Assembly: GCA_963776275.1 (NCBI GenBank)
Contig: CAVZMI010000020.1
Span: 64,001-128,000 of the forward strand
Length of the DNA: 64,000 nucleotides
Direction: 5' to 3'
Source: Ignavibacteriota bacterium
GTDB taxonomy: Bacteria > Bacteroidota > Ignavibacteria > UBA10030 > CAVZMI01
A model generated the notes under the pieces. The model made no database searches, was not told the origin of the DNA, and worked only from the letters and a program-made list of their open reading frames with translations. Position numbers and translations under genes: made by a program. Numbering within the stretch: the stretch's first letter is position 1; the number at the start of each line of letters is the position of its first letter. This document shows, in pieces, positions 1 through 64,000 of the stretch.

Positions 1-212
1 GCTGCGTTTAAAAGAAAACGCGTGTATTCAGCCGGTAATATGCGCTCAGCACCCGAAAATTTTTTTCTGAACAGCGAGAGTGTGAATAATCCACCTCCAA
101 TTCCCACCACAATTCCCATGAAGGCCGAAAACTCATATCCGATGGTATTAAATAATGGAACAGGGATGAGCAACAATGCTATAAGCAGGTAAATACAAAG
201 AATAATTTTCAT
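1..212 (-). CDS. Membrane protein, N-terminal part only (runs off the window start)
   Basis: ATG at 212 just downstream of the murA stop. Open hydrophobic frame MKIILCIYLLIALLLIPVPLFNTIGYEF... continues to the window edge. Confidence 0.7.
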   Translation of the reverse strand, partial: MKIILCIYLLIALLLIPVPLFNTIGYEFSAFMGIVVGIGGGLFTLSLFRKKFSGAERILPAEYTRFLLNA

Positions 213-219
213 GAAATCG

Positions 220-1482
220 TCAATATTCCTCGCTGCTCTCTCGTCGGATCCGCGCACCGAGTGTCTGCAGTTTTTTTTCAATCGCTTCATATCCGCGGTC
301 GATGTGGTATACGCGCAGCACCTCTGTCTCCCCTTCGGCAATAAGTCCGCCAAGAATTAACGATGCCGAGGCACGCAAATCGGTTGACATTACTTTCGCT
401 CCTTTGAGGTGCTGTACACCCTTCACAACGGCCGTATTTTCATTGAGCTCAATCGATGCGCCAAGGCGGATAAGTTCCGGGACATGTTTGAACCGATCGA
501 AATAGATTGATTCCGTCACAACACTCGATCCTCCGGCAATGGTCATGAGCGCAATCCATTGCGCCTGGAGATCTGTTGGAAAGCCGGGGTAGATTGCAGT
601 TGTGACATCGACCGGACGGATAGTCTCCGGTGCATCGAGTTCCACCCATGTGTCGCCTATCCTCAGAGTTGCACCTGCATCTTCGAGTCTTGTCAGAAGT
701 GCCGAGAGATGATCAGGCGAACAACTCTCAACTCTAATTGTTCCCTTAGTGATCATTCCTGCAAGAAGAAATGTCCCGGCTTCAATACGGTCTGGAATTG
801 TGATTTCATCGGCCGGATGTAATTCATCGACACCTTCGATTTCCAGACGCGACGAGCCGATGCCGTGGATCTTTGAACCCATTTTCACGAGAAATTTGGC
901 CAGCTCGGTTATCTCCGGTTCGATTGCAGCATTCTCGATGATGCTGGTTCCCTTTGCCAGCACCGCTGCCATCAGTATATTCCCGGTCGCTCCTACGCTC
1001 GATATATCAAAAACAATCCTTGCACCTTTTAACTTTTTTGTTTTTGCTATAATATATCCTGCTTCTAGATTGACATCGGCGCCGAGTCTGCGCATCCCTT
1101 CGATATGCAGATTTACCGGCCGCGGTCCCCACGCACAACCGCCGGGCAACGATACCTTCGCATATCCGTATCGTGCGACAAGCGGACCAAGCACATAAAT
1201 TGAAGCGCGCATTTTTTTTACGTGTTCATACGGTGCTTCGAAAGAATTCACGCGGAACGTATTCACCGTCAGCGAGTGAGACTCACGCTGGAATGTTACT
1301 CCCATCGTCTGGAGAAGTTTCTGCATAGTGGAAACATCTCTAAGAATCGGAGTGTTCTCCAGCCGGTACTTCCCGCTTGCCAATAATGTCGCGGGCATTA
1401 ACGCAAGCGAAGCATTCTTCGCACCGCTGATCCTGACGGTACCCTGTAACCGGGCACCGCCGTCAATGACGAATTTATCCAT
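220..1482 (-). CDS. murA: UDP-N-acetylglucosamine 1-carboxyvinyltransferase
   Basis: ISGAKNA, LPGGCAWGPRPVNLH (catalytic Cys), PGFPTDLQAQ, TDLRASA and HIDRGYE motifs; 420 aa. Confidence 0.98.
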   Translation of the reverse strand: MDKFVIDGGARLQGTVRISGAKNASLALMPATLLASGKYRLENTPILRDVSTMQKLLQTMGVTFQRESHSLTVNTFRVNSFEAPYEHVKKMRASIYVLGPLVARYGYAKVSLPGGCAWGPRPVNLHIEGMRRLGADVNLEAGYIIAKTKKLKGARIVFDISSVGATGNILMAAVLAKGTSIIENAAIEPEITELAKFLVKMGSKIHGIGSSRLEIEGVDELHPADEITIPDRIEAGTFLLAGMITKGTIRVESCSPDHLSALLTRLEDAGATLRIGDTWVELDAPETIRPVDVTTAIYPGFPTDLQAQWIALMTIAGGSSVVTESIYFDRFKHVPELIRLGASIELNENTAVVKGVQHLKGAKVMSTDLRASASLILGGLIAEGETEVLRVYHIDRGYEAIEKKLQTLGARIRRESSEEY

Positions 1483-1709
1483 GACTCTTTAAAAGATTTT
1501 AAATGGCGTGCGCTAAGGAAAAAGTAAAAATTAAAAAGGAAAAAAGGGGGGTGCGGCTTTTCCTTTTTTCTTACTTCTTCTAATTTTTACTTATAATTTT
1601 CTTCTTAAGGTACACAAAAGAGCCCAAGAGGTCAAGCGAAAGCTCTTTAAACGAGCCTTTTTCCCTTTTTAATTTTTCCTTTTTAATTTTTCCTTCGTAT
1701 ATTATTGAT

Positions 1710-2099
1710 ATGGAACTCAGAACGCGAAAAAAGCTGGTCGTCGTCGGTGATAAAGTCCTTATCGCACCGGATAAAGAGCAGGAGCGGACAGCCCATGGCC
1801 TGTATCTCCCTCCGGGCGTGAAAGAGAAGGAAAAAATACAAACGGGGTTTATCGTGAAAGTCGGCCCCGGATACCCGGTTGCTAATCCAAATTTCATCGA
1901 TCAGGAACCCTGGTCCACAACGCCGAAAGATCCGGTCAAGTACATTCCTCTTCAAGCCGAAGAAGGTGACTATGCGATTTTTCTTCGTGATGCTGCCGTT
2001 GAGATTGAGTATGAAGGGAAAGAGTATCTTATCGTAAACCAATCGTCCATTCTTATGCTTATCCGCCCCGGAGAGATCGAAGGATTTACAGAATCTTAG
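1710..2099 (+). CDS. GroES/Cpn10-family co-chaperone-like protein (no adjacent groEL)
   Basis: GDKVLI...RTAHGLYLP...VKVGPG...YEGKEYLIV pattern of Cpn10, with an extended loop. Confidence 0.88.
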   Translation: MELRTRKKLVVVGDKVLIAPDKEQERTAHGLYLPPGVKEKEKIQTGFIVKVGPGYPVANPNFIDQEPWSTTPKDPVKYIPLQAEEGDYAIFLRDAAVEIEYEGKEYLIVNQSSILMLIRPGEIEGFTES

Positions 2100-2212
2100 T
2101 GATTAGATTTAATCCAATTCTAAAAGTGTACACCCGTCAACTTTTTCCTTGCGTACCAGTCTCTCTTTTTATATCTTTTTAAGGAAGAACTACAAACAAT
2201 GAGGAAATAAGC

Positions 2213-3112
2213 ATGGATCGAAGATCGTTTCTCAGAACCGGATTGACAGCCGGCACTGCGCTTGCCCTGAGCAGATACGGCGGCCTTTTTGCACAGTCTC
2301 AAAATAATTATGATCTGGTCGCCGTGAAGGGCGGCGAACCGGACGTCATGTTTGATAAAGCCATCGAAGTATACGGCGGCATGAAATCCTTCGTCAGGAA
2401 AGGACAGAAGGTTGTTGTGAAGCCCAACATCGGATGGGATGTCGTTCCTGAACGGGCGGGCAATACAAATCCGCAACTTGTCGGACGAATCATTGAGCAC
2501 TGTTTCCAGGCCGGCGCAAAAGAAGTCTACGTGTTTGATAATACGTGCGACGATTGGAAACGATGCTACGCTGACAGCGGAATTGAAAAAATAGCCAAAG
2601 AAAAAAAAGCGACAGTCGTCCCGGGCAATTCCGAAAGCTACTACCATTCCATTACCGTGGAAAAAGGAAAGCAGTTGAAACAAACATCCGTCCACGAGCT
2701 GATCCTCAATTCGGATGTCTTCATCAACGTCCCGGTGCTGAAACATCATAGTTCAACCAGGCTGACTGCCGGCATGAAGAACTTGATGGGAATTGTGTGG
2801 GACAGGGGGTACTGGCATCAGAATGACCTGCATCAATGTATTGCCGATTGTGCAACACGATGCAAACCAACGTTGAATGTTGTCGATGCCTATAATGTGA
2901 TGATGAAAAACGGTCCGCGTGGAGTATCGAAAGCCGACGTGGTATTGATGAAGTCGTTGATTATCTCCACCGATATCGTGGCAGCCGACGCCGCTGGCGC
3001 AAAATTATTCGGCATCGAACCGGACGAAGTTGCGTACATTAAATATGCCGATGAGATGAGCGCCGGACGAAAGGATCTGAGCAAACTCAATGTCAGACGG
3101 ATAGCGATCTAG
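2213..3112 (+). CDS. DUF362-domain protein with Tat signal
   Basis: N-terminal DRRSFL twin-arginine motif; VVVKPNIGWD, NVPVLKHH and MKNLMG motifs. Confidence 0.88.
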   Translation: MDRRSFLRTGLTAGTALALSRYGGLFAQSQNNYDLVAVKGGEPDVMFDKAIEVYGGMKSFVRKGQKVVVKPNIGWDVVPERAGNTNPQLVGRIIEHCFQAGAKEVYVFDNTCDDWKRCYADSGIEKIAKEKKATVVPGNSESYYHSITVEKGKQLKQTSVHELILNSDVFINVPVLKHHSSTRLTAGMKNLMGIVWDRGYWHQNDLHQCIADCATRCKPTLNVVDAYNVMMKNGPRGVSKADVVLMKSLIISTDIVAADAAGAKLFGIEPDEVAYIKYADEMSAGRKDLSKLNVRRIAI

Positions 3113-3116
3113 TTCT

Positions 3117-4679
3117 ATGAATCTTGCGTGGCTGAAAAAGCTAAGAATTGTCGTATCGCTTCTGTTTTTCGTGGCAACGACGTTACTATTCATCGATTTC
3201 GCACACTTACTCTCAGCGGCACTTTTTACTCCGATAAACTACCTTGAGTTTATTCCTTCGCTTTTGAAATTCCTCGCCCTCGGGACACTGGCATCCGCCG
3301 GATTTCTTGTCGTTCTTCTGCTCACCCTGCTATTCGGAAGAGTATATTGCTCGACCGTATGTCCTCTTGGAACGCTTCAGGACTTTATCTCGTATTTCTC
3401 GCTGAAGTGGAGAAAGAAAAAGAAGTATAAGTATTCACAGCCGCTGAATACTCTTCGATATTTGATTCTCGTTCTGGTAACCGTTCTCTTTGCCGGCGGG
3501 ATAATTCTCGCCATCAACATCCTCGACCCGTTCAGCGGCTTCGGAAGAATTACCGCGCTGCTTTTCAAACCGGCGGTTGTCGGAATTAATAATGTGGCGG
3601 CGGCGATCTTCAATAGCCTGAATATATATTGGATCTACCCGGCCGAAATTAAAGGAGTTCACATCACGTCGTTTATTCTCCCCATTGTAACGATTAGTGT
3701 CATTGCTTGGTTAGCGGTGACAAAAGGACGATTATATTGCAATTCTCTTTGTCCGGTCGGTTCGTTGCTTGGATTCATTTCAAACTATTCTCTCTTCAAA
3801 ATAAAAATCGACCTCTCAACATGTGACAATTGTGGAAAATGCGGCACAGTCTGTAAGGCATCGTGTATCGATGTAAAGAAAAAGGGAGTCGATTTTTCAC
3901 GCTGTATAAACTGTTTCAATTGTCTTGCAATTTGTCCCTACAACAGCCTGAACTACGTATACTCATTTGAGAAAAAAAAGGTACCGTCGAAACCGCAGGA
4001 TGCGCTTCAACGACGAAATCTTCTCCTTGGTCTTACTGCATATCTTCTCGGATATGCCGGAATTGCATATGGGCAAACGAAAGTCAAGGTTTATACAAAC
4101 AACACCGTTCCGGTCTTCAAGAAACTGGCGGTAAGTCCTCCGGGTTCAGTCGGCATCACCCGGTTGAACGACACCTGCACAGCATGCAATATCTGCGTGA
4201 GCGCGTGTCCGAGCCAGGTGCTTCAGCCTTCATGGTTCGAGTATGGAGTCATAGGGATATTCCAACCGCGGCTCGATGCCGGAGCCGGCTACTGCGCGTA
4301 TGATTGCACCATCTGTGGAGAAGTGTGCCCGACCGGTGCAATTCTTCCCTTAGCTCTCGAAGAGAAAAAGCTGACCCAACTCGGAAAAACAAAATTCATA
4401 AGGGAAAATTGTATTGTTGAGACTCAAAAGACAGAATGCGGTGCCTGCTCGGAGCGTTGTCCCACAAAAGCAGTGCATATGATCCCGTACAACGGACTGT
4501 TTCTGCCCGAGGTGAGAGACCAATATTGCATCGGGTGCGGGGCCTGCGAATATTCATGTCCTACTGTACCGTACAAAGCAATTTACGTCGAAGGAAACGC
4601 CATCCATCAAAAAGCGGAAAAGCCAATAGAAGAGAAACTCGAACAGAAAATCGAGAACAAGAGCGAATTTCCTTTTTAA
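3117..4679 (+). CDS. Membrane 4Fe-4S polyferredoxin (NapH/MauN-like plus ferredoxin domains)
   Basis: GRxYCxxxCP motifs in the TM region and several CxxCxxCxxxCP clusters; starts 4 nt after the DUF362 gene. Confidence 0.9.
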   Translation: MNLAWLKKLRIVVSLLFFVATTLLFIDFAHLLSAALFTPINYLEFIPSLLKFLALGTLASAGFLVVLLLTLLFGRVYCSTVCPLGTLQDFISYFSLKWRKKKKYKYSQPLNTLRYLILVLVTVLFAGGIILAINILDPFSGFGRITALLFKPAVVGINNVAAAIFNSLNIYWIYPAEIKGVHITSFILPIVTISVIAWLAVTKGRLYCNSLCPVGSLLGFISNYSLFKIKIDLSTCDNCGKCGTVCKASCIDVKKKGVDFSRCINCFNCLAICPYNSLNYVYSFEKKKVPSKPQDALQRRNLLLGLTAYLLGYAGIAYGQTKVKVYTNNTVPVFKKLAVSPPGSVGITRLNDTCTACNICVSACPSQVLQPSWFEYGVIGIFQPRLDAGAGYCAYDCTICGEVCPTGAILPLALEEKKLTQLGKTKFIRENCIVETQKTECGACSERCPTKAVHMIPYNGLFLPEVRDQYCIGCGACEYSCPTVPYKAIYVEGNAIHQKAEKPIEEKLEQKIENKSEFPF

Positions 4680-4723
4680 TTCAACATTTTCATGAAGGAT
4701 TAAAATCCTTGAGAGATTAGATT

Positions 4724-4770
4724 AATCATAGTCCTGGCCCTAAGACCGGGGCTATGATTTTTCTTTTTTC
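4724..4770 (+). terminator. Rho-independent terminator
   Basis: aatcatagtcctgg/ccggggctatgatt stem followed by a T-rich tract after the Fe-S gene. Confidence 0.8.
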
Positions 4771-5035
4771 CTATAAGTTTTTGCCCCCCCCATCATCTCC
4801 CGTGCTACCTCTAGAGTTGTCCACCGTCTTTTTCTTATCTCATTTGCCATTGACTAAAAACTCATGTACATTCGGTCGAGCCACCTATTTTCATCTATTA
4901 TTATACACCTGTTGATATATTTGAATTATTTTATAAATAGAAAGTAATTTCCTTAGGAATTGAAAGAGAAATGTGATTGCACATTAAGTGTGGTTGAAGG
5001 ATATCCATTTTTGATAATTATATAGGTATATCCAT

Positions 5036-6097
5036 ATGAAAAAAATAACTGTTCTTATTGTCTTTCTACTTTCTCTCAGCAATACTCACAGCAATCCCGT
5101 CATGGTGCCACAGGCATTTATTTCAGAATTTGCGTTTGAGAGCGATACTCACTGGACATTAGAGATTATGTTCAGGTTTGGTGATGAATATAACCATAGT
5201 GATTTCGATAGTATATGTGTAGCAACATCGCATGGAAGTTCGCGAATACGGTTGGATCACATACAAGATAGCACTTCATTGTTCGTCATAACCTCTGATA
5301 GTCTCATGAGCCCACTATCGATCAATAGTGAGGGAGATCAGATTATAGTATATTCATATCCCCCTGAATATGATGGGATGGCGCTCGTTGATTACATTTC
5401 ATTTGGAAATGTTCCGGGTTCATCTATTGATGTATTGCCGCCCGGATATTCTATTTGCCGATTGAAATATTATCTTTTTTGCAAAGATAAAAGTCCTACC
5501 ATCGGGTTTGCAAATGATACGGCAGGAACGTGCGGAACGCTGAAAGGATATCTTCTCGACAAAAACGACGCTATCGTGACAGGAGGAAATTTTGAAATAG
5601 ACAATCCGTTCGTTTTTAGTGACGATAGCACATATTCAACCCGGATCTTTTCCAGAAAATTTAACATCAGTGCCATAACGAAATTTATTTCCCTCGAATC
5701 TCTTACATCTTTGAGAATAGATTCCTTATTTATCGATATGGATCCTGACTCACTTCTTGAAGAGAACATACATTGTAAGGATTATATTGTTGGGATTCTG
5801 AAAAATACTATCAACCAGAGTCTCCCTTTAGAAATTATGAACTATCCAAATCCGTTCAATTCCAGCACTACATTCTCTGTTCGAATTCCGGCCGATGTAC
5901 ACTACCGGACGGCATTCATTCACATTTATTCAATCGATGGTAAAAGAATATATACACTTCCTGTATCGGAGCATTCACTCATGCAATGGAATGGACAAAC
6001 AACCAACGGCGAACCAGCAGCTACCGGAGTGTATTATTATCAGCTCCTTTTGAATAATATCGTTTACAAAAGCGGTTCAATGATTCTCCTTAAATGA
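5036..6097 (+). CDS. Secreted protein with T9SS-type/FlgD-like C-terminal sorting domain
   Basis: Signal peptide; C-terminal NYPNPFN...IYSIDGK...WNG...ATGVYYYQL. Confidence 0.85.
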   Translation: MKKITVLIVFLLSLSNTHSNPVMVPQAFISEFAFESDTHWTLEIMFRFGDEYNHSDFDSICVATSHGSSRIRLDHIQDSTSLFVITSDSLMSPLSINSEGDQIIVYSYPPEYDGMALVDYISFGNVPGSSIDVLPPGYSICRLKYYLFCKDKSPTIGFANDTAGTCGTLKGYLLDKNDAIVTGGNFEIDNPFVFSDDSTYSTRIFSRKFNISAITKFISLESLTSLRIDSLFIDMDPDSLLEENIHCKDYIVGILKNTINQSLPLEIMNYPNPFNSSTTFSVRIPADVHYRTAFIHIYSIDGKRIYTLPVSEHSLMQWNGQTTNGEPAATGVYYYQLLLNNIVYKSGSMILLK

Positions 6098-6106
6098 TGA
6101 GGGACT

Positions 6107-6674
6107 ATGCGCCTGATCGTGCTCTTTCATCTTGCGTTGACTCCGTGCGTGTTAAGTCAGGAGATAGAATTTTTCAAGGAGAGCATTTCTTTCCAGCTTA
6201 CCTGCGAGTCTTTTTTTGTCGATGGGTACTATTGGTTCTCGAACGTATCGGATAAAAATGTAGAAAAGTTAATTTTCTATCCGTTTGGCAACACAACGAG
6301 CACTGAAGTCATCGATTCTGTTGAAGTCTTCAATATGACAAAAGGATTTACTCAACAGGTTACGAAAAGAACAGAAGGTGGTATTTATTTTATTGCGACC
6401 CTGGCCGCCCGGGATACGGTTGTCTATCGCGTCATGTACCGCCAAAAATTATTCTACGATAGCGTCAGATATATACTACGCTCAACTCGACAGTGGAGAA
6501 AACCACTTGAATCAGCAGAATACACGTTGCGGGTCCAGTTCTCCGATCGATGTCCTATCATCTACATATCGACCGGATACTCTGTATTCTATACAAGGTG
6601 AAAAAATTTACTACTGGAAGAGAAAGAATTTCTTACCTGACAATGATTTAGTATTTCACTATACGCCGCACTAA
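6107..6674 (+). pseudogene. Secreted hypothetical (DUF4424-like) protein, apparently frameshifted near 6535
   Basis: ORF 6107-6601 (YILRSTRQWRKPLESAEY) plausibly continues in another frame as ...YYWKRKNFLPDNDLVF to the stop at 6674. Confidence 0.55.
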
Positions 6675-6781
6675 TTTTTTACTTACTATAGGCGAGTACA
6701 ACACAATCTTACGGTATAAACCCAAATAAGCATACTCTATCGAAAAAATAGTCGTACTACCAAATCACCATTGTGGGATCC

Positions 6782-7345
6782 ATGAAAATCACCCGAACAC
6801 TCTATGTCACCAATCGAAATAAGTGGCGTGAATGGTTGAGAAAGCATTACAAGTCCGAAAAGGATATCTGGCTTATTTATTATCGGAAGGAATCGGGTAA
6901 GCCGCGTATTTCCTACAACGACGCGGTCGAAGAAGCGCTCTGCTTCGGCTGGATAGACAGCACGATCAAGAAACTCGACCATGAACGCTTTGCTCAGAGG
7001 TTCTCGCCACGAAACCCGAAAAGCGGGTATTCTCAAGCGAACAAGATCCGTCTTCGCACCCTCATTCGCCGCCGGAAAGTACGCAAAGAAGTACTGGCAA
7101 CTCTTGGAAATATTTTATTCGATCATTTCGTCTTCCCGCCCGATATCATGAAAGCCATCAAAGCCAATAGGCGTGCATGGACCAACTTCAGGAAGTTCTC
7201 GGAACCATACAAAGAAATCCGGATCGGGTTCATCGACGCATCAAGAAAACGGCCCGAGATATTTCAAAAGCGTCTTGACTATTTTATCAGAATGACCGAG
7301 AAGAACAAGCAGTTCGGATTTGGCGGCATCAGCCGTCATTTTTAG
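6782..7345 (+). CDS. YdeI/OmpD-associated family protein
   Basis: WREWL...DAVEEALCFGWIDS...RFSPRNPKSGYS motif; ATG at 6782. Confidence 0.9.
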   Translation: MKITRTLYVTNRNKWREWLRKHYKSEKDIWLIYYRKESGKPRISYNDAVEEALCFGWIDSTIKKLDHERFAQRFSPRNPKSGYSQANKIRLRTLIRRRKVRKEVLATLGNILFDHFVFPPDIMKAIKANRRAWTNFRKFSEPYKEIRIGFIDASRKRPEIFQKRLDYFIRMTEKNKQFGFGGISRHF

Positions 7346-7362
7346 GAGGGCTGTCTTAAACA

Positions 7363-7426
7363 TCCCGCGAGGGTTGAAACCCCTCGGGGAGTTGTTCTAT
7401 CGCCGACCACGGACTGAAGTCCGTGG
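7363..7426. repeat. Two REP-like palindromes
   Basis: cgaggg-ttgaaac-ccctcg hairpin within 7363-7390 and perfect ccacggac-tgaa-gtccgtgg at 7407-7426, both intergenic. Confidence 0.65.
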
Positions 7427-7555
7427 CTATAATTGAATCCTGTATAATTAAACCCACTGCAACTTGCCGGCCATCCCACCGTATCTAAAATAGGGACTTT
7501 TCCTTATATCCGGAGTCTAATTACTATATTCAACCATACATAGCATTTCCATCCA

Positions 7556-8654
7556 ATGACTATGAAAAAGAAAATAGTTCTATCCACTGCCGCCCTTGTT
7601 GTTATCGGCGGCGCATCACTACTTTTCTTCGGCAGTAAAAAATCATCGAGCGACAGCGAACTCCAGAAAGTGAAGGTTGTCAAAGGAACCATTATCGATA
7701 AGGCCCTTGCAGTCGGGACAATCGAGCCGGAAAATGAAATATCCGTAAAATCGAAAGTTTCGGGAGTCGTCAGCCGCATATTCACCGACGTGGGTGTGTA
7801 CGTAAAAATCGGCCAGCCGTTACTCGAAGTTAGACCCGATCCTACACCACTCGAACTCGCCGATGCAAAACGGCAGGTCCAGACTCAGTGCTGTGGATCT
7901 AGACAATCTGAAAAAGGAACAAGTGCGCCAGAAAAGTTTGTTTAATAGCAAACTGATATCGGACAAAGAGTACGAGGATTTTCAGAAGCAATATGAAGAA
8001 TCCGAACTGCGCTTGAAGATATCATCTGAAAAATTGGCGTTGATGGAAAGCGGAAAAGTGAAAATAGGAGATACAGAGATAGAATCCATCGTGAAAGCTC
8101 CAATTTCAGGTTTCGTACTCAACCGGACGATCGAAGTCGGCGATCCGGTCACTCCATTGACGTCGTACCAGGAAGGAACCGTGCTGATGAAAATGGCAAA
8201 TATGGAGCGGCTTCTTTTTAAAGGTACAGTCGATGAAATCGATGTCGGTAAAATGAAAGAAGGAATGGAAGTCGAAATCAAAATCGGCGCACTGCCGAAC
8301 GATACCGTGCGTGGAACACTCCGCAAGATCTGGCTGAAGGCAGAAAAAAAGGATAATGCAACAGTATTTCCGATCGAAATTCTTATTCCCGATGGTAAAA
8401 ATACTGTTCTACGCGCCGGCTATTCTGCCAATGCAAATATTATCATTCAGAAGAAAGTAAATGTCCTTACGATTCCAGAGCGGACGGTGATATTCAGCAA
8501 TGACTCGGCTTTTGTGAAAGTCTACATCGGGCCGAACAAAGAAGAACAACGATATATAAAAACAGGGCTCAGCGATGCCATCAGCATTGAAGTCATCAGC
8601 GGATTAAAAGAGGGGGATGAAGTGTTTGAAAAACCGGTGAAGAAGATCGACTGA
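7556..8654 (+). CDS. RND/MacA-type periplasmic adaptor subunit, frameshifted by one extra base near 7882
   Basis: N-part (GTIEPENEISVKSKVSG) and C-part (KAPISG, VDEIDVGK, KTGLSD) lie in different frames. Removing one base joins KRQVQ to LSAVDL. Confidence 0.85.
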
Positions 8655-9886
8655 TGGATACGCTCAGAACGATCGTCTCCGAATTCATTGTAGATCTCCG
8701 CGCACAGAAGCTTCGTTCTTTTCTGACAATGTTTGGAATAATCTGGGGAACTGTAGCTATCGTGGTGCTAGTCGCATTCGGAATTGGTTTTAAAAAACAG
8801 ACTGCGGCTAATATGCACGGGATGGGTGAAAGTATTGCCGTGATGTTCCCGGGGAAAACAACGAAACCATGGGCCGGATATGGAATCGGCAGGCCGATAT
8901 CATTCATCGAAGACGATACCAAACTTCTGGCATCACAGGTGCCGAACATCGCTGCCGTCAGTCCGGAATACGGACGTTACACCGTTGCACGAATCGGCGA
9001 GAATATTTTAAATCCGCTCGTTTCCGGAGTCAACCCCATTTACGGCGACATGCGCAATATAATCCCGGAACCGGGCGGCAGATTTATTAATGACCTCGAT
9101 ATCCAGGAACGCCGCAGGATCGCCGTTATCGGAGATAAAGTTAAAGAATTCCTTTTCGGCGATCAGAAGGCGATCGGGAAGATAGTATATATCGGCAGCG
9201 TTCCGTTCACAGTCGTCGGTGTCATGCAGAAGAAAACACAGCCTTCATCGTACAATAGAAGAGATCAGGATCGCATCTTTATCCCTATGTCGACATTTGC
9301 TTCGATCTACGGCTCTATTCATCTAAACAACATCATTTATCAGATTAAGGATCCGCGGCTCGGCGAGGAAACGGTAAAAGAAGTGCGGGAGGTGCTCGGC
9401 AAGCGATACAAATTCGATCCAACCGACAAGAGTGCCGTCTGGATCTGGGATACGACGGAATTCGACCGTTTTTCGTTCTATCTGTTCCTCGGTATCAATA
9501 TTTTTTTAGGACTCATCGGTAGTTTCACACTCGGCGTTGCCGGTCTGGGTGTGGCGAATATCATGTTCATCGTTGTCCAGGAACGCATCAAGGAAATCGG
9601 CGTGAAGCGGGCGGTCGGCGCTACAAAAACGAATATATTATTTCAATTCTTTTCCGAGACATTTTTCATTGTCTTTACCGGTTCGGCAGTCGGATTCCTC
9701 ATCTCATACGGAATCATCTTCCTGCTCGGATTTCTGCCGATCAAAGACTATGTCGGCACACCCGAATTCTCGCTGGAGGTTGTCGGTGTAACTGTCTGTG
9801 TTCTGATTGCGGTCGGACTTCTTTCAGGTTTGATGCCTGCACGCCGGGCATCCAACGTTGATGTAGTCGAATGTTTACGCACATAA
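8654..9886 (+). CDS. ABC transporter permease (MacB/FtsX-like)
   Basis: RSFLTMFGIIWG, VQERIKEIGVKRAVGA and PARRAS motifs. Confidence 0.93.
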   Translation: MDTLRTIVSEFIVDLRAQKLRSFLTMFGIIWGTVAIVVLVAFGIGFKKQTAANMHGMGESIAVMFPGKTTKPWAGYGIGRPISFIEDDTKLLASQVPNIAAVSPEYGRYTVARIGENILNPLVSGVNPIYGDMRNIIPEPGGRFINDLDIQERRRIAVIGDKVKEFLFGDQKAIGKIVYIGSVPFTVVGVMQKKTQPSSYNRRDQDRIFIPMSTFASIYGSIHLNNIIYQIKDPRLGEETVKEVREVLGKRYKFDPTDKSAVWIWDTTEFDRFSFYLFLGINIFLGLIGSFTLGVAGLGVANIMFIVVQERIKEIGVKRAVGATKTNILFQFFSETFFIVFTGSAVGFLISYGIIFLLGFLPIKDYVGTPEFSLEVVGVTVCVLIAVGLLSGLMPARRASNVDVVECLRT

Positions 9887-9892
9887 ACCAAT

Positions 9893-11134
9893 ATGTTACT
9901 TGAACTTCTAAAAGATTTCCTGTCCGATCTCCGGGCACATCGTACAAGGGCAACACTCACGCTGCTTGCCGTCATGTGGGGCACAATTGCCGTTGTACTT
10001 CTGCTATCGTTCGGCAGAGGATTAGGAACCCAGATGCTTAAAGGCCTGACGAATGCGGGTAACCGTATCCTCGTAATGTACGGAGGAGAAACGGGGCTTG
10101 TCTATCAGGGATTGCCCAAAGGAAGAAACATCCGTTTTACGGAAGACGATATCGATCTCATCAGCAAGACCGTAAGTGGCATCGGAATGATTTCCCCCCA
10201 ATACCGGAACACGGCCACGCTCACCTACGGAAAATATTCGACAAGTACCGAATGTGAGGGTGTCAATCCCGGATTTGAAGAAATGCGGCGGATGTATCCG
10301 GCCGGAGGGGGACGATTTCTGAACGACCTTGACGTCGGTCAGCAACGGCGCGTTTTATTCCTCGGTGTAGAAATTGCAAAAGACCTTCTCAAGGGTGAAT
10401 ATCCGATCGGAAAGATTGTAATGGTCGATGGTGTGCCGTTTACAATCATCGGGATTATGCAGAAGAAAATTCAAACAGCGATGAACAACGGACCCGATAC
10501 ACGACGCGCAATCATTCCGTACACAACATTCAGGACATCGTATGGGAACCGTCACGTTAATTCCATTGTCATTCAACCTACCGATCCCGGCCGGCAGGAA
10601 ATAGTGAAGAGCTCAATCTACGAAGTCCTTGGCAGAAAATATAGATTCGATCCGAAGGATGAACGCGCGCTTTTCATCTGGGACTTTATCGAAGCCGAAA
10701 AAATAAGCCAGAAAATCGGCGTCGGCGTTTCCATCTTTCTGTTTGCAATCGGATTCCTTACACTTGTCATCGCGGGCGTGGGAGTTGCCAATGTTATGTA
10801 TGTAGTCGTCAAAGAACGCACTCGAGAAATCGGCATCAAGATGGCTATTGGTGCAAGGCGCAGTTATATTTTACTGCAATTTATTTTCGAATCATTGTTG
10901 CTCTCGCTATCGGGCGGTACGGTCGGAATTCTGTTCTGCTATGTTGTCGTTTCCATTTTCAGGATGATTCCTGCAGAAGAAGGAGCGATGCAGTTTGTCG
11001 GACGGCCGATACTGTCTCCCTCTCTCATACTGATCACCGTCGGTATTCTGACCGCTATCGGACTCGCAGCCGGCTTATTCCCTGCACGTAAAGCCGCAAG
11101 TGTGGATCCGGTCGAATCGATACGATACGAGTAA
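9893..11134 (+). CDS. ABC transporter permease (MacB/FtsX-like)
   Basis: VKERTREIGIKMAIGA and PARKAASVDPVESIRYE motifs. Confidence 0.93.
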   Translation: MLLELLKDFLSDLRAHRTRATLTLLAVMWGTIAVVLLLSFGRGLGTQMLKGLTNAGNRILVMYGGETGLVYQGLPKGRNIRFTEDDIDLISKTVSGIGMISPQYRNTATLTYGKYSTSTECEGVNPGFEEMRRMYPAGGGRFLNDLDVGQQRRVLFLGVEIAKDLLKGEYPIGKIVMVDGVPFTIIGIMQKKIQTAMNNGPDTRRAIIPYTTFRTSYGNRHVNSIVIQPTDPGRQEIVKSSIYEVLGRKYRFDPKDERALFIWDFIEAEKISQKIGVGVSIFLFAIGFLTLVIAGVGVANVMYVVVKERTREIGIKMAIGARRSYILLQFIFESLLLSLSGGTVGILFCYVVVSIFRMIPAEEGAMQFVGRPILSPSLILITVGILTAIGLAAGLFPARKAASVDPVESIRYE

Positions 11135-11407
11135 ACCGCTTTTCTTAATCCTTCACCCTCTTTTATATACTTACTTTCTAACGTACAACTTTCATAATGA
11201 AAGGCGATAGCAGATTCCCGGTGGGTAATTTGTTCTCATTATCATGTAAGTAATGAAGCAAGGACAACCTCATTTATTACTCTTTGTTTAGTTTTCTAAC
11301 TTCTCTGTCTTTTCCATCACAACAATTATCAACCGGAACTAAACTCCTCAGCAAAATATTTTGTTACCAAATTATAGAGCAACACATTCACATTAATGGA
11401 ATTTATC

Positions 11408-11833
11408 ATGAACGACTCACTCATACAGCAGATACGAAAGGAAGTGACATCACTAGGTGTGAAAGAACTGCGCACACCTGAAGAAGTGGATACAGTCATT
11501 CCTAATACACAAGGCACGATGCTTCTATTTGTTAACTCGGCTTGCAGATGTGCTGCCGGGGTGGCCAGACCGGGTCTGGCACGCGCACTTGACCATCCGG
11601 TCCGGCCCGATCATGTTGTCTCGGTTTTTGCAGGACTGGATATAGACGCGACAGCACGTGCACGGCACTATTTGGGGGACAAATCTTCTTCATCTCCCTC
11701 ATTCGCGCTTTTACGGGACGGAAAGCTTGTGAAGATGATCAGGCGTTTCCGGATCGAACGCCATACCCCCAATGAAATCGCGAAAGAACTCATTGAAGTA
11801 TTTGAACAGTATTGCAGTCCGGTGCAAAAGTAA
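11408..11833 (+). CDS. BrxA/BrxB (YphP/YqiW) family bacilliredoxin
   Basis: VNSACRCAAGVARP, VFAGLDIDATARAR and SSPSFAL motifs. The usual CGC active site reads CRC here. Confidence 0.88.
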   Translation: MNDSLIQQIRKEVTSLGVKELRTPEEVDTVIPNTQGTMLLFVNSACRCAAGVARPGLARALDHPVRPDHVVSVFAGLDIDATARARHYLGDKSSSSPSFALLRDGKLVKMIRRFRIERHTPNEIAKELIEVFEQYCSPVQK

Positions 11834-12010
11834 ATATACACGTGGTAGGGGGAAAAAGGAACTCTCAGATGAATATGTCTCGTTTTCCTCTTTTTCCCCC
11901 GCCAAAGTGTAACTTTTTTGTAAAAACCTTTGTTATGTAATATGAAACCGGGTTTTATTGATTGACCGGTAAATTTGTAACAGCTTCTTCAAACATACCT
12001 TAAAACACAG

Positions 12011-12056
12011 GGGAGAGAGAAAAAACTGCTGAAACGGTCTCTCTCCCTCCTTTTTT
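12011..12056 (+). terminator. Terminator-like hairpin in the leader of the aldolase-like gene
   Basis: gggagagaga/tctctctccc 10-bp stem plus T6, about 100 nt before the ATG at 12158. Confidence 0.6.
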
Positions 12057-12157
12057 ATCTCGAAAGCTATATAAAAACTAATAACCATTGCCCTTTTTTT
12101 ATTCAGTAGTTTTACGTATTATTATGGTTCGAGTTGATCATTGAAAAGGAGTCGGCA

Positions 12158-13120
12158 ATGTACAGGCCACAGATCACGGTCATTGATTGTACTATCCGCG
12201 ACGGCGGATTGATGAATAAATCCCAGTTCACGCTGGATTGCGTCCAGGCAGTTTACAAAGCCGCCTGTGAAGCAGGAATCCATATCGTGGAGTTGGGTTA
12301 CCGCAACAGCAGAAAAATGTTCGATCCGGCGGAATACGGCGCCTGGCGTTTCTGCGACGACGAGATGATTAAAAAGGTCGTGGGAGATAAAAAGTACCAA
12401 GACACAAAGATTGCAGTCATGATGGACGCTCATAAAAGTACCACCGATGATCTCCTCCCAAGGGATAAGAGTCTCGTGGATGTAATCCGGTGCGCAACGT
12501 ACGTGAAAGACATCGACAAATGTATCAAGATCGTCAACGACGCAAATGCGAAAGGGTATGAGACCACCATCAACATTATGTCCATATCCGCCGCACCGGA
12601 GAGGGAGCTTAACGAGGTACTTCAACAAATTAAGGAAGAGACCAAGATCAAGGCTTGCTATATCGTGGATAGTTACGGTAATTTGTATTCCGAAGATATT
12701 GATTACTTCGTCTCGAAATACCAGAAGTTCATGCCCGGCATCGAGGTCGGAGTCCATATGCACAACAACCAGCAACTCGCGTTCGCGAATACAATTGAGG
12801 GCATCATCCGTGGTGCAAATTATCTGGACGGAACTCTCTACGGTTTGGGGCGAGGTGCCGGTAATTGCTGTCTGGAGCTTCTGCTTGGATTCCTGAAAAA
12901 TCCCAAGTTCAATATACGGCCGATCCTTGATGTCATCGCGACCACTATTCTTCCACTGCAGAAGGGAATCTCCTGGGGCTATTCTGTCCCCTACATGATA
13001 ACAGGCATCATGAACAGGCATCCCGAGGAGGCCATCAAGCATATGGCGCTTCCTGAGAATGACCCGGCAAAATATAATTTTCGAGCCTTCTTTGAAAAAA
13101 TGCTGGATCAGGGACAATAG
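12158..13120 (+). CDS. HMGL-like (DRE-TIM) aldolase catalytic-domain protein, 4-hydroxy-2-oxovalerate aldolase-like
   Basis: DCTIRDGG, YIVDSYG, HMHNNQQLAFAN and GLGRGAGNC motifs; aaggag RBS before the ATG. Confidence 0.88.
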   Translation: MYRPQITVIDCTIRDGGLMNKSQFTLDCVQAVYKAACEAGIHIVELGYRNSRKMFDPAEYGAWRFCDDEMIKKVVGDKKYQDTKIAVMMDAHKSTTDDLLPRDKSLVDVIRCATYVKDIDKCIKIVNDANAKGYETTINIMSISAAPERELNEVLQQIKEETKIKACYIVDSYGNLYSEDIDYFVSKYQKFMPGIEVGVHMHNNQQLAFANTIEGIIRGANYLDGTLYGLGRGAGNCCLELLLGFLKNPKFNIRPILDVIATTILPLQKGISWGYSVPYMITGIMNRHPEEAIKHMALPENDPAKYNFRAFFEKMLDQGQ

Positions 13121-13303
13121 ACATCGTTAAAAATGGAAAAAAAGAATTAGACATATCAGCGGACAGCAAATCGATAGCTAATCTTGCCTCAGACTGCCGT
13201 TGTTTATTGGTTTTAGATTTCGTACCATTCATTTGTACTCCCAAACTGCACCCGGAGATCGAGGCTGAATTAAATTACATAGAAAATAACTAAAGGAGGC
13301 TTT

Positions 13304-14347
13304 ATGAAATGGATCAATGCTTGTTTGATATTTTTAGCTATAGGAACGGTCATTTTCTTCATGGGATGTAAGAAGGGCAGCGAAAGCAGTCCGGTTTCCT
13401 ATATCGACGGGTATACTGTCGACCTTACTGAAGGGAAAGGAACTACCTACACCGGCGATTTTTTCCCCATACGCGAAGGCTACATTTGCAATTATTCCGG
13501 CTCTGCAAAAGTATACGTTAAGATGGTGATTCCGGGGTATAATCCTATTGAGAATACTTCGGATGCGCCGGCAGTCGGCATGCTCAAGGTTCTTGCCCTG
13601 AGAAATATCCCTCTACCGAGTGGGACGATACCGCTCTACCCCATTGTCGATATGACAGACATGTCGGGACAGGTAGTGAATGACACCAGCCGTTTCTTCA
13701 TGAAAGACACGCAGGCTGTATATGTCAAGGCACTGAGATTAAGCAACGGAGAGTATATGGAAGTGAGTAATCCCCTTTATATAAAATCTCGTCTTGTTGT
13801 CGGTGATTCTTGGGAAACAGCTCCCCGGTTGGATATGACAAAACTTATTGCAAGTGAAACCGGCGATAATGGAACCATATCAAATGTCACTCTCGATGCG
13901 AGAGCAAAATTCTTTGTTGTCGGCAAGGAAAATATTTCTCTGCCGATCGGAACACGTAATGCAATGAGAATGGAACAGGCAAACGATATTTCTATGACCG
14001 GTACGATTATCTCGGAAGGTACGACAATCGACATGAATATGACCGCACAATTGGCAACCGTATACCATCTGATTCCAGACACAGGCATTGTACACCAGAA
14101 TACAACCGGCCCACTAGAGATGAAGTTGACCGCAGAAGGACAGACCGTCACCGTCACAATCAATATCAATCAGTGCGAGCTGAAGCTCACGGGGCTGGGC
14201 GGAGACCTCAACGCCAATATCTATTCAGGTCTCGGTAAGAGTACAATTTCTAAGGGATTGCCGTCATTCAATACACCGATCCAAGAGAAGTTGTGGAAAA
14301 TATCTCAGGCGATTGCACGGACGCTAACGAAGAATCTGAGTCTATAG
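13304..14347 (+). CDS. Hypothetical lipoprotein
   Basis: aaggagg RBS; lipobox-like FMGC; beta-rich 347-aa ORF. Confidence 0.75.
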   Translation: MKWINACLIFLAIGTVIFFMGCKKGSESSPVSYIDGYTVDLTEGKGTTYTGDFFPIREGYICNYSGSAKVYVKMVIPGYNPIENTSDAPAVGMLKVLALRNIPLPSGTIPLYPIVDMTDMSGQVVNDTSRFFMKDTQAVYVKALRLSNGEYMEVSNPLYIKSRLVVGDSWETAPRLDMTKLIASETGDNGTISNVTLDARAKFFVVGKENISLPIGTRNAMRMEQANDISMTGTIISEGTTIDMNMTAQLATVYHLIPDTGIVHQNTTGPLEMKLTAEGQTVTVTININQCELKLTGLGGDLNANIYSGLGKSTISKGLPSFNTPIQEKLWKISQAIARTLTKNLSL

Positions 14348-14416
14348 AGGTCATCCCGGCACAGAACAGTCTTTGAACCATGATGGACACAATAATTATC
14401 ATAGAAAGAGAATATA

Positions 14417-15037
14417 ATGAATACACTCTCGATGACCGAGAACAAAGTCCTGATGTCACAGGCACGTGAATCACTCCGCGGTAAGTGGGGATTGGCGGTT
14501 GGAACGTTCGTCGTATATGTGGCCATAGCGATAGTAATTAATATTATTCCCTTCCTGGGAATAATTCTTTCGATCTTTATTATCAGTCCGCTGGTTTTCG
14601 GTATCACGATGTTTTCCTTAGCTATTTCCAGAAACCAGAATGCGGAATTCTCTCAACTTTTCAAAGGATTTGAAAAGTACGGCACATGCGTGGGTGCATA
14701 CCTGCTTCAATTCATTTTCGTTTTTCTCTGGACGCTGCTTCTTATTATTCCCGGGATCATCGCGGCGCTATCGTATGCTCTTACGTTTTTCATTATTATC
14801 GATAATAATTCCATCGTACCTCTGGAAGCAATCACGAAGAGTAAAGAAATGATGCGTGGTAACAAAGGGAAACTTTTTTGCTTATATTTTCGATTTTTGG
14901 GATGGGGCATACTGTGCATCTTTACGCTCGGTATAGGTATGTTATGGCTCGCTCCGTATATGATGGTAAGTGCTGCAAAATTTTATGATGATGTGAAAGC
15001 CCAGCAACCTGTTCCATTACAGGCGGCCGCCGGTTAA
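14417..15037 (+). CDS. DUF975 family membrane protein
   Basis: ARESLRGKW, LWTLLLIIPGII, SKEMMRGNK and LWLAPY...FYDD motifs. Confidence 0.9.
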   Translation: MNTLSMTENKVLMSQARESLRGKWGLAVGTFVVYVAIAIVINIIPFLGIILSIFIISPLVFGITMFSLAISRNQNAEFSQLFKGFEKYGTCVGAYLLQFIFVFLWTLLLIIPGIIAALSYALTFFIIIDNNSIVPLEAITKSKEMMRGNKGKLFCLYFRFLGWGILCIFTLGIGMLWLAPYMMVSAAKFYDDVKAQQPVPLQAAAG

Positions 15038-15162
15038 CGACTCGCTTTTAATTATGGTGAGCGTCTGTGTCGTCGTGATATCGGATCTTTCCGGAAAAGA
15101 ATTGGAAGCCGTTTTGACTACGTCCGGATATTCTAAAAATGTGGATATTGGAGTATCAATTG

Positions 15163-16212
15163 ATGAAACGGTTTTTCCGAAACATATTTCTTCTCCTCTT
15201 AACGTTCGCACTGTTGAACACGATGATTTACTCCACACAGCTGATCCCGGCCGATAATACATCAATACAATATTTTGGAAGATGGGATTTCTCCGATTCT
15301 CTTCACCCGAGGCACTCATGGCCGGGTGTCTATCTATTTGCGGAATTCACCGGAAAGCGCATCGGCGTTCGAATATCAGATCATATAAACTATTATAATG
15401 TTTATATCGACGGCAGACTTCATACTGTCCTTCACGGAAATAAAACTGGCGAGGCAGATTACATACTCGCCGATAGTCTTGAAGACACACATCACACATT
15501 TCTCCTGAGCAAACGCAACATTGCATTCGATGCTGTTTTCTCTTTATCGGGGTTGTTGCTTGACGACGGTGAAATACTCCTTCCGCCTCCACCGAAACCG
15601 ACGAGGAAAATTGAATTCATCGGAGATTCGTTCACTGCCGCCGAGAGTAACGAGGCGACCGTGCAACAATTGGCGTGGGAAGATCGATTTCCCGTAACGA
15701 ATATTGACAAGGGATTTGCACCGGTTATTGCCCGGCATTATAACGCACAATATCAAACTATCTGCCGGTCGGGCATCGGCATGGTGTGCGATTGGCAGGG
15801 AAAGACCGACCATACAATGCCGATGATATTCGACCGTACATTGATGGAGGTGCCGGAACCAAAATGGGATTTCTCACGATGGATTCCCGATCTCGTTGTA
15901 GTCTCCCTTGGCCTTAACGACTTCTCCGGACTCAAAGACAAGAATGGAAATGTGTCGGAAGAAAAGTCCGCATTCTTTCGAAAAGGGTATCATGATTTTT
16001 TAGCGACGTTACGTGCGGTTTACCCCGGCGTCAGAATACTTGCCGTCCCCCCTTTTCCCGAATGGACTCGCATGAACGTCCGGCAGGTCGTCGCTGAAGA
16101 AAAACAAAACGGCAAGAAAGACATCTCTTATGCGCAGTATGATGAATTCCCGGGCGGATATGTTGCCAATGGGCATCCGACCGTGGAAACACATCAGAAA
16201 ATGGCAAATTAA
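15163..16212 (+). CDS. CE2-like SGNH/GDSL carbohydrate esterase, possibly truncated by a TAA (frame stays open to 16260)
   Basis: YFGRW, KIEFIGDSFT, SGIG, LGLND and GHPT motifs; signal peptide. Confidence 0.88.
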   Translation: MKRFFRNIFLLLLTFALLNTMIYSTQLIPADNTSIQYFGRWDFSDSLHPRHSWPGVYLFAEFTGKRIGVRISDHINYYNVYIDGRLHTVLHGNKTGEADYILADSLEDTHHTFLLSKRNIAFDAVFSLSGLLLDDGEILLPPPPKPTRKIEFIGDSFTAAESNEATVQQLAWEDRFPVTNIDKGFAPVIARHYNAQYQTICRSGIGMVCDWQGKTDHTMPMIFDRTLMEVPEPKWDFSRWIPDLVVVSLGLNDFSGLKDKNGNVSEEKSAFFRKGYHDFLATLRAVYPGVRILAVPPFPEWTRMNVRQVVAEEKQNGKKDISYAQYDEFPGGYVANGHPTVETHQKMAN

Positions 16213-16441
16213 ATAATCACGGCTATCGATTCGTTGAACATTTTCCCCAATCAAAATTGATATTTCTATAACTTTTTATTATGCACAAATCGTAATAAGA
16301 GCGCGGGAGGCTGAAGCGTTTGCAGAACTGGCTTCAGCCCATGTGCTGTTTTGAAGAATTCATAGTGGCTGCAGGGAAAAAATAATACTTCGTGATCGAA
16401 ACAGCTGCCCGGCCGGAAGCAATCCCATAAATCGGGAGTTT

Positions 16442-17437
16442 TTGATGTTTAACAACTGGATCAATCCTTACGAAATAGGCCATCTTATCAGAAGGATCCG
16501 GCGCGAACCACAGGTTGTTTTAAAAATAATCACAAGGCTCCCATTTCCTAAATCTCGGAAAGTAAAGGCGACCTGGGCACACACCCAAAGCCCGCCGACA
16601 AACTGGTGGGATGTGCCCGCTGTCAGGAAACGTTGGAACCGCCTTATTTCGGGCGATAGCCAAATCGATAGTTATGAATACATGTGCCGGAAGTATTGGG
16701 CTCATAAAAAATCATTACGTGCTTTAGTCCTTGGATGCGGTGAAGGTTCAAGAGTACTGCGATGGGCTGAAACGCATAAATTTGATTGTATCGATGCGTA
16801 TGATCTCTCGGAAAGCCGAATCCAGAGCGCGGTTGATCTCGCCGGTAAAAAGGGATATGGTAATGTTATTAATTTTTATGTCGAAGACGTTTTTAAAATT
16901 AAGGCACCGGAAAATTTTTATAATGTGATAATATGCGAGGGATCCTTGCACCATTTCTCACCCCTCGATACAATCCTATCCAGGGTGAATTACTTTCTCA
17001 AACCCGACGGGGATTTTGTTGTCAATGAATTCGTAGGCCCGACACGATTTCAATGGACAAATAGGCAGATGGAAATTGTAAATGCACTTTTAGCAATTTT
17101 CCCGACCCAATATAAAACGTTATGGAACAGCCGCTACACCAAACTTGAGCTGATCAGGCCCGGCAAACTGAGTATGATTTTAAAAGATCCGTCAGAGGCG
17201 ATCGAATCATCAAGGATATTACCTCTTTTGAAAAATATTTTTAATGTGGTAGAAATTAAGGGATATGGTGGAACAATCCTGCATCTTTTACTTAGCGGTA
17301 TTGCTCATCATTTTTTATCATCCGATGCCGAAGGACAGCGCTTATTGGATATTTGTTTTGTCATTGAAGATATGTCGTTAGAAAGCGGAGAGATTCAAGA
17401 TGATTTCGTTTTTGCGGTCTGCAAAAAACGCTTATAG
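16442..17437 (+). CDS. Class I SAM-dependent methyltransferase
   Basis: LVLGCGEG motif I, AYDLS, SLHHF, NEFVGP and DPSEAI motifs. Confidence 0.88.
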   Translation: MMFNNWINPYEIGHLIRRIRREPQVVLKIITRLPFPKSRKVKATWAHTQSPPTNWWDVPAVRKRWNRLISGDSQIDSYEYMCRKYWAHKKSLRALVLGCGEGSRVLRWAETHKFDCIDAYDLSESRIQSAVDLAGKKGYGNVINFYVEDVFKIKAPENFYNVIICEGSLHHFSPLDTILSRVNYFLKPDGDFVVNEFVGPTRFQWTNRQMEIVNALLAIFPTQYKTLWNSRYTKLELIRPGKLSMILKDPSEAIESSRILPLLKNIFNVVEIKGYGGTILHLLLSGIAHHFLSSDAEGQRLLDICFVIEDMSLESGEIQDDFVFAVCKKRL

Positions 17438-17516
17438 GTGGTGGAAGATCAATTTAATGGACTTAAATCAATGTCGGCGATCTAAACGGGATGAATAAAA
17501 GAAAGGAAATCCTGTC

Positions 17517-19319
17517 ATGGAAGTCTTTAACTCGGTTAAGCAGGGGGGCAAGGATCTGGTAAGTGTAAGAGCATACAAGGGGGATGCTACGACTTTATTG
17601 GCTTTTGACCTGGATCAGTCGCTGCTTGAAAACTTTGTGGGGTTCAGCGTACGTGTGACTCAGGGAAACCGGGAACCTTATCCCCTGACAAACAAGCTAT
17701 CCTTCGCGCCGGCGATTCTGAAAAAAAACGGAATTGACGACAGAGAAAAACTCAGCACGGTCTATTCTCCTTATCAGAAATTCAGATGGGTGCATGTGCC
17801 TTCTTCGGAACATTATATCGACAATCCATATTTTGGACCGTATACATACGAAGTAACGCCACGTTACCTGGTTAATGATATTTTGAAAGAACCGGACCCC
17901 AACCTCACCGTGAGTGTGACAATTGATGTGAGTCCTTTTCGCGACGGTGAAATTCAGGTGGGGTTTACACGCGCATTCATATCATCGCAGGCATACGCAT
18001 ACCACTTTGCGAACAACGGCAAGGTAAGGCCAAATAAAACGGATTTGATTTTCGATATCAAAAAAATCTCGGGTACGGCAAAACGATGGAATCCACAAAG
18101 CAAAAAGGAGGAAGACACACCATACACGTACGAGGAACAACACGAGTACCTCGGCTGGCAGGCACGCGACCGTGTGATGGAATTCCTGGATGAAACATTG
18201 AACAACAACGAGCTTAAGCTGGATGTGTTTGCTTTCGACCTGGATGAACCGGTCGTCGTTCAGAAACTTATTGAGCTGGCCAAACAGGGTCGCTTGCGCA
18301 TCATCCTTGATGATTCCAAAGATCATGTGAAAACAGGATGCTCCGAAGAACAGTTTCAGAAACTATTTGAAAAAGAATCTAAGGACGCCAATGCTATTGT
18401 CAGAGGACACTATCAAAGCCTCTCCCACAGTAAAGTGTTTATCCAGCGTTCCGTCGCCAACGCGGTGAAAGTTCTGACGGGCTCCACAAACTTTACGACG
18501 AACGGCATGTACATCAATGCCAACCATGTAATCATATTCAACAACAAAAATACCGCACAATTATATGCGGATGTATTTGATGCGTCGTTTAGCAAACAGC
18601 TGATGGGCGACTTTAATAAAACAAAATTTTCCAAGACCGATTTTCTTGTTGCAGAACAACAGCTGCCTGACATGACCATTCGTTTTTCACCTCATCCCAA
18701 AGCAGCGGCCGATAAATCTTTTGGTTCCATCAGTAAGCGAATAAAGGGGGCAAAAACCGACGTGCTGTTTGCGATTATGAACGACCGCAGTAAAAGCGAT
18801 ATACTCGATGCCGTACGTGAACAGGTAAAAAGTGATAAGGTTTTCACGTACGGTATAACAGATACCGCTACGGATGTAACATTATATAAACCAAACAGCA
18901 AGCGCGGTGTGCGGGTGGCGGGCAAAGGTACTGAAACCGCCCTGCCGCCTCCGTTTAATGCAGTCGCGAAAATACCTGGAATTAGTATCCATCACAAATT
19001 CATCGTGGTTGATTTTAAAGGAATGAACAGCGTCGTGTACTGCGGCTCGAGCAACCTTGCATATGGTCCCGAACAGAAAAATGGCGATAATCTCCTAGAG
19101 ATCCGGGATGAAGATGTAGTAACCGCGTTTGCCGTAGAAGCTATACGGCTGGTCGATCATTTCCACTGGCGCAATAAGAAAGAGAAAGCTAATAAGAAAA
19201 AAGAGCCTCTGTACCTTAACGATAACAAGGATCCGAAGAAGATTTGGTATAAGAGTTATTATAATAGTGACGACTTGCTGTACCTTGAACGCACCCTGCT
19301 CATTAATCCGAAAAAATAG
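17517..19319 (+). CDS. Phospholipase D-superfamily protein (two HKD-type domains, Nuc-like)
   Basis: HSKVFI...GSTNFT and HHKFIVVD...GSSNLA motifs; no signal peptide. Confidence 0.88.
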   Translation: MEVFNSVKQGGKDLVSVRAYKGDATTLLAFDLDQSLLENFVGFSVRVTQGNREPYPLTNKLSFAPAILKKNGIDDREKLSTVYSPYQKFRWVHVPSSEHYIDNPYFGPYTYEVTPRYLVNDILKEPDPNLTVSVTIDVSPFRDGEIQVGFTRAFISSQAYAYHFANNGKVRPNKTDLIFDIKKISGTAKRWNPQSKKEEDTPYTYEEQHEYLGWQARDRVMEFLDETLNNNELKLDVFAFDLDEPVVVQKLIELAKQGRLRIILDDSKDHVKTGCSEEQFQKLFEKESKDANAIVRGHYQSLSHSKVFIQRSVANAVKVLTGSTNFTTNGMYINANHVIIFNNKNTAQLYADVFDASFSKQLMGDFNKTKFSKTDFLVAEQQLPDMTIRFSPHPKAAADKSFGSISKRIKGAKTDVLFAIMNDRSKSDILDAVREQVKSDKVFTYGITDTATDVTLYKPNSKRGVRVAGKGTETALPPPFNAVAKIPGISIHHKFIVVDFKGMNSVVYCGSSNLAYGPEQKNGDNLLEIRDEDVVTAFAVEAIRLVDHFHWRNKKEKANKKKEPLYLNDNKDPKKIWYKSYYNSDDLLYLERTLLINPKK

Positions 19320-19373
19320 AGTAATCGGTGCAAGGATGTGAAGGTTTATCGTACTGTATAGGTATTTTAAGGA

Positions 19374-19480
19374 GGCTCTTCTCCCAACTGAGTGAGTAAA
19401 AAAGTGATAGTTAGAGCTCATATTTTAGGCATCTGGCTTCCTGTGTTAAACGTTACCGGTTACTTGAGAAAGAGAAGAAC
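19374..19480. repeat. ~110-nt direct repeat, copy 1 (MITE-like or structured RNA)
   Basis: Aligns end to end with 19647-19758. Confidence 0.75.
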
Positions 19481-19501
19481 AAATTAATATTTTACTTTTT
19501 C

Positions 19502-19638
19502 AATGTTGCCTCGACTCGCTTTCTAATATGCTTTCTATATCCGCTCGGCACCCTGGCTGTTGATAATTTAAAGTTTCAATAGCCAGTTCCCCGAGCGGAC
19601 TTAAACAGCTATTTCAACAGCTAGTCGAGGGGAACATT
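19502..19638. repeat. Long imperfect hairpin related to the GAGC..GTCGA palindrome family
   Basis: Nested stems cctcgact/agtcgagg, tccgctcgg/ccgagcgga and ctggctgttga/tcaatagccag. Confidence 0.7.
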
Positions 19639-19646
19639 ATTAAAAG

Positions 19647-19758
19647 GGCTCTTCTCCTAACTGAGTGAGTAAAAAAAGCGATAGTTAGAGCTCATATTTT
19701 AAGCAACCGGCTTCCAGTGCTAAATATAACCGTTACCCACTTGAGAAGGAGAAGAGCC
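19647..19758. repeat. ~110-nt direct repeat, copy 2, with perfect 12-bp terminal inverted repeats
   Basis: ggctcttctcct ... aggagaagagcc. Confidence 0.75.
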
Positions 19759-19759
19759 T

Positions 19760-19798
19760 AAAAAAGAATCCCGCTCGTTTGAGCGGGATTCTTTTTTT
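19760..19798. terminator. Bidirectional rho-independent terminator
   Basis: A-tract, gaatcccgctc/gagcgggattc stem, then T-tract, just past the chemoreceptor stop. Confidence 0.9.
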
Positions 19799-19827
19799 GG
19801 GAAAGCGATTGAATTCAATGGATCAGA

Positions 19828-22449
19828 TCAGGAATGTGACCGTTCCTCCTCTAATATCAAATGTGGCAGAGCCGGTTCGATAGGTGATCCCTCATGATCG
19901 ATCCTGAACTGTGTCGTAGCACCCTGTAATTCTGTGGCAATAGCAACCAGCGATGCGGCTACATTACCAACTTCAGCGGCCTGTGAAGAAACTTCGCCGG
20001 TAGTCGATGAGACTTGCTCCGTTGCCGACGAATTCTCCTCGCTGATAGCCGCCACGTTCTCAATAGTATCCATTGTTTTCTCAATATTCGCTGTTACGAC
20101 GGTCGTAGAAGAAAGGTTCTTCTTGATCACTGCAGAGACACGCTCAACGGCACTCGTGAGGTTGTTCATCACCTCTGAAACCGAGGCATTTGCTTTGACC
20201 ATGGCTTCGGCCTGTTGCTGCGTGGAAACGGCTGCATTAAGAAGCTGTTCCAAGGCCTGGCCGGAACCTGAAGCCAGAGTGCTTCCCTCCCGAACCCGCT
20301 GAATTGCTACTTCCATCGAACTGGTGGTACTTGTGATATTTTCCTGGACAGTACGGATGATTGTGGCAATTTCCTTGGTGGCGACTTCAGACTTCTCAGC
20401 CAGTTTACGAACTTCACTGGCGACAACGGCAAAGCCCCTTCCGTGCTCACCGGCACGAGCAGCTTCAATAGCCGCATTGAGTGCCAGAAGATTGGTCTGG
20501 GCAGCAATATCTTCGATGGTTATCAGGATATCGCCGATTCTCTGTGAGTAGGTATCCATCTGACCGATAGTGGTCGCAGAGTTGCCTACTGCCGTCTGTA
20601 TATTATTCATCTGCTGAAGCGTTTGACTTATTGCCTCCGCACCACGCTGGGCGAGATTAACAGACTGAGTGGCAGCGGCATTAACGTACTGTATGGATTG
20701 GGACGTTACCGTAATGACTTCGGAGATTTTATTTGCAGCAGTGAAAACGCTTTCCGTAGCCCGGGCCTGGTCTTTAGTTCCCTGTACGATGTCATCGACG
20801 GACTTGGCAATATTTTGAATACTGGTGTTGGCATGCGACACCGCAGCAGCTTCATTGTTTGCGGTTTTCGCTATTGTCTTTACCGTCTCGGCAATTTGTT
20901 GTGTGGCTTCGCTCGTTTGCCGGGCAACCGCAGCCAATTTCTGACTGACATTCATCAGTACATGAGCATGATCGGAGATCATTGCCATCATACCACGCAG
21001 ACTGTTCGGCTCACCATTAATAGTGGCCACAGGAACACCGGCAGACACGGCACGGTTAATGTACGGCACTAATTCACGATCAAATATGTCGGTTACTATA
21101 GCATTGTAACCCGATGCAACCAGTTTTTCAATCAATGGCTCGCGGAGCTTAACGTCGGCTCTTCTATTCGTTTCGGGAATCATCCATTCTGCCGTAGCGT
21201 TAAAAGACCGAAGTTCGGCGTTGGCGGCAAGTGCACCCGCACGCACAGGATCCCAGAAAGCGCTCTCATCACGTCCTAGTACAGCGATTCGTATAGGTTG
21301 TACGGCCCGCTTAAGCGGTTTGGCCCTCCGCTCAGAGATAGTTTCGGATTCTATGATACCGCGACCCGGCTGCCAGTATTGATGATAATTATCCTGAGTT
21401 ATGACATCCATCGTTGTCAGCAGACGGGGCGTTGTCGGACGCCAACCGGTGGCCAGATGATTAAACATATGAATAACAGAATCGTGACCTTGAGCAAATG
21501 GATCCTGATTCAGTGTGGCAGTGATGACACCGCGTGCCAGATATTGCATTGTTTCATCAACAAGATCGTGAGATATGATCTTTACACGTCCGGCTGCACC
21601 CGCTTTCTCCACAGCGCGAGCTACACCCGGAGGACTACCGCCCTCAGCAACGTAAATGCCGTCGAGGTGCGGATAGCGCTTCATGAAATCACGTACCAGA
21701 TCATATGCGGTTTCCGGATTGCCGTGAGTTTCTCCAACGTCGATGATTTGAATTCCCGGATATTTTTCATGGAGCATACTATCGAAACCTTTGCGCCTGA
21801 AAATAATCGAGATTTGCGTTAGCGTGTTACCCAACAAAACTACCTGTCCGTGACCGTTGAGCGCCTGCCCCATGGCCTCACCGCAAGTACGGCCCTCCAG
21901 GTAGGCGTCGGCACCGACATAGAACAAACGTTTGCACGGCTCGTCGGTTACAGAATTATAATCCTTTGCGGTCTCCTGAAGATTTATGATGGTGGTGTTA
22001 AACACCTCGATCAATTTATTTACATCGGAAGAAGCGCTTTCAGATACCGGTTGGGAGTGAAGTGTGATCTTCGAAGTCAGGTTGCCCTGTGCCAGGGCCG
22101 CCAGTGCATCCGAGAACGCAAGGCTATCTCTGGAAGAGAGTATTTCTCCCTCGGCTGTCAATTGAGCCAGTGGTCTGGTGATGGTACGCCGGATAAGCCA
22201 GAATAAGGCCAACACGACGACGGCGTCGCCCAATAAGCTCCAGAACAGAAGTGTGCGGGCGTTATGGAGTGCAGCAACCGATTCGGGCAGCAAATCAATT
22301 CTGTCGAGTCTTAAGTAGCCGATCGTACCGATAACAAGAAAAATTATGGCCACACCCAGACTGAAATGCACGCTCTTCTGTAAGATTTTCTTGATCAATT
22401 GATGAAACAAGGTAGCCTCCTTTCTTACATTGTTCGCTTTTACCCTCAT
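19828..22449 (-). CDS. Methyl-accepting chemotaxis protein with internal sugar-binding (PBP type 1) domains
   Basis: Two TM segments, HAMP-like region, RbsB-like segments and MCP core [38 protein letters not shown]. Confidence 0.93.
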
Positions 22450-22690
22450 GGCAAAGCGATGCGGGTCTAAAAAAAAATCTTCTCCCCGCCGACACAGGAT
22501 ATTTTTCTCTACTGCACGCGCCCACCGGGACGTAGCACCTCTTAAAAGCTACGTTCATTTTATATTTTCATCCCCTGTATCGAAATCTATATTATAAAAT
22601 CTAGAAAACCGTTATCATCTGAATGGAAAATCGATATTCATTACCTTATTACAATTTACAATCCAATAGACACCATCTCAACCATAAATA

Positions 22691-22718
22691 TTATCGGCAT
22701 CGTCGACGGAATTCTTGA
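22691..22718 (-). promoter_or_regulatory. Sigma-28 (FliA)-type promoter for the chemoreceptor
   Basis: Minus strand TCAAG-N15-GCCGATAA, about 240 nt upstream of the MCP start. Confidence 0.7.
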
Positions 22719-23008
22719 GGGATTTGCCCTTATATTCCTGGTGCATCGCGGAAATTGGCGGACGAACAGAGTTCTTGGATTTTTGGCCATAATTATTGCT
22801 TTTCAATTCGCAATTTCTTATACTCCTTCGTCGCCTCCCGTGATTTAATCATAATTCCATACCGTGAGGAGGCCACGGATACTTTAATCACACTATGATT
22901 ATTATACCGTTTAAGGCATAATAAACATATTAAGATGTTATGCTAGTTATACGTCATTGCTTTGCATTTTCACAGAGGAATAATCCTTAAATATTTCCGA
23001 GGTGCTCG

Positions 23009-23545
23009 TTGCCCGTTACGATCTTACCTATTGAAGACCTAGAAAAACGTCACAAAGGTTTGACAAGAGCCATTGCCGATTGCTTTCTTGAGGCTGCCGC
23101 TGTTTGCCTTGACAGATATTACGGCTCGCCCCAAATATTCTCGATATTCAATGGTTCAAAACGGATCGATGCAATGGCAAAGTGGAATCCATCTAATGCA
23201 AAAACCAAGGCCGCTTGGGCTAATGAGATTGACGCCACTGAATGGGGTGCCTACGGATTTGCGATTGCCGCAGTGGAATTGTCCGAAGATTTGTATGCGA
23301 TTCATCGTGCTGAAACGAAGACCGGAGCTGACTACTACGTCGCTCCAAAAGGACATTCCTACGATGATCTTGAAAAGGCTCTCAGGCTTGAGGTATCAGG
23401 CACGGCTAGCGACAATTCATCCGTGCTTGATTCTAGACTAAACATGAAGACTGAACAGGCTTCCAGTGGCCATAGTAACCTTCCCGCAATTGCGGCTGTT
23501 GTGGGCTTTCGTCTTAAATTGATTAAATTACGGATGGTCCAATAA
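23009..23545 (+). CDS. Hypothetical protein, PD-(D/E)xK nuclease-like
   Basis: gaggtg RBS plus TTG start; acidic motifs ATEWGA, TGADYY and RLEVSG spaced like a restriction-endonuclease fold. Confidence 0.7.
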   Translation: MPVTILPIEDLEKRHKGLTRAIADCFLEAAAVCLDRYYGSPQIFSIFNGSKRIDAMAKWNPSNAKTKAAWANEIDATEWGAYGFAIAAVELSEDLYAIHRAETKTGADYYVAPKGHSYDDLEKALRLEVSGTASDNSSVLDSRLNMKTEQASSGHSNLPAIAAVVGFRLKLIKLRMVQ

Positions 23546-23546
23546 G

Positions 23547-24659
23547 ATGAACTGGAAAGAATGCCATACCATCAGTGAGAGTTACTCAGCCGATGCTGAG
23601 GTTGCGTTACGGGAAGGTAACTCCAGTAAAGCAATTGAACTCTACTACAAGGCAGCCGAAAGTGAACTGAAGGCGCTCCAGTCTCTAGGTCCGGACAAGG
23701 GCCGCACTCTCGGCATCACTTTAATTAGCGCCGTTTCACTATTCTATAAGGCAAGGCAGTATGACCGAGCCGAATCGCTCGCTTGTCAGTACTTGTCAAC
23801 CCCTCATCTACCACCCTTTGCCACAACCGAAATCCGTACGCTGCTTCAGACGATTTGGAGTGATCAAGTGAGAGCTGAATCTTCTGTAAGTTTTACCTCC
23901 GGCCAAGTATTCGTTTCAGTCAAGGGTGGAGAAGTTGTTCCAGGTGGAGCGCCCCTCGATCTTATTGTCCAAAAAGTGGAGAGCATTCAATCACTTTATT
24001 ATCGCACCACAGAGTTTCTTAATGGGCTTCCACATCGCAAGCGTGGTGGTGCGAGCCTCGAGATTCAACAGACCTGCAGACCTTGGCTCTTCCAAGCACC
24101 TCGTGGAAGCTACCAATTTGCAGTCGCAGTTCAAGAGCCCCCACAGCAAGAAATTTTTCCAAAGTCAAAGATATCGGTGCAGGAGATATCTTCAACCTTC
24201 TTCTCTATTTTGAGAGCCTCTGTCGATGATCCCGACGTTGCCCTTCCAAATTTAGTACCAGATCCCCAGTACAGAGGAACCTTTATGAAGCTGGCCCGGA
24301 ATCTTGCACCAAGCGGCAAGGTTTTCGAAGAACTTGAGATACGCTCCATTGATCAAGCCAAACCGATAACGATTCTCCCAACAACTCGAAAATCCATTGG
24401 CGATGCTCTTCGTCGACAATTTCCTCGACCTAAGCAGATTGAGGAAAAAGAGGAAACAATCTCCGGTATTCTTCGAGCGCTCGATCTTGACCACGACTGG
24501 CTAGAGGTGACAGTTGAGAATGTACATATTCGTATCTTCGAGGCTGGTGAAACGGTAGATGATCTTATCGGGCCGATGGTGAATCGCCTTGTCATCATAC
24601 AGGCTTTACGAAAAACTAATGGGCAACTCGCTCTCGTTGACATACAAGCTGGGGAATGA
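23547..24659 (+). CDS. Hypothetical protein with TPR-like N-terminus and possible OB-fold C-terminus
   Basis: Starts 1 nt after the upstream stop; helical N-terminus (AIELYYKAAESE, SAVSLFYKARQYDRAE). Confidence 0.8.
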   Translation: MNWKECHTISESYSADAEVALREGNSSKAIELYYKAAESELKALQSLGPDKGRTLGITLISAVSLFYKARQYDRAESLACQYLSTPHLPPFATTEIRTLLQTIWSDQVRAESSVSFTSGQVFVSVKGGEVVPGGAPLDLIVQKVESIQSLYYRTTEFLNGLPHRKRGGASLEIQQTCRPWLFQAPRGSYQFAVAVQEPPQQEIFPKSKISVQEISSTFFSILRASVDDPDVALPNLVPDPQYRGTFMKLARNLAPSGKVFEELEIRSIDQAKPITILPTTRKSIGDALRRQFPRPKQIEEKEETISGILRALDLDHDWLEVTVENVHIRIFEAGETVDDLIGPMVNRLVIIQALRKTNGQLALVDIQAGE

Positions 24660-24682
24660 CAAAGCGCTGCAAAACAACTAAC

Positions 24683-24813
24683 GCATAACAAGCAAAACAC
24701 CGACGCTCCATTTTTTGATATGGATTATTAAGGTCGTTCAATACTTTTGCTTACAAGAAATGGAAATAATAGGTCCGTAAAAGTGTTTCGCTGTTTTGCT
24801 AGACGTGATTTGC
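24683..24813 (+). other. Degenerate attC-like integron cassette site
   Basis: GCATAAC followed by agcaaaaca...tgttttgct inverted arms and a decayed right core gtgattt; 131 nt. Confidence 0.45.
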
Positions 24814-24850
24814 TACCTGTTTTATATCCTTACGAATAAAATAGACTAAT

Positions 24851-26020
24851 ATGAATACTCTCGAACAATATAAAAAAATCCTACAAGATTTAAATAGTAT
24901 CCAATTAAGAAATAAAAGTTTCATCGACCAACTTTATTCATCCTCACAAATACGGGCTGCACTCGGATTTGAAAGTTACATCGATAATTTTCTCAAAGAT
25001 CGCGATAAAATGCAAGAAATCTATAGTACATTACCTGCAATTCAAAACTTTCTGAATTCAGCTGCATTCGAGAAAGCGAGACAAGCCACAATCGACATTT
25101 CAAAGTTCACTGACACCATATACATTCAAGAGATGACAAAGCAATTCTCTAATCTATCCGATTTGTGGAATAACCAAATAAAAGTACTTGGTTTTAATAC
25201 AGACTCGATGAAAGAGGCGCAGCTCGGATTGCAATCACATTTTACAAGATTATCTGAAATGTCGATACTTGCAGAACAGACGCTTGCAAATATAGATTGG
25301 AAAATGCTCGGGATAAACCTTGGATTTACTAAAGACGTCCGTGAATTGCTATGCAGTAATGTAACGGAATTCTCTGGCACTTATAGCGCGCTCGTCAAAT
25401 CCTTTCATCAACCAAATTTCAATATTCTTTCATTTCCGCCTGTTGTAACTTCAATACCGCCAATCGAATTTTATAATGACACTAGTCTTTTTGAATCACT
25501 CTCAGTTGAAGATACCGAATCATTTGAAGAAAAGGATACATTAAATTCAGAAATAGTCGAGGATACCGAAAAAAGTGTAGAATGGCTTCTCTCGAAACTT
25601 GATCCAAAACTATTAACAATATGGGTTGGTGCAAAACAAGCCCTTCGATCTAACAATGCCGATCGTATCCGACATTTTGCAGCATCTCTCCGTGAATTAC
25701 ATACTCATATAATGCACAAGTTAGCACCAGATGATGATATTAGAAATTGGTCAGATTTACCTGAGCATTACGACGAGAAAGGCAACCCAAAACGAAGAGC
25801 TCGATTGCTTTACATATGCCGTGAGATCAACCACGAACCGTTCACTCTATTCGTTAAGAAAGATATAGATGCTATTTTATCTTTAATAGAACTTCTTCAA
25901 ATAGGAACACATGATATCGAGGCAAGATTCAGCGACACGCAATTATCTTTAATAAAAATTAGAGCAGAAGGATCATTGAGATTCCTGCTTGAAATAGCGA
26001 TAAAAACCGGCGGTGCATAA
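24851..26020 (+). CDS. Protein with C-terminal pPIWI-associating nuclease (HEPN-like) domain
   Basis: GAKQAL...DRIRHFAASLRELHTHIMHKLAPD...RRARLLYICR...GTH pattern; AT-rich gene. Confidence 0.75.
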   Translation: MNTLEQYKKILQDLNSIQLRNKSFIDQLYSSSQIRAALGFESYIDNFLKDRDKMQEIYSTLPAIQNFLNSAAFEKARQATIDISKFTDTIYIQEMTKQFSNLSDLWNNQIKVLGFNTDSMKEAQLGLQSHFTRLSEMSILAEQTLANIDWKMLGINLGFTKDVRELLCSNVTEFSGTYSALVKSFHQPNFNILSFPPVVTSIPPIEFYNDTSLFESLSVEDTESFEEKDTLNSEIVEDTEKSVEWLLSKLDPKLLTIWVGAKQALRSNNADRIRHFAASLRELHTHIMHKLAPDDDIRNWSDLPEHYDEKGNPKRRARLLYICREINHEPFTLFVKKDIDAILSLIELLQIGTHDIEARFSDTQLSLIKIRAEGSLRFLLEIAIKTGGA

Positions 26021-26139
26021 CAGCGATAGCAACAACGCTCTCCCGACTCCCGCTAAAGAAGTGGCGAACATGTTGGCTCTTGACTTTGTACATAGCAGCT
26101 GCTTTTGCCCTTCACAGCATTAAGCAAGCAGGAAAATGG

Positions 26140-27420
26140 ATGAAAAGCATATTCCGGATTTTGGTGTTGACGATTTCTGCATTGACAAGTATAAATGCAT
26201 TGTATGCTCAATGGGTTCTACAAAACAGCGGCACGAACACTATACTCACCGATGTAGTGATGCTCGATACGGCAACGGCGATTGCCGTCGGACAAGACCG
26301 CTCGATTCTCAGAACGTCTGACGCCGGCACGACGTGGATCAATGTAGCTGAATCGCTCTCGTTCGTCGAGCCATGTAACGGTGTCTCCTTTTTTGACACG
26401 GCAAACGGGATTGTCGTGGGAGATCATGGTGTTGTTTTAACAACGTCGAACGGAGGTAAAGGCTGGATCTGGCACCAAGTTCCGGGAGGACAAAAATGTT
26501 TGTCTGCTCTTTATGTCGGACCCAATAGTGTTTACGTCGGCGTCGACTCCGGCTGGATTTACCATTCACTTGACAGCGGAACGACCTGGTCCTCTGAAAA
26601 AATCGGCACCGAGCCCATTCGCTCTCTCTTCGCATGGCGCGGCGAGTACACATTGGGGTTGCCCATCTATGCTCTTACGCCCCATTCACTTTACTCTAAA
26701 ATGGAATTTTCCCCCACTACATGGGAAGAAACAGACCTTTTCTTTCATGGACTCGGGTCGGCAGCATTCAGCGGAGAGTACTGTAATGGCGGGGGAGCAG
26801 GATTCATTGTAGGAGTTCAGGGCGACTTACGCTCCGCACCAACGATCTTACGAAAGTCGATCTCCGACACTGCGTGGAGCGTAGTTTCGATAGACATTCC
26901 ATTTGATTGTACCTTACTCGGCGTCTCAGCTCCTTCAGCCGATGTAATTTACGTCTGCGGCACCGATGGCGTGATTTTAAAATCGACGAATGGAGGAGAT
27001 ACATGGAGCGCCGCTGCAGTGCCGACGACACGAAACCTATACGCTATATATTTCTTTGATGAGCAGCGGGGCTTCGCTGTGGGCGAATATGGAGTGATCC
27101 TTTATACATCAAACGGCGGAATGACTGGTATTCGCGATCAAGAGAGTCATCTCCCGGTGGAATTTGTACTCGAACAGAACTATCCGAATCCATTCAATCC
27201 GACAACGGTAATTAATTATCAATTACCGGCAAATGTTTTTGTGACGTTGAAGGTTTACGATGTACTCGGGAGAGATATAAAAACGTTGGCCAGTGAGCGT
27301 CAGAATGCGGGAACTCATTCCGTGACTTTCAACGCGCGCAATCTACCGAGCGGTATATATTTCTACAGGCTTCAGGCAGGAACTTACAGCGAAACGAAAA
27401 AACTCGTGGTACTCAAGTGA
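26140..27420 (+). CDS. YCF48/BNR-repeat beta-propeller protein with T9SS-type sorting domain
   Basis: Repeated T/SxDxGxTW Asp-boxes; LEQNYPNPFNPTT...LPSGIYFYRL C-terminus. Confidence 0.9.
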   Translation: MKSIFRILVLTISALTSINALYAQWVLQNSGTNTILTDVVMLDTATAIAVGQDRSILRTSDAGTTWINVAESLSFVEPCNGVSFFDTANGIVVGDHGVVLTTSNGGKGWIWHQVPGGQKCLSALYVGPNSVYVGVDSGWIYHSLDSGTTWSSEKIGTEPIRSLFAWRGEYTLGLPIYALTPHSLYSKMEFSPTTWEETDLFFHGLGSAAFSGEYCNGGGAGFIVGVQGDLRSAPTILRKSISDTAWSVVSIDIPFDCTLLGVSAPSADVIYVCGTDGVILKSTNGGDTWSAAAVPTTRNLYAIYFFDEQRGFAVGEYGVILYTSNGGMTGIRDQESHLPVEFVLEQNYPNPFNPTTVINYQLPANVFVTLKVYDVLGRDIKTLASERQNAGTHSVTFNARNLPSGIYFYRLQAGTYSETKKLVVLK

Positions 27421-27570
27421 GCGGGTCTGCCCGCCGTACTAAAGTACTGCTCCGCTGACGTCCTCCAGACTTAGGCGGGCCTGCCCGCCGTACTAAAGTA
27501 CTGCTCCGCTGAACGTCCTCCAGACTTAGGCAGGCCTACGTGCTGGAGGTACTCCGGCAGGCAGGCGGGC
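27421..27570. repeat. Tandem 54/55-nt duplication inside a gcccgcc...ggcgggc palindromic element
   Basis: Units 27421-27474 and 27475-27529 are nearly identical; the block closes with caggcaggcgggc. Confidence 0.75.
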
Positions 27571-27667
27571 AACTGCAAATAACACGCGTAAAATTGTTGG
27601 CGAAATGTAAACCGGAAGAACATTTTAGCGCTCATCCTATTCCGCCAATCAACAGGTATAGAAAATC

Positions 27668-28171
27668 ATGAAGAGACTGATACTTTTACTCATTTTATCT
27701 GTCGCGGCGATTTCCTGCAACGACCAGGGAACTTCGCCGGCAGAACGATCATTCAATATACTGTTCCGATACGGGGTCATGGCTCGAAACGAGCTTAATA
27801 CCTTTGATGACAAATTTACCAAGGATTTAATTATCGATGGTACGATTACCGTCCAGTTTGTCCTGACCGATAATGAGCTTATACAGATAGAAGCTAAACT
27901 TACCGGGATAGACTTCTTCAATTATCCGGATACATTCACGGTGCAAATTACCGACAGTATTGCCGATTACATAGATCCACACGGCACCTATATTTTCGAG
28001 GTCAAACACGAGGGTAATATCAAAAAGCTTTTTTGGGCAGATGCGATTATGACGCCTTCTGCCGATCCGAAGGCAACGAGGTTACGCGAAGCAATCGCCT
28101 TCATCAGATCAATTATTGAATCGAGACCCGAGTACAAACGTCTCCCACCGGTAAGGGGTGGATATCTGTGA
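27668..28171 (+). CDS. Hypothetical lipoprotein
   Basis: Signal peptide ending in AISC lipobox; C-terminal EYKRLPPVRGGYL. Confidence 0.75.
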   Translation: MKRLILLLILSVAAISCNDQGTSPAERSFNILFRYGVMARNELNTFDDKFTKDLIIDGTITVQFVLTDNELIQIEAKLTGIDFFNYPDTFTVQITDSIADYIDPHGTYIFEVKHEGNIKKLFWADAIMTPSADPKATRLREAIAFIRSIIESRPEYKRLPPVRGGYL

Positions 28172-28191
28172 GCCATTCTATTATTTTACCG

Positions 28192-29217
28192 CTACCGCCT
28201 CACCCGTCTCGATAATCCTTCTTCCCAACTACTCCATCCGGAATTCATGCCGTACGGCGATTTCCATACGATCGCTTCGATCTGGCGGATCAGACCTTTC
28301 TCAATCTTAAACAACTCGGCAATTTCCCAGGTCCATGGACGGATGACTCCGATGGGAATAGTCGTTCCATTCGTTAACTGCACGTTGTGTACATTCCCCG
28401 CGTGATCGAAAAAGACAAAGGCAAATACTAGGCCCCGCTCCTCGTCCACAACCATGAAGCGGCGGTCACGAATCCTCGTCACGAACCTGAAGAAGCCCGA
28501 TTCAAATTGTTCTTTGCATCCCAGCGCACCGACATCGAACGGTCCGGGATTCAACGACGGATTATTGGTTGTCTGATTGCCGTTTTCGATCCTGTTACAA
28601 TTTGCAGTAAAAGGATAAATTCCCTTGCCGTCGTCTTTTTCCAATCCTGTGAAATACATGTTCGCGGTTTTAATCAGCTCCTCACGCGAGGGGCGCTCAG
28701 CGACAGGAATCGTTTCCAGAAAAACAGGATGCGGCTTTACCAGCTTCTCTATTCTTAATGCGCCTGCCGTGTCGCGAGCTACGATTGTCTCTATTTCGGT
28801 GATAACATTATTTTCTATTTTAAGGCGAAGAGCCAGAATAGCCGGTACATTGTTCTCACGGATTGTACCGATGAAACCAACTTGTCCGCCGAAGCTCGCT
28901 GGAAGCGAGTGTAGGCCGACCTGTCCGGCTTGCGGATCTGCAATATAAAGGCTGTAATATCCTCGGGCGCTTGCAGTATTCCAGAGTCCGTCCCCTACCT
29001 CCAGCCTCTGTCCATTCTCCGTGAATTTAATTTTCTCCGACAGCGGCACACGCGCCGGATCGTGTGCTATTACGGCTTCAAGGTATTTATCCACAAATCC
29101 TTCCAGGCACAAACGATCACAATTCTCAGTTACGGTTATATATGTATCGATCTGACAGATGACGACATTGGAAAACAAAGCTGTCAGTATCGGGAGAAGT
29201 ATATATTTTATTCTCAT
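28192..29217 (-). CDS. Secreted hypothetical protein (two NTF2/SnoaL-like repeats suspected) with a 13-aa in-frame palindrome insertion
   Basis: Signal peptide MRIKYILL; KFTENG...GDGLW, CNRIENG and ELFKIEKGLIRQIEA motifs. Confidence 0.72.
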   Translation of the reverse strand: MRIKYILLPILTALFSNVVICQIDTYITVTENCDRLCLEGFVDKYLEAVIAHDPARVPLSEKIKFTENGQRLEVGDGLWNTASARGYYSLYIADPQAGQVGLHSLPASFGGQVGFIGTIRENNVPAILALRLKIENNVITEIETIVARDTAGALRIEKLVKPHPVFLETIPVAERPSREELIKTANMYFTGLEKDDGKGIYPFTANCNRIENGNQTTNNPSLNPGPFDVGALGCKEQFESGFFRFVTRIRDRRFMVVDEERGLVFAFVFFDHAGNVHNVQLTNGTTIPIGVIRPWTWEIAELFKIEKGLIRQIEAIVWKSPYGMNSGWSSWEEGLSRRVRR

Positions 29218-29365
29218 AGTGAAATTTCCTCTAAATGTTGTTATTCCCGAACGGTTTATCAAATATGCTAAATAATTTGTTCAAACACTGTTGAATCGGA
29301 AAAATTTTTGTAACATATTAAGGCAAACAGAAACGACAGGCCAACAAAAATATAGGGCTTAGACT

Positions 29366-30523
29366 ATGGAAGCAAATTCAAATATTGACGCCCGCATAGC
29401 AGAAATCCGAATGGGCGACATCATCATAGAGACCAAGCCGGGCGCCGACGTTATGGTTCAACAAACGCGTCACGAATTTTTATTCGGCACGGCAATTACG
29501 GATGAGCTTGCGGAAAAAGACAAGAACGCCATGTCGCCGGAAAACAGAAAGATGTTTTTGAAAATTCTTGGCGAGAATTTCAACTACGCCGTCCACGAAA
29601 ACGCCTTAAAATGGTACGACTGTGAAATAGAGCAGAATGTAGTCGATTATTATTTAGCGGACAGGATATGGGAGCTTTGCAGCGAGCTTAACATACCGAT
29701 GCGGGGCCACTGTATATTCTGGGAGAAAGACGAACACATCATGCCCTGGTTGAACAAGTTGAATAACGACGAGCTTAGAGCGGCAGTAGTGCGCCGGGCA
29801 ATCGACGTTACAAAACATTTTAAGGGGCGCATAAACGAGTTCGATCTGAATAATGAAATGATTAACGGCAACTTTTTCCGGCGCCGTCTTGGATATGGTA
29901 TTGTAAATGAAATGGCCTGGATGGCCAAAGTCGGAAATCCCGACGCTGTTCTGTTTGTAAATGACTACGGCATTCTCGTCGACGGTGGTTTTAATGCCGA
30001 AACCTATATATATCAAATTAAAAACCTTCTCGCCAGCGGTGTCCCCATCAGAGGCATCGGATGTCAGGGTCACCAGGCCACTTCCGTCAAAACCATCATG
30101 TCGGCTGAACATGTTCAGAAAACCCTCGATCAGCTTTCCAAATTCAATCTGCCGATTAAAATCACCGAATGCCTTTTTGACGCCGACGATGCGGAGTTCC
30201 AGGCTGAAGAACTGCGTAAGATATTTCCAATTTACTTTGCGCACCCCAGCGTTGAAGCCATTTTAATGTGGGGCTTTTGGGAAGGTGCTCACTGGCAGCC
30301 ACAGACAGCCTTGTGGAAAAAAGACTGGACACTTACTCCGCAGGGTCTGGCATATCGCGATCTTGTTTTTAATAAGTGGTGGACTCAAGTTTCCGGTAAG
30401 ACTGAAAAAAACGGAACATTCAAAACCCGTGCGTTTTACGGCGATTACTCAATCACATCAGATGGAAAGACAAAAAAAATTACTCTCAGTAAAAAAGATA
30501 AATCGATAAAGGTGATTTTATAA
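29366..30523 (+). CDS. GH10 endo-1,4-beta-xylanase, no signal peptide
   Basis: ENALKW, RGHCIFW, DLNNE (acid/base), IGCQGH, IKITE (nucleophile) and WGFW motifs. Confidence 0.92.
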   Translation: MEANSNIDARIAEIRMGDIIIETKPGADVMVQQTRHEFLFGTAITDELAEKDKNAMSPENRKMFLKILGENFNYAVHENALKWYDCEIEQNVVDYYLADRIWELCSELNIPMRGHCIFWEKDEHIMPWLNKLNNDELRAAVVRRAIDVTKHFKGRINEFDLNNEMINGNFFRRRLGYGIVNEMAWMAKVGNPDAVLFVNDYGILVDGGFNAETYIYQIKNLLASGVPIRGIGCQGHQATSVKTIMSAEHVQKTLDQLSKFNLPIKITECLFDADDAEFQAEELRKIFPIYFAHPSVEAILMWGFWEGAHWQPQTALWKKDWTLTPQGLAYRDLVFNKWWTQVSGKTEKNGTFKTRAFYGDYSITSDGKTKKITLSKKDKSIKVIL

Positions 30524-30541
30524 TAGTGCAACCAACCCAAA

Positions 30542-32089
30542 TTATTTTCCACCATAAAAATGACTTATCGTTCTTTTTAAAGCCGGATAAATTTTTTTGT
30601 ACACCGAAAAATATTTCTGGTAATTATTATAGTTTTGTTTATCTGGTTTGATAATTTTCTTAATCCCGGTCATTTCATCTGCAGCTTCCTTGAACGTCCG
30701 GTACCAACCCGCGCCCACTGCGGCTGCAATCGCCGCACCCAGACCCGATGCTTCTGTTTTTTCGGGAAGACAAATATTTTTCCCGGTTATATCAGCTAAA
30801 ATATGGCACCATAATTCACTTGCCGCACCTCCACCCATCGCGACAAAATCATACACTCTGGTACCAATGCTTTTTTCAACGGCGTTTAATGCAAATAACT
30901 GTTCGTACGCAATACCTTCCAGAATAGACCGGTACATATGTCCGCGATTATGAAAGGATGACAGACCGATAAATGCTCCCCTGGCGTTTATATCCCAATA
31001 TGGATTCATAACTCCGCACAGGTATGGCAGGTGAAATAGTCCATCGCTTCCGGCAGAAACATGCTTTGCTTCTTGTTCCAGCTGTTTATAAATATCGGGA
31101 TGTTTTAACGGATTGATGTTCAGTGTCTTTTTTATGAACCAGTCTATCGCGAAGGTACCGGCTCTTAAGCTGCATTCGTAATAATACCCCCTTTCAGAAC
31201 AACTGCACATCGTACGAAAGGCTTTACTTGTTCTGTATTGGGTTCCATAAATACCCGCCACCACAGCCGTACCCAGATTAAGATAGGCACGCTCCGAAAT
31301 AAGTGCATTTGCACCTAATCCGGCAGCCTGTCCGTCCCCGCCGCCGGCTACGATTAATGTATTCGTGCTCAGACCGGTCGACTCAGATGCATTTTTGGAA
31401 AGTCTCCCCAAGATCGTGCCTGGACGATACGCTCCCGGCAATTGATTTTCTTTTAATTCCAGGGCATTTAAAATTAACGGAGACCATATTTTATTTCTCA
31501 GGTCGAATAGTCCGAGTGGATCCGCACTTGCCCAGCTCGTCTTAAATGATTGCGTCAGTTTCCAGACAATATAGGTATGCACATCGCATATCATTCGGAT
31601 TTTTTTAAATAGACCCGGCTCATGCTTTTTCATCCATGCCAAACGATAGACAACGGGTGCATGGTCTGCGGGTTTACCGGTTATCCGGTGAATTCTACTT
31701 TTTCCGATTTTTTTTGAAAATGACTCCACCTCATCCTTGCACCTCTCATCCAGCCAGACGATGGCAGGCCTGAGACAATTTCCATCCTTGTTTAACGGAA
31801 CAAACGTTTCTCTTTGATTGGAAATGGCAAGAGCTGAAATTTTTTCTGGGCCGATTTGGCGGGTTATTCTTCTTAACGCTTTTTGAGTCGAAATCCACCA
31901 GTCGCTCGGGTCCTGTTCATAATAATTGGGCCGTGGTGAAAATAGAGGAATTGCTTCATGAGCGTGTGCAGCAATTTTTCCTTTTTTATCGAATGCAATC
32001 GCCTTTGTACCTGTAGTACTGCAATCCAGGCCGACGACGAAACTCTCCTCCTTTTTTCTTTGACTGAATTTCATTCTTGTTGATAGCAC
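30542..32089 (-). CDS. FGGY-family carbohydrate kinase (xylulokinase-like)
   Basis: GLDCSTTGTKA, NQRETF, WLDERC, GGGDGQAA, ILEGIA and GGGAAS motifs. Confidence 0.92.
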   Translation of the reverse strand: MLSTRMKFSQRKKEESFVVGLDCSTTGTKAIAFDKKGKIAAHAHEAIPLFSPRPNYYEQDPSDWWISTQKALRRITRQIGPEKISALAISNQRETFVPLNKDGNCLRPAIVWLDERCKDEVESFSKKIGKSRIHRITGKPADHAPVVYRLAWMKKHEPGLFKKIRMICDVHTYIVWKLTQSFKTSWASADPLGLFDLRNKIWSPLILNALELKENQLPGAYRPGTILGRLSKNASESTGLSTNTLIVAGGGDGQAAGLGANALISERAYLNLGTAVVAGIYGTQYRTSKAFRTMCSCSERGYYYECSLRAGTFAIDWFIKKTLNINPLKHPDIYKQLEQEAKHVSAGSDGLFHLPYLCGVMNPYWDINARGAFIGLSSFHNRGHMYRSILEGIAYEQLFALNAVEKSIGTRVYDFVAMGGGAASELWCHILADITGKNICLPEKTEASGLGAAIAAAVGAGWYRTFKEAADEMTGIKKIIKPDKQNYNNYQKYFSVYKKIYPALKRTISHFYGGK

Positions 32090-32093
32090 TTCA

Positions 32094-33143
32094 TTAATCT
32101 ATAGAAATTATGGCCTTCATGACGCCGTCTCTATAATTTGCTACCAGATCGAAGGCATGTTTGGTTTCTTCCAACGGAAAGCGATGTGTCACCATCGAAT
32201 CCATGTTTATTTGATGCAGAGCAAGCAGATCGATTGCTTTTTGTGTACAGTGAACCTGCCTGCGTATGTTTATAATGGTGATTTCCTTCCGCCTTAATTC
32301 ATGTATGGAAAAGGAGATTTCGTCTACTCCGGGAATTCCGACAAGCACAAGGGCACCCCCCGGTTTCAATAATTGTACAGCCTGGCCGATCGCTTCTTCA
32401 TCACCGCTGCATTCATAGACAACGTCCAGCAATAGCGGCTCGATCTTCGATATTTCCTTTATAATATCAATGCGATCCGGGTTTCCAGACCACCTGGGAA
32501 GTAATTTTTTCGAGAACGCAAGACGCTCCTCTATTTTATCCGTAACATAAACATCACCGGCACTTTTCGTCCGCAATACATGAAATACGGACATTCCAAT
32601 AGGGCCGACTCCAAGAATGGCAACATTAGCTTTATCAGGGAGAAGTGATTTTTCAATGGAATAGACGGCTATTGACAGCGGCTCGGATAGAGCTGCCTGT
32701 TCAAACGTCATACTATCTTTTATCGGAAAACAACATTTTTCGTGAAGCACTATAAATTCACGCAGACAGCCTTCGAGTTGTTTCGGGGTTCCCAGAAAAT
32801 GAATCTCACGGCAGGTATTTTCCCTGCCGGCTTTGCATTGATCGCAGCGGCCGCAAGACACAGCCGGATCGATCGCAATTCTCTGACTGGGTTTTACCCT
32901 TGTTACTTTCTTCCCAATTTTCTCCACGGTGCCTGCCGTTTCATGCCCGATGATAAATGGAAATTGAACAATTTGGGAACCGATTCTTCCCGAAGTATAA
33001 TAGTGAATATCCGAACCGCAGACACCCACCGTTTTTATCCTGATTAGCACATCGGTATCATTAATTATTTTGGGATCCGGCACCTGCCCGATTTCAAATT
33101 GCCTTATTCCTGTAAGTAATGCTGCTTTCATTGCACGACTCAA
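32094..33143 (-). CDS. Zn-dependent polyol dehydrogenase (sorbitol/xylitol dehydrogenase-like)
   Basis: GVCGSDIH, GHE, CxxCxxC...C structural Zn site, EPLS and GVGPIG motifs. Confidence 0.92.
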   Translation of the reverse strand: MSRAMKAALLTGIRQFEIGQVPDPKIINDTDVLIRIKTVGVCGSDIHYYTSGRIGSQIVQFPFIIGHETAGTVEKIGKKVTRVKPSQRIAIDPAVSCGRCDQCKAGRENTCREIHFLGTPKQLEGCLREFIVLHEKCCFPIKDSMTFEQAALSEPLSIAVYSIEKSLLPDKANVAILGVGPIGMSVFHVLRTKSAGDVYVTDKIEERLAFSKKLLPRWSGNPDRIDIIKEISKIEPLLLDVVYECSGDEEAIGQAVQLLKPGGALVLVGIPGVDEISFSIHELRRKEITIINIRRQVHCTQKAIDLLALHQINMDSMVTHRFPLEETKHAFDLVANYRDGVMKAIISID

Positions 33144-33327
33144 AAAATTTTTAAGCTTGTTTTTTTCTCGTGTAGTTCATTCTGTTTTGAACTGCACTCT
33201 ATACCAATATACTAAATAATTTGCTTAAACTATCTTGCTTCTCACGATAAACCTTTTTACCATTTGATGAAGCAATTACCGGTCGTATTTTCCCTTAAGA
33301 AGAGCAAATCAATCAACAGGAGTCTGA

Positions 33328-34590
33328 ATGATGAAAGCAAAGTCATTGTATTTATTTCTATGGGCACATATGCTCATTCTCTCTGTATGTTTTGCACAGG
33401 AAGATATTTCAGCAAAGCTGACGCAATCTGCTATAGATGCCCGTATAGCTGAAATCCGTATGGGCGATATAGTCATAAAAACCAAGCCGGGCGCGGATAT
33501 CAAGGTGCAGCAGCTGCGTCACGAATTTTTATTCGGCACCGCCGTGCCTGACCAGCTTGCAGAAAAAGATTCGAATGCAATGTCGCCCGAAGACAGAAAG
33601 ATGTATCTGAAAATTCTCGGCGAGAATTTCAATTATGCCGTTCACGAGAACGCCTTGAAATGGTACGACTGTGAAGCTGAGCAGAAAGTAGTAAATTATT
33701 ATTTAGCGGATAGAATATGGGAGCTTTGTCATGAACTTAATATACCGATGCGGGGCCACTGCATATTCTGGGAGAAAGACAAGTACATTATGCCCTGGCT
33801 AAAAAAGCTGAATAATGACGAGCTGCGCGCGGCAGTCCACCGTCGTGCCGTTGGTGTCACGGAACACTTTAAGGGCCGCATCAATGAGTTTGACTTGAAC
33901 AATGAAATGGTTCAGGGCAATTTTTTCCGCCGATGCCTCGGCTACGGCATCGTCAATGAAATGGCATATATGGCCAAAGCGGGAAATCCGGATATTGTTC
34001 TCTATGTAAACGACTACGGCGTTCTTGTCGAGGGGGGCTTCAATGCCCAAGCGTATATAACTCAAATCGAAAACTTACTGGCAATGGGCGTCCCCATCGG
34101 CGGGATCGGATGCCAGGGCCATTTTATCACTTCCAACAAAACCGACTCCTCCGGCAGAGCCGCAACGAAACCCGAGCATGTTCAGAGGACTCTGGACCGG
34201 CTTGCGAAGTTCAATCTACCAATCAAAATCACAGAATGTCTTTTCATGGCCGACAATGATGAAGGCAAAGCCGAAGAGCTCCAGAAATTTTTCCCGATTT
34301 TCTTTGCACACCCCGGCGTCGAAGCGATTGTGATGTGGGGCTTCTGGGAGAAGGGTCACTGGGTACCCGAGACGGCAATGTGGAAAACAGACTGGACACC
34401 AACACCCCAGGCATTAGCTTATCGCGATCTTGTTTTTAATAAGTGGTGGACGCAGATTTCCGGCAAGGCCGATAAGATGGGGGTATTCAAAGCACATGCG
34501 TTTTACGGTGATTATTTAATTACTTCGGACGGAACAACAAAAAAAATCATACTCAGTAAAAAGGATAAATCAATACAGGTTACTTTTTGA
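33328..34590 (+). CDS. GH10 endo-1,4-beta-xylanase with signal peptide
   Basis: Same GH10 motifs as 29366-30523, of which it is a close paralog; N-terminal signal peptide. Confidence 0.92.
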   Translation: MMKAKSLYLFLWAHMLILSVCFAQEDISAKLTQSAIDARIAEIRMGDIVIKTKPGADIKVQQLRHEFLFGTAVPDQLAEKDSNAMSPEDRKMYLKILGENFNYAVHENALKWYDCEAEQKVVNYYLADRIWELCHELNIPMRGHCIFWEKDKYIMPWLKKLNNDELRAAVHRRAVGVTEHFKGRINEFDLNNEMVQGNFFRRCLGYGIVNEMAYMAKAGNPDIVLYVNDYGVLVEGGFNAQAYITQIENLLAMGVPIGGIGCQGHFITSNKTDSSGRAATKPEHVQRTLDRLAKFNLPIKITECLFMADNDEGKAEELQKFFPIFFAHPGVEAIVMWGFWEKGHWVPETAMWKTDWTPTPQALAYRDLVFNKWWTQISGKADKMGVFKAHAFYGDYLITSDGTTKKIILSKKDKSIQVTF

Positions 34591-34666
34591 TAGATAAGGC
34601 ATTTCGATAGGATATTCGTATTTTCATTTCATAGAGATCATATCACAATTATATAGGAGGAAAACA

Positions 34667-35539
34667 ATGTCGGAAGAATTTGCAATCAACTGGTGGTTTA
34701 TTCTTGGTGCCTTTGTGTTTATAGTATTTCTCTTCGGCATCCGGATTATCCGTCCCACGCGACGCGGACTGATTGAGCGTTTGGGTAAGTATCATAGCTT
34801 TGCAAATCCCGGTTTCCATTGGATCATGCCTGGAATCGAAAAATTATATCAGGTCAACATTACCGAGCAAATGATCGACGCCGAACCGCAGGAAATCATT
34901 ACGAATGATAACCTGAATGCTTTCGTTGACGCACAGATATATTTCAAAGTGAAACCCGATGAGCTGAACGTAAAAAACTCACAATACAATGTGAATAATG
35001 TCACGTTTCAGATCGTGAATCTTGCACGGACGACACTGCGTAATATCATCGGCACACTGACATTGAAATCGGCGAACAGCGAACGGGGTAAAATCAACGA
35101 GGAACTTCACCGGATCCTGATCAATGAAACAACAACCTGGGGTATCGACATCGTCCGGGCGGAATTGAAGCAGATCGATCCGCCGAAAGATGTCCAGGAA
35201 ACGATGAACAAGATAGTCAAGGCCGAGAACGAAAAGATTGCCGCCATCGACTTCGCCACCGCTGCCGAGACGACAGCCGACGGTAAAAAGCGTGCCGCCA
35301 TTAAGGAGTCGGAAGGCATCCGCCAGGCTCGAATTCTCCAGGCCGAAGGCGACGCTGAAGCCATCCGCCTCGTGAATGAAGCTGCTGAAAAATATTTTGT
35401 AGGCAACGCACAGTTACTTAAGCGGCTCGAGACCGTCCAGCGCTCCCTTGAAAACAATGCAAAAATCGTTGTGCCCGAAAACACACAACTTGTAAATGTT
35501 ATTGGCGATATTGCAGGAGTGTTACCGCTGAAAAAATAG
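34667..35539 (+). CDS. SPFH/band 7 (stomatin-like) protein
   Basis: N-terminal TM; IERLGKY, QEIITNDN and TLRNIIG motifs; coiled-coil tail. Confidence 0.92.
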   Translation: MSEEFAINWWFILGAFVFIVFLFGIRIIRPTRRGLIERLGKYHSFANPGFHWIMPGIEKLYQVNITEQMIDAEPQEIITNDNLNAFVDAQIYFKVKPDELNVKNSQYNVNNVTFQIVNLARTTLRNIIGTLTLKSANSERGKINEELHRILINETTTWGIDIVRAELKQIDPPKDVQETMNKIVKAENEKIAAIDFATAAETTADGKKRAAIKESEGIRQARILQAEGDAEAIRLVNEAAEKYFVGNAQLLKRLETVQRSLENNAKIVVPENTQLVNVIGDIAGVLPLKK

Positions 35540-35567
35540 CCTCATTCATATGCTGAGGGAAACGAAT

Positions 35568-36053
35568 ATGAATGATTTTCTCCATGATCTCTACGGCCAT
35601 CAGGCATGGGCTGACGCCGAGCACTGGCGTGTCATCGAAGCACACACCGAGGCACACGGCGACGAAAAAATTCGCGCCCGTTTGTACCATTATCAGCTCA
35701 CACAGAACGCTTTTTTACTTATTGCGAAGGCAGAGGAACTCGTCTTCCCGAAGCTGGATGAAATTCCACCCATGAGCATACTCAAGAGGTATGCACGCAA
35801 ATATCATAAAGAGGCTGTTGCTTTTGTGAACAGTGTGAGTGATGACAGGTTGGAGGAAATCGTTACTATTCCCTGGTTCAAAGATCCACCCATTCAGATT
35901 ACAGTTGCGCAGGGACTCACACAGGCGGCGATGCACAGTCATTACCACCGTGGTCAAAATGCAACGCGACTACGCGAGCTTGGTATCGAGCCGCCGTCGA
36001 CCGATCTGATCCTCTGGTGGTGGAAGGGACGGCCGAATCCACAATGGGAATAA
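35568..36053 (+). CDS. DinB family protein
   Basis: HQAWAD and HSHYHRGQ...LRELG motifs. Confidence 0.88.
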   Translation: MNDFLHDLYGHQAWADAEHWRVIEAHTEAHGDEKIRARLYHYQLTQNAFLLIAKAEELVFPKLDEIPPMSILKRYARKYHKEAVAFVNSVSDDRLEEIVTIPWFKDPPIQITVAQGLTQAAMHSHYHRGQNATRLRELGIEPPSTDLILWWWKGRPNPQWE

Positions 36054-37816
36054 TGTCGACCTACTACGACACACTGGGTATCGACAGGAATGCCAGTCCG
36101 CAGCAGATCAAAGTAGCGTACCGGAATCTGATGAAACACCATCATCCAGACCTTCATGAGAATTCTGAAGAAGCAACAGAGCGTGCCCAGAATCTCAACA
36201 AGGCATATGCCGTATTGAAGGATCCTGTTCAACGATATGAGTACGATAATCTCCTGATGCTGCAACGAAATCCTGTCGATCCGCTGGAGGACCTCTCGCT
36301 TGATCTATCGGAGGACGGACTTTCAATTTCTGAAGTTCCGCAATATGTCTGCGAGGGTTGTGGCCGGCATGATCCCACGCTTCGTGTCACGATATTCATC
36401 TGGGTTGTCAGTTTGATTCTTACATTGAAACGCGGATGGGGGCGGATTCTCTGCTCACGATGCCGGTTAAAGTACAGCATTCTATGGAACATCGAGGTCT
36501 GGTTTGCAGGCTGGTGGGGCATTCCATACGGCCCACCTCACACCATTGAAGCATTGATGAAAAATTCCACAGGCGGCATTCAACCCGAGGAAAACAACGC
36601 CACGCTTCTTGCCGCTCTTGCAGATGATTTCTATCATCAACACCGTTATCTCGAAGCCTATCAGGCTTTGCAGACAAGTCTTAAATTGCGCATGTCGAAA
36701 AGCGGTCTGGAATTTCTTCAACATCTCAAACAACTTATTCATCAGGATCATTCGAACGGTGTGCTGAAAGACAGTCAATCGCTTCATCCATTGATTTTTC
36801 ATATTCCGATACTTACAGTTCTTTTCATTTTATCACTGTCGTTCATAACGTCGGTTTTTTATCCATTGCCGGAAATTCATCAAAATATTCCAGCTCAGAT
36901 CCCGGTAAATGAGACAATGAGCACGACGCACGACATTCCTGCATCGAATTTGGGAGTTAGTCTCGATATCATTGAACAAGCGCTTCAGATTTGCAGAAAC
37001 AGTAGAACAAGTGTAGCCAGCCATATTGTATCACAATCGCCTACGAGCACAACGGAGCAGACCGGAGAAGCACAACCTGTCGTAGTGACCCTTAATTGGA
37101 CAAAACTCGATGAACAACTCATCCACCAGCAGACCGAGAATACTCGCATCGCTTTTGAACAGGCTTCACCCGAGATCCAGAAACTTGCACCGATCGATGC
37201 AGAAGACCTATCTAGCGTCGACAAATCATCATTAACATTTTCTCAAGATCTGCACTCAAAATTTAACGAGATGCTATCGATCTACTTTAATTGTGCGATC
37301 CTCGAATACGGCACAACTCTGGTGAAACGATACAGTTCATCACAAGGTACATTTCCCCGGAATATAATTGATAATATCCGTCAACTCGGACTCCAGCCGG
37401 ATATTGCCGCCTGGCTGAAACAGGTCCAGCTTGACAGCGCATACAATCAATTGATCGAGACCGTTACTAAAACTCAGATGGAAGATGGCCGATACAATGT
37501 GATGACCGGACGCTTGACAACGCTGCGGGGATTTGTTCGGGATGATAGTGCCGTCATGGCAAATTTGAGCCGGAAATTGGAATACTATAAAAATACTCAT
37601 ATGATCCCGGAATATAATCAGGTCGTGGCTATTTATAATCAAAGAATTCCTCAAACGCAGGCTCATATTCAGGAGTACAACGATTACCTCCAGAAGTACA
37701 ATGAATTTGTGGGATCGTTGAAAGACCAGGGATTGATTACAGCACTGCATGCATGTTTAAATCAAAACGTCTTGTTCCCTGAAGCGAAACAGGAAGGTTC
37801 CTTACCACGCCAGTAA
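36053..37816 (+). CDS. DnaJ J-domain membrane protein with Zn-ribbon-like region
   Basis: YYDTLG...HHPD...AYAVLKDP; CEGCG...CSRC; TM segments; long soluble C-terminus. Confidence 0.82.
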   Translation: MSTYYDTLGIDRNASPQQIKVAYRNLMKHHHPDLHENSEEATERAQNLNKAYAVLKDPVQRYEYDNLLMLQRNPVDPLEDLSLDLSEDGLSISEVPQYVCEGCGRHDPTLRVTIFIWVVSLILTLKRGWGRILCSRCRLKYSILWNIEVWFAGWWGIPYGPPHTIEALMKNSTGGIQPEENNATLLAALADDFYHQHRYLEAYQALQTSLKLRMSKSGLEFLQHLKQLIHQDHSNGVLKDSQSLHPLIFHIPILTVLFILSLSFITSVFYPLPEIHQNIPAQIPVNETMSTTHDIPASNLGVSLDIIEQALQICRNSRTSVASHIVSQSPTSTTEQTGEAQPVVVTLNWTKLDEQLIHQQTENTRIAFEQASPEIQKLAPIDAEDLSSVDKSSLTFSQDLHSKFNEMLSIYFNCAILEYGTTLVKRYSSSQGTFPRNIIDNIRQLGLQPDIAAWLKQVQLDSAYNQLIETVTKTQMEDGRYNVMTGRLTTLRGFVRDDSAVMANLSRKLEYYKNTHMIPEYNQVVAIYNQRIPQTQAHIQEYNDYLQKYNEFVGSLKDQGLITALHACLNQNVLFPEAKQEGSLPRQ

Positions 37817-37921
37817 AGAAAAAATGCCGCTTTAATGACTAATACGACAGACTTGAAAAATTAAGAAAAAATTCTAAAATTTGTTAAACGGATCTTGTCT
37901 TTCAAATAGAGGGAAATCGCA

Positions 37922-38650
37922 ATGAAAAATGTAATTTATTTTTATGCCTGTTTCTTTCTTCTTACCACACTTGCCTATAGTGCACTTGTCAAAAATACGC
38001 CGGACACCATTAAGACCAAAAAGGGGAATCTGATCATCCACTGCATCGAGCATGGATCATTGATGCTGGATTATCATGGAATTAAAATTTACGTCGACCC
38101 GATTGGCCGTTATGCCGATATTTCGAAAATGCCCAAAGCCGATATCATTCTCATAACGCACGAGCATCCTGATCATTTTCTTGAACCGGCTATTCGTCAC
38201 TTTACTAAAAAAGGAACAAACATTATTCTTAACAAATCTACCTTCGACATTTTGAAAACAGGAATGGTAATGACAAATGGCGAATCGAAAACAATCAAAG
38301 GTATTCTCATTGAAGCAGTACCTGCATACAATACAACACCGGGGTGCGAAAAGTATCATCCCAAAGGGCGTGATAACGGCTACGTCCTGACACTCGGCGA
38401 GATACGCATTTATATCGCAGGCGATACGGAAGATATTACCGAAATGAAAGATCTTAAGAACATCGATATCGCTTTTTTACCGATGAATCAGCCGTGGACG
38501 ATGACTCCGGAACAGGTTGCTCGCTCAGCGAAAACATTCATGCCGAAAATTCTTTATCCTTACCACTACGGCGATACTGATGTCTCAAAGCTTATAGAAT
38601 TACTCAAAGATACAAAGAGTATAGAGATCAGGATAAAGGATATGAAGTGA
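37922..38650 (+). CDS. MBL-fold metallo-hydrolase (UlaG-like)
   Basis: THEHPDH, AVPAYN, IAGDT and YPYHYG motifs. Confidence 0.9.
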   Translation: MKNVIYFYACFFLLTTLAYSALVKNTPDTIKTKKGNLIIHCIEHGSLMLDYHGIKIYVDPIGRYADISKMPKADIILITHEHPDHFLEPAIRHFTKKGTNIILNKSTFDILKTGMVMTNGESKTIKGILIEAVPAYNTTPGCEKYHPKGRDNGYVLTLGEIRIYIAGDTEDITEMKDLKNIDIAFLPMNQPWTMTPEQVARSAKTFMPKILYPYHYGDTDVSKLIELLKDTKSIEIRIKDMK

Positions 38651-38868
38651 GGGTTGATATTTTGATTTTTTATCAATACAAAAAAAATCCAAACAGTCCC
38701 GTCGTCAAGCGTATCTGCTGACTTAAAAGCCGTATCGAGGCGATCGTTTTCTCCCGATAAGTATATGCTCACTTCGTATGGTCATTCCATCCCGCCATAC
38801 CCATCCCTCCAGTGAGTTGAAGAATACGATCAAAGAAATAGAGAGGCTTGGAGCGTTCCCCGGAAATC

Positions 38869-39573
38869 TCAGGCAAGATTTTTCTTCAATGCGACAGCGG
38901 ACAATCCGGCAAATGCGGCACCAACAACAATCACAATAATCTTTACAATATTCATCGATTCAAAAAATGACGAACTCTCGGAACCTTCACCCTGGAAAGT
39001 AACCGAGGAGATAATTTGTGTAAATACTTTTTCATGTCTCCAATAATCGCCGCTGCTTGAATAGCAATAGATTTTCAGCATCCCGTCCGAAGTCGGAATG
39101 AATCCTGCAAGCATGTGAATTAACGGAACTCCTCCCAAGAGGGCAGCAGTTTTTATCCAGATGATATTTGATTTTTGAGAAAAGTTGATGCTGTCAACTC
39201 TCATAAACGGTGTGATGGAACCTGCCAGCCCTTTCCCTTTTCTCATTATTTCCGGAGTATATAGCGCCTCATATTGATCAAGACTCAGCCGCCGGGGATT
39301 TGCCAGCTCCTTATATTCGACGAGAATGTGAGGATTCGAAAACCAGTCTTTCAGATTCTTCGGTTGAAACGCAAACTCAATTTTTTGTCTGGCAAATGTC
39401 GAATCAACCTTTGCAACTTCATCAATGACCTCTGAAATAACCCGGCTGGGAATCGATCTCCAGTCATCTGGAAGCGTTATTAAATATCCGCGGTCTTTAC
39501 TCTTGACGGTATTCGCAGCAGAAAATGAGAACAGTGCAATGCATAGTATCGCGATAATGGCTGGTTTTTTCAT
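38869..39573 (-). CDS. Hypothetical exported protein with C-terminal membrane anchor
   Basis: Signal peptide, ITLPDDW and C-terminal TM helix; gagg RBS. Confidence 0.7.
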   Translation of the reverse strand: MKKPAIIAILCIALFSFSAANTVKSKDRGYLITLPDDWRSIPSRVISEVIDEVAKVDSTFARQKIEFAFQPKNLKDWFSNPHILVEYKELANPRRLSLDQYEALYTPEIMRKGKGLAGSITPFMRVDSINFSQKSNIIWIKTAALLGGVPLIHMLAGFIPTSDGMLKIYCYSSSGDYWRHEKVFTQIISSVTFQGEGSESSSFFESMNIVKIIVIVVGAAFAGLSAVALKKNLA

Positions 39574-39800
39574 TCGAGAGGTTTCCTCAATTTGCCGAGT
39601 ACAAATAAATGAATTTATCTATTGTGTATATCGAATAACGAACATTCAACGATACTTCAGATTTCTCAATCCCGTACTTTGAGCCGGGAGGCAGCTCAAT
39701 GGGCGGTCATTCTTGTTAAACTTACAGGAGAGAATTCAAAAAAGCAAGCGGAAAAAATGGCTTGCGAATATCATTATCGAATCTTACATTGTTCTGAACT

Positions 39801-40163
39801 ATGCATGAACTCTCAATAGCACAGAATATAATCGACATCGTGTGCCAGCACCTGCCTGTTGAAGGGCCGCAACAGGTTCGGATAGTGAGAGTCCGTATCG
39901 GCGATATGGCGGGCGTTGTCCCCGATTCACTGGATTTTTGTTTCAATGCAATAATCGGTAACACGCCTCTGGAAGGTGCAGCACTTGTCATAGAGCACAT
40001 TCCGGTTGTTATACGCTGCACGCAATGCGGGAAAGAAAATTTGCTCGATCATTCTGCTTTTTACTGTCAGTTCTGCAACAGTACGGATGTGCGGATGATA
40101 TCAGGGAACGAGCTCCAGGTAGTGGAGATTGAAGTTACAGATGAACAAACGGAGGCTCCATGA
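39801..40163 (+). CDS. hypA: Hydrogenase maturation nickel metallochaperone
   Basis: MHELSIA start and two CxxC motifs. Confidence 0.96.
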   Translation: MHELSIAQNIIDIVCQHLPVEGPQQVRIVRVRIGDMAGVVPDSLDFCFNAIIGNTPLEGAALVIEHIPVVIRCTQCGKENLLDHSAFYCQFCNSTDVRMISGNELQVVEIEVTDEQTEAP

Positions 40164-40813
40164 GTTTTATTACAATAGAACGAAAAGTACTGGATAAAAA
40201 TGACGAGGTAGCCCGGCAAAATCGGGAACTGTTCCGACAACACAGCCTTTTTGTTATCAATATAGTCAGCTCACCCGGCTCGGGGAAAACAAGCATCCTT
40301 GAAAAAACTCTTGAGTATCTGCGGGAGAAGATACGAATTGCGGTCATCGAAGGGGATGTCCAGACCGATCTGGACGCAAAGCGAGTTGCGCGTTTTGGGA
40401 TTCCGACAATTCAGATTGTCACGAACGGCGGTTGCCACCTTGATGCAAAATTGGTTCAAAATGCCCTGGAAAACCTCCATCTATCTTCACTTGAAATTGT
40501 TATCATTGAGAATGTGGGAAACCTCGTCTGCCCGGCTAATTATGATCTTGGGGAAGCGTTGAAGGTTGTCGTAGCAAGCACTACCGAAGGCGACGATAAA
40601 CCGCTTAAGTATCCGGCGATGTTCAGAAATGCTTCCGTGTTAATTATCAATAAAATTGACCTCGTTCCTTACGTCCAGTGCAGTCTCGACACACTCAAAA
40701 AAAATGCGCTTCAGATTAACCCGTCTCTGACCGTTTTTCAAACATCATGTACAACAAATGAAGGGATTGAATTGTGGTGCGAATGGCTATCCAGTCAGGT
40801 GAAGAAAAAGTGA
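40160..40813 (+). CDS. hypB: Hydrogenase nickel incorporation GTPase
   Basis: SSPGSGKT, GGCHLDA, ENVGNLVCPA, EGDDKPLKYP and NKID motifs. Confidence 0.97.
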   Translation: MSFITIERKVLDKNDEVARQNRELFRQHSLFVINIVSSPGSGKTSILEKTLEYLREKIRIAVIEGDVQTDLDAKRVARFGIPTIQIVTNGGCHLDAKLVQNALENLHLSSLEIVIIENVGNLVCPANYDLGEALKVVVASTTEGDDKPLKYPAMFRNASVLIINKIDLVPYVQCSLDTLKKNALQINPSLTVFQTSCTTNEGIELWCEWLSSQVKKK

Positions 40814-40831
40814 CATGATGTTCTGAGGGTA

Positions 40832-43317
40832 ATGCAAAAGCAACGTCTGCATATTGTGATTCGCGGTGCGGTTCAGGGAGTCGGCTTCCGTCCGTTTATC
40901 TATCGCCTTGCCACCGACATGCGCCTCGCCGGATGGGTGATCAATTCTACTCAGGGTGTTCTCATCGAGGTTGAAGGCGAAAGACCTGATCTCGATGAGT
41001 TCATTCTGCGTTTAACGCATGAAAAACCTCCTCGTGCTTTTATCCAGAGTCTGGAGCCGTCACTGCTTGATCCTGTCGGTTTTACATCGTTTGAAATCCG
41101 GGAGAGCGATGACCGGGGTACCCCGAGCGCACTCGTTATGCCCGATATAGCAACATGTCCGGACTGCCTTCGGGAAATATTTGATCCGACAAATCGCCGG
41201 TATCGTTATCCTTTTACAAACTGTACAAATTGCGGACCCAGATTCACAATCATTGAATCACTTCCCTACGACCGGCCTTCAACGACAATGAAGCAATTTA
41301 TCATGTGCGACATGTGCCGGAAGGAATATGAAGACCCGCTAGACCGGCGCTTTCATGCACAGCCGAATGCCTGTCCGGAATGCGGCCCCCACCTCGAACT
41401 CTGGAATATTCAGGGAAATATTACAGCAACGCATTTTGAAGCTTTAAAAACTGCAGCAGAGATGATCCGGTCTGGAAATATTGTTGCCGTCAAAGGACTC
41501 GGAGGATTTCATCTCATTGTCGATGCACGGAACGATGATGCTGTTCTAAACCTTCGCGCCCGTAAACATCATGAAGAAAAACCGTTTGCGGTTATGGTCC
41601 CTTCGCTCGACACCGTAAAAAAGCTCTGTGAGGTCTCGGCACTCGAAGAACGACTTCTCATATCGCCGGAATCTCCAATTGTTCTATTGCAAAAAAGAGA
41701 TGACTATCAAGACTTTCAACTTTCAACTTTCAACCCGAAACTATCGAACGCCGTTTCCCCCGGCAATCCTTATCTCGGCATCATGCTCCCGTATACTCCA
41801 CTCCATCATTTACTCATGAAAGAACTCGGGTTCCCGGTCGTCGCGACCAGCGGAAATCTTTCAGACGAACCTATTTGTATCGATGAACATGAAGCCCTGT
41901 CGCGTCTCCAGCATATAGCCGATGCATTTCTTATACACAACCGGTCCATACTGCGTCATGTCGACGATTCCATTGTACGTATAATGGCAGGCCGGGAGCT
42001 CGTTCTACGACGAGCACGGGGGTTTGCTCCGCTCCCAATTCCAATGCGCGTGTCTGAAATTCCTTCGATGCTTGCAGTCGGCGCCCATTTGAAAAACACC
42101 GTCGCGATCACGGCGGGCAGTAATACATTTATCAGTCAGCACATAGGCGATCTCGAAACACACGAAGCATTGACGGCATTTAAGAATGTGATCGCGAGTC
42201 TGCAGACGCTCTATTCGTTTACACCGACGACAGTAGTGTGTGATGAGCATCCTGATTATCTCTCGACAAAACATGCCCGCAGTATGGGAATCGAGATTCT
42301 TCCGGTTCAGCATCATTATGCCCACATCGCTTCATGCATGGCGGAAAACGAACTGAATGGCAAGGTTCTAGGAGTTTCATGGGACGGAACGGGCTATGGC
42401 CTTGACGGGACAATCTGGGGTGGAGAATTTTTATTAATAGATGAGAACGGATTCAATCGCGTCGCAACGTTTCGTCCTTTCCCTCTTCCGGGAGGCGATC
42501 AGGCAATTCGTGAACCGCGAAGAATCGCCCTTGGAATGTTGTATGCAAAAGCAGGAGACGAAGCATTCAAACAGAACGATCTTGCCTGTATAAAAGCATT
42601 CACACAATCTGAGCTTTCGGTCATTCAGACAATGCTTCAAAAGAAAATCAATTCTCCTTTGACGTCGAGTATCGGACGGCTTTTCGACGGTGTTGCCTCG
42701 ATAATCGGACTTCGACAGCGGACGAATTACGAGGGCGAAACAGCCATGGAACTAGAATTTGCTACGATCCGGCAAGTTACCGATGAATCATATTCTTATA
42801 CTATAGTGGAAGGAAAAACCGATAACCTTCAACCTTCAACTCTCGCCCTGAGCGATCCCGAGCGAGTCCCGCGGTCCGTCCCGAGCGAACCCTGAGCTTG
42901 CTTGCCGCGAGCTCGGTCGAGCGGTCGAAGGGTGTCGAGGGAAGCGGGACGAGTCGAGGGGAAGTCGAAGGGTTATACCTTAAACATCTTTTTTATATAG
43001 ATTGGTTTCCCATGATTGGAGGAATAGTATCTGACCATACTCATGGAATTGCGGTCGGTCATATTTCAACAAAATTCCATAATACATTGACTGAGATTAT
43101 TATTTCCGTTGTAAAAAAAATTCAACAACAACGCGTGGCACTCAGCGGCGGATGTTTTCAAAACAAATATCTTACCGAGAGAACAATCCGGCGTCTTCAG
43201 GAAGAAGGCTTCAAGCCATACTGGCACCAACGTGTGCCGCCGAATGATGGGGGCATTTCGCTCGGACAAATTGCCGCAGCACTTCGACTGAAAAAAGGAA
43301 TTGATAAACTGCATTAA
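40832..43317 (+). pseudogene. hypF: Carbamoyltransferase HypF, split by a nested palindrome insertion (ORFs 40832-42895 and ~42898-43317)
   Basis: GAVQGVGFRP, Zn fingers, KGLGGFHL, QHHYAH and DGTGYG in frame 2; LSGGCFQN and PPNDGG in frame 1. Deleting 42856-42962 restores one frame. Confidence 0.9.
42846..42972. mobile_element. Nested short palindromic (REP/MITE-like) elements inside hypF
   Basis: Successive left halves (ccctgagc/cccgagc) followed by successive right halves (gtcgaaggg/gtcgaggg). Confidence 0.8.
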
Positions 43318-43426
43318 ACACCATTACTCGACTTGATGTCGAGTGTGGTGATTAAATTTTTATTGATAATTGTATCACTGGTAAAAATCTCGTACACTAA
43401 TATTATTATTCCTATAGGGAGTTTGT

Positions 43427-43687
43427 ATGTGTCTGGCAATACCGGGGAAGGTTTTAGAAATATACCGCTCAGGCGATCTGTTAATGGGCAAGGTGAGTTT
43501 TGGAGGGATTCAGAAAGAGGTGTGCCTTGATTGGGAGCCGGAGGTGAAGGTTGGTGAATATGTGATTGTCCATGTCGGTTTTGCCATAAGTACAATGGAT
43601 GAAGAAGAAGCCCGGGAGACGCTGAAGATGCTGGAACAGATGGAGAGGGGATCGGACGAACTGAAAGATCTTGATCCGAACGCGTGA
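43427..43687 (+). CDS. hypC: HypC/HupF hydrogenase formation chaperone
   Basis: MCLAIPG start and VIVHVGFAI motif. Confidence 0.96.
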   Translation: MCLAIPGKVLEIYRSGDLLMGKVSFGGIQKEVCLDWEPEVKVGEYVIVHVGFAISTMDEEEARETLKMLEQMERGSDELKDLDPNA

Positions 43688-43724
43688 CTCACACCCTTTT
43701 TCCCTCGATCAGGAGAATTCAACA

Positions 43725-44465
43725 ATGAAAATATTTTCGACAATTCTTTTTTTTATTATCTTTTACTCCCCTCTCTTTCCACAATCAGCCGAGGAAATTA
43801 TCAGGAAATCAGAAAATCTCATAAAGGGAAACTCATGCCAGGGAACGTTTATCATGACCGTCGTAACTCCCGATTACAGCCGCCGCATGGAAATGGAAAG
43901 CTGGTGGGTGGGAAATGATAAGGCGCTCATTGTGATCAAGTCTCCGAAAAAAGAAGCAGGCAATAAAACGCTGAAGATTAAAAACGAAATGTGGAGCTAT
44001 TTGAAGAATACGGAAACAACAATAAAATTACCCCCGTCGATGATGCTGCAATCGTGGAATGGATCCGACTTCACAAACGATGACCTTGTTCGCGAATCAA
44101 ACCTGAACGAAGATTACGTACAAAAAATTATAGGGCAGGATGATGTGCAGGGAGAGCGGTGCTGGAAGATCGAGCTCCTTCCGAGACCTACTGCACCTGT
44201 AGTTTGGGGACGGCTGTTATACTGGGTAAGACAGGCAGATTATCTCCCTGCAACCGTCGAGTATTACGATGAAAAAGGAAAGTTGATGCGTTCAATGGTG
44301 TATTCGGATTTCAAGATAATGGGCGGCCGGAAACTTCCGAGTCGATGGGAAATGGTGAATAAGGTAAAGCCGGGACATTCGACGACATTCGAGCTCGTCG
44401 ATGTGACATTTGATATACCGATCAGCAATAAGATTTTTTCATTTCGTGAATTGGAACGGAGATAG
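43725..44465 (+). CDS. Outer membrane lipoprotein-sorting (LolA-like) protein
   Basis: Signal peptide; SMMLQSWNGSDFTNDDL motif; aggag RBS. Confidence 0.88.
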   Translation: MKIFSTILFFIIFYSPLFPQSAEEIIRKSENLIKGNSCQGTFIMTVVTPDYSRRMEMESWWVGNDKALIVIKSPKKEAGNKTLKIKNEMWSYLKNTETTIKLPPSMMLQSWNGSDFTNDDLVRESNLNEDYVQKIIGQDDVQGERCWKIELLPRPTAPVVWGRLLYWVRQADYLPATVEYYDEKGKLMRSMVYSDFKIMGGRKLPSRWEMVNKVKPGHSTTFELVDVTFDIPISNKIFSFRELERR

Positions 44466-44491
44466 TATTTTTGGTAATATATTGACTTCAA

Positions 44492-44746
44492 CTCTGTGAC
44501 CTTTGCGGATTCTCTTGCGCCGGAGGCACGCCTACGGCAAAGCCTTCGGCGTCCGTAGGCGCATGCGCCTTTGGCGCAGTGTCCTCCGCGGCAGTGCTCC
44601 TAATATTAATTTCGATTCAGAGAAGGGAGCACAGCACTACAAAAAGGCTGTTCGCAACTGGGGTATTATATTTAATCATGGTAAAAATATAACCACAGAA
44701 TACACGGAGTACTCTTCAATGGCTTTATAGGCGGAGGACACAGAGA
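44492..44746. repeat. Inverted repeat pair with a nested 63-nt palindrome inserted in one arm
   Basis: Removing 44516-44578 restores tctctgtgtcctccgc, the exact complement of 44731-44746. Confidence 0.75.
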
Positions 44747-44775
44747 TTTAAAAATCATTTTCAGTCCATACAGAT

Positions 44776-46002
44776 ATGAAACTTCTTCTAAAACTTGGCT
44801 GGCGAAATATCTGGCGAAACAAGCGGCGCTCGCTTCTGACGATTCTGGCCGTTGTCTTTGCCGTGTTTCTCACCATTGTCATGCGTGGGGCACAGGTCGG
44901 AACATGGGAAGAGAACATCAAGGCCATGGCGAAAATGTTTTCGGGATATGTCCAGATCCAGCGGGAAGGATATCAGAAGAATCCATCTCTTCAGCTCTGT
45001 GTTGTTCAAACGGATTCACTTCGAACCCTCATCGCGGGGAATCCGGCAATTGCCGCTGCGACACCCCGTATTTACGGAGAGGGACTTGCCAGTTATAAGG
45101 AACATTCGCTTGGCGTCATGATCCTCGGCATCTCGCCGGCAACCGAGCAGCGCGTATCAACCTTTCAGTCGCGGCTCAACCGGGGAACATTCTTTTCCTC
45201 AGATACCGGTACTGCGATTGTTGTCGGATATAAACTCCTGCAGAATCTCAATGCTGCAATAGGTGATACTATCGTTGTGCTTGCACAGGGAATCGACGGA
45301 TCGCTCGGAAACATGAAATATACGATCACCGGCACTGTGAAAACCGGAGCTCCGGAATTCGACGCCATGGGAATTTTCATGGGACTCGCCGCAGCACAGG
45401 ACCTTCTCGGTATGCAGAACCGGGTCCACGCGATCGTACTTACTCTCAACAATCTTGACGATATTCCCGGCGTCCAGCATTACCTGACACAATCGCTCGA
45501 TCCGCATCTTACCGCCATGACGTGGGAAGATGTTAATCCGGACCTGAAACAGCATATGGAGGTGGATACAACCAGCGCCATTTTGTATGCCGGCATCCTC
45601 ATGGTTATTGTCGCATTCGGCATTTTGAACACCGTGCTAATGTCCGTCACGGAGCGTTTCCGCGAATTCGGTGTTTCACTTTCCATGGGAATGCCGAATT
45701 CGACTCTTGTGAAATTGATTTTTCTCGAGACGGCTTTCATGGCAGTCGTCGGTATCATCATCGGGAATATCATCGCAGCAATCATCAATTATACGATCAT
45801 CACTCATCCGATTATTATCGGAGGTAATCTGGGTGATCTCTATCAGCAATACGGGTTTATGCCGAAGATCGTCTCAAGTCTTAAATTTCACCTTTTTCGA
45901 AATGCGTCTATATCAATTTTTATTATTTCACTTATTTCGTGCATTTATCCTGCATATCGTGTGGCAAAATTAGAACCGTTAAAGGGTTTACATCACGTAT
46001 AA
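44776..46002 (+). CDS. LolC/E-like ABC permease
   Basis: WRNIWRNKRRS, NTVLMSVTERFREFG and YPAYRVAKLEP motifs. Confidence 0.92.
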   Translation: MKLLLKLGWRNIWRNKRRSLLTILAVVFAVFLTIVMRGAQVGTWEENIKAMAKMFSGYVQIQREGYQKNPSLQLCVVQTDSLRTLIAGNPAIAAATPRIYGEGLASYKEHSLGVMILGISPATEQRVSTFQSRLNRGTFFSSDTGTAIVVGYKLLQNLNAAIGDTIVVLAQGIDGSLGNMKYTITGTVKTGAPEFDAMGIFMGLAAAQDLLGMQNRVHAIVLTLNNLDDIPGVQHYLTQSLDPHLTAMTWEDVNPDLKQHMEVDTTSAILYAGILMVIVAFGILNTVLMSVTERFREFGVSLSMGMPNSTLVKLIFLETAFMAVVGIIIGNIIAAIINYTIITHPIIIGGNLGDLYQQYGFMPKIVSSLKFHLFRNASISIFIISLISCIYPAYRVAKLEPLKGLHHV

Positions 46003-46007
46003 CGACT

Positions 46008-47222
46008 ATGCTCTTCAAACTTTCATGGCGGAATATATGGCGCAATAAACGCCGGTCATTGATCGTGATGACTGCAATCGCGATCGGAATCACGGCGCTT
46101 GTCCTGACCGATGCAATTTATAACGGACTCCTCATCGAGATGCTCGATAATCAGATCCGGTCGCACATTGCGCATATCGAAATCCACTCCAGGGGATTCA
46201 ACGATAACAAGATAATTGAAAATTCCATGAAGGAATATGAGAACGTAGAAAAGGTTCTCAGCACCAACCCGAACATTGCATGTTTCAGCAGACGAGTCAT
46301 CACGTACGGTATAATCAGCAGTGCCTCCAACTCTTCGGGAATAACCATCGTCGGAGTTGATCCGGCCAGGGAAGCAAATATTACAAAAATCAAAGCGTCT
46401 ATTATTGCCGGACATTATCTCGACTCAACTAAAAACGAAATCATTATCAGTAAAAAACTGGCTGAAAAACTCTCGGTTGAACTTGAGGACAAGATTGTCC
46501 TTATGGCTTCAGACGCTGATGGACGCGTGAGCTCCGATGCTTTCCGTGTCATCGGAATATTCGAGACTTCAGGAGCTGATTTCGATCGTGCATATATTTT
46601 TATTACTCTTCACCATGCCCAAAAGATGCTGGGATTAAACAATGCCATTTCGGAAATTGCGGTCATCACAAAGAACACCGACCAGCTTGCACAGACACAA
46701 TCCACAATTGTCTCATCGATTGGTGAATCATATGAAGTGCTTACATACTTTGATCTGATTCCGAATATCATCATGGTCGTCGAAGTGGGCAGACAGGCAA
46801 TGGTCATCTATTATCTAATCATCGGTATAGCCATACTTTTTGGTATCATCAACACCATGCTGATGTCCGTATTCGAGCGTACACGCGAGCTCGGAATTCT
46901 GATGGCGACCGGAATGAAAAATGTGCGCATTTTCAACATGATAATCGTTGAAGCCCTTTTTCTGAGTGCGATCGGAACCGTGGTCGGAATCGTCATAGGC
47001 TTGCTCATTTATGCACCTCTTGTTTCGAATGGCATTAACCTTTCGGCTGTAGGTGAAGGACTCACACTTGTTGGAGCGAGTCCCATCATCCATCCGATCC
47101 TGACGGTACAGGGAATGATAAATGCGATCACCATTATTCCTCTGATCTCGATGATCGCGGCAATTTATCCGGCATTCAAAGCGACGAGATTAGAGCCCGT
47201 ACGTGCAATTCAATATATTTGA
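46008..47222 (+). CDS. LolC/E-like ABC permease
   Basis: WRNIWRNKRRS and NTMLMSVFERTRELG motifs. Confidence 0.92.
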   Translation: MLFKLSWRNIWRNKRRSLIVMTAIAIGITALVLTDAIYNGLLIEMLDNQIRSHIAHIEIHSRGFNDNKIIENSMKEYENVEKVLSTNPNIACFSRRVITYGIISSASNSSGITIVGVDPAREANITKIKASIIAGHYLDSTKNEIIISKKLAEKLSVELEDKIVLMASDADGRVSSDAFRVIGIFETSGADFDRAYIFITLHHAQKMLGLNNAISEIAVITKNTDQLAQTQSTIVSSIGESYEVLTYFDLIPNIIMVVEVGRQAMVIYYLIIGIAILFGIINTMLMSVFERTRELGILMATGMKNVRIFNMIIVEALFLSAIGTVVGIVIGLLIYAPLVSNGINLSAVGEGLTLVGASPIIHPILTVQGMINAITIIPLISMIAAIYPAFKATRLEPVRAIQYI

Positions 47223-47240
47223 TCTGACTTGAGGTATTCC

Positions 47241-47924
47241 ATGGAAATAATTCACACCGAACACATCGAAAAAATATATGACGACGACGGGGTCCCCGTC
47301 CACGCACTCCACAACGTCACATTTTCAATACAAAAAGGCGAATTTCTTGCCATCGCCGGTCCTTCCGGTTCGGGTAAGACAACGCTCCTGAACATTATCG
47401 GTGCACTGGACAAGCCGACAAATGGAGAGGTCATTCTTGACGGCGACAAACTGACTGATAAACAGAAAGGGACTCTCTCAACACTTCGTCTCAATAAGAT
47501 CGGATTTGTATTCCAGGCGTACAATCTTATTCCCGTTCTTTCCGCTATGGAAAATATTGAATTTAAAATGATGCTGTTAAATATCCCTGAGCAGGTTCGA
47601 AGAGAACAATCAATGAAGATCATGGAGGAGCTCGGGATAGCCGAACTGGCCCACAAACGCCCCAATGAGATGAGCGGCGGACAGCAGCAGCGGGTTGCTG
47701 TCGCCCGGGCAATCGTGAATAATCCGCCGATTGTTCTGGCCGATGAACCTACGGCAAACCTCGATTCCGTAACGGCATTTTCACTGATTGATATCATGAG
47801 AAAAATGAATGAAGAAAAAAAGATCACGTTCGTTTTTTCATCACATGATCATCAGGTATTACAGAATGCCCGTCGTGTCATCCTTTTGCGTGACGGCCGT
47901 ATCGAGCAGGATATCGCGCAATGA
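47241..47924 (+). CDS. LolD-like ABC ATP-binding protein
   Basis: GPSGSGKT, MSGGQQQRVA and LADEPTANLD motifs. Confidence 0.95.
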   Translation: MEIIHTEHIEKIYDDDGVPVHALHNVTFSIQKGEFLAIAGPSGSGKTTLLNIIGALDKPTNGEVILDGDKLTDKQKGTLSTLRLNKIGFVFQAYNLIPVLSAMENIEFKMMLLNIPEQVRREQSMKIMEELGIAELAHKRPNEMSGGQQQRVAVARAIVNNPPIVLADEPTANLDSVTAFSLIDIMRKMNEEKKITFVFSSHDHQVLQNARRVILLRDGRIEQDIAQ

Positions 47925-47951
47925 AAATGACGCTTTGCCACGATGTTCGTC

Positions 47952-48026
47952 ATTCCGTTCCGGCTTTTTACCCTGAGCCTGCCTGCCCCGAGCCTGTCGA
48001 GGGGTCGAAGGGTGTCGGGACGGGAT
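47952..48026. repeat. Three-layer nested palindromic element
   Basis: attccgttccggc...[ccctgagcctg cctg(ccccgagcctgtcgagggg)tcgaaggg]...gtcgggacgggat. Confidence 0.75.
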
Positions 48027-48117
48027 CTGATAAATAGATCGGTTGTATACAATTATGTGAAATCTTATTTGTCCAAAATAAACTCAAAAAAATACATAAT
48101 CATTAGTCGGTTACTGA

Positions 48118-48224
48118 GTCCCGATAGGGACGGAATCTTGTTAGGATTTTTTAAATAGTCAATATAATTCATAACCCCGTCAGGGGTGAAATCTGCTCTT
48201 TCCAGATGTCGCTCCTGTCGGAGC
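48118..48224. repeat. REP-like hairpin cluster
   Basis: gtccc-gata-gggac, acccc-gtca-ggggt and gctcc-tgtc-ggagc. Confidence 0.65.
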
Positions 48225-48406
48225 TCGAATTCTCTATTGCCTGTCGAATTCTGCCAAGATTTCACGTCCGCCGACCTATCGGTCGTCGAGATCGTTGACC
48301 TACGGCGTTCTTTCAAAAAACGAAATTATCAAATCTTATTCGTTCTAGGATTTATTTTGGACAGCACTGATGTGAAATATATTTTGAGAATGAGCAATAT
48401 CTAAAT

Positions 48407-49564
48407 ATGAGATTTATGAACCGTTTTTTCTTAACTATTATAATTCTTTTTTTATTTTCACAATCTACCCTCGCCCAATACGAATTTTCGTTCTCCGGGT
48501 ATGTTGTCGACCTCCCCGTCTATCAACGGATGAACGATTGGATCTCGAATCTTATCCGGGCCGACAGGGATCAATTCGTCAATGTAACACGGCTTCGACT
48601 TCGCCCCGACCTTACGCTCTGGACCGATGCGCGTCTGGTACTCGAATACGAAGCAACTTCGGCCTACCACTCGACCTCCGTATTGATGCCACTCCAGCAG
48701 GAGGAACCCCGCCGGCAGGTCATGAAGCTGACATGGCAGCCTGTCAACGAATCGCACTTTTCATTGCTCCATTTTATCGATCGATTTACATTCACACAAC
48801 GACTCGGCAGTATCGAATTTGTCCTCGGACGACAGAGAATCTCCTGGGGAACCGGACGCATCTGGAATCCGACGGACCTTTTCAATCCGCTCAACCCGAC
48901 CAGCTTTGCAAAAATCGAGAAAGATGGCGTCGATGCATTTTCGACAAAATTCTTCCTCGGTGAATTTACCGATCTTCAATTTGTCGTTAACCCGCAAAAA
49001 AACCAGCACGGCAATGCCGGCTACCGGTTCCGTACGAATTTCGAGGAATTTGATATTTCAACCGTCGGCGGGATTTTCGACGACCGATTGATCATCGGCG
49101 GTGATTTCGCAGGGAATTTACTCGATGCAGGCGTCCGCGGTGAACTGATCGTTTCCACAGAGCGCGAGAACTTGAGCTCAAATTTCACTACATTTATTCT
49201 TGGAGCCGATTATCAGTTTACCTCGAAATTGTACGCTCTGGTTGAGTATCACCATAACGGAGAAGGGAAAAACGACCGAACATTGTACGAGCTCGTACGT
49301 TTAATCAACGGGGAGATCTTAAACCTGGCGCGCGACTATCTTGCCGTTCAGGCAATGTATCAGATCCATCCACTGGTCACGGCTTCGATCTCGACAATTG
49401 GAAACTTGAACGACGGGAGTCGGTTTTTCGCCATAATGGCAACATACTCCGTTACAGAAAATGCATCGCTGACACTCGGCGGACAGATTTTTATCGGAGA
49501 TCAGTTCACTGAATATTGGTACTACCCCGGCTCAATATTCTTAAAGGGTGAATTCTATTTTTGA
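48407..49564 (+). CDS. Probable outer-membrane beta-barrel protein associated with the Lol-like ABC module
   Basis: Signal peptide, GRQRISWG..IWNPTDLF motif, alternating beta strands and C-terminal Phe. Confidence 0.78.
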   Translation: MRFMNRFFLTIIILFLFSQSTLAQYEFSFSGYVVDLPVYQRMNDWISNLIRADRDQFVNVTRLRLRPDLTLWTDARLVLEYEATSAYHSTSVLMPLQQEEPRRQVMKLTWQPVNESHFSLLHFIDRFTFTQRLGSIEFVLGRQRISWGTGRIWNPTDLFNPLNPTSFAKIEKDGVDAFSTKFFLGEFTDLQFVVNPQKNQHGNAGYRFRTNFEEFDISTVGGIFDDRLIIGGDFAGNLLDAGVRGELIVSTERENLSSNFTTFILGADYQFTSKLYALVEYHHNGEGKNDRTLYELVRLINGEILNLARDYLAVQAMYQIHPLVTASISTIGNLNDGSRFFAIMATYSVTENASLTLGGQIFIGDQFTEYWYYPGSIFLKGEFYF

Positions 49565-49573
49565 TGGTGAGGG

Positions 49574-50689
49574 ATGCGTTTCATTGACGAATACCGGGAT
49601 GCCGGCACTGCAAAAAAGTACGCCGAAAAAATCGCCGCTCTGATCACACATCCGTGGACAATCATGGAAATCTGCGGCGGTCAGACACATACGATAGTGA
49701 AATATGGAGTCGAATCTATGCTGCCCGATTCCATCACTCTTGTTCACGGTCCCGGCTGTCCTGTGTGTGTCACACCGCTGGAAATCATAGAAAAAGCAAT
49801 CCGCATAGCTTCGCAACCCGGGGTGATCTTTACCTCGTTCGGCGACATGCTGCGCGTCCCGGGTACACAAAAAGACCTGCTGACCGTTAAAGCCGAAGGC
49901 GGCGATATTCGAATCGTCTATTCTCCACTCGATGCCGTTAAAATAGCTCAAGAGAATCCCGAGAAGAAGGTTGTCTTTTTTGCAGTCGGTTTCGAGACTA
50001 CAGCACCCGCAAATGCAATGGCTGTATGGCAGGCAAAAAAAAACGGACTGAAAAATTTTTCGATTCTCTGCTCGCACGTTCTTGTTCCTCCGGCGATGGA
50101 GGCAATACTTTCATCGCCGACAAATTGTGTCCAGGGCTTTCTTGCAGCCGGACATGTTTGCACAGTCATGGGATTCGAGGAATACATACCGATTGCAGAA
50201 CGATATCATGTCCCCATTGTTGTCACCGGATTCGAACCGGTCGATATATTCCAGGGTCTGTATATGGTTATAAAACAGCTTGAAGAGGGTCGAACAGAAG
50301 TCGAGAACCAATACGGCCGATCGGTCCGGAAAGAAGGAAACCGGCCTGCACAAAAGTTGATAAGAGAAGTCTTTGCCACGACGCACCGGAAGTGGCGCGG
50401 CATCGGCGAAATTCCAATGAGCGGATACAGACTAAATGAAGATTATGCAGAATTTGATGCTGATAATCTCTTTAATTTAACCGGACTTGAAGTTCATGAA
50501 TCCCCGCTCTGCATCGCAGGCATTATACTTCAGGGTCGGAAGAAGCCTAACGATTGTACTGCATTCGGCACACAATGTACACCTGAACATCCTCTGGGGG
50601 CACCAATGGTCTCTTCGGAAGGAGCATGTGCTGCATATTATCATTATCAAAAGAATATCGGGAATGATGGTAATACATCTACACGGTAA
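49574..50689 (+). CDS. hypD: Hydrogenase formation protein HypD
   Basis: [25 protein letters not shown] and [12 protein letters not shown] motifs. Confidence 0.97.
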
Positions 50690-50733
50690 TTTTTTTCACC
50701 ATAAAAATTTCCAATAGAAAAAAAGAGGCTTTC

Positions 50734-51345
50734 GTGAAAAAAATTAATTTTAAGAAAGAACTAAAGCAATTATACAGTGCCCCGACAAAGACGCCGGTCA
50801 TGGTCAAAGTCCCAAGAATGAATTTTCTGATGATCTACGGAACCGGTGATCCCAATACATCTGTTAATTTTAAAAACGCTATCGAAGCTTTGTACAGTTT
50901 ATCGTATACAATGAAATTTGCTCTTAAAAAAGGAAAACCATCAATTGATTACGGAGTTCCTCCGCTTGAAGGATTATGGTGGACCGATTCAATGGCAGAT
51001 TTCAGTGTAGAAAATAAGGACATATGGAAATGGACCGTCATGATCATGCAGCCGAAGTATGTTACCCGGCTGCTTGTCAACCATGCGATCGAGAACGTGA
51101 GACAGAAAAAAGAGCTTCCTGCTCTTGATGCTGTCCGCTTTGAAGCCTATGCAGAAGCACATTCCGCACAGATAATGCATATAGGCCCTTTTTCTACAGA
51201 AGGACCGACAATTCAAAAATTACATTCATATATTAAAGAGAACGGATACAGTCTCCGCGGTAAACATCACGAGATTTATCTCAGTGATTTCCGGCGGGTC
51301 GCCCCGGAAAAATGGAAAACAATACTACGTCAACCATTAGAATAA
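50734..51345 (+). CDS. GyrI-like small-molecule-binding protein
   Basis: GDPN, PPLEGLWW, HIGPF, HHEIYLSD and KTILRQP motifs. Confidence 0.9.
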   Translation: MKKINFKKELKQLYSAPTKTPVMVKVPRMNFLMIYGTGDPNTSVNFKNAIEALYSLSYTMKFALKKGKPSIDYGVPPLEGLWWTDSMADFSVENKDIWKWTVMIMQPKYVTRLLVNHAIENVRQKKELPALDAVRFEAYAEAHSAQIMHIGPFSTEGPTIQKLHSYIKENGYSLRGKHHEIYLSDFRRVAPEKWKTILRQPLE

Positions 51346-51372
51346 AAAATCTTTAAGGAAGGAGAGAGGCGC

Positions 51373-51669
51373 ATGACTACAGCCCTCGTATTACTCACTG
51401 TTGCTCACGACAAAGTATCAAAAGTTGCAGAACTGCTTGCCGAAATGCCGGGGATCACCGAAGTATATTCCGTCGCCGGGAGATTCGACCTCGTGGCCAT
51501 AATTCGTGTAAAAGAAAACGAGCAGCTCGCTACGATCGTCTCCGATAGAATCCGGAAAGTAGAGGGAATTGAGAAATCCGAAACACTCATCGCATTCCGT
51601 GTCTATTCCCGCTATGATCTGGAAATGGCTTTCTCGCTCGGTTCTCTCGGTTCGGAAAACGCACATTAA
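51373..51669 (+). CDS. Lrp/AsnC ligand-binding domain protein
   Basis: EVYSVAGRFDLVAIIRV and SETLIAF motifs; no HTH. Confidence 0.88.
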   Translation: MTTALVLLTVAHDKVSKVAELLAEMPGITEVYSVAGRFDLVAIIRVKENEQLATIVSDRIRKVEGIEKSETLIAFRVYSRYDLEMAFSLGSLGSENAH

Positions 51670-52346
51670 TGATGGATATGAAATCGAAGCGATTCATCGA
51701 TGTCAGTCATACCATCGAACATGGCATGCCGACATATCCCGGAATTCCGGCGCCTGTGATAACTGATTTTCTTACAAGGTCGGATTCACGCAAGCATTAC
51801 GCTGACGGGACTGAGTTTTACATCGGTAAGATCGAGATGGCAGCCAATACCGGCACGTATATCGATTCACCGTTTCATCGCTATGAAAACGGGGCCGATC
51901 TTTCAGAGCTTCGGCTCGAATCTCTCGCCGATCTTGAAGGAATAATCATTCGCTGTCCATTTGTGAACGGCCGTGCAGTGAATAAACAATGTCTGGAAAA
52001 ATATGACGTGAAGGGAAAAGCCGTGCTTATTCACACGGGCTGGGACGTGCACTGGCATAGTGAACAGTATTTTCAGGGACATCCGTATCTTACAAGAGAT
52101 GCAGCCAATTTTCTTGTTCACGAAAGAGCAATCCTCATCGGCATCGATTCAATGAACATCGACGATACGGACGACCTCACCCGGCCGGTGCATTCTCTCC
52201 TTCTCAGAGCGAATATCCCAATCGTCGAGCATATGTGTAATCTTCAATCCGTCCCCGATCACGGATTCAAATTCTACGCAGTACCCGTCAAAATCCGGCA
52301 CTTTGGTTCTTTTTCTGTCCGTGCATTTTGTATCATCTCAGAATAA
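51669..52346 (+). CDS. Cyclase family (kynurenine formamidase-like) protein
   Basis: NTGTYIDSPFH, TGW, GIDSMNID and IVEH motifs. Confidence 0.9.
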   Translation: MMDMKSKRFIDVSHTIEHGMPTYPGIPAPVITDFLTRSDSRKHYADGTEFYIGKIEMAANTGTYIDSPFHRYENGADLSELRLESLADLEGIIIRCPFVNGRAVNKQCLEKYDVKGKAVLIHTGWDVHWHSEQYFQGHPYLTRDAANFLVHERAILIGIDSMNIDDTDDLTRPVHSLLLRANIPIVEHMCNLQSVPDHGFKFYAVPVKIRHFGSFSVRAFCIISE

Positions 52347-52363
52347 TTGTAGGGAGGAATATC

Positions 52364-52711
52364 ATGTTTTGTCCCAATTGCCGTGCAGAATATATTGATG
52401 GAATCACCGAGTGCAAAGAATGCGATGTTCCGCTTGTCGAATCGATCCCGGCTGAACCCGAGATGTATAAATTCGTCAAACTATTGTCGACTTTTAATCT
52501 CGTCGATATTGCAGTAATCAAATCCCTTCTCGACGACGGTGAGATTACTTATTACTTTATCGGAGAGAATTTCAACCAGATCGACCAGTTAGTACAACCG
52601 GCACGCCTCTTCGTCCGGGAAGATCAGGTTGAAGAAGCACGCGGACTTTTAAAAGACCTGAGTATTACGTATCTGGGACTTTCATCGTTATCCAGAGAAG
52701 AAGAAGAATAA
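52364..52711 (+). CDS. Zn-ribbon plus DUF2007 (signal transducing) protein
   Basis: MFCPNC..EY...CKEC; IKSLLDDGEI; LFVREDQVEEA. Confidence 0.82.
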   Translation: MFCPNCRAEYIDGITECKECDVPLVESIPAEPEMYKFVKLLSTFNLVDIAVIKSLLDDGEITYYFIGENFNQIDQLVQPARLFVREDQVEEARGLLKDLSITYLGLSSLSREEEE

Positions 52712-52925
52712 ATAATTAATGAGATTCATGAAGTATGATTGATGATTTATAAATTTAAAAAACGACTCGGATTATTCATCCAAGGAACCTTTGATCCCTA
52801 TTACTTTGTAAATTTAGAGGTTAGACATCAGACTTTGTGATGAGGGAAAAAATGAAATGCCTTCTCCCCTCATAAATCATCAATCATAAATCGACAATAA
52901 AAAAAGTACTTTTTAAAAATAGATC

Positions 52926-53582
52926 ATGTATCAACGCGACTATTTGCTCCGCATGATCGAGATGCTTGCACGGGCCCTTTCCAAAGTCCTTGGCCAGAAA
53001 GACCTGAAGTCAACAGAGGATGCCCTCCTCGAAATAGATGATGCCGGTAAGATGTATATCGGACTCGGCTCGGCCATGGTTTCTTCTTTTTCAGATGAAG
53101 ACATGATCACCCTCTTCCATTCGGGCGGTACCTTTGATACAAATAAGTGTCTCGCTATTTCTGAGCTTCTATATGCCGAGGGACAGGTGTTTGAGCTTCG
53201 CAAGGATGACGACCAGTACCGTTTGCGGTATCAAAGATCACTCCATTTCCTCCTCGAGGCGTTAACAGAGGATAATGATATCGCGGTAGGATCATACGAC
53301 GAGAGAATCGACATTCTCCTACGGGGGCTTTATGATGTTGTATTGCCACCTGCCGTTATGAAAAAACTTTTTCATTATTATGAACAGCGGGGAGCGTATG
53401 CAAAAGCAGAGGATGTTCTGTTCGAACTTATTGAAACAAATCAGGCTGAAATGAAAAATGATGGAATCGGATTCTATAAACGTTTGTTATGTAAGACAGA
53501 CGATGAACTCCGGCGGGGAAATCTTCCCCGAAATGAAGTCGAAGAGGGAATGCAAGAATTGATGAAAAGATCGCAGATGTAA
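52926..53582 (+). CDS. DUF6483-like helical protein
   Basis: RDYLLRMIE, YAKAEDVL and GNLPRNEVEEG motifs. Confidence 0.75.
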   Translation: MYQRDYLLRMIEMLARALSKVLGQKDLKSTEDALLEIDDAGKMYIGLGSAMVSSFSDEDMITLFHSGGTFDTNKCLAISELLYAEGQVFELRKDDDQYRLRYQRSLHFLLEALTEDNDIAVGSYDERIDILLRGLYDVVLPPAVMKKLFHYYEQRGAYAKAEDVLFELIETNQAEMKNDGIGFYKRLLCKTDDELRRGNLPRNEVEEGMQELMKRSQM

Positions 53583-53636
53583 GTCGGATTATCAAAGCCG
53601 GATCATCTATTATTTTACCATCAAAGGAGATACATT

Positions 53637-54479
53637 ATGCTCATATATAAACGAAAGTTGTGGACGGCATTTTATATCGTCATCATACTTGCTCTCTGTA
53701 TCGCTCAATCACAGTCACAGCAGCTTCAAGTACCGCGTTTGAGTCAGGGGGCAAAGATATCCCAGACTGTGGGTCTAAGCGAAATATCCGTCTCGTATCA
53801 TCGTCCCGGTGTGAAAGGACGGGAGATCTGGGGAAAGCTGGTCCCATACAACGAGATCTGGAGAACCGGCGCCAACGAACCGACGCTGGTGACATTGGGT
53901 GACGATACAATAATTGAAGGAAAGAAAATCGCCGCAGGAACATACCGCCTCGTGACTATCCCGACTCCCAAGGAATGGACGGTCGTTTTTAATACCGAGA
54001 CAAAGAACTGGGGGACGATTTACAATGCAAAGTATGACAGCATCCGGTTTAAAGTCATACCTGAATCCGGTCCGCACGAAGAGTGGATGTCGTTCAATTT
54101 CACCGATCTCACTCCGAATTCAGCTCGCCTTGTTCTGGCATGGGAAAAACTTAGGATCGGATTCAAGATCGAATTCAATACGCTTTCAAAACTTCAGGCT
54201 TCCATGGGTAAATGGGAGGTATTGAATGAAGCGGCACGATTTTCCCTTGATAACAAGTTGTATTTGAACGAAGCGATGACATGGATTGACCGATCGATCG
54301 CTCTCGATAAAAATTATTTTAACCTGAGAACAAAAGCCGAACTACTGGCCCGTTCCGGAAAATACAGCGTAGCAATAACCACAGCGGAAGAGGCGATCAA
54401 AGTCGGAAAAACGAAAGATCAGAAACTCGACACATCCGTAGTCGAGAAGCTTATCGCTGACTGGAAAACAAAGAAATAA
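53637..54479 (+). CDS. DUF2911-domain protein with C-terminal TPR
   Basis: YHRPGVKGREIWGKLVPY..IWRTGANE motif. Confidence 0.9.
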   Translation: MLIYKRKLWTAFYIVIILALCIAQSQSQQLQVPRLSQGAKISQTVGLSEISVSYHRPGVKGREIWGKLVPYNEIWRTGANEPTLVTLGDDTIIEGKKIAAGTYRLVTIPTPKEWTVVFNTETKNWGTIYNAKYDSIRFKVIPESGPHEEWMSFNFTDLTPNSARLVLAWEKLRIGFKIEFNTLSKLQASMGKWEVLNEAARFSLDNKLYLNEAMTWIDRSIALDKNYFNLRTKAELLARSGKYSVAITTAEEAIKVGKTKDQKLDTSVVEKLIADWKTKK

Positions 54480-54680
54480 CAATGAGATTGCCGGGGTATG
54501 TCGATATCCTTAAAAAAGTTAAAAATGTAAGCAGGAATCGGATTCTCTTGACATTATCCACCACATTTCGTAATCTATATCGAATCACATTTGTCGCCTC
54601 CGGACTTGAATTGATATCTCAATCCCTGATGTGCAAAAATTTTATTTATTCCGAATTATCACATTCTTCAAGAGTATCGG

Positions 54681-55898
54681 ATGAAATTAAGGACTAGAAG
54701 CATTCTCCCCGGAATTATTCTGGGTATTATTGTAGGAACGATGTTGATATATCTGTGGATATATCTCGGGATTCCCGTTTTTTCTCTTCGTACATATTTT
54801 GTTTTCTTTATCCTTTGCTATGTCAATATCTACATCCATGAACTAGGACATGTTCTTGCCGCTAAGTCAGTGCACTTCAAGGTAAATAGGGTGATGATTG
54901 GTAATGGCCGGACAATTTTTCAAAAGCACATGTTCGGCATCCTCGTTGTGATTACCAGGGGAATCGCCAGCGGTCAGACATTTTTGAGTACACATGATTC
55001 AACAAATATTCGAACACGCATGGCAATCGTTTCGGGTGGAGGATTACTCCTACAGACGTTGGCAATATTGGCAGTCATTATTCTGGGAGATTTCGACATC
55101 AATAGATTCCTGGGCAGACATAATTTTCATCTACCGACGATATTTGTCATGTCCAATATCTTTATGGCCGCCTCAGCGATATTGCCAATAAAGGTTGCAT
55201 CACGCGGCATCAGGATACCCAGTGATGGATTACGATTGCTAAAAGCGCCTTTTATGAAGGAGGAGGAAATTGCAGAGTTTCTGGCATACAGCGATGTGAT
55301 TGAAGCGCAGGAATTGTTCGAGAATCAAAACTACCATGCTGCGAACGAGATATATCGAAGATCTCTTGAGAAATTTCCTTTATCCGGGGTACCTGTTCTT
55401 TCCTATTCGATGTCGCTTATTCGTCTTCATCAATACGACGAGGCGGTAGCGACACTCGAGTCAGTCCTTCACCGAGCACACGATCATAAGTATGACATAG
55501 GTCTTAATAATAACATTGCATGGGCATATTTGTTAAAGAACGACCCAGAATCACTTCAAAAAGCTGGAATATATTCAGAAAGGGCATATAATGAGAATCA
55601 TTCTGTTCCCCCGATCGTTGGTACCCGGGGTTGTGTTTTGATTGAATTAGGGCAACTCGATGAGGGAATAAGACTTCTTAAACAGGTCTCGTCGCTTCAT
55701 AGTGCAATTGATGAGAAAACGAACAATGCTGCCGAATTCGTATATCTGGCCTTTGCGTATTTTCAAAAAGAAAAACCAAACGAGGCAATACGTTACCTGA
55801 ATCATTTAGATCGCTATTCATCAAAAATAGATGCTGATTCACGCTACTTGTTTGATCTCATGAAAAACAAAACAAATAATTTTGGACATTATGTATGA
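54681..55898 (+). CDS. M50-family membrane metallopeptidase with TPR C-terminus
   Basis: HELGH motif, PSDG motif, TM segments and TPR repeats. Confidence 0.85.
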   Translation: MKLRTRSILPGIILGIIVGTMLIYLWIYLGIPVFSLRTYFVFFILCYVNIYIHELGHVLAAKSVHFKVNRVMIGNGRTIFQKHMFGILVVITRGIASGQTFLSTHDSTNIRTRMAIVSGGGLLLQTLAILAVIILGDFDINRFLGRHNFHLPTIFVMSNIFMAASAILPIKVASRGIRIPSDGLRLLKAPFMKEEEIAEFLAYSDVIEAQELFENQNYHAANEIYRRSLEKFPLSGVPVLSYSMSLIRLHQYDEAVATLESVLHRAHDHKYDIGLNNNIAWAYLLKNDPESLQKAGIYSERAYNENHSVPPIVGTRGCVLIELGQLDEGIRLLKQVSSLHSAIDEKTNNAAEFVYLAFAYFQKEKPNEAIRYLNHLDRYSSKIDADSRYLFDLMKNKTNNFGHYV

Positions 55899-56215
55899 AA
55901 CATCTTCTCAAAGCTCTACTCCTCGGCGTATGCGCCGGTGTTATTGATGTCATTCCCATGATCGCTCAAGGACTCAATTGGTACGCGAACGCCTCGGCTT
56001 TCATTCAATGGATTGTTCTGGGGATCATCATTACACACATCGAGATCGGTCTGAAAAGCTGGTTGAAGGGACTCGTCGTGGCCGAACTCTGTGCAATCCC
56101 GATTATGATTATTGTCTCGATGGATGGCTTCTCTGCAGTTATCCCGATCATTGTGGCGACAGCGATCCTGGGTAGTTGCATTGGATACTTTGGCGATAAA
56201 TATGTCAGAAAATAA
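55895..56215 (+). CDS. Small four-TM hypothetical protein
   Basis: Overlaps the upstream stop (ATGA); GVIDVIPM motif and hydrophobic helices. Confidence 0.75.
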   Translation: MKHLLKALLLGVCAGVIDVIPMIAQGLNWYANASAFIQWIVLGIIITHIEIGLKSWLKGLVVAELCAIPIMIIVSMDGFSAVIPIIVATAILGSCIGYFGDKYVRK

Positions 56216-56335
56216 ATCCATCGCAAAAAAAGCCCGTTCGTTTTACAATACCGGCGTTCAAAGTTTGATTTCTTAAACATAATTCCGTACCATCACAATA
56301 TATTATGTGATACTCCTTAGAGAGGATACTGCGCC

Positions 56336-57124
56336 ATGAAGTATTATCACGTTGACGCGTTTACAAGCAAAATATTTGCCGGTAACCCGGCTGGCGTTTG
56401 CATCCTGACAGCGCCAAAAGATGAACAATGGATGCAAAATATTGCCGCAGAAATGAACCTCCCCATAACGGCATTTTTAATGAAGCAAGAGAACAGTTTT
56501 GACCTCCGGTGGTTTACACCGACCAGTGAAATCGGTCTCTGCGGCCATGGGACGCTTGCTTCAGCTCATATCCTTCGCGAAAAAGGAATACTTCGTGTTG
56601 ATGAAAAAGCGAGGTTTCTTACAAAGAGCGGACCACTCATCGCTTCAAAAGTAGGTAACCTTATCGAGCTTGATTTTCCGCTTGAAGAAATTCGAGAGGC
56701 CGCGGCTCCGCCCGATCTACTCGAAGAACTGAAAGTACAACCTACGTATGTCGGCAAGAGTCGTACGGACTATCTCATTGAGGTAGAATCGGAAGAAATT
56801 CTTCGAAATATCGCACCCGATTTTGCCCTTTTGAAAAAAGTTAAAATGCGCGGGGTGATGATAACGAGTCGTTCATCCAACCCTGCATTTGATTTTGTTT
56901 CACGATTCTTCGCTCCCGCTGTCGGTGTCAATGAGGATCACGTCACCGGTTCATCGCATTGCTGCCTCGGCCCGTATTGGCAAAAGAAGTTAAACAAAAC
57001 CAACCTCCTCGCCTATCAGGCGTCCGCGCGAGGCGGTGTCGTTAGTGTAAGGATCGGCAACGAGAGAGTTTTTCTCGGTGGCGAAGCAGTCACTGTCTTC
57101 ACGGCAGATCTCAAAGACGAATAG
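56336..57124 (+). CDS. PhzF family isomerase
   Basis: VDAFT...GNPAGV, LRWFTP..EIGLCGHGTLA and EDHVTGS motifs. Confidence 0.93.
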   Translation: MKYYHVDAFTSKIFAGNPAGVCILTAPKDEQWMQNIAAEMNLPITAFLMKQENSFDLRWFTPTSEIGLCGHGTLASAHILREKGILRVDEKARFLTKSGPLIASKVGNLIELDFPLEEIREAAAPPDLLEELKVQPTYVGKSRTDYLIEVESEEILRNIAPDFALLKKVKMRGVMITSRSSNPAFDFVSRFFAPAVGVNEDHVTGSSHCCLGPYWQKKLNKTNLLAYQASARGGVVSVRIGNERVFLGGEAVTVFTADLKDE

Positions 57125-57253
57125 GTACGAATCAGAAACAAAATATCATCACAGCACGACTTATAATCCCTTGCATTTGTTCAATTATCCTGATATTCTA
57201 CTATATCTTCTCCACGACAAATATCTTGATTATATGGAAAGGAACTCTTTAAT

Positions 57254-58096
57254 ATGAAAAAAATGCTTCTATTAACCTTTCTTTTCATTTTCTTTATTCG
57301 AATTACCTATGCTCAGAGCGTCGAGCGCTACAGCAGCAATCCCATTCCGAGACTGAACGTCGTTGCTCTCGCGCTTGCTGAAGATATGGCGACGGCCAAA
57401 AAGAACGTCGAAGAAAATTTTCGAGGCAATATGAAGATGGAGATGAAGTATCCGATACTGGTGGATTCAACATACAAGAAATTGAAGGAACAGAAAACAT
57501 TCGATATTTCCTTTTTCGGGAAAAGTACAAGCGGCAAGAAATTTTATTCCTATGCCGATTCTGTTCTGGCCTTGAATGCAAATCTCTCCAGCATTATTGT
57601 AGTTGACCGCCAGAAAAAGGTCCGGGCCATTTCGCAGGCTCTGATGGTCGATATTGAGCAGTTCTGCCATCTTATCGAGGAGCTTCTTTTAAACCTTGAT
57701 GGAAAGGAAATCATCGATATTGCAGTCGAAAAGGGATGGTCTACAGACCTTGCAAAGGAAAATTACGACAAGAAACCTAAGGCATTGATCAATCTTGGTC
57801 CCGGTGATGAAGATCGATGGTATGCATACCTCGGTAAAAAAATACCGGATCTGAAATTGAAAACTCTCGATGGCACCGATACCACACTCTATGGTGCCGT
57901 GAATGGAAAGGTTACCGTATTGTTTGTATTCGCCGCTTCCGTGGAACCCGACGTATTACAGAACATAGCCGGTACGGCAATGACAGCCAAACTTATGGAT
58001 AATCTGTATCACGGTTTTGGTCTTGGCGAAGTGGAACCGGGAAGCGAATTTGTAAAAAATGCGGTGACCGATAGCACGGAACTTATCCGCAAATAA
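57254..58096 (+). CDS. Hypothetical exported protein (possible degenerate thioredoxin-like folds)
   Basis: Signal peptide; GKKIPDLKLKTLDG resembles a redoxin N-terminus, but there is no CxxC. Confidence 0.65.
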   Translation: MKKMLLLTFLFIFFIRITYAQSVERYSSNPIPRLNVVALALAEDMATAKKNVEENFRGNMKMEMKYPILVDSTYKKLKEQKTFDISFFGKSTSGKKFYSYADSVLALNANLSSIIVVDRQKKVRAISQALMVDIEQFCHLIEELLLNLDGKEIIDIAVEKGWSTDLAKENYDKKPKALINLGPGDEDRWYAYLGKKIPDLKLKTLDGTDTTLYGAVNGKVTVLFVFAASVEPDVLQNIAGTAMTAKLMDNLYHGFGLGEVEPGSEFVKNAVTDSTELIRK

Positions 58097-58116
58097 ATCT
58101 CGTGTCACATACGCAT

Positions 58117-58166
58117 GAAAAAAAATCCAGGTGAGGATGAAACTCCACGCTTGGATTTTTTCTTTT
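58117..58166. terminator. Bidirectional terminator
   Basis: aaaaaatccag/ttggatttttt stem between convergent genes. Confidence 0.7.
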
Positions 58167-58274
58167 AGTAAAGCCGTAATTCAGTAAATGATTACAATCC
58201 CTTTGTACTATTATATATTGTCTCTTTTCAACATTCACAATTCACCATTCACCATTCACAATTCCTATAGCCAT

Positions 58275-59612
58275 TTAAAAAGAGTATCCGCTTTCACCAT
58301 GCTGACTCAGGTCAAGTCCTTCTAATTCATCCTGATCTTCAACCCGTAAACCCATCAATTTTTGCAGGACTTTCAGCATTACCCATGTCATGGTAAAAGA
58401 ATATATAATTGCGACAATAACGCTTAATGCCTGTACTCCAAGAAGTGAAATATTTCCCAGAAGAAGACCATCCGAACCAGACGGATTAATGAGTTTCGAA
58501 GCAAAGATACCTGTCGCAAGTGCACCAAGAGTACCACCGACACCATGAACCCCGACAACATCGAGTGAATCATCGTAATTAAACCGACTCTTGAATCTGA
58601 TTGCTGTGTAGCATAATGCTCCGGCGAGTATTCCGATAACAATTGCTGCTAACGGACCGACAAAGCCCGAGGCCGGTGTTATGGCAACGAGTCCTGCGAC
58701 ACAGCCTGATGCTGCGCCGAGAACCGTGGGTTTACCACGTTGTAACCATTCGACCACAAGCCACGATAAAGTGGCGGCCGCGGCTGCACAATGCGTAGCG
58801 GTAAATGCGGAGACGGCAAGAGCACCCGAAGCGATTGCGCTGCCAGCATTGAACCCGAACCAGCCAAACCAGAGTAAGGCTGCGCCGGTGAGCGTCATCG
58901 TGAGATTATGTGGCGGTGTAAGCTCTCCGGTGTGTCCTCGTCGCCGTCCGATGACCAGCGCTGCTGCGAGAGCAGAAATACCGGAACTGATATGGACAAC
59001 AAGTCCGCCGGCAAAATCAAGCGCACCGAGATTTCTTATCCACCCCCCTGTTCCCCATACCCAGTGCGCTATCGGGTCATAGACAATCGTCGACCACAAA
59101 AAAAGAAAAACAAGATATGTTTTAAATTTGAATCTTTCGGCAAATGCACCGGTTATGAGTGCGGGGGTAATAACCGCGAACATCATCTGAAACATCATGA
59201 AGGCCTGATGGGGAACCGTTGCACCGTAGTCGGCATTTGGTTCTAATCCGACTCCGTTAAGTCCGGCCCACGAAAGATTTCCTATAATGTGGCCGACATC
59301 CGGTCCGAATGCAAGACTGTAGCCCCACAGTACCCACTGGATTGAAATAATTCCCAGAGCTACAAAGCTTTGCATAATCGTTCCGAGAACATTCTTGCGT
59401 CTCACCATACCGCCGTAAAATAATGCAAGGCCGGGTGTCATCAGCATTACCAGAGCGGTAGCGATTAAAAGCCACGCAGTATCGGCAGTATCAACATGAA
59501 CGGCAGATGCAGTCCCCTGTGCCTCGACTACTGTCGTGTTTAACAAGAACAGCATGATATACCCCGCTAATTCTAACACTTTTTTGTTTTTTGGGAACTC
59601 TGCTTTTTCCAT
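58275..59612 (-). CDS. amtB: Ammonium transporter
   Basis: MTPGLALFYGG, DFAGGLVVH, WFGWFGFNAGS and DDSLDVVGVHG motifs. Confidence 0.96.
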   Translation of the reverse strand: MEKAEFPKNKKVLELAGYIMLFLLNTTVVEAQGTASAVHVDTADTAWLLIATALVMLMTPGLALFYGGMVRRKNVLGTIMQSFVALGIISIQWVLWGYSLAFGPDVGHIIGNLSWAGLNGVGLEPNADYGATVPHQAFMMFQMMFAVITPALITGAFAERFKFKTYLVFLFLWSTIVYDPIAHWVWGTGGWIRNLGALDFAGGLVVHISSGISALAAALVIGRRRGHTGELTPPHNLTMTLTGAALLWFGWFGFNAGSAIASGALAVSAFTATHCAAAAATLSWLVVEWLQRGKPTVLGAASGCVAGLVAITPASGFVGPLAAIVIGILAGALCYTAIRFKSRFNYDDSLDVVGVHGVGGTLGALATGIFASKLINPSGSDGLLLGNISLLGVQALSVIVAIIYSFTMTWVMLKVLQKLMGLRVEDQDELEGLDLSQHGESGYSF

Positions 59613-59815
59613 GATGTTTCCCGGGAAATATATTATTAATGTATTTTAATATGTTAACCTTAATTATTAAGGTACTGTTATCATAAATATATAATTATTG
59701 AGTATATTGTCAAGTCCTACTTTCATTATTAGATATAGCGGGTTTCCCGTGAGTGTCGTACATTGTATCTACCGGCTCGTTCATCACGGATATATTACAA
59801 ACGAAGATTCATCGA

Positions 59816-60283
59816 ATGATCACAGTGCACTTCGTCACAACAGCGGATGAAATTAAGATTATCCGCGCTCTTTTCACAGAATACGAGTTTTCTCTCGGTA
59901 TAGATTTATCGTTCCAAAAATTTGACGAGGAGCTCGGCACACTCCCGGGTGAGTATTCGCCGCCAGCAGGTCGTTTAATCCTTGCATATAGAAGCGACGA
60001 ACCGGCAGGGTGTGCTGCGGTACAGAAAATTATGGATGATATCTGCGAATTAAAACGTATGTATGTTCGTCCGGCCTTCAGAGGTCAGGGAATTGGAAAA
60101 CAGCTTGCCGTTGCTGCAATCGAAGCGGCACGACAGATTGGATACCACCGGATGCGCCTTGATACACTGCCGGACATGACGGCGGCAATTACCCTTTATC
60201 AATCACTCGGCTTTACATACATCCTTCCGTATCGTCATAATCCCGTCCCCGGTGCATTTTTCATGGAACTGAAACTGCAATAA
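59816..60283 (+). CDS. GNAT N-acetyltransferase
   Basis: CELKRMYVRPAFRGQGIG and LDTL...AITLYQSLGF motifs. Confidence 0.92.
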   Translation: MITVHFVTTADEIKIIRALFTEYEFSLGIDLSFQKFDEELGTLPGEYSPPAGRLILAYRSDEPAGCAAVQKIMDDICELKRMYVRPAFRGQGIGKQLAVAAIEAARQIGYHRMRLDTLPDMTAAITLYQSLGFTYILPYRHNPVPGAFFMELKLQ

Positions 60284-60394
60284 TGCATTATCATTATCTC
60301 TTTTACGAAATGTTCCTTTTTTTAATTTCTTCATTGAATCAAATCGCATACTTGATTATATTAACTATTCATTCGTAAGAAGGATTATGTCTTT

Positions 60395-62917
60395 GTGAGA
60401 ACCATTCACTCAACACTTCTACTTTCAATCGTCGTAATGATATCAACCATACATACAGCCCGGGCAGTACCCCAATATCCGGTTCATGTAATCCCCGAAC
60501 CTCAACGAATTGAATTGCAGCCTTTACTGTTCACAATTACACCGAACACAGTAATAGTTATCGGACGAGGTTCGACATATCGCGAATACTTTTCGGCACA
60601 ACAGCTTCAGGAAGAGATCAGACAGCTCTCGTCATATACCTTAAAAATTATCGAGGAGGGAAAACCGACCCTTCCAAAGAACTGCATCATTCTTACATGC
60701 GATACGGGATCGACATATGTCCGGGATGCCCAACTCTCATTTTCACCTGAGATGTTCAAAGAGGGATATGCTATATCTGTTTCTTCACATCGCACCATTA
60801 TTGCAGGTCAAACGTCAAAAGGTATTTTCTACGGGGTGATGACACTCTGTCAGATGCTGACAAAAGACGAAGATAAAATTGTCGTTCCTGGCGCGCGTAT
60901 TAACGATTGGCCGCTCATGTCGTATCGCGGTATCTCCGACGATATGAGCCGCGGGCAATCCTCAACGATGGAGAATCTGAAACGCATCATTCGAAACCTC
61001 GCACGCTATAAATATAATGTCTATTCCCCGTATATCGAGGACATTTTTGCTTTTGAAAAATACCCTTCGATCTGGAAAGGCCGCGGCGCGCTGACGCATG
61101 AGCAAATCAGAGAACTCGAAGAGTACGCCGACCAGTTTTATATTGAAATCATCCCGATCTTCGAAACACTGGGACACTTTGAAAACATTCTGCTAAAACC
61201 AGAATTCGTGAAGTATGCCGAATTCCCCGGCGCTCAGGTATTAAACACGACTTCGGAAGAAGCATATGCGTTTCTTCAAGATCTGATCGATGATATCGCG
61301 CCGGCATTCCGTTCACCCTACTTTAATATGGCGGCAGACGAGACCTATGATGTCGGACTCGGAGCAAGCAAAGAACGGCTGGCAAAATCAGATATCGCTA
61401 CGGTTCATGCCGAGCATTATCAGCGAGTCCTCCAGATGCTGAAAAAACACAATAAAAAGGTGATGCTCTATGCCGATGTTATCCTTGATCATCCTGAGAT
61501 TTTCGAAAAAATCACAAATGATTTTATCCTTATAGATTGGCAATACCACGCGTCGTTTTCCTATCCGACAATCGAAAAAATCAAGAAATTCGGATTCCCG
61601 TTTATTACATCTCCCAGCGTCCGGAACTATGTCAATCCTTTCCCCAATAACGCGATTGCCTTTCCGGATATCCAAAACGTGACGCGCGAAGGCTATCTGG
61701 CCGGCGCGATAGGTTCATCCGTTTCAAATTGGGGAGACTACGGCGGCGAAACGCTGCGCGAGCTGATATGGTACGGGAATGCATGGGGAGCCGAATGCGC
61801 ATGGTCACCGTTGACTTCCGACATCGGGAAATTCAACAAAAAATTCTTTGCCGATTTTTACGGAACGACCGGTGATGAAATGGCCACAATCTATGCCATC
61901 CTTAACGATCCTTTCAACCAGGAATTCTGGAATGAAATATGGAGGCATCCGTTTGTACCGCTGAAAGATGATTATCTGACATCGATACTACCTCAACGGG
62001 TTATGAGCATCGAGTCAACGATGCCTCTTGCACGGCGACTTCTCGATAGTGCAGAAAAAAAAGTGACAAAAAACCGCGATCACCTTGATTATCTCCGGTT
62101 TATTGTTCATCTGAACGAGTGGTTTGCAAAAAAGATCAAGGTGGCGGTCGACGTTAAACGGATTGCCTCGGAAACTCCTTTACAGAACGAGATCGATCAG
62201 ACTATTATCCGCTGTTCGGATGTGCGTGATGATTTAAAAAAACTCAAAGAGGAATTCAACGCGGCGTGGCTGAAAAATTATCGTCCGGACAACCTTGACC
62301 TTTTACTAAAGCGGTATGATTACCAGATATCATACTGGCAGGAAAAGATCGACGAACTGCGCAGAGGCAACCGCGATGTGAATCCTCTTATCGAAAGCGC
62401 GACAATTTATGCCCCCGGTTCGAATCCCGGTAAAAGAGATGTGCCGCAAGTGAAGAAAGCGTATTTCAGAAAAACCTTCTCGGTTGATTCAACTGTGACA
62501 TCAGCCCTTCTCCAGTTGATCGGTGATACATGGGCACGCGTATTTGTCAACGATTCGCTCATCGGCGAGGTGTACGGGAGGCGATCTCTTTCGCTGATTG
62601 TTGAATTCCAGCGTGTAAAACTATTCGATATCGCACCGCTGTTAAAATCCGGAAAAAACATTATAGCGGTTGAGGTTCAGAACTTCGACAGAAACGGTTC
62701 TGCAGGAGTGAACATTTACACCGAAATTACCACGTTAAAAGGAATGCAAAAAATACCCACAGATTCAACATGGAAAGTGTCGGAAAAAGAACACGGCAAG
62801 TGGACTTCATCATCGTTCAATGATTCATTATGGATGTTTGCAGCGGCGAAAGATAATGGAATGACCATCATCCGGCCTGACTTTGTCACACGCCGCACTT
62901 CATGGATTGAACGGTAA
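60395..62917 (+). CDS. GH20 beta-N-acetylhexosaminidase-like protein
   Basis: IPEPQ, EGYAI, INDWP...RG..DDMSRG, GH, ADE catalytic pair; C-terminal beta-sandwich. Confidence 0.9.
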   Translation: MRTIHSTLLLSIVVMISTIHTARAVPQYPVHVIPEPQRIELQPLLFTITPNTVIVIGRGSTYREYFSAQQLQEEIRQLSSYTLKIIEEGKPTLPKNCIILTCDTGSTYVRDAQLSFSPEMFKEGYAISVSSHRTIIAGQTSKGIFYGVMTLCQMLTKDEDKIVVPGARINDWPLMSYRGISDDMSRGQSSTMENLKRIIRNLARYKYNVYSPYIEDIFAFEKYPSIWKGRGALTHEQIRELEEYADQFYIEIIPIFETLGHFENILLKPEFVKYAEFPGAQVLNTTSEEAYAFLQDLIDDIAPAFRSPYFNMAADETYDVGLGASKERLAKSDIATVHAEHYQRVLQMLKKHNKKVMLYADVILDHPEIFEKITNDFILIDWQYHASFSYPTIEKIKKFGFPFITSPSVRNYVNPFPNNAIAFPDIQNVTREGYLAGAIGSSVSNWGDYGGETLRELIWYGNAWGAECAWSPLTSDIGKFNKKFFADFYGTTGDEMATIYAILNDPFNQEFWNEIWRHPFVPLKDDYLTSILPQRVMSIESTMPLARRLLDSAEKKVTKNRDHLDYLRFIVHLNEWFAKKIKVAVDVKRIASETPLQNEIDQTIIRCSDVRDDLKKLKEEFNAAWLKNYRPDNLDLLLKRYDYQISYWQEKIDELRRGNRDVNPLIESATIYAPGSNPGKRDVPQVKKAYFRKTFSVDSTVTSALLQLIGDTWARVFVNDSLIGEVYGRRSLSLIVEFQRVKLFDIAPLLKSGKNIIAVEVQNFDRNGSAGVNIYTEITTLKGMQKIPTDSTWKVSEKEHGKWTSSSFNDSLWMFAAAKDNGMTIIRPDFVTRRTSWIER

Positions 62918-64000
62918 TGCGATTCTCTCTTCGAAATATCATCAACTACATCAGCAGTCTTGTCATCGCTGCGGTGTTCCTTTATCTTGCTTTCCGAGGA
63001 ACGGATTTCAATCAAATCTGGCAGGCAACAAAAAACGTCAATATCTACTGGACGTTAATGATTCTCCCCTGTTTGTTTGTGAGTCATTTTTTTCGTGCCT
63101 GGCGGTGGCAGTACCTTCTCATACCGGTGAAAAACCGGGTTTCGCTCAGAAACTGCTGGTCGGCCCTGATGATCGGATACCTGGCAAATAATGTTCTTCC
63201 CCGTGCTGGCGAGTTCGTGCGTCCGTTTTCACTCGGAAAGCTCGAAAAAATCTCGAAGTCCTCCGCACTCGGTTCGGTGCTGTTCGAACGGATCCTTGAC
63301 ATTCTTTCATTTCTCCTCATCCTGATCGTGATCCTTTTTTTCATACATCAAAAAGTGAGCTCGGCATTCCCTGAATTTGCATTCTTGGGATTCCGGTTTT
63401 CCATTATGACATTCGTAATTGTGTTGAGCATCATCGAAGCTGTCGGCACAGGAATGATCGGCCTGCTGGTATTCAAAAGAGAGCTCGGAACAAAAATTTT
63501 TGATCTTGTATTCCGTTTTTTACCCAAGAAGTTTTCTCAACGCGCACATCGGATTCTTCATTCGCTGCTCGATGGTTTCCTTTCGATGAAGGACACGAAG
63601 AATTATCTCATGATAATTTTACTGAGCATCATCACATGGGGTCTATACGCTTTTATGATGTATTTCCCCCTTCTGGCGTTTGAGAAAATGCCGCCGGATG
63701 CCCGGACACTCCCGGCCGCCATTGTTTTACTGGCCATTTCGAACATCGGGATTGTTATTCCCACACCGGGAAGTATCGGCACCTATCACTTCTTCGTCAT
63801 TCAAACGCTTCAGCGAATTTATTCCGTCGACGCCGGACAGGCAATGAGCTATGCCGTGGTGACCCATGCAATGGGTTTCATTTCGACGACATTTGTCGGA
63901 CTCGCCTATTTCATAAAGCGACCACCTCTCACTGAAAGAAACGCTCCAGGCCGACTTCAACTCCAACGCCGATCAGCCCGCAAACGGAGATCAATAACCT
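62917..64000 (+). CDS. Lysylphosphatidylglycerol synthase TM / flippase-like (UPF0104) protein; probable frameshift near 63916
   Basis: ATG overlaps the GH20 stop. RAWRW, GYLANNVLPRAGEFVR and PTPGSIGTYH motifs. Absent from the ORF track because the frame has no stop in the window. Confidence 0.85.
   Translation, partial: MRFSLRNIINYISSLVIAAVFLYLAFRGTDFNQIWQATKNVNIYWTLMILPCLFVSHFFRAWRWQYLLIPVKNRVSLRNCWSALMIGYLANNVLPRAGEFVRPFSLGKLEKISKSSALGSVLFERILDILSFLLILIVILFFIHQKVSSAFPEFAFLGFRFSIMTFVIVLSIIEAVGTGMIGLLVFKRELGTKIFDLVFRFLPKKFSQRAHRILHSLLDGFLSMKDTKNYLMIILLSIITWGLYAFMMYFPLLAFEKMPPDARTLPAAIVLLAISNIGIVIPTPGSIGTYHFFVIQTLQRIYSVDAGQAMSYAVVTHAMGFISTTFVGLAYFIKRPPLTERNAPGRLQLQRRSARKRRSIT

Follow-up and report, generated by a model that had tools for sequence, protein, structure and literature searches.

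Nested repeat within hypF

The window analysed here is a 64,000-nt stretch of contig CAVZMI010000020.1 from the assembly of an Ignavibacteriota bacterium (GCA_963776275.1). According to the open reading frame list and Pfam, its hypF gene is read on the forward strand in two successive frames. The upstream frame (687 codons, 40832..42895) encodes the Acylphosphatase, zf-HYPF, Sua5/YrdC and HypF_C domains together with positions 1-144 of the 241-position HypF_C_2 profile, and the downstream frame (139 codons, 42898..43317), which starts at a TTG, matches positions 144-241 of the same profile. All HypF domains are present, with HypF_C_2 divided at position 144/241 across two different frames, a split that may be an assembly error. 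Between the two parts lies a nested repeat: the last ~17 codons of the upstream ORF are read from it, the TTG of the downstream ORF lies inside it, and hypF proper resumes at about 42973.

The nest occupies 42846-42972 (127 nt), and its letters and limits are those given in the first-pass annotation. Its six layers, L1 to L6, lie on the forward strand. L1 consists of a left arm CCCTGAGCGA (42846..42855) and a right arm AGTCGAAGGG (42963-42972), and encloses L2, whose left arm TCCCGAGCGA (42856..42865) faces a right arm GAGTCGAGGGGA (42951-42962). L3 is a perfect 7-bp stem of GTCCCGC (42866-42872) and GCGGGAC (42944-42950). L4 has the left arm TCCCGAGCGA (42879-42888) and the right half GTCGAGGGA (42934-42942), so that the right arms of L4, L3, L2 and L1 follow one another over 42934..42972. 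L5, ACCCTGAGCTTG ... TCGAAGGGT (42889-42900 / 42925-42933), encloses a CTTG leader (42901-42904) and the innermost layer L6, CCGCGAGCTCGGTCGAGCGG (42905-42924); L5 without L6 is the 19-mer CCCTGAGCTTGTCGAAGGG. The concentric parse proposed earlier stands with small departures: a 6-nt linker, GGTCCG (42873-42878), and a lone A (42943) separate L3 from L4, and the right arm of L2 carries one G beyond what the left arm can pair. A GAGC...TCGA core, previously assigned to five layers, is indeed found in L1, L2, L4, L5 and L6 and is missing from L3, so that the 127 nt hold five GAGC..TCGA pairs whose 4-nt stems are complementary. The arms form just four Watson-Crick pairs in addition to G/A-rich mismatches.

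The nest is preceded by two copies of the heptamer CTTCAAC (42827..42840), recognised in the sequence and by comparison with a sister genome, and by CTCG (42842..42845), the 4-nt leader of the outermost module, which was delimited by comparing empty and filled sites. The predicted fold of 42836-42982 (nearest-neighbour DNA parameters) is not exceptional, with an MFE of -31.8 kcal/mol against -28.7 +/- 2.9 for shuffles (z = -1.08); 27 of 200 shuffles fold as well, and L1 is unpaired in the MFE structure. Folding energy was left out as support for the nest. An Rfam search of 42500-43300, with E up to 1, returned no family match.

Empty sites in relatives and the state of HypF

A sister genome of the same genus (G001; the genome studied here is G000) carries an intact hypF frame of 793 codons with 93% protein identity, and the site is empty: three CTTCAAC copies are followed by CTTAAAC without an insert. 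The C-terminal part of hypF shares 97% DNA identity with that genome. A 15.5-kb contig from a peat metagenome is likewise empty, joining 42840 to 42977 with CTTCA between them. The site is also empty in a JGI metagenome contig bearing the hypF flank, which is identical to G001 over 827 nt and so does not count as an independent empty site. Among sequencing runs with small shares only, X1 gave the empty site, and X2 and X4 gave short contigs of 39 and 35 nt over L5/L6, with 2 and 5 differences and unrelated flanks. Aligning hypF of relatives has thus recovered empty sites (G001 and the peat contig), and the block is a lineage-specific insertion relative to these relatives. Compared with the empty site, 131 nt are inserted at 42842-42972, corresponding to the leader CTCG and the 127-nt nest. 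The insertion falls at the CTTCAAC run, in a surface loop of HypF (Kae1-like second subdomain) whose length is very variable among 11 hypF genes of the order.

The frame arithmetic of the first-pass annotation is borne out: the net insertion of 131 nt is 3n+2, a TGA (42893-42895) lies within L5, and L1 alone would add 24 nt and remain in frame. The statement that the nest splits hypF is nevertheless not established, as 5 of 40 distinct open frames of the sister genome, including the only dnaK copy, are frameshifted in this assembly. Such errors make the truncation of hypF uncertain, and the nest itself, its length included, may be wrong in detail. As assembled, HypF is truncated; a real frameshift and an assembly indel appear about equally probable. 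The [NiFe] hydrogenase large subunit gene is also frameshifted in this assembly, and hydrogenase decay was considered as support for a real hypF pseudogene and dropped, since dnaK is likewise frameshifted.

The GAGC..TCGA repeat family

The layers belong to a dispersed family, as had been proposed, whose copies occur free-standing, in tandem (23-nt period) and nested to differing depths. The unit, earlier put at ~20 nt, is a module of 23-24 nt composed of a 4-nt leader and a 19-20-nt hairpin, NNNN-GAGC-loop-TCGA-N'N'N'N'. Compact units with complementary stems number 71 genome-wide, compared with 0-1 for seven scrambled cores, and GAGC..TCGA pairs within 220 nt number 438, compared with 44-156 for five scrambled or swapped cores. 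Stem sequences include CCCT/AGGG (12 units), TGGT/ACCA (10), CCGT/ACGG (7), TCCT/AGGA (6) and others; compensatory changes alter the 4-bp stem, whereas the GAGC/TCGA core, able to form tandem G.A pairs, is conserved. In this genome the leader is CTTG, CCTG, TTTA or CTCG. A second family nest in the window, of two layers, lies between ORFs on the forward strand at 47971..48012, behind a TTTA leader (47967-47970), and consists of CCCTGAGCCTG + CCTG + CCCCGAGCCTGTCGAGGGG + TCGAAGGG.

Several parts of the hypF nest recur elsewhere. The 19-mer CCCTGAGCTTGTCGAAGGG has 12 copies in this genome, and the L1 shell, CCCTGAGCGA...GAGTCGAAGGG, is present at more than 10 other loci, with L1[L2] double shells also at C30:22293 and C32:113382. 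The composite of L3 and L4 reappears in a 99-nt nest of G001, with the linker CTCTG instead of TCCG. Depths of at least four layers are reached at about four or five other loci. Free-standing copies thus exist for units of the family, as expected from the first reading, but in this genome there is none of the exact L1 20-mer or of L6. Because the L3+L4 composite and the L1[L2] shell recur, pre-nested blocks seem to move or to be copied jointly, and the "about six" separate insertions of the first reading become unnecessary.

The 99-nt G001 nest is translated in frame within its host gene, and in the RNase P RNA of G001 a family element forms the helix that follows ACAGAAA, which we take to be P12. 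A census of copies inside genes (22 of 65 loci spanned by open frames) was set aside, as it mixes chance matches with GC-rich, stop-free repeats. Several family copies have heptamer-like flanks; a genome-wide heptamer association is unsupported, as heptamer arrays (TRF period 7, within 30 nt) accompany 2 of 100 family clusters and 48 of 5000 random windows, without enrichment, and a strict period-7 flank score selects 2 of 71 family loci and 2 of 2000 random ones.

Nesting geometry and turnover between sister genomes

Nested pairs are co-oriented in 314 cases and opposite in 17, both counts being inflated by tandem arrays. In 13 of 26 direct parent-child pairs, GAGC-NTG is followed by a YYTG leader and the child, immediately before the TCGA of the parent; this is the commonest geometry, from which the other 13 pairs depart. 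L6 within L5 shows it, as GAGC-NTG + leader + child + TCGA. In other genomes, 4 of 8 nesting relations place 7-8 nt to the left and 0 to the right. The preference of children for the spot between the loop and the 3' arm of the parent, in the orientation of the parent, points to insertion that is specific for both strand and structure. Together, the preferred geometry and the co-orientation fit elements that enter the loops of their own family, and the preference for such loops suggested by the first-pass annotation is retained.

Comparison of G000 with G001 revealed whole nests of about 40, 67 and 99 nt in one genome only, as well as two cases of single 24-nt leader+hairpin units in one genome only; a 28-nt case is less clean. 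At C10:15870 the outer shell is the same in both genomes and the interior is different. By our reading of the alignments, the same architecture is kept at only 3 of ~17 resolvable loci, and the family turns over fast between the sister species. At three loci (L147/148, L153 and L167), the independently assembled G001 has almost letter-identical nests of the same build; at L147, the sisters differ by 18 nt in a nearby 7-nt AACCTTA/CCTTAAC run. No partly filled intermediates were found between the nests of the two genomes. Since whole nests differ without such intermediates, copying or deletion en bloc suits the hypF nest as well as stepwise growth in situ does.

Occurrence in other phyla and in phages

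Among genome contigs, at least 125 stretches contain the exact 19-mer CCCTGAGCTTGTCGAAGGG; about 4 would be expected by chance according to our own estimate. The carriers include Bacteroidota, cyanobacteria, Actinomycetota, Pseudomonadota, Chloroflexota, Acidobacteriota, CPR and others, and nests of such build are also found in other phyla. Viral contigs contain the 19-mer in at least 126 stretches, compared with 0 for the reversed 19-mer.

Possible mechanism and alternatives

The hypF block is probably a stack of tiny modules inserted into the HypF loop, in which modules or composites enter hairpin loops in a strand-specific manner and stacks grow inward. Modules, single or pre-nested, would be inserted or copied strand-specifically into unpaired DNA, the chief target being the loop of a module already in place, at its 3' edge (GAGC-NTG^TCGA); the targeting of single-stranded hairpins is the step we infer. 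Since insertion would favour the loop of an existing module, each module would create the next target, and this would account for the inward growth. A broader proposal is possible and is advanced tentatively: that the GAGC..TCGA modules constitute pan-bacterial, phage-carried, self-nesting mobile DNA of 23-24 nt, lacking an element-encoded or family-specific transposase, inserted at the 3' edge of loops by a host or phage activity on ssDNA, and tolerated in essential genes and in RNase P RNA. If this were true, no smaller mobile elements would be known, and none with a wider host range.

It is rather doubtful that no transposition is involved and that the nests result from replication slippage, template switching and short-patch gene conversion among hairpins with 10-nt arms in common, with no element-specific enzyme. 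Conversion between shared arms fits the identical shell and exchanged interior at C10:15870; composites common to several loci, tandem arrays that vary in copy number, the 18-nt difference in the 7-nt run and the lack of an enzyme correlate across genomes agree with it. Such processes leave unexplained why identical 19-mers are found in many phyla and phages, why modules arise anew at naive sites like the hypF loop, and why the leader+hairpin unit is constant and its orientation biased.

That the modules are strict REP elements, mobilised in trans by the RAYT / IS200-like Y1 enzymes of the genome through the cutting of tagged ssDNA hairpins, is unlikely, even though their layout of a tag and an imperfect palindrome is REP-like and candidate enzymes are present. 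The genome has 9 PF01797 matches, none on the contig of the window (C20), and two proteins exceed the NCBIfam RAYT cut-off of 80 bits (C12:68627, 117.7 bits; C38:31598, 83.8 bits). In other genomes, GTAG precedes 2 of 132 copies, forming an inverted doublet (L135), and 53 of 132 have an inverted partner within 60 nt. Two Y1 genes of this genome are flanked by leader+hairpin units of a different type, CCTG + TCCGCC...GGCGGA, which also nest. A motif scan covered the flanks of all 9 PF01797 matches. The Y1 genes whose flanks were read adjoin other hairpin types, not the GAGC..TCGA family; family-like modules lie close by (upstream) at C38:31598 alone, where the direct repeats that flank the gene itself form another palindrome. 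Nor do Y1 presence and motif excess co-occur across 81 genomes of the order: G006, G028, G045, G068 and G079 contain no PF01797 match yet 10-19 motif matches (control, 1-9), and G007, G008 and G015 contain 5-7 Y1 matches and no motif. Further afield, a Binatia chromosome with the 19-mer encodes a strong RAYT flanked by GTAG-REPs of another sequence, and no RAYT match was obtained in a 3.8-Mb alphaproteobacterial chromosome that also carries the 19-mer. RAYT, Y1 or reverse transcriptase genes flanked by the motif, which the first reading had envisaged, were thus not recovered, and no dedicated enzyme is linked to the GAGC..TCGA family.

Spread through RNA, with units copied via transcripts and reverse transcribed, is very improbable. 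An RNA intermediate has reportedly been proposed for the cyanobacterial SDRs, and both the orientation bias and the location of elements within transcribed genes and the RNase P RNA are compatible with one, but this 96%-complete genome gives no match to a reverse transcriptase (RVT_1). Least credible of all is an assembly artefact absent from the organism: the nest has been seen in a single assembly, its junction has 0 matches in JGI metagenome contigs, a search for sequencing runs of the source sample yielded none and the assembly has indel errors, but both flanks are hypF, so it is not a contig join, the longest internal repeats (<=16 nt) are judged shorter than usual assembly words, and near-identical nests exist in the independent G001 assembly and others in further phyla.

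If the modules move as the genome comparisons suggest, they would supply protein loops and RNA helices with insertions cheaply and fast, give rise to seeming pseudogenes and to spurious small ORFs in annotations, and serve to trace DNA exchange between phages and very distant bacteria. For deep sequencing, the regular junction GAGC-NTG^leader-hairpin^TCGA is a signature that can be searched for, and for biochemistry it defines a substrate.

Relation to known small repeats

A literature search that included the 12-mers GAGCTTGTCGAA and TTCGACAAGCTC found no paper describing the GAGC..TCGA family; the repeat papers it returned were known ones, on REPs, heptamer SSRs and mitochondrial hairpins. 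Of the published kinds, the cyanobacterial SDR elements come closest. Elhai et al. 2008 reportedly described SDR1-8 from Nostoc punctiforme and other Nostocaceae as hairpin units of 21-27 nt, nested in their own copies and often located within heptamer runs, and are said to have argued that they are the smallest mobile elements. The family resembles them in that its hairpin-bearing units of 23-24 nt fall in this size range, and its copies are nested inside their own copies. As for heptamer runs, the hypF site is a CTTCAAC run, but no enrichment next to heptamer arrays is seen genome-wide. Going by the descriptions, the family is set apart by the GAGC..TCGA core, the 4-nt leader and its occurrence in many phyla and phage contigs. 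SDRs are reported as confined to Nostocaceae (PMC5861425). The distribution of the family is clearly wider, so it is at most of the same kind as the SDRs and not a named SDR family.

REP, BIME and REPIN sequences with their RAYT proteins (Nunvar 2010 PMC2817692; Bertels and Rainey 2011 PMC3116915; Di Nocera 2013 PMC3733652) share with the family a short imperfect palindrome (20-40 nt in REPs), a short 5' tag and a high copy number; in other phyla the family often forms inverted doublets, and this genome has RAYT genes. The word "nested" is absent from PMC3733652. The family differs in that its tag is neither GTAG nor CGTC, its copies are nested rather than alternating, some lie inside genes, and no RAYT is flanked by them.

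The RPEs of Rickettsia are palindromic repeats inserted in frame into protein genes and translated as extra surface segments. To our knowledge, they are single units of ~100-150 nt restricted to Rickettsia. The 99-nt in-frame nest of G001 recalls them, whereas the family consists of stacks of 23-nt modules. IS200/IS605 elements (TnpA Y1) insert in a strand-specific, hairpin-guided manner beside a tetranucleotide, with no target duplication; they carry TnpA or rely on it, and their left and right ends bear distinct hairpins. They are a mechanistic parallel to the orientation and geometry of the family, which differs in being a single 19-20-nt hairpin with no linked gene. Mitochondrial hairpin repeats and GC clusters are described as very small GC-rich hairpins that invade AT-richer genomes with no known enzyme (PMC2800124); they belong to organelle genomes and their sequences are unrelated to those of the family.

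Layout of the nest and its insertion into hypF

The hydrogenase-maturation gene hypF contains, at 42846-42972 of the window, a 127-nt sequence that agrees with the concentric layers proposed in the first-pass annotation. Five of these layers (L1, L2, L4, L5 and L6) have GAGC in the left arm, TCGA in the right arm and a complementary 4-nt stem that closes them, giving five stem-complementary GAGC..TCGA pairs, while L3, a plain 7-bp stem, lies between L2 and L4. The parse holds overall, leaving over, at L3/L4, a 6-nt linker and a single A, and, in the right arm of L2, a surplus G. Both the nest and its family far exceed chance: stem-complementary pairs at most 220 nt apart number 438 genome-wide, where five scrambled or swapped cores gave 44-156, and compact family units number 71 in the source genome, against 0-1 for seven scrambled cores. 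The DNA folding energy of the nest is unexceptional (z -1.08, equalled by 27 of 200 shuffles); each arm supplies just four Watson-Crick pairs plus G/A-rich stretches, which could pair as tandem G.A. Counted as chains of strictly nested pairs, the nesting depth is four, a value of at least four also being found at three other non-tandem loci; two tandem arrays score higher, trivially.

The nest is a clean insertion of 131 nt with three substitutions nearby. In a sister genome of the same genus (G001), hypF is intact, with an open frame of 793 codons and 93% protein identity, and both flanks of the insert align with its DNA at 95-97% identity. The empty site reads CTTCAAC CTTCAAC CTTCAAC CTTAAAC in G001 and the filled site in the window CTTCAAC CTTCAAC T [CTCG + 127 nt] TTATACC TTAAAC. 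Aligning hypF from relatives, as had been proposed, thus revealed empty sites in G001 and in a peat-metagenome contig (15.5 kb, ~94% identical) that joins 42840 to 42977 via CTTCA; a JGI contig is also empty but identical to G001 and hence not independent. The insertion point corresponds to position 144 of 241 in HypF_C_2, the Pfam profile of the C-terminal part, within a loop whose length differs by tens of residues across the 11 hypF genes compared in the order.

Reading frame of hypF and assembly quality

As assembled, a TGA at 42893-95 terminates the upstream frame of hypF, and the remainder of HypF_C_2 falls in a different frame. The earlier statement that the nest splits hypF is accurate for the assembly, but loses force from the number of other genes broken there. 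A comparison with the source genome covered open frames of 200 codons or more at the G001 loci used; 6 of 41, representing 5 of 40 distinct genes, were split over frames in the source genome: hypF, the only dnaK, one gene each on contigs C10 and C23, and a [NiFe] hydrogenase large subunit. Compared with G001, the sole dnaK carries two frame-breaking single-base insertions separated by 76 nt (C23:347354-347430, outside the window); since it is not biologically credible that a single-copy dnaK is broken, the assembly contains indel errors, to which the three frameshifted genes other than hypF and dnaK also point. The large-subunit gene, outside the window at C20:288716-290246 on the same contig, has one extra G (GGGTGCCCGAT versus GGGTCCCGAT in G001), the sole indel over 1701 aligned nt, which results in frames of 148 and 391 codons. 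In hypF, if the assembly lacks a single base anywhere in 42822-42895, the nest would be 132 nt long and in frame. The L3-L4 linker, TCCG, is one base shorter than the CTCTG of its G001 paralogue, which is no more than a hint that a base may be missing in that interval. An error inside so short an interval would be uncommon at the observed rate, and so would a nest that shifts the frame of a gene the cell needs; we regard a real frameshift and an assembly indel as about equally probable. Caution on assembly quality is one contribution of this analysis.

The repeat family and its nesting geometry

Half-site copies are spread throughout the source genome (3.70 Mb, 45% G+C) and share the frame NNNN-GAGC-(2-4 nt)-GTCGA-N'N'N'N', in which the outer four pairs vary yet remain complementary (CCCT/AGGG 12, TGGT/ACCA 10, CCGT/ACGG 7, TCCT/AGGA 6, GGTC/GACC and others). 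Most are preceded by a 4-nt leader (CTTG, CCTG, TTTA or CTCG), and tandem arrays have a period of 23 nt, as at C4:18621-18895, where TTTA plus the 19-mer is repeated five times. This 19-mer, CCCTGAGCTTGTCGAAGGG, is L5 without L6 and has 12 copies in the genome, some free-standing, whereas neither the L1 20-mer nor L6 recurs there in its own right; the expectation that individual layers occur alone is borne out for L5 without L6 and not for the other two. L1-type shells enclose other inner hairpins at more than ten loci. Among 81 genomes of the order, the source genome is the richest in GAGCTTGTCGA, with 52 matches versus 6 control matches.

Nesting tends to follow a junction rule. The arrangement GAGC-NTG + YYTG + child + TCGA accounts for 13 of the 26 distinct direct parent-child pairs in the source genome, the child abutting the 3' arm of the parent with zero nucleotides between; three more pairs, plus two in G001 loci, have the form GAGC-GA + child + GAG-TCGA. 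At loci of other genomes, where leaders are lineage-specific, four of eight relations have 7-8 nt to the left of the child and no gap to its right. Co-oriented nested pairs outnumber opposed ones by 314 to 17, both counts being inflated by tandem arrays. For one of the opposed pairs, at C28:91554-91619, we read the position of the inner nest, after TCGACAA on the other strand, as once more the 3' edge of the loop, here of that strand. The simplest account of this geometry and orientation is a process specific for strand and structure, which may act on single-stranded hairpins.

Two further structures were observed in the window. A second family nest, of two layers (TTTA leader, CCCT shell, CCTG leader, CCCC unit), is situated at 47971-48012, in the intergenic space that follows the ORF at 47229-47924 and within another imperfect hairpin. 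A separate repeat of ~44 nt, CCAGTT CCCCGAGCGGACTTAAACAGCTATTTCAACAGCTAGTCGAGGGG AAC, has GAGC/TCGA ends like the family around a longer conserved interior, and occurs with conserved flanks at about five loci (window 19589-19632, C18:214249, C22:4007 and 4181, and C26:29681).

Turnover between sister genomes

The motif GAGTCGARGGG has 30 matches in G001, versus one for the reversed control, and every match was aligned with its counterpart in the source genome. By our reading, the flanks on either side can be resolved at about 17 loci, just three of which (stretches L147/148, L153 and L167) retain the same architecture in both genomes. Some elements are found in just one of the two genomes: whole nests of ~40, 67 and 99 nt at L146, L152 and L155, respectively, and single 24-nt leader-plus-hairpin units at L162 (in G001) and L165 (in the source genome); a 28-nt presence/absence difference at L147 is less clear-cut. 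The locus at C10:15870 of the source genome keeps the outer shell with wholly different content, the copy number of the L150 tandem array is much higher in the source genome, and a 7-nt repeat near the family locus L147 differs by 18 nt between the two genomes. Paralogues within the source genome show a matching pattern: the 44-nt element at C14:157750 recurs at C3:7446 with one more unit in its loop, and the C3:7446 form recurs at C10:15870 with another 50 nt.

These elements also reach functional sequences. The 99-nt nest of G001 is read in frame in a protein gene, adding 33 residues. In the G001 RNase P RNA (L156, 1317-1800), the helix after ACAGAAA is built of a two-layer family element, CCCTGAGCGA CCCCGAC GAAA GTCAGGGG AGTCGAAGGG, where its counterpart (L300, 416-891, contig C32 of the source genome) has an unrelated stem-loop; both genes exceed the Rfam gathering score of 100 (232.7 and 244.4 bits).

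The L3+L4 composite of the hypF nest recurs in the 99-nt nest of G001, so already nested blocks seem to be copied together. Because content already in place cannot acquire an L2 layer around it, the hypF stack is better explained by placement of a composite into an L1[L2] shell than by six separate insertions.

Distribution across phyla and viral contigs

The exact 19-mer occurs in at least 125 stretches of a one-genome-per-species collection, where we estimate about four by chance from the collection size. As named in the collection's records, carriers among the matches listed include Bacteroidota, cyanobacteria, Actinomycetota, Alpha-, Beta- and Gammaproteobacteria, Nitrospirota, Myxococcota, Chloroflexota, Acidobacteriota, Planctomycetota, NC10, Binatia and several CPR groups. 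In viral contigs it was found in at least 126 stretches and its reverse in none. Among 132 genome copies, leaders differ by lineage (TTCG 42, GTCA 16, CTCA 9, CGGT 8, CCTG 8, CTTG 7) and 53 have an inverted partner at most 60 nt away; copies in other genomes include deep nests and 23-nt tandem arrays. In a phage-like viral contig (L209, 201-265), CGGT plus the 19-mer is repeated in tandem at least three times at a period of 23 nt, the same build as the TTTA-led array at C4:18621-18895.

Comparison with known systems and candidate enzymes

The closest published kind is the small dispersed repeats (SDRs) of Nostocaceae, which are reportedly 21-27 nt long, self-nested and located in heptamer runs. 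According to one citing passage (PMC5861425), SDR-like repeats were not found outside Nostocaceae. REP/RAYT, RPE and IS200/IS605 systems each resemble the GAGC/TCGA family in single respects, and the literature searches made here returned no paper with its core sequence or the family. The hypF nest is unusually deep, and its analysis adds a sister-species comparison and a junction rule.

The first-pass annotation had proposed mobilization in trans by an enzyme whose gene might be flanked by the motif. Y1 transposase genes are present (nine PF01797 matches in the source genome, none on the window's contig C20; two proteins pass the NCBIfam RAYT cut-off), but they lie beside other hairpin repeats, some CCTG-led and nesting. 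Across the 81 genomes, Y1 presence showed no correspondence with the motif, and a Binatia chromosome carrying the 19-mer has a strong RAYT flanked by ordinary GTAG-REPs. On these grounds, the relation to REP/RAYT is a resemblance and not demonstrated membership. For a reverse transcriptase, also suggested, the RVT_1 profile has no match in the source genome.

Two loci illustrate other hairpin repeats near such genes. A RAYT-like gene at C38:31286-31918 (83.8 bits, cut-off 80) lies between two direct ~55-nt copies, each holding a GTCGAATTTCCAATTCGAC palindrome, as if it had inserted into, or duplicated, its own repeat. Upstream of an IS200-like gene, at C28:53100-53600, a nest of CCTG-led TCCGCC...GGCGGA hairpins represents a second hairpin family, with the leader and nesting habit of the GAGC/TCGA family.
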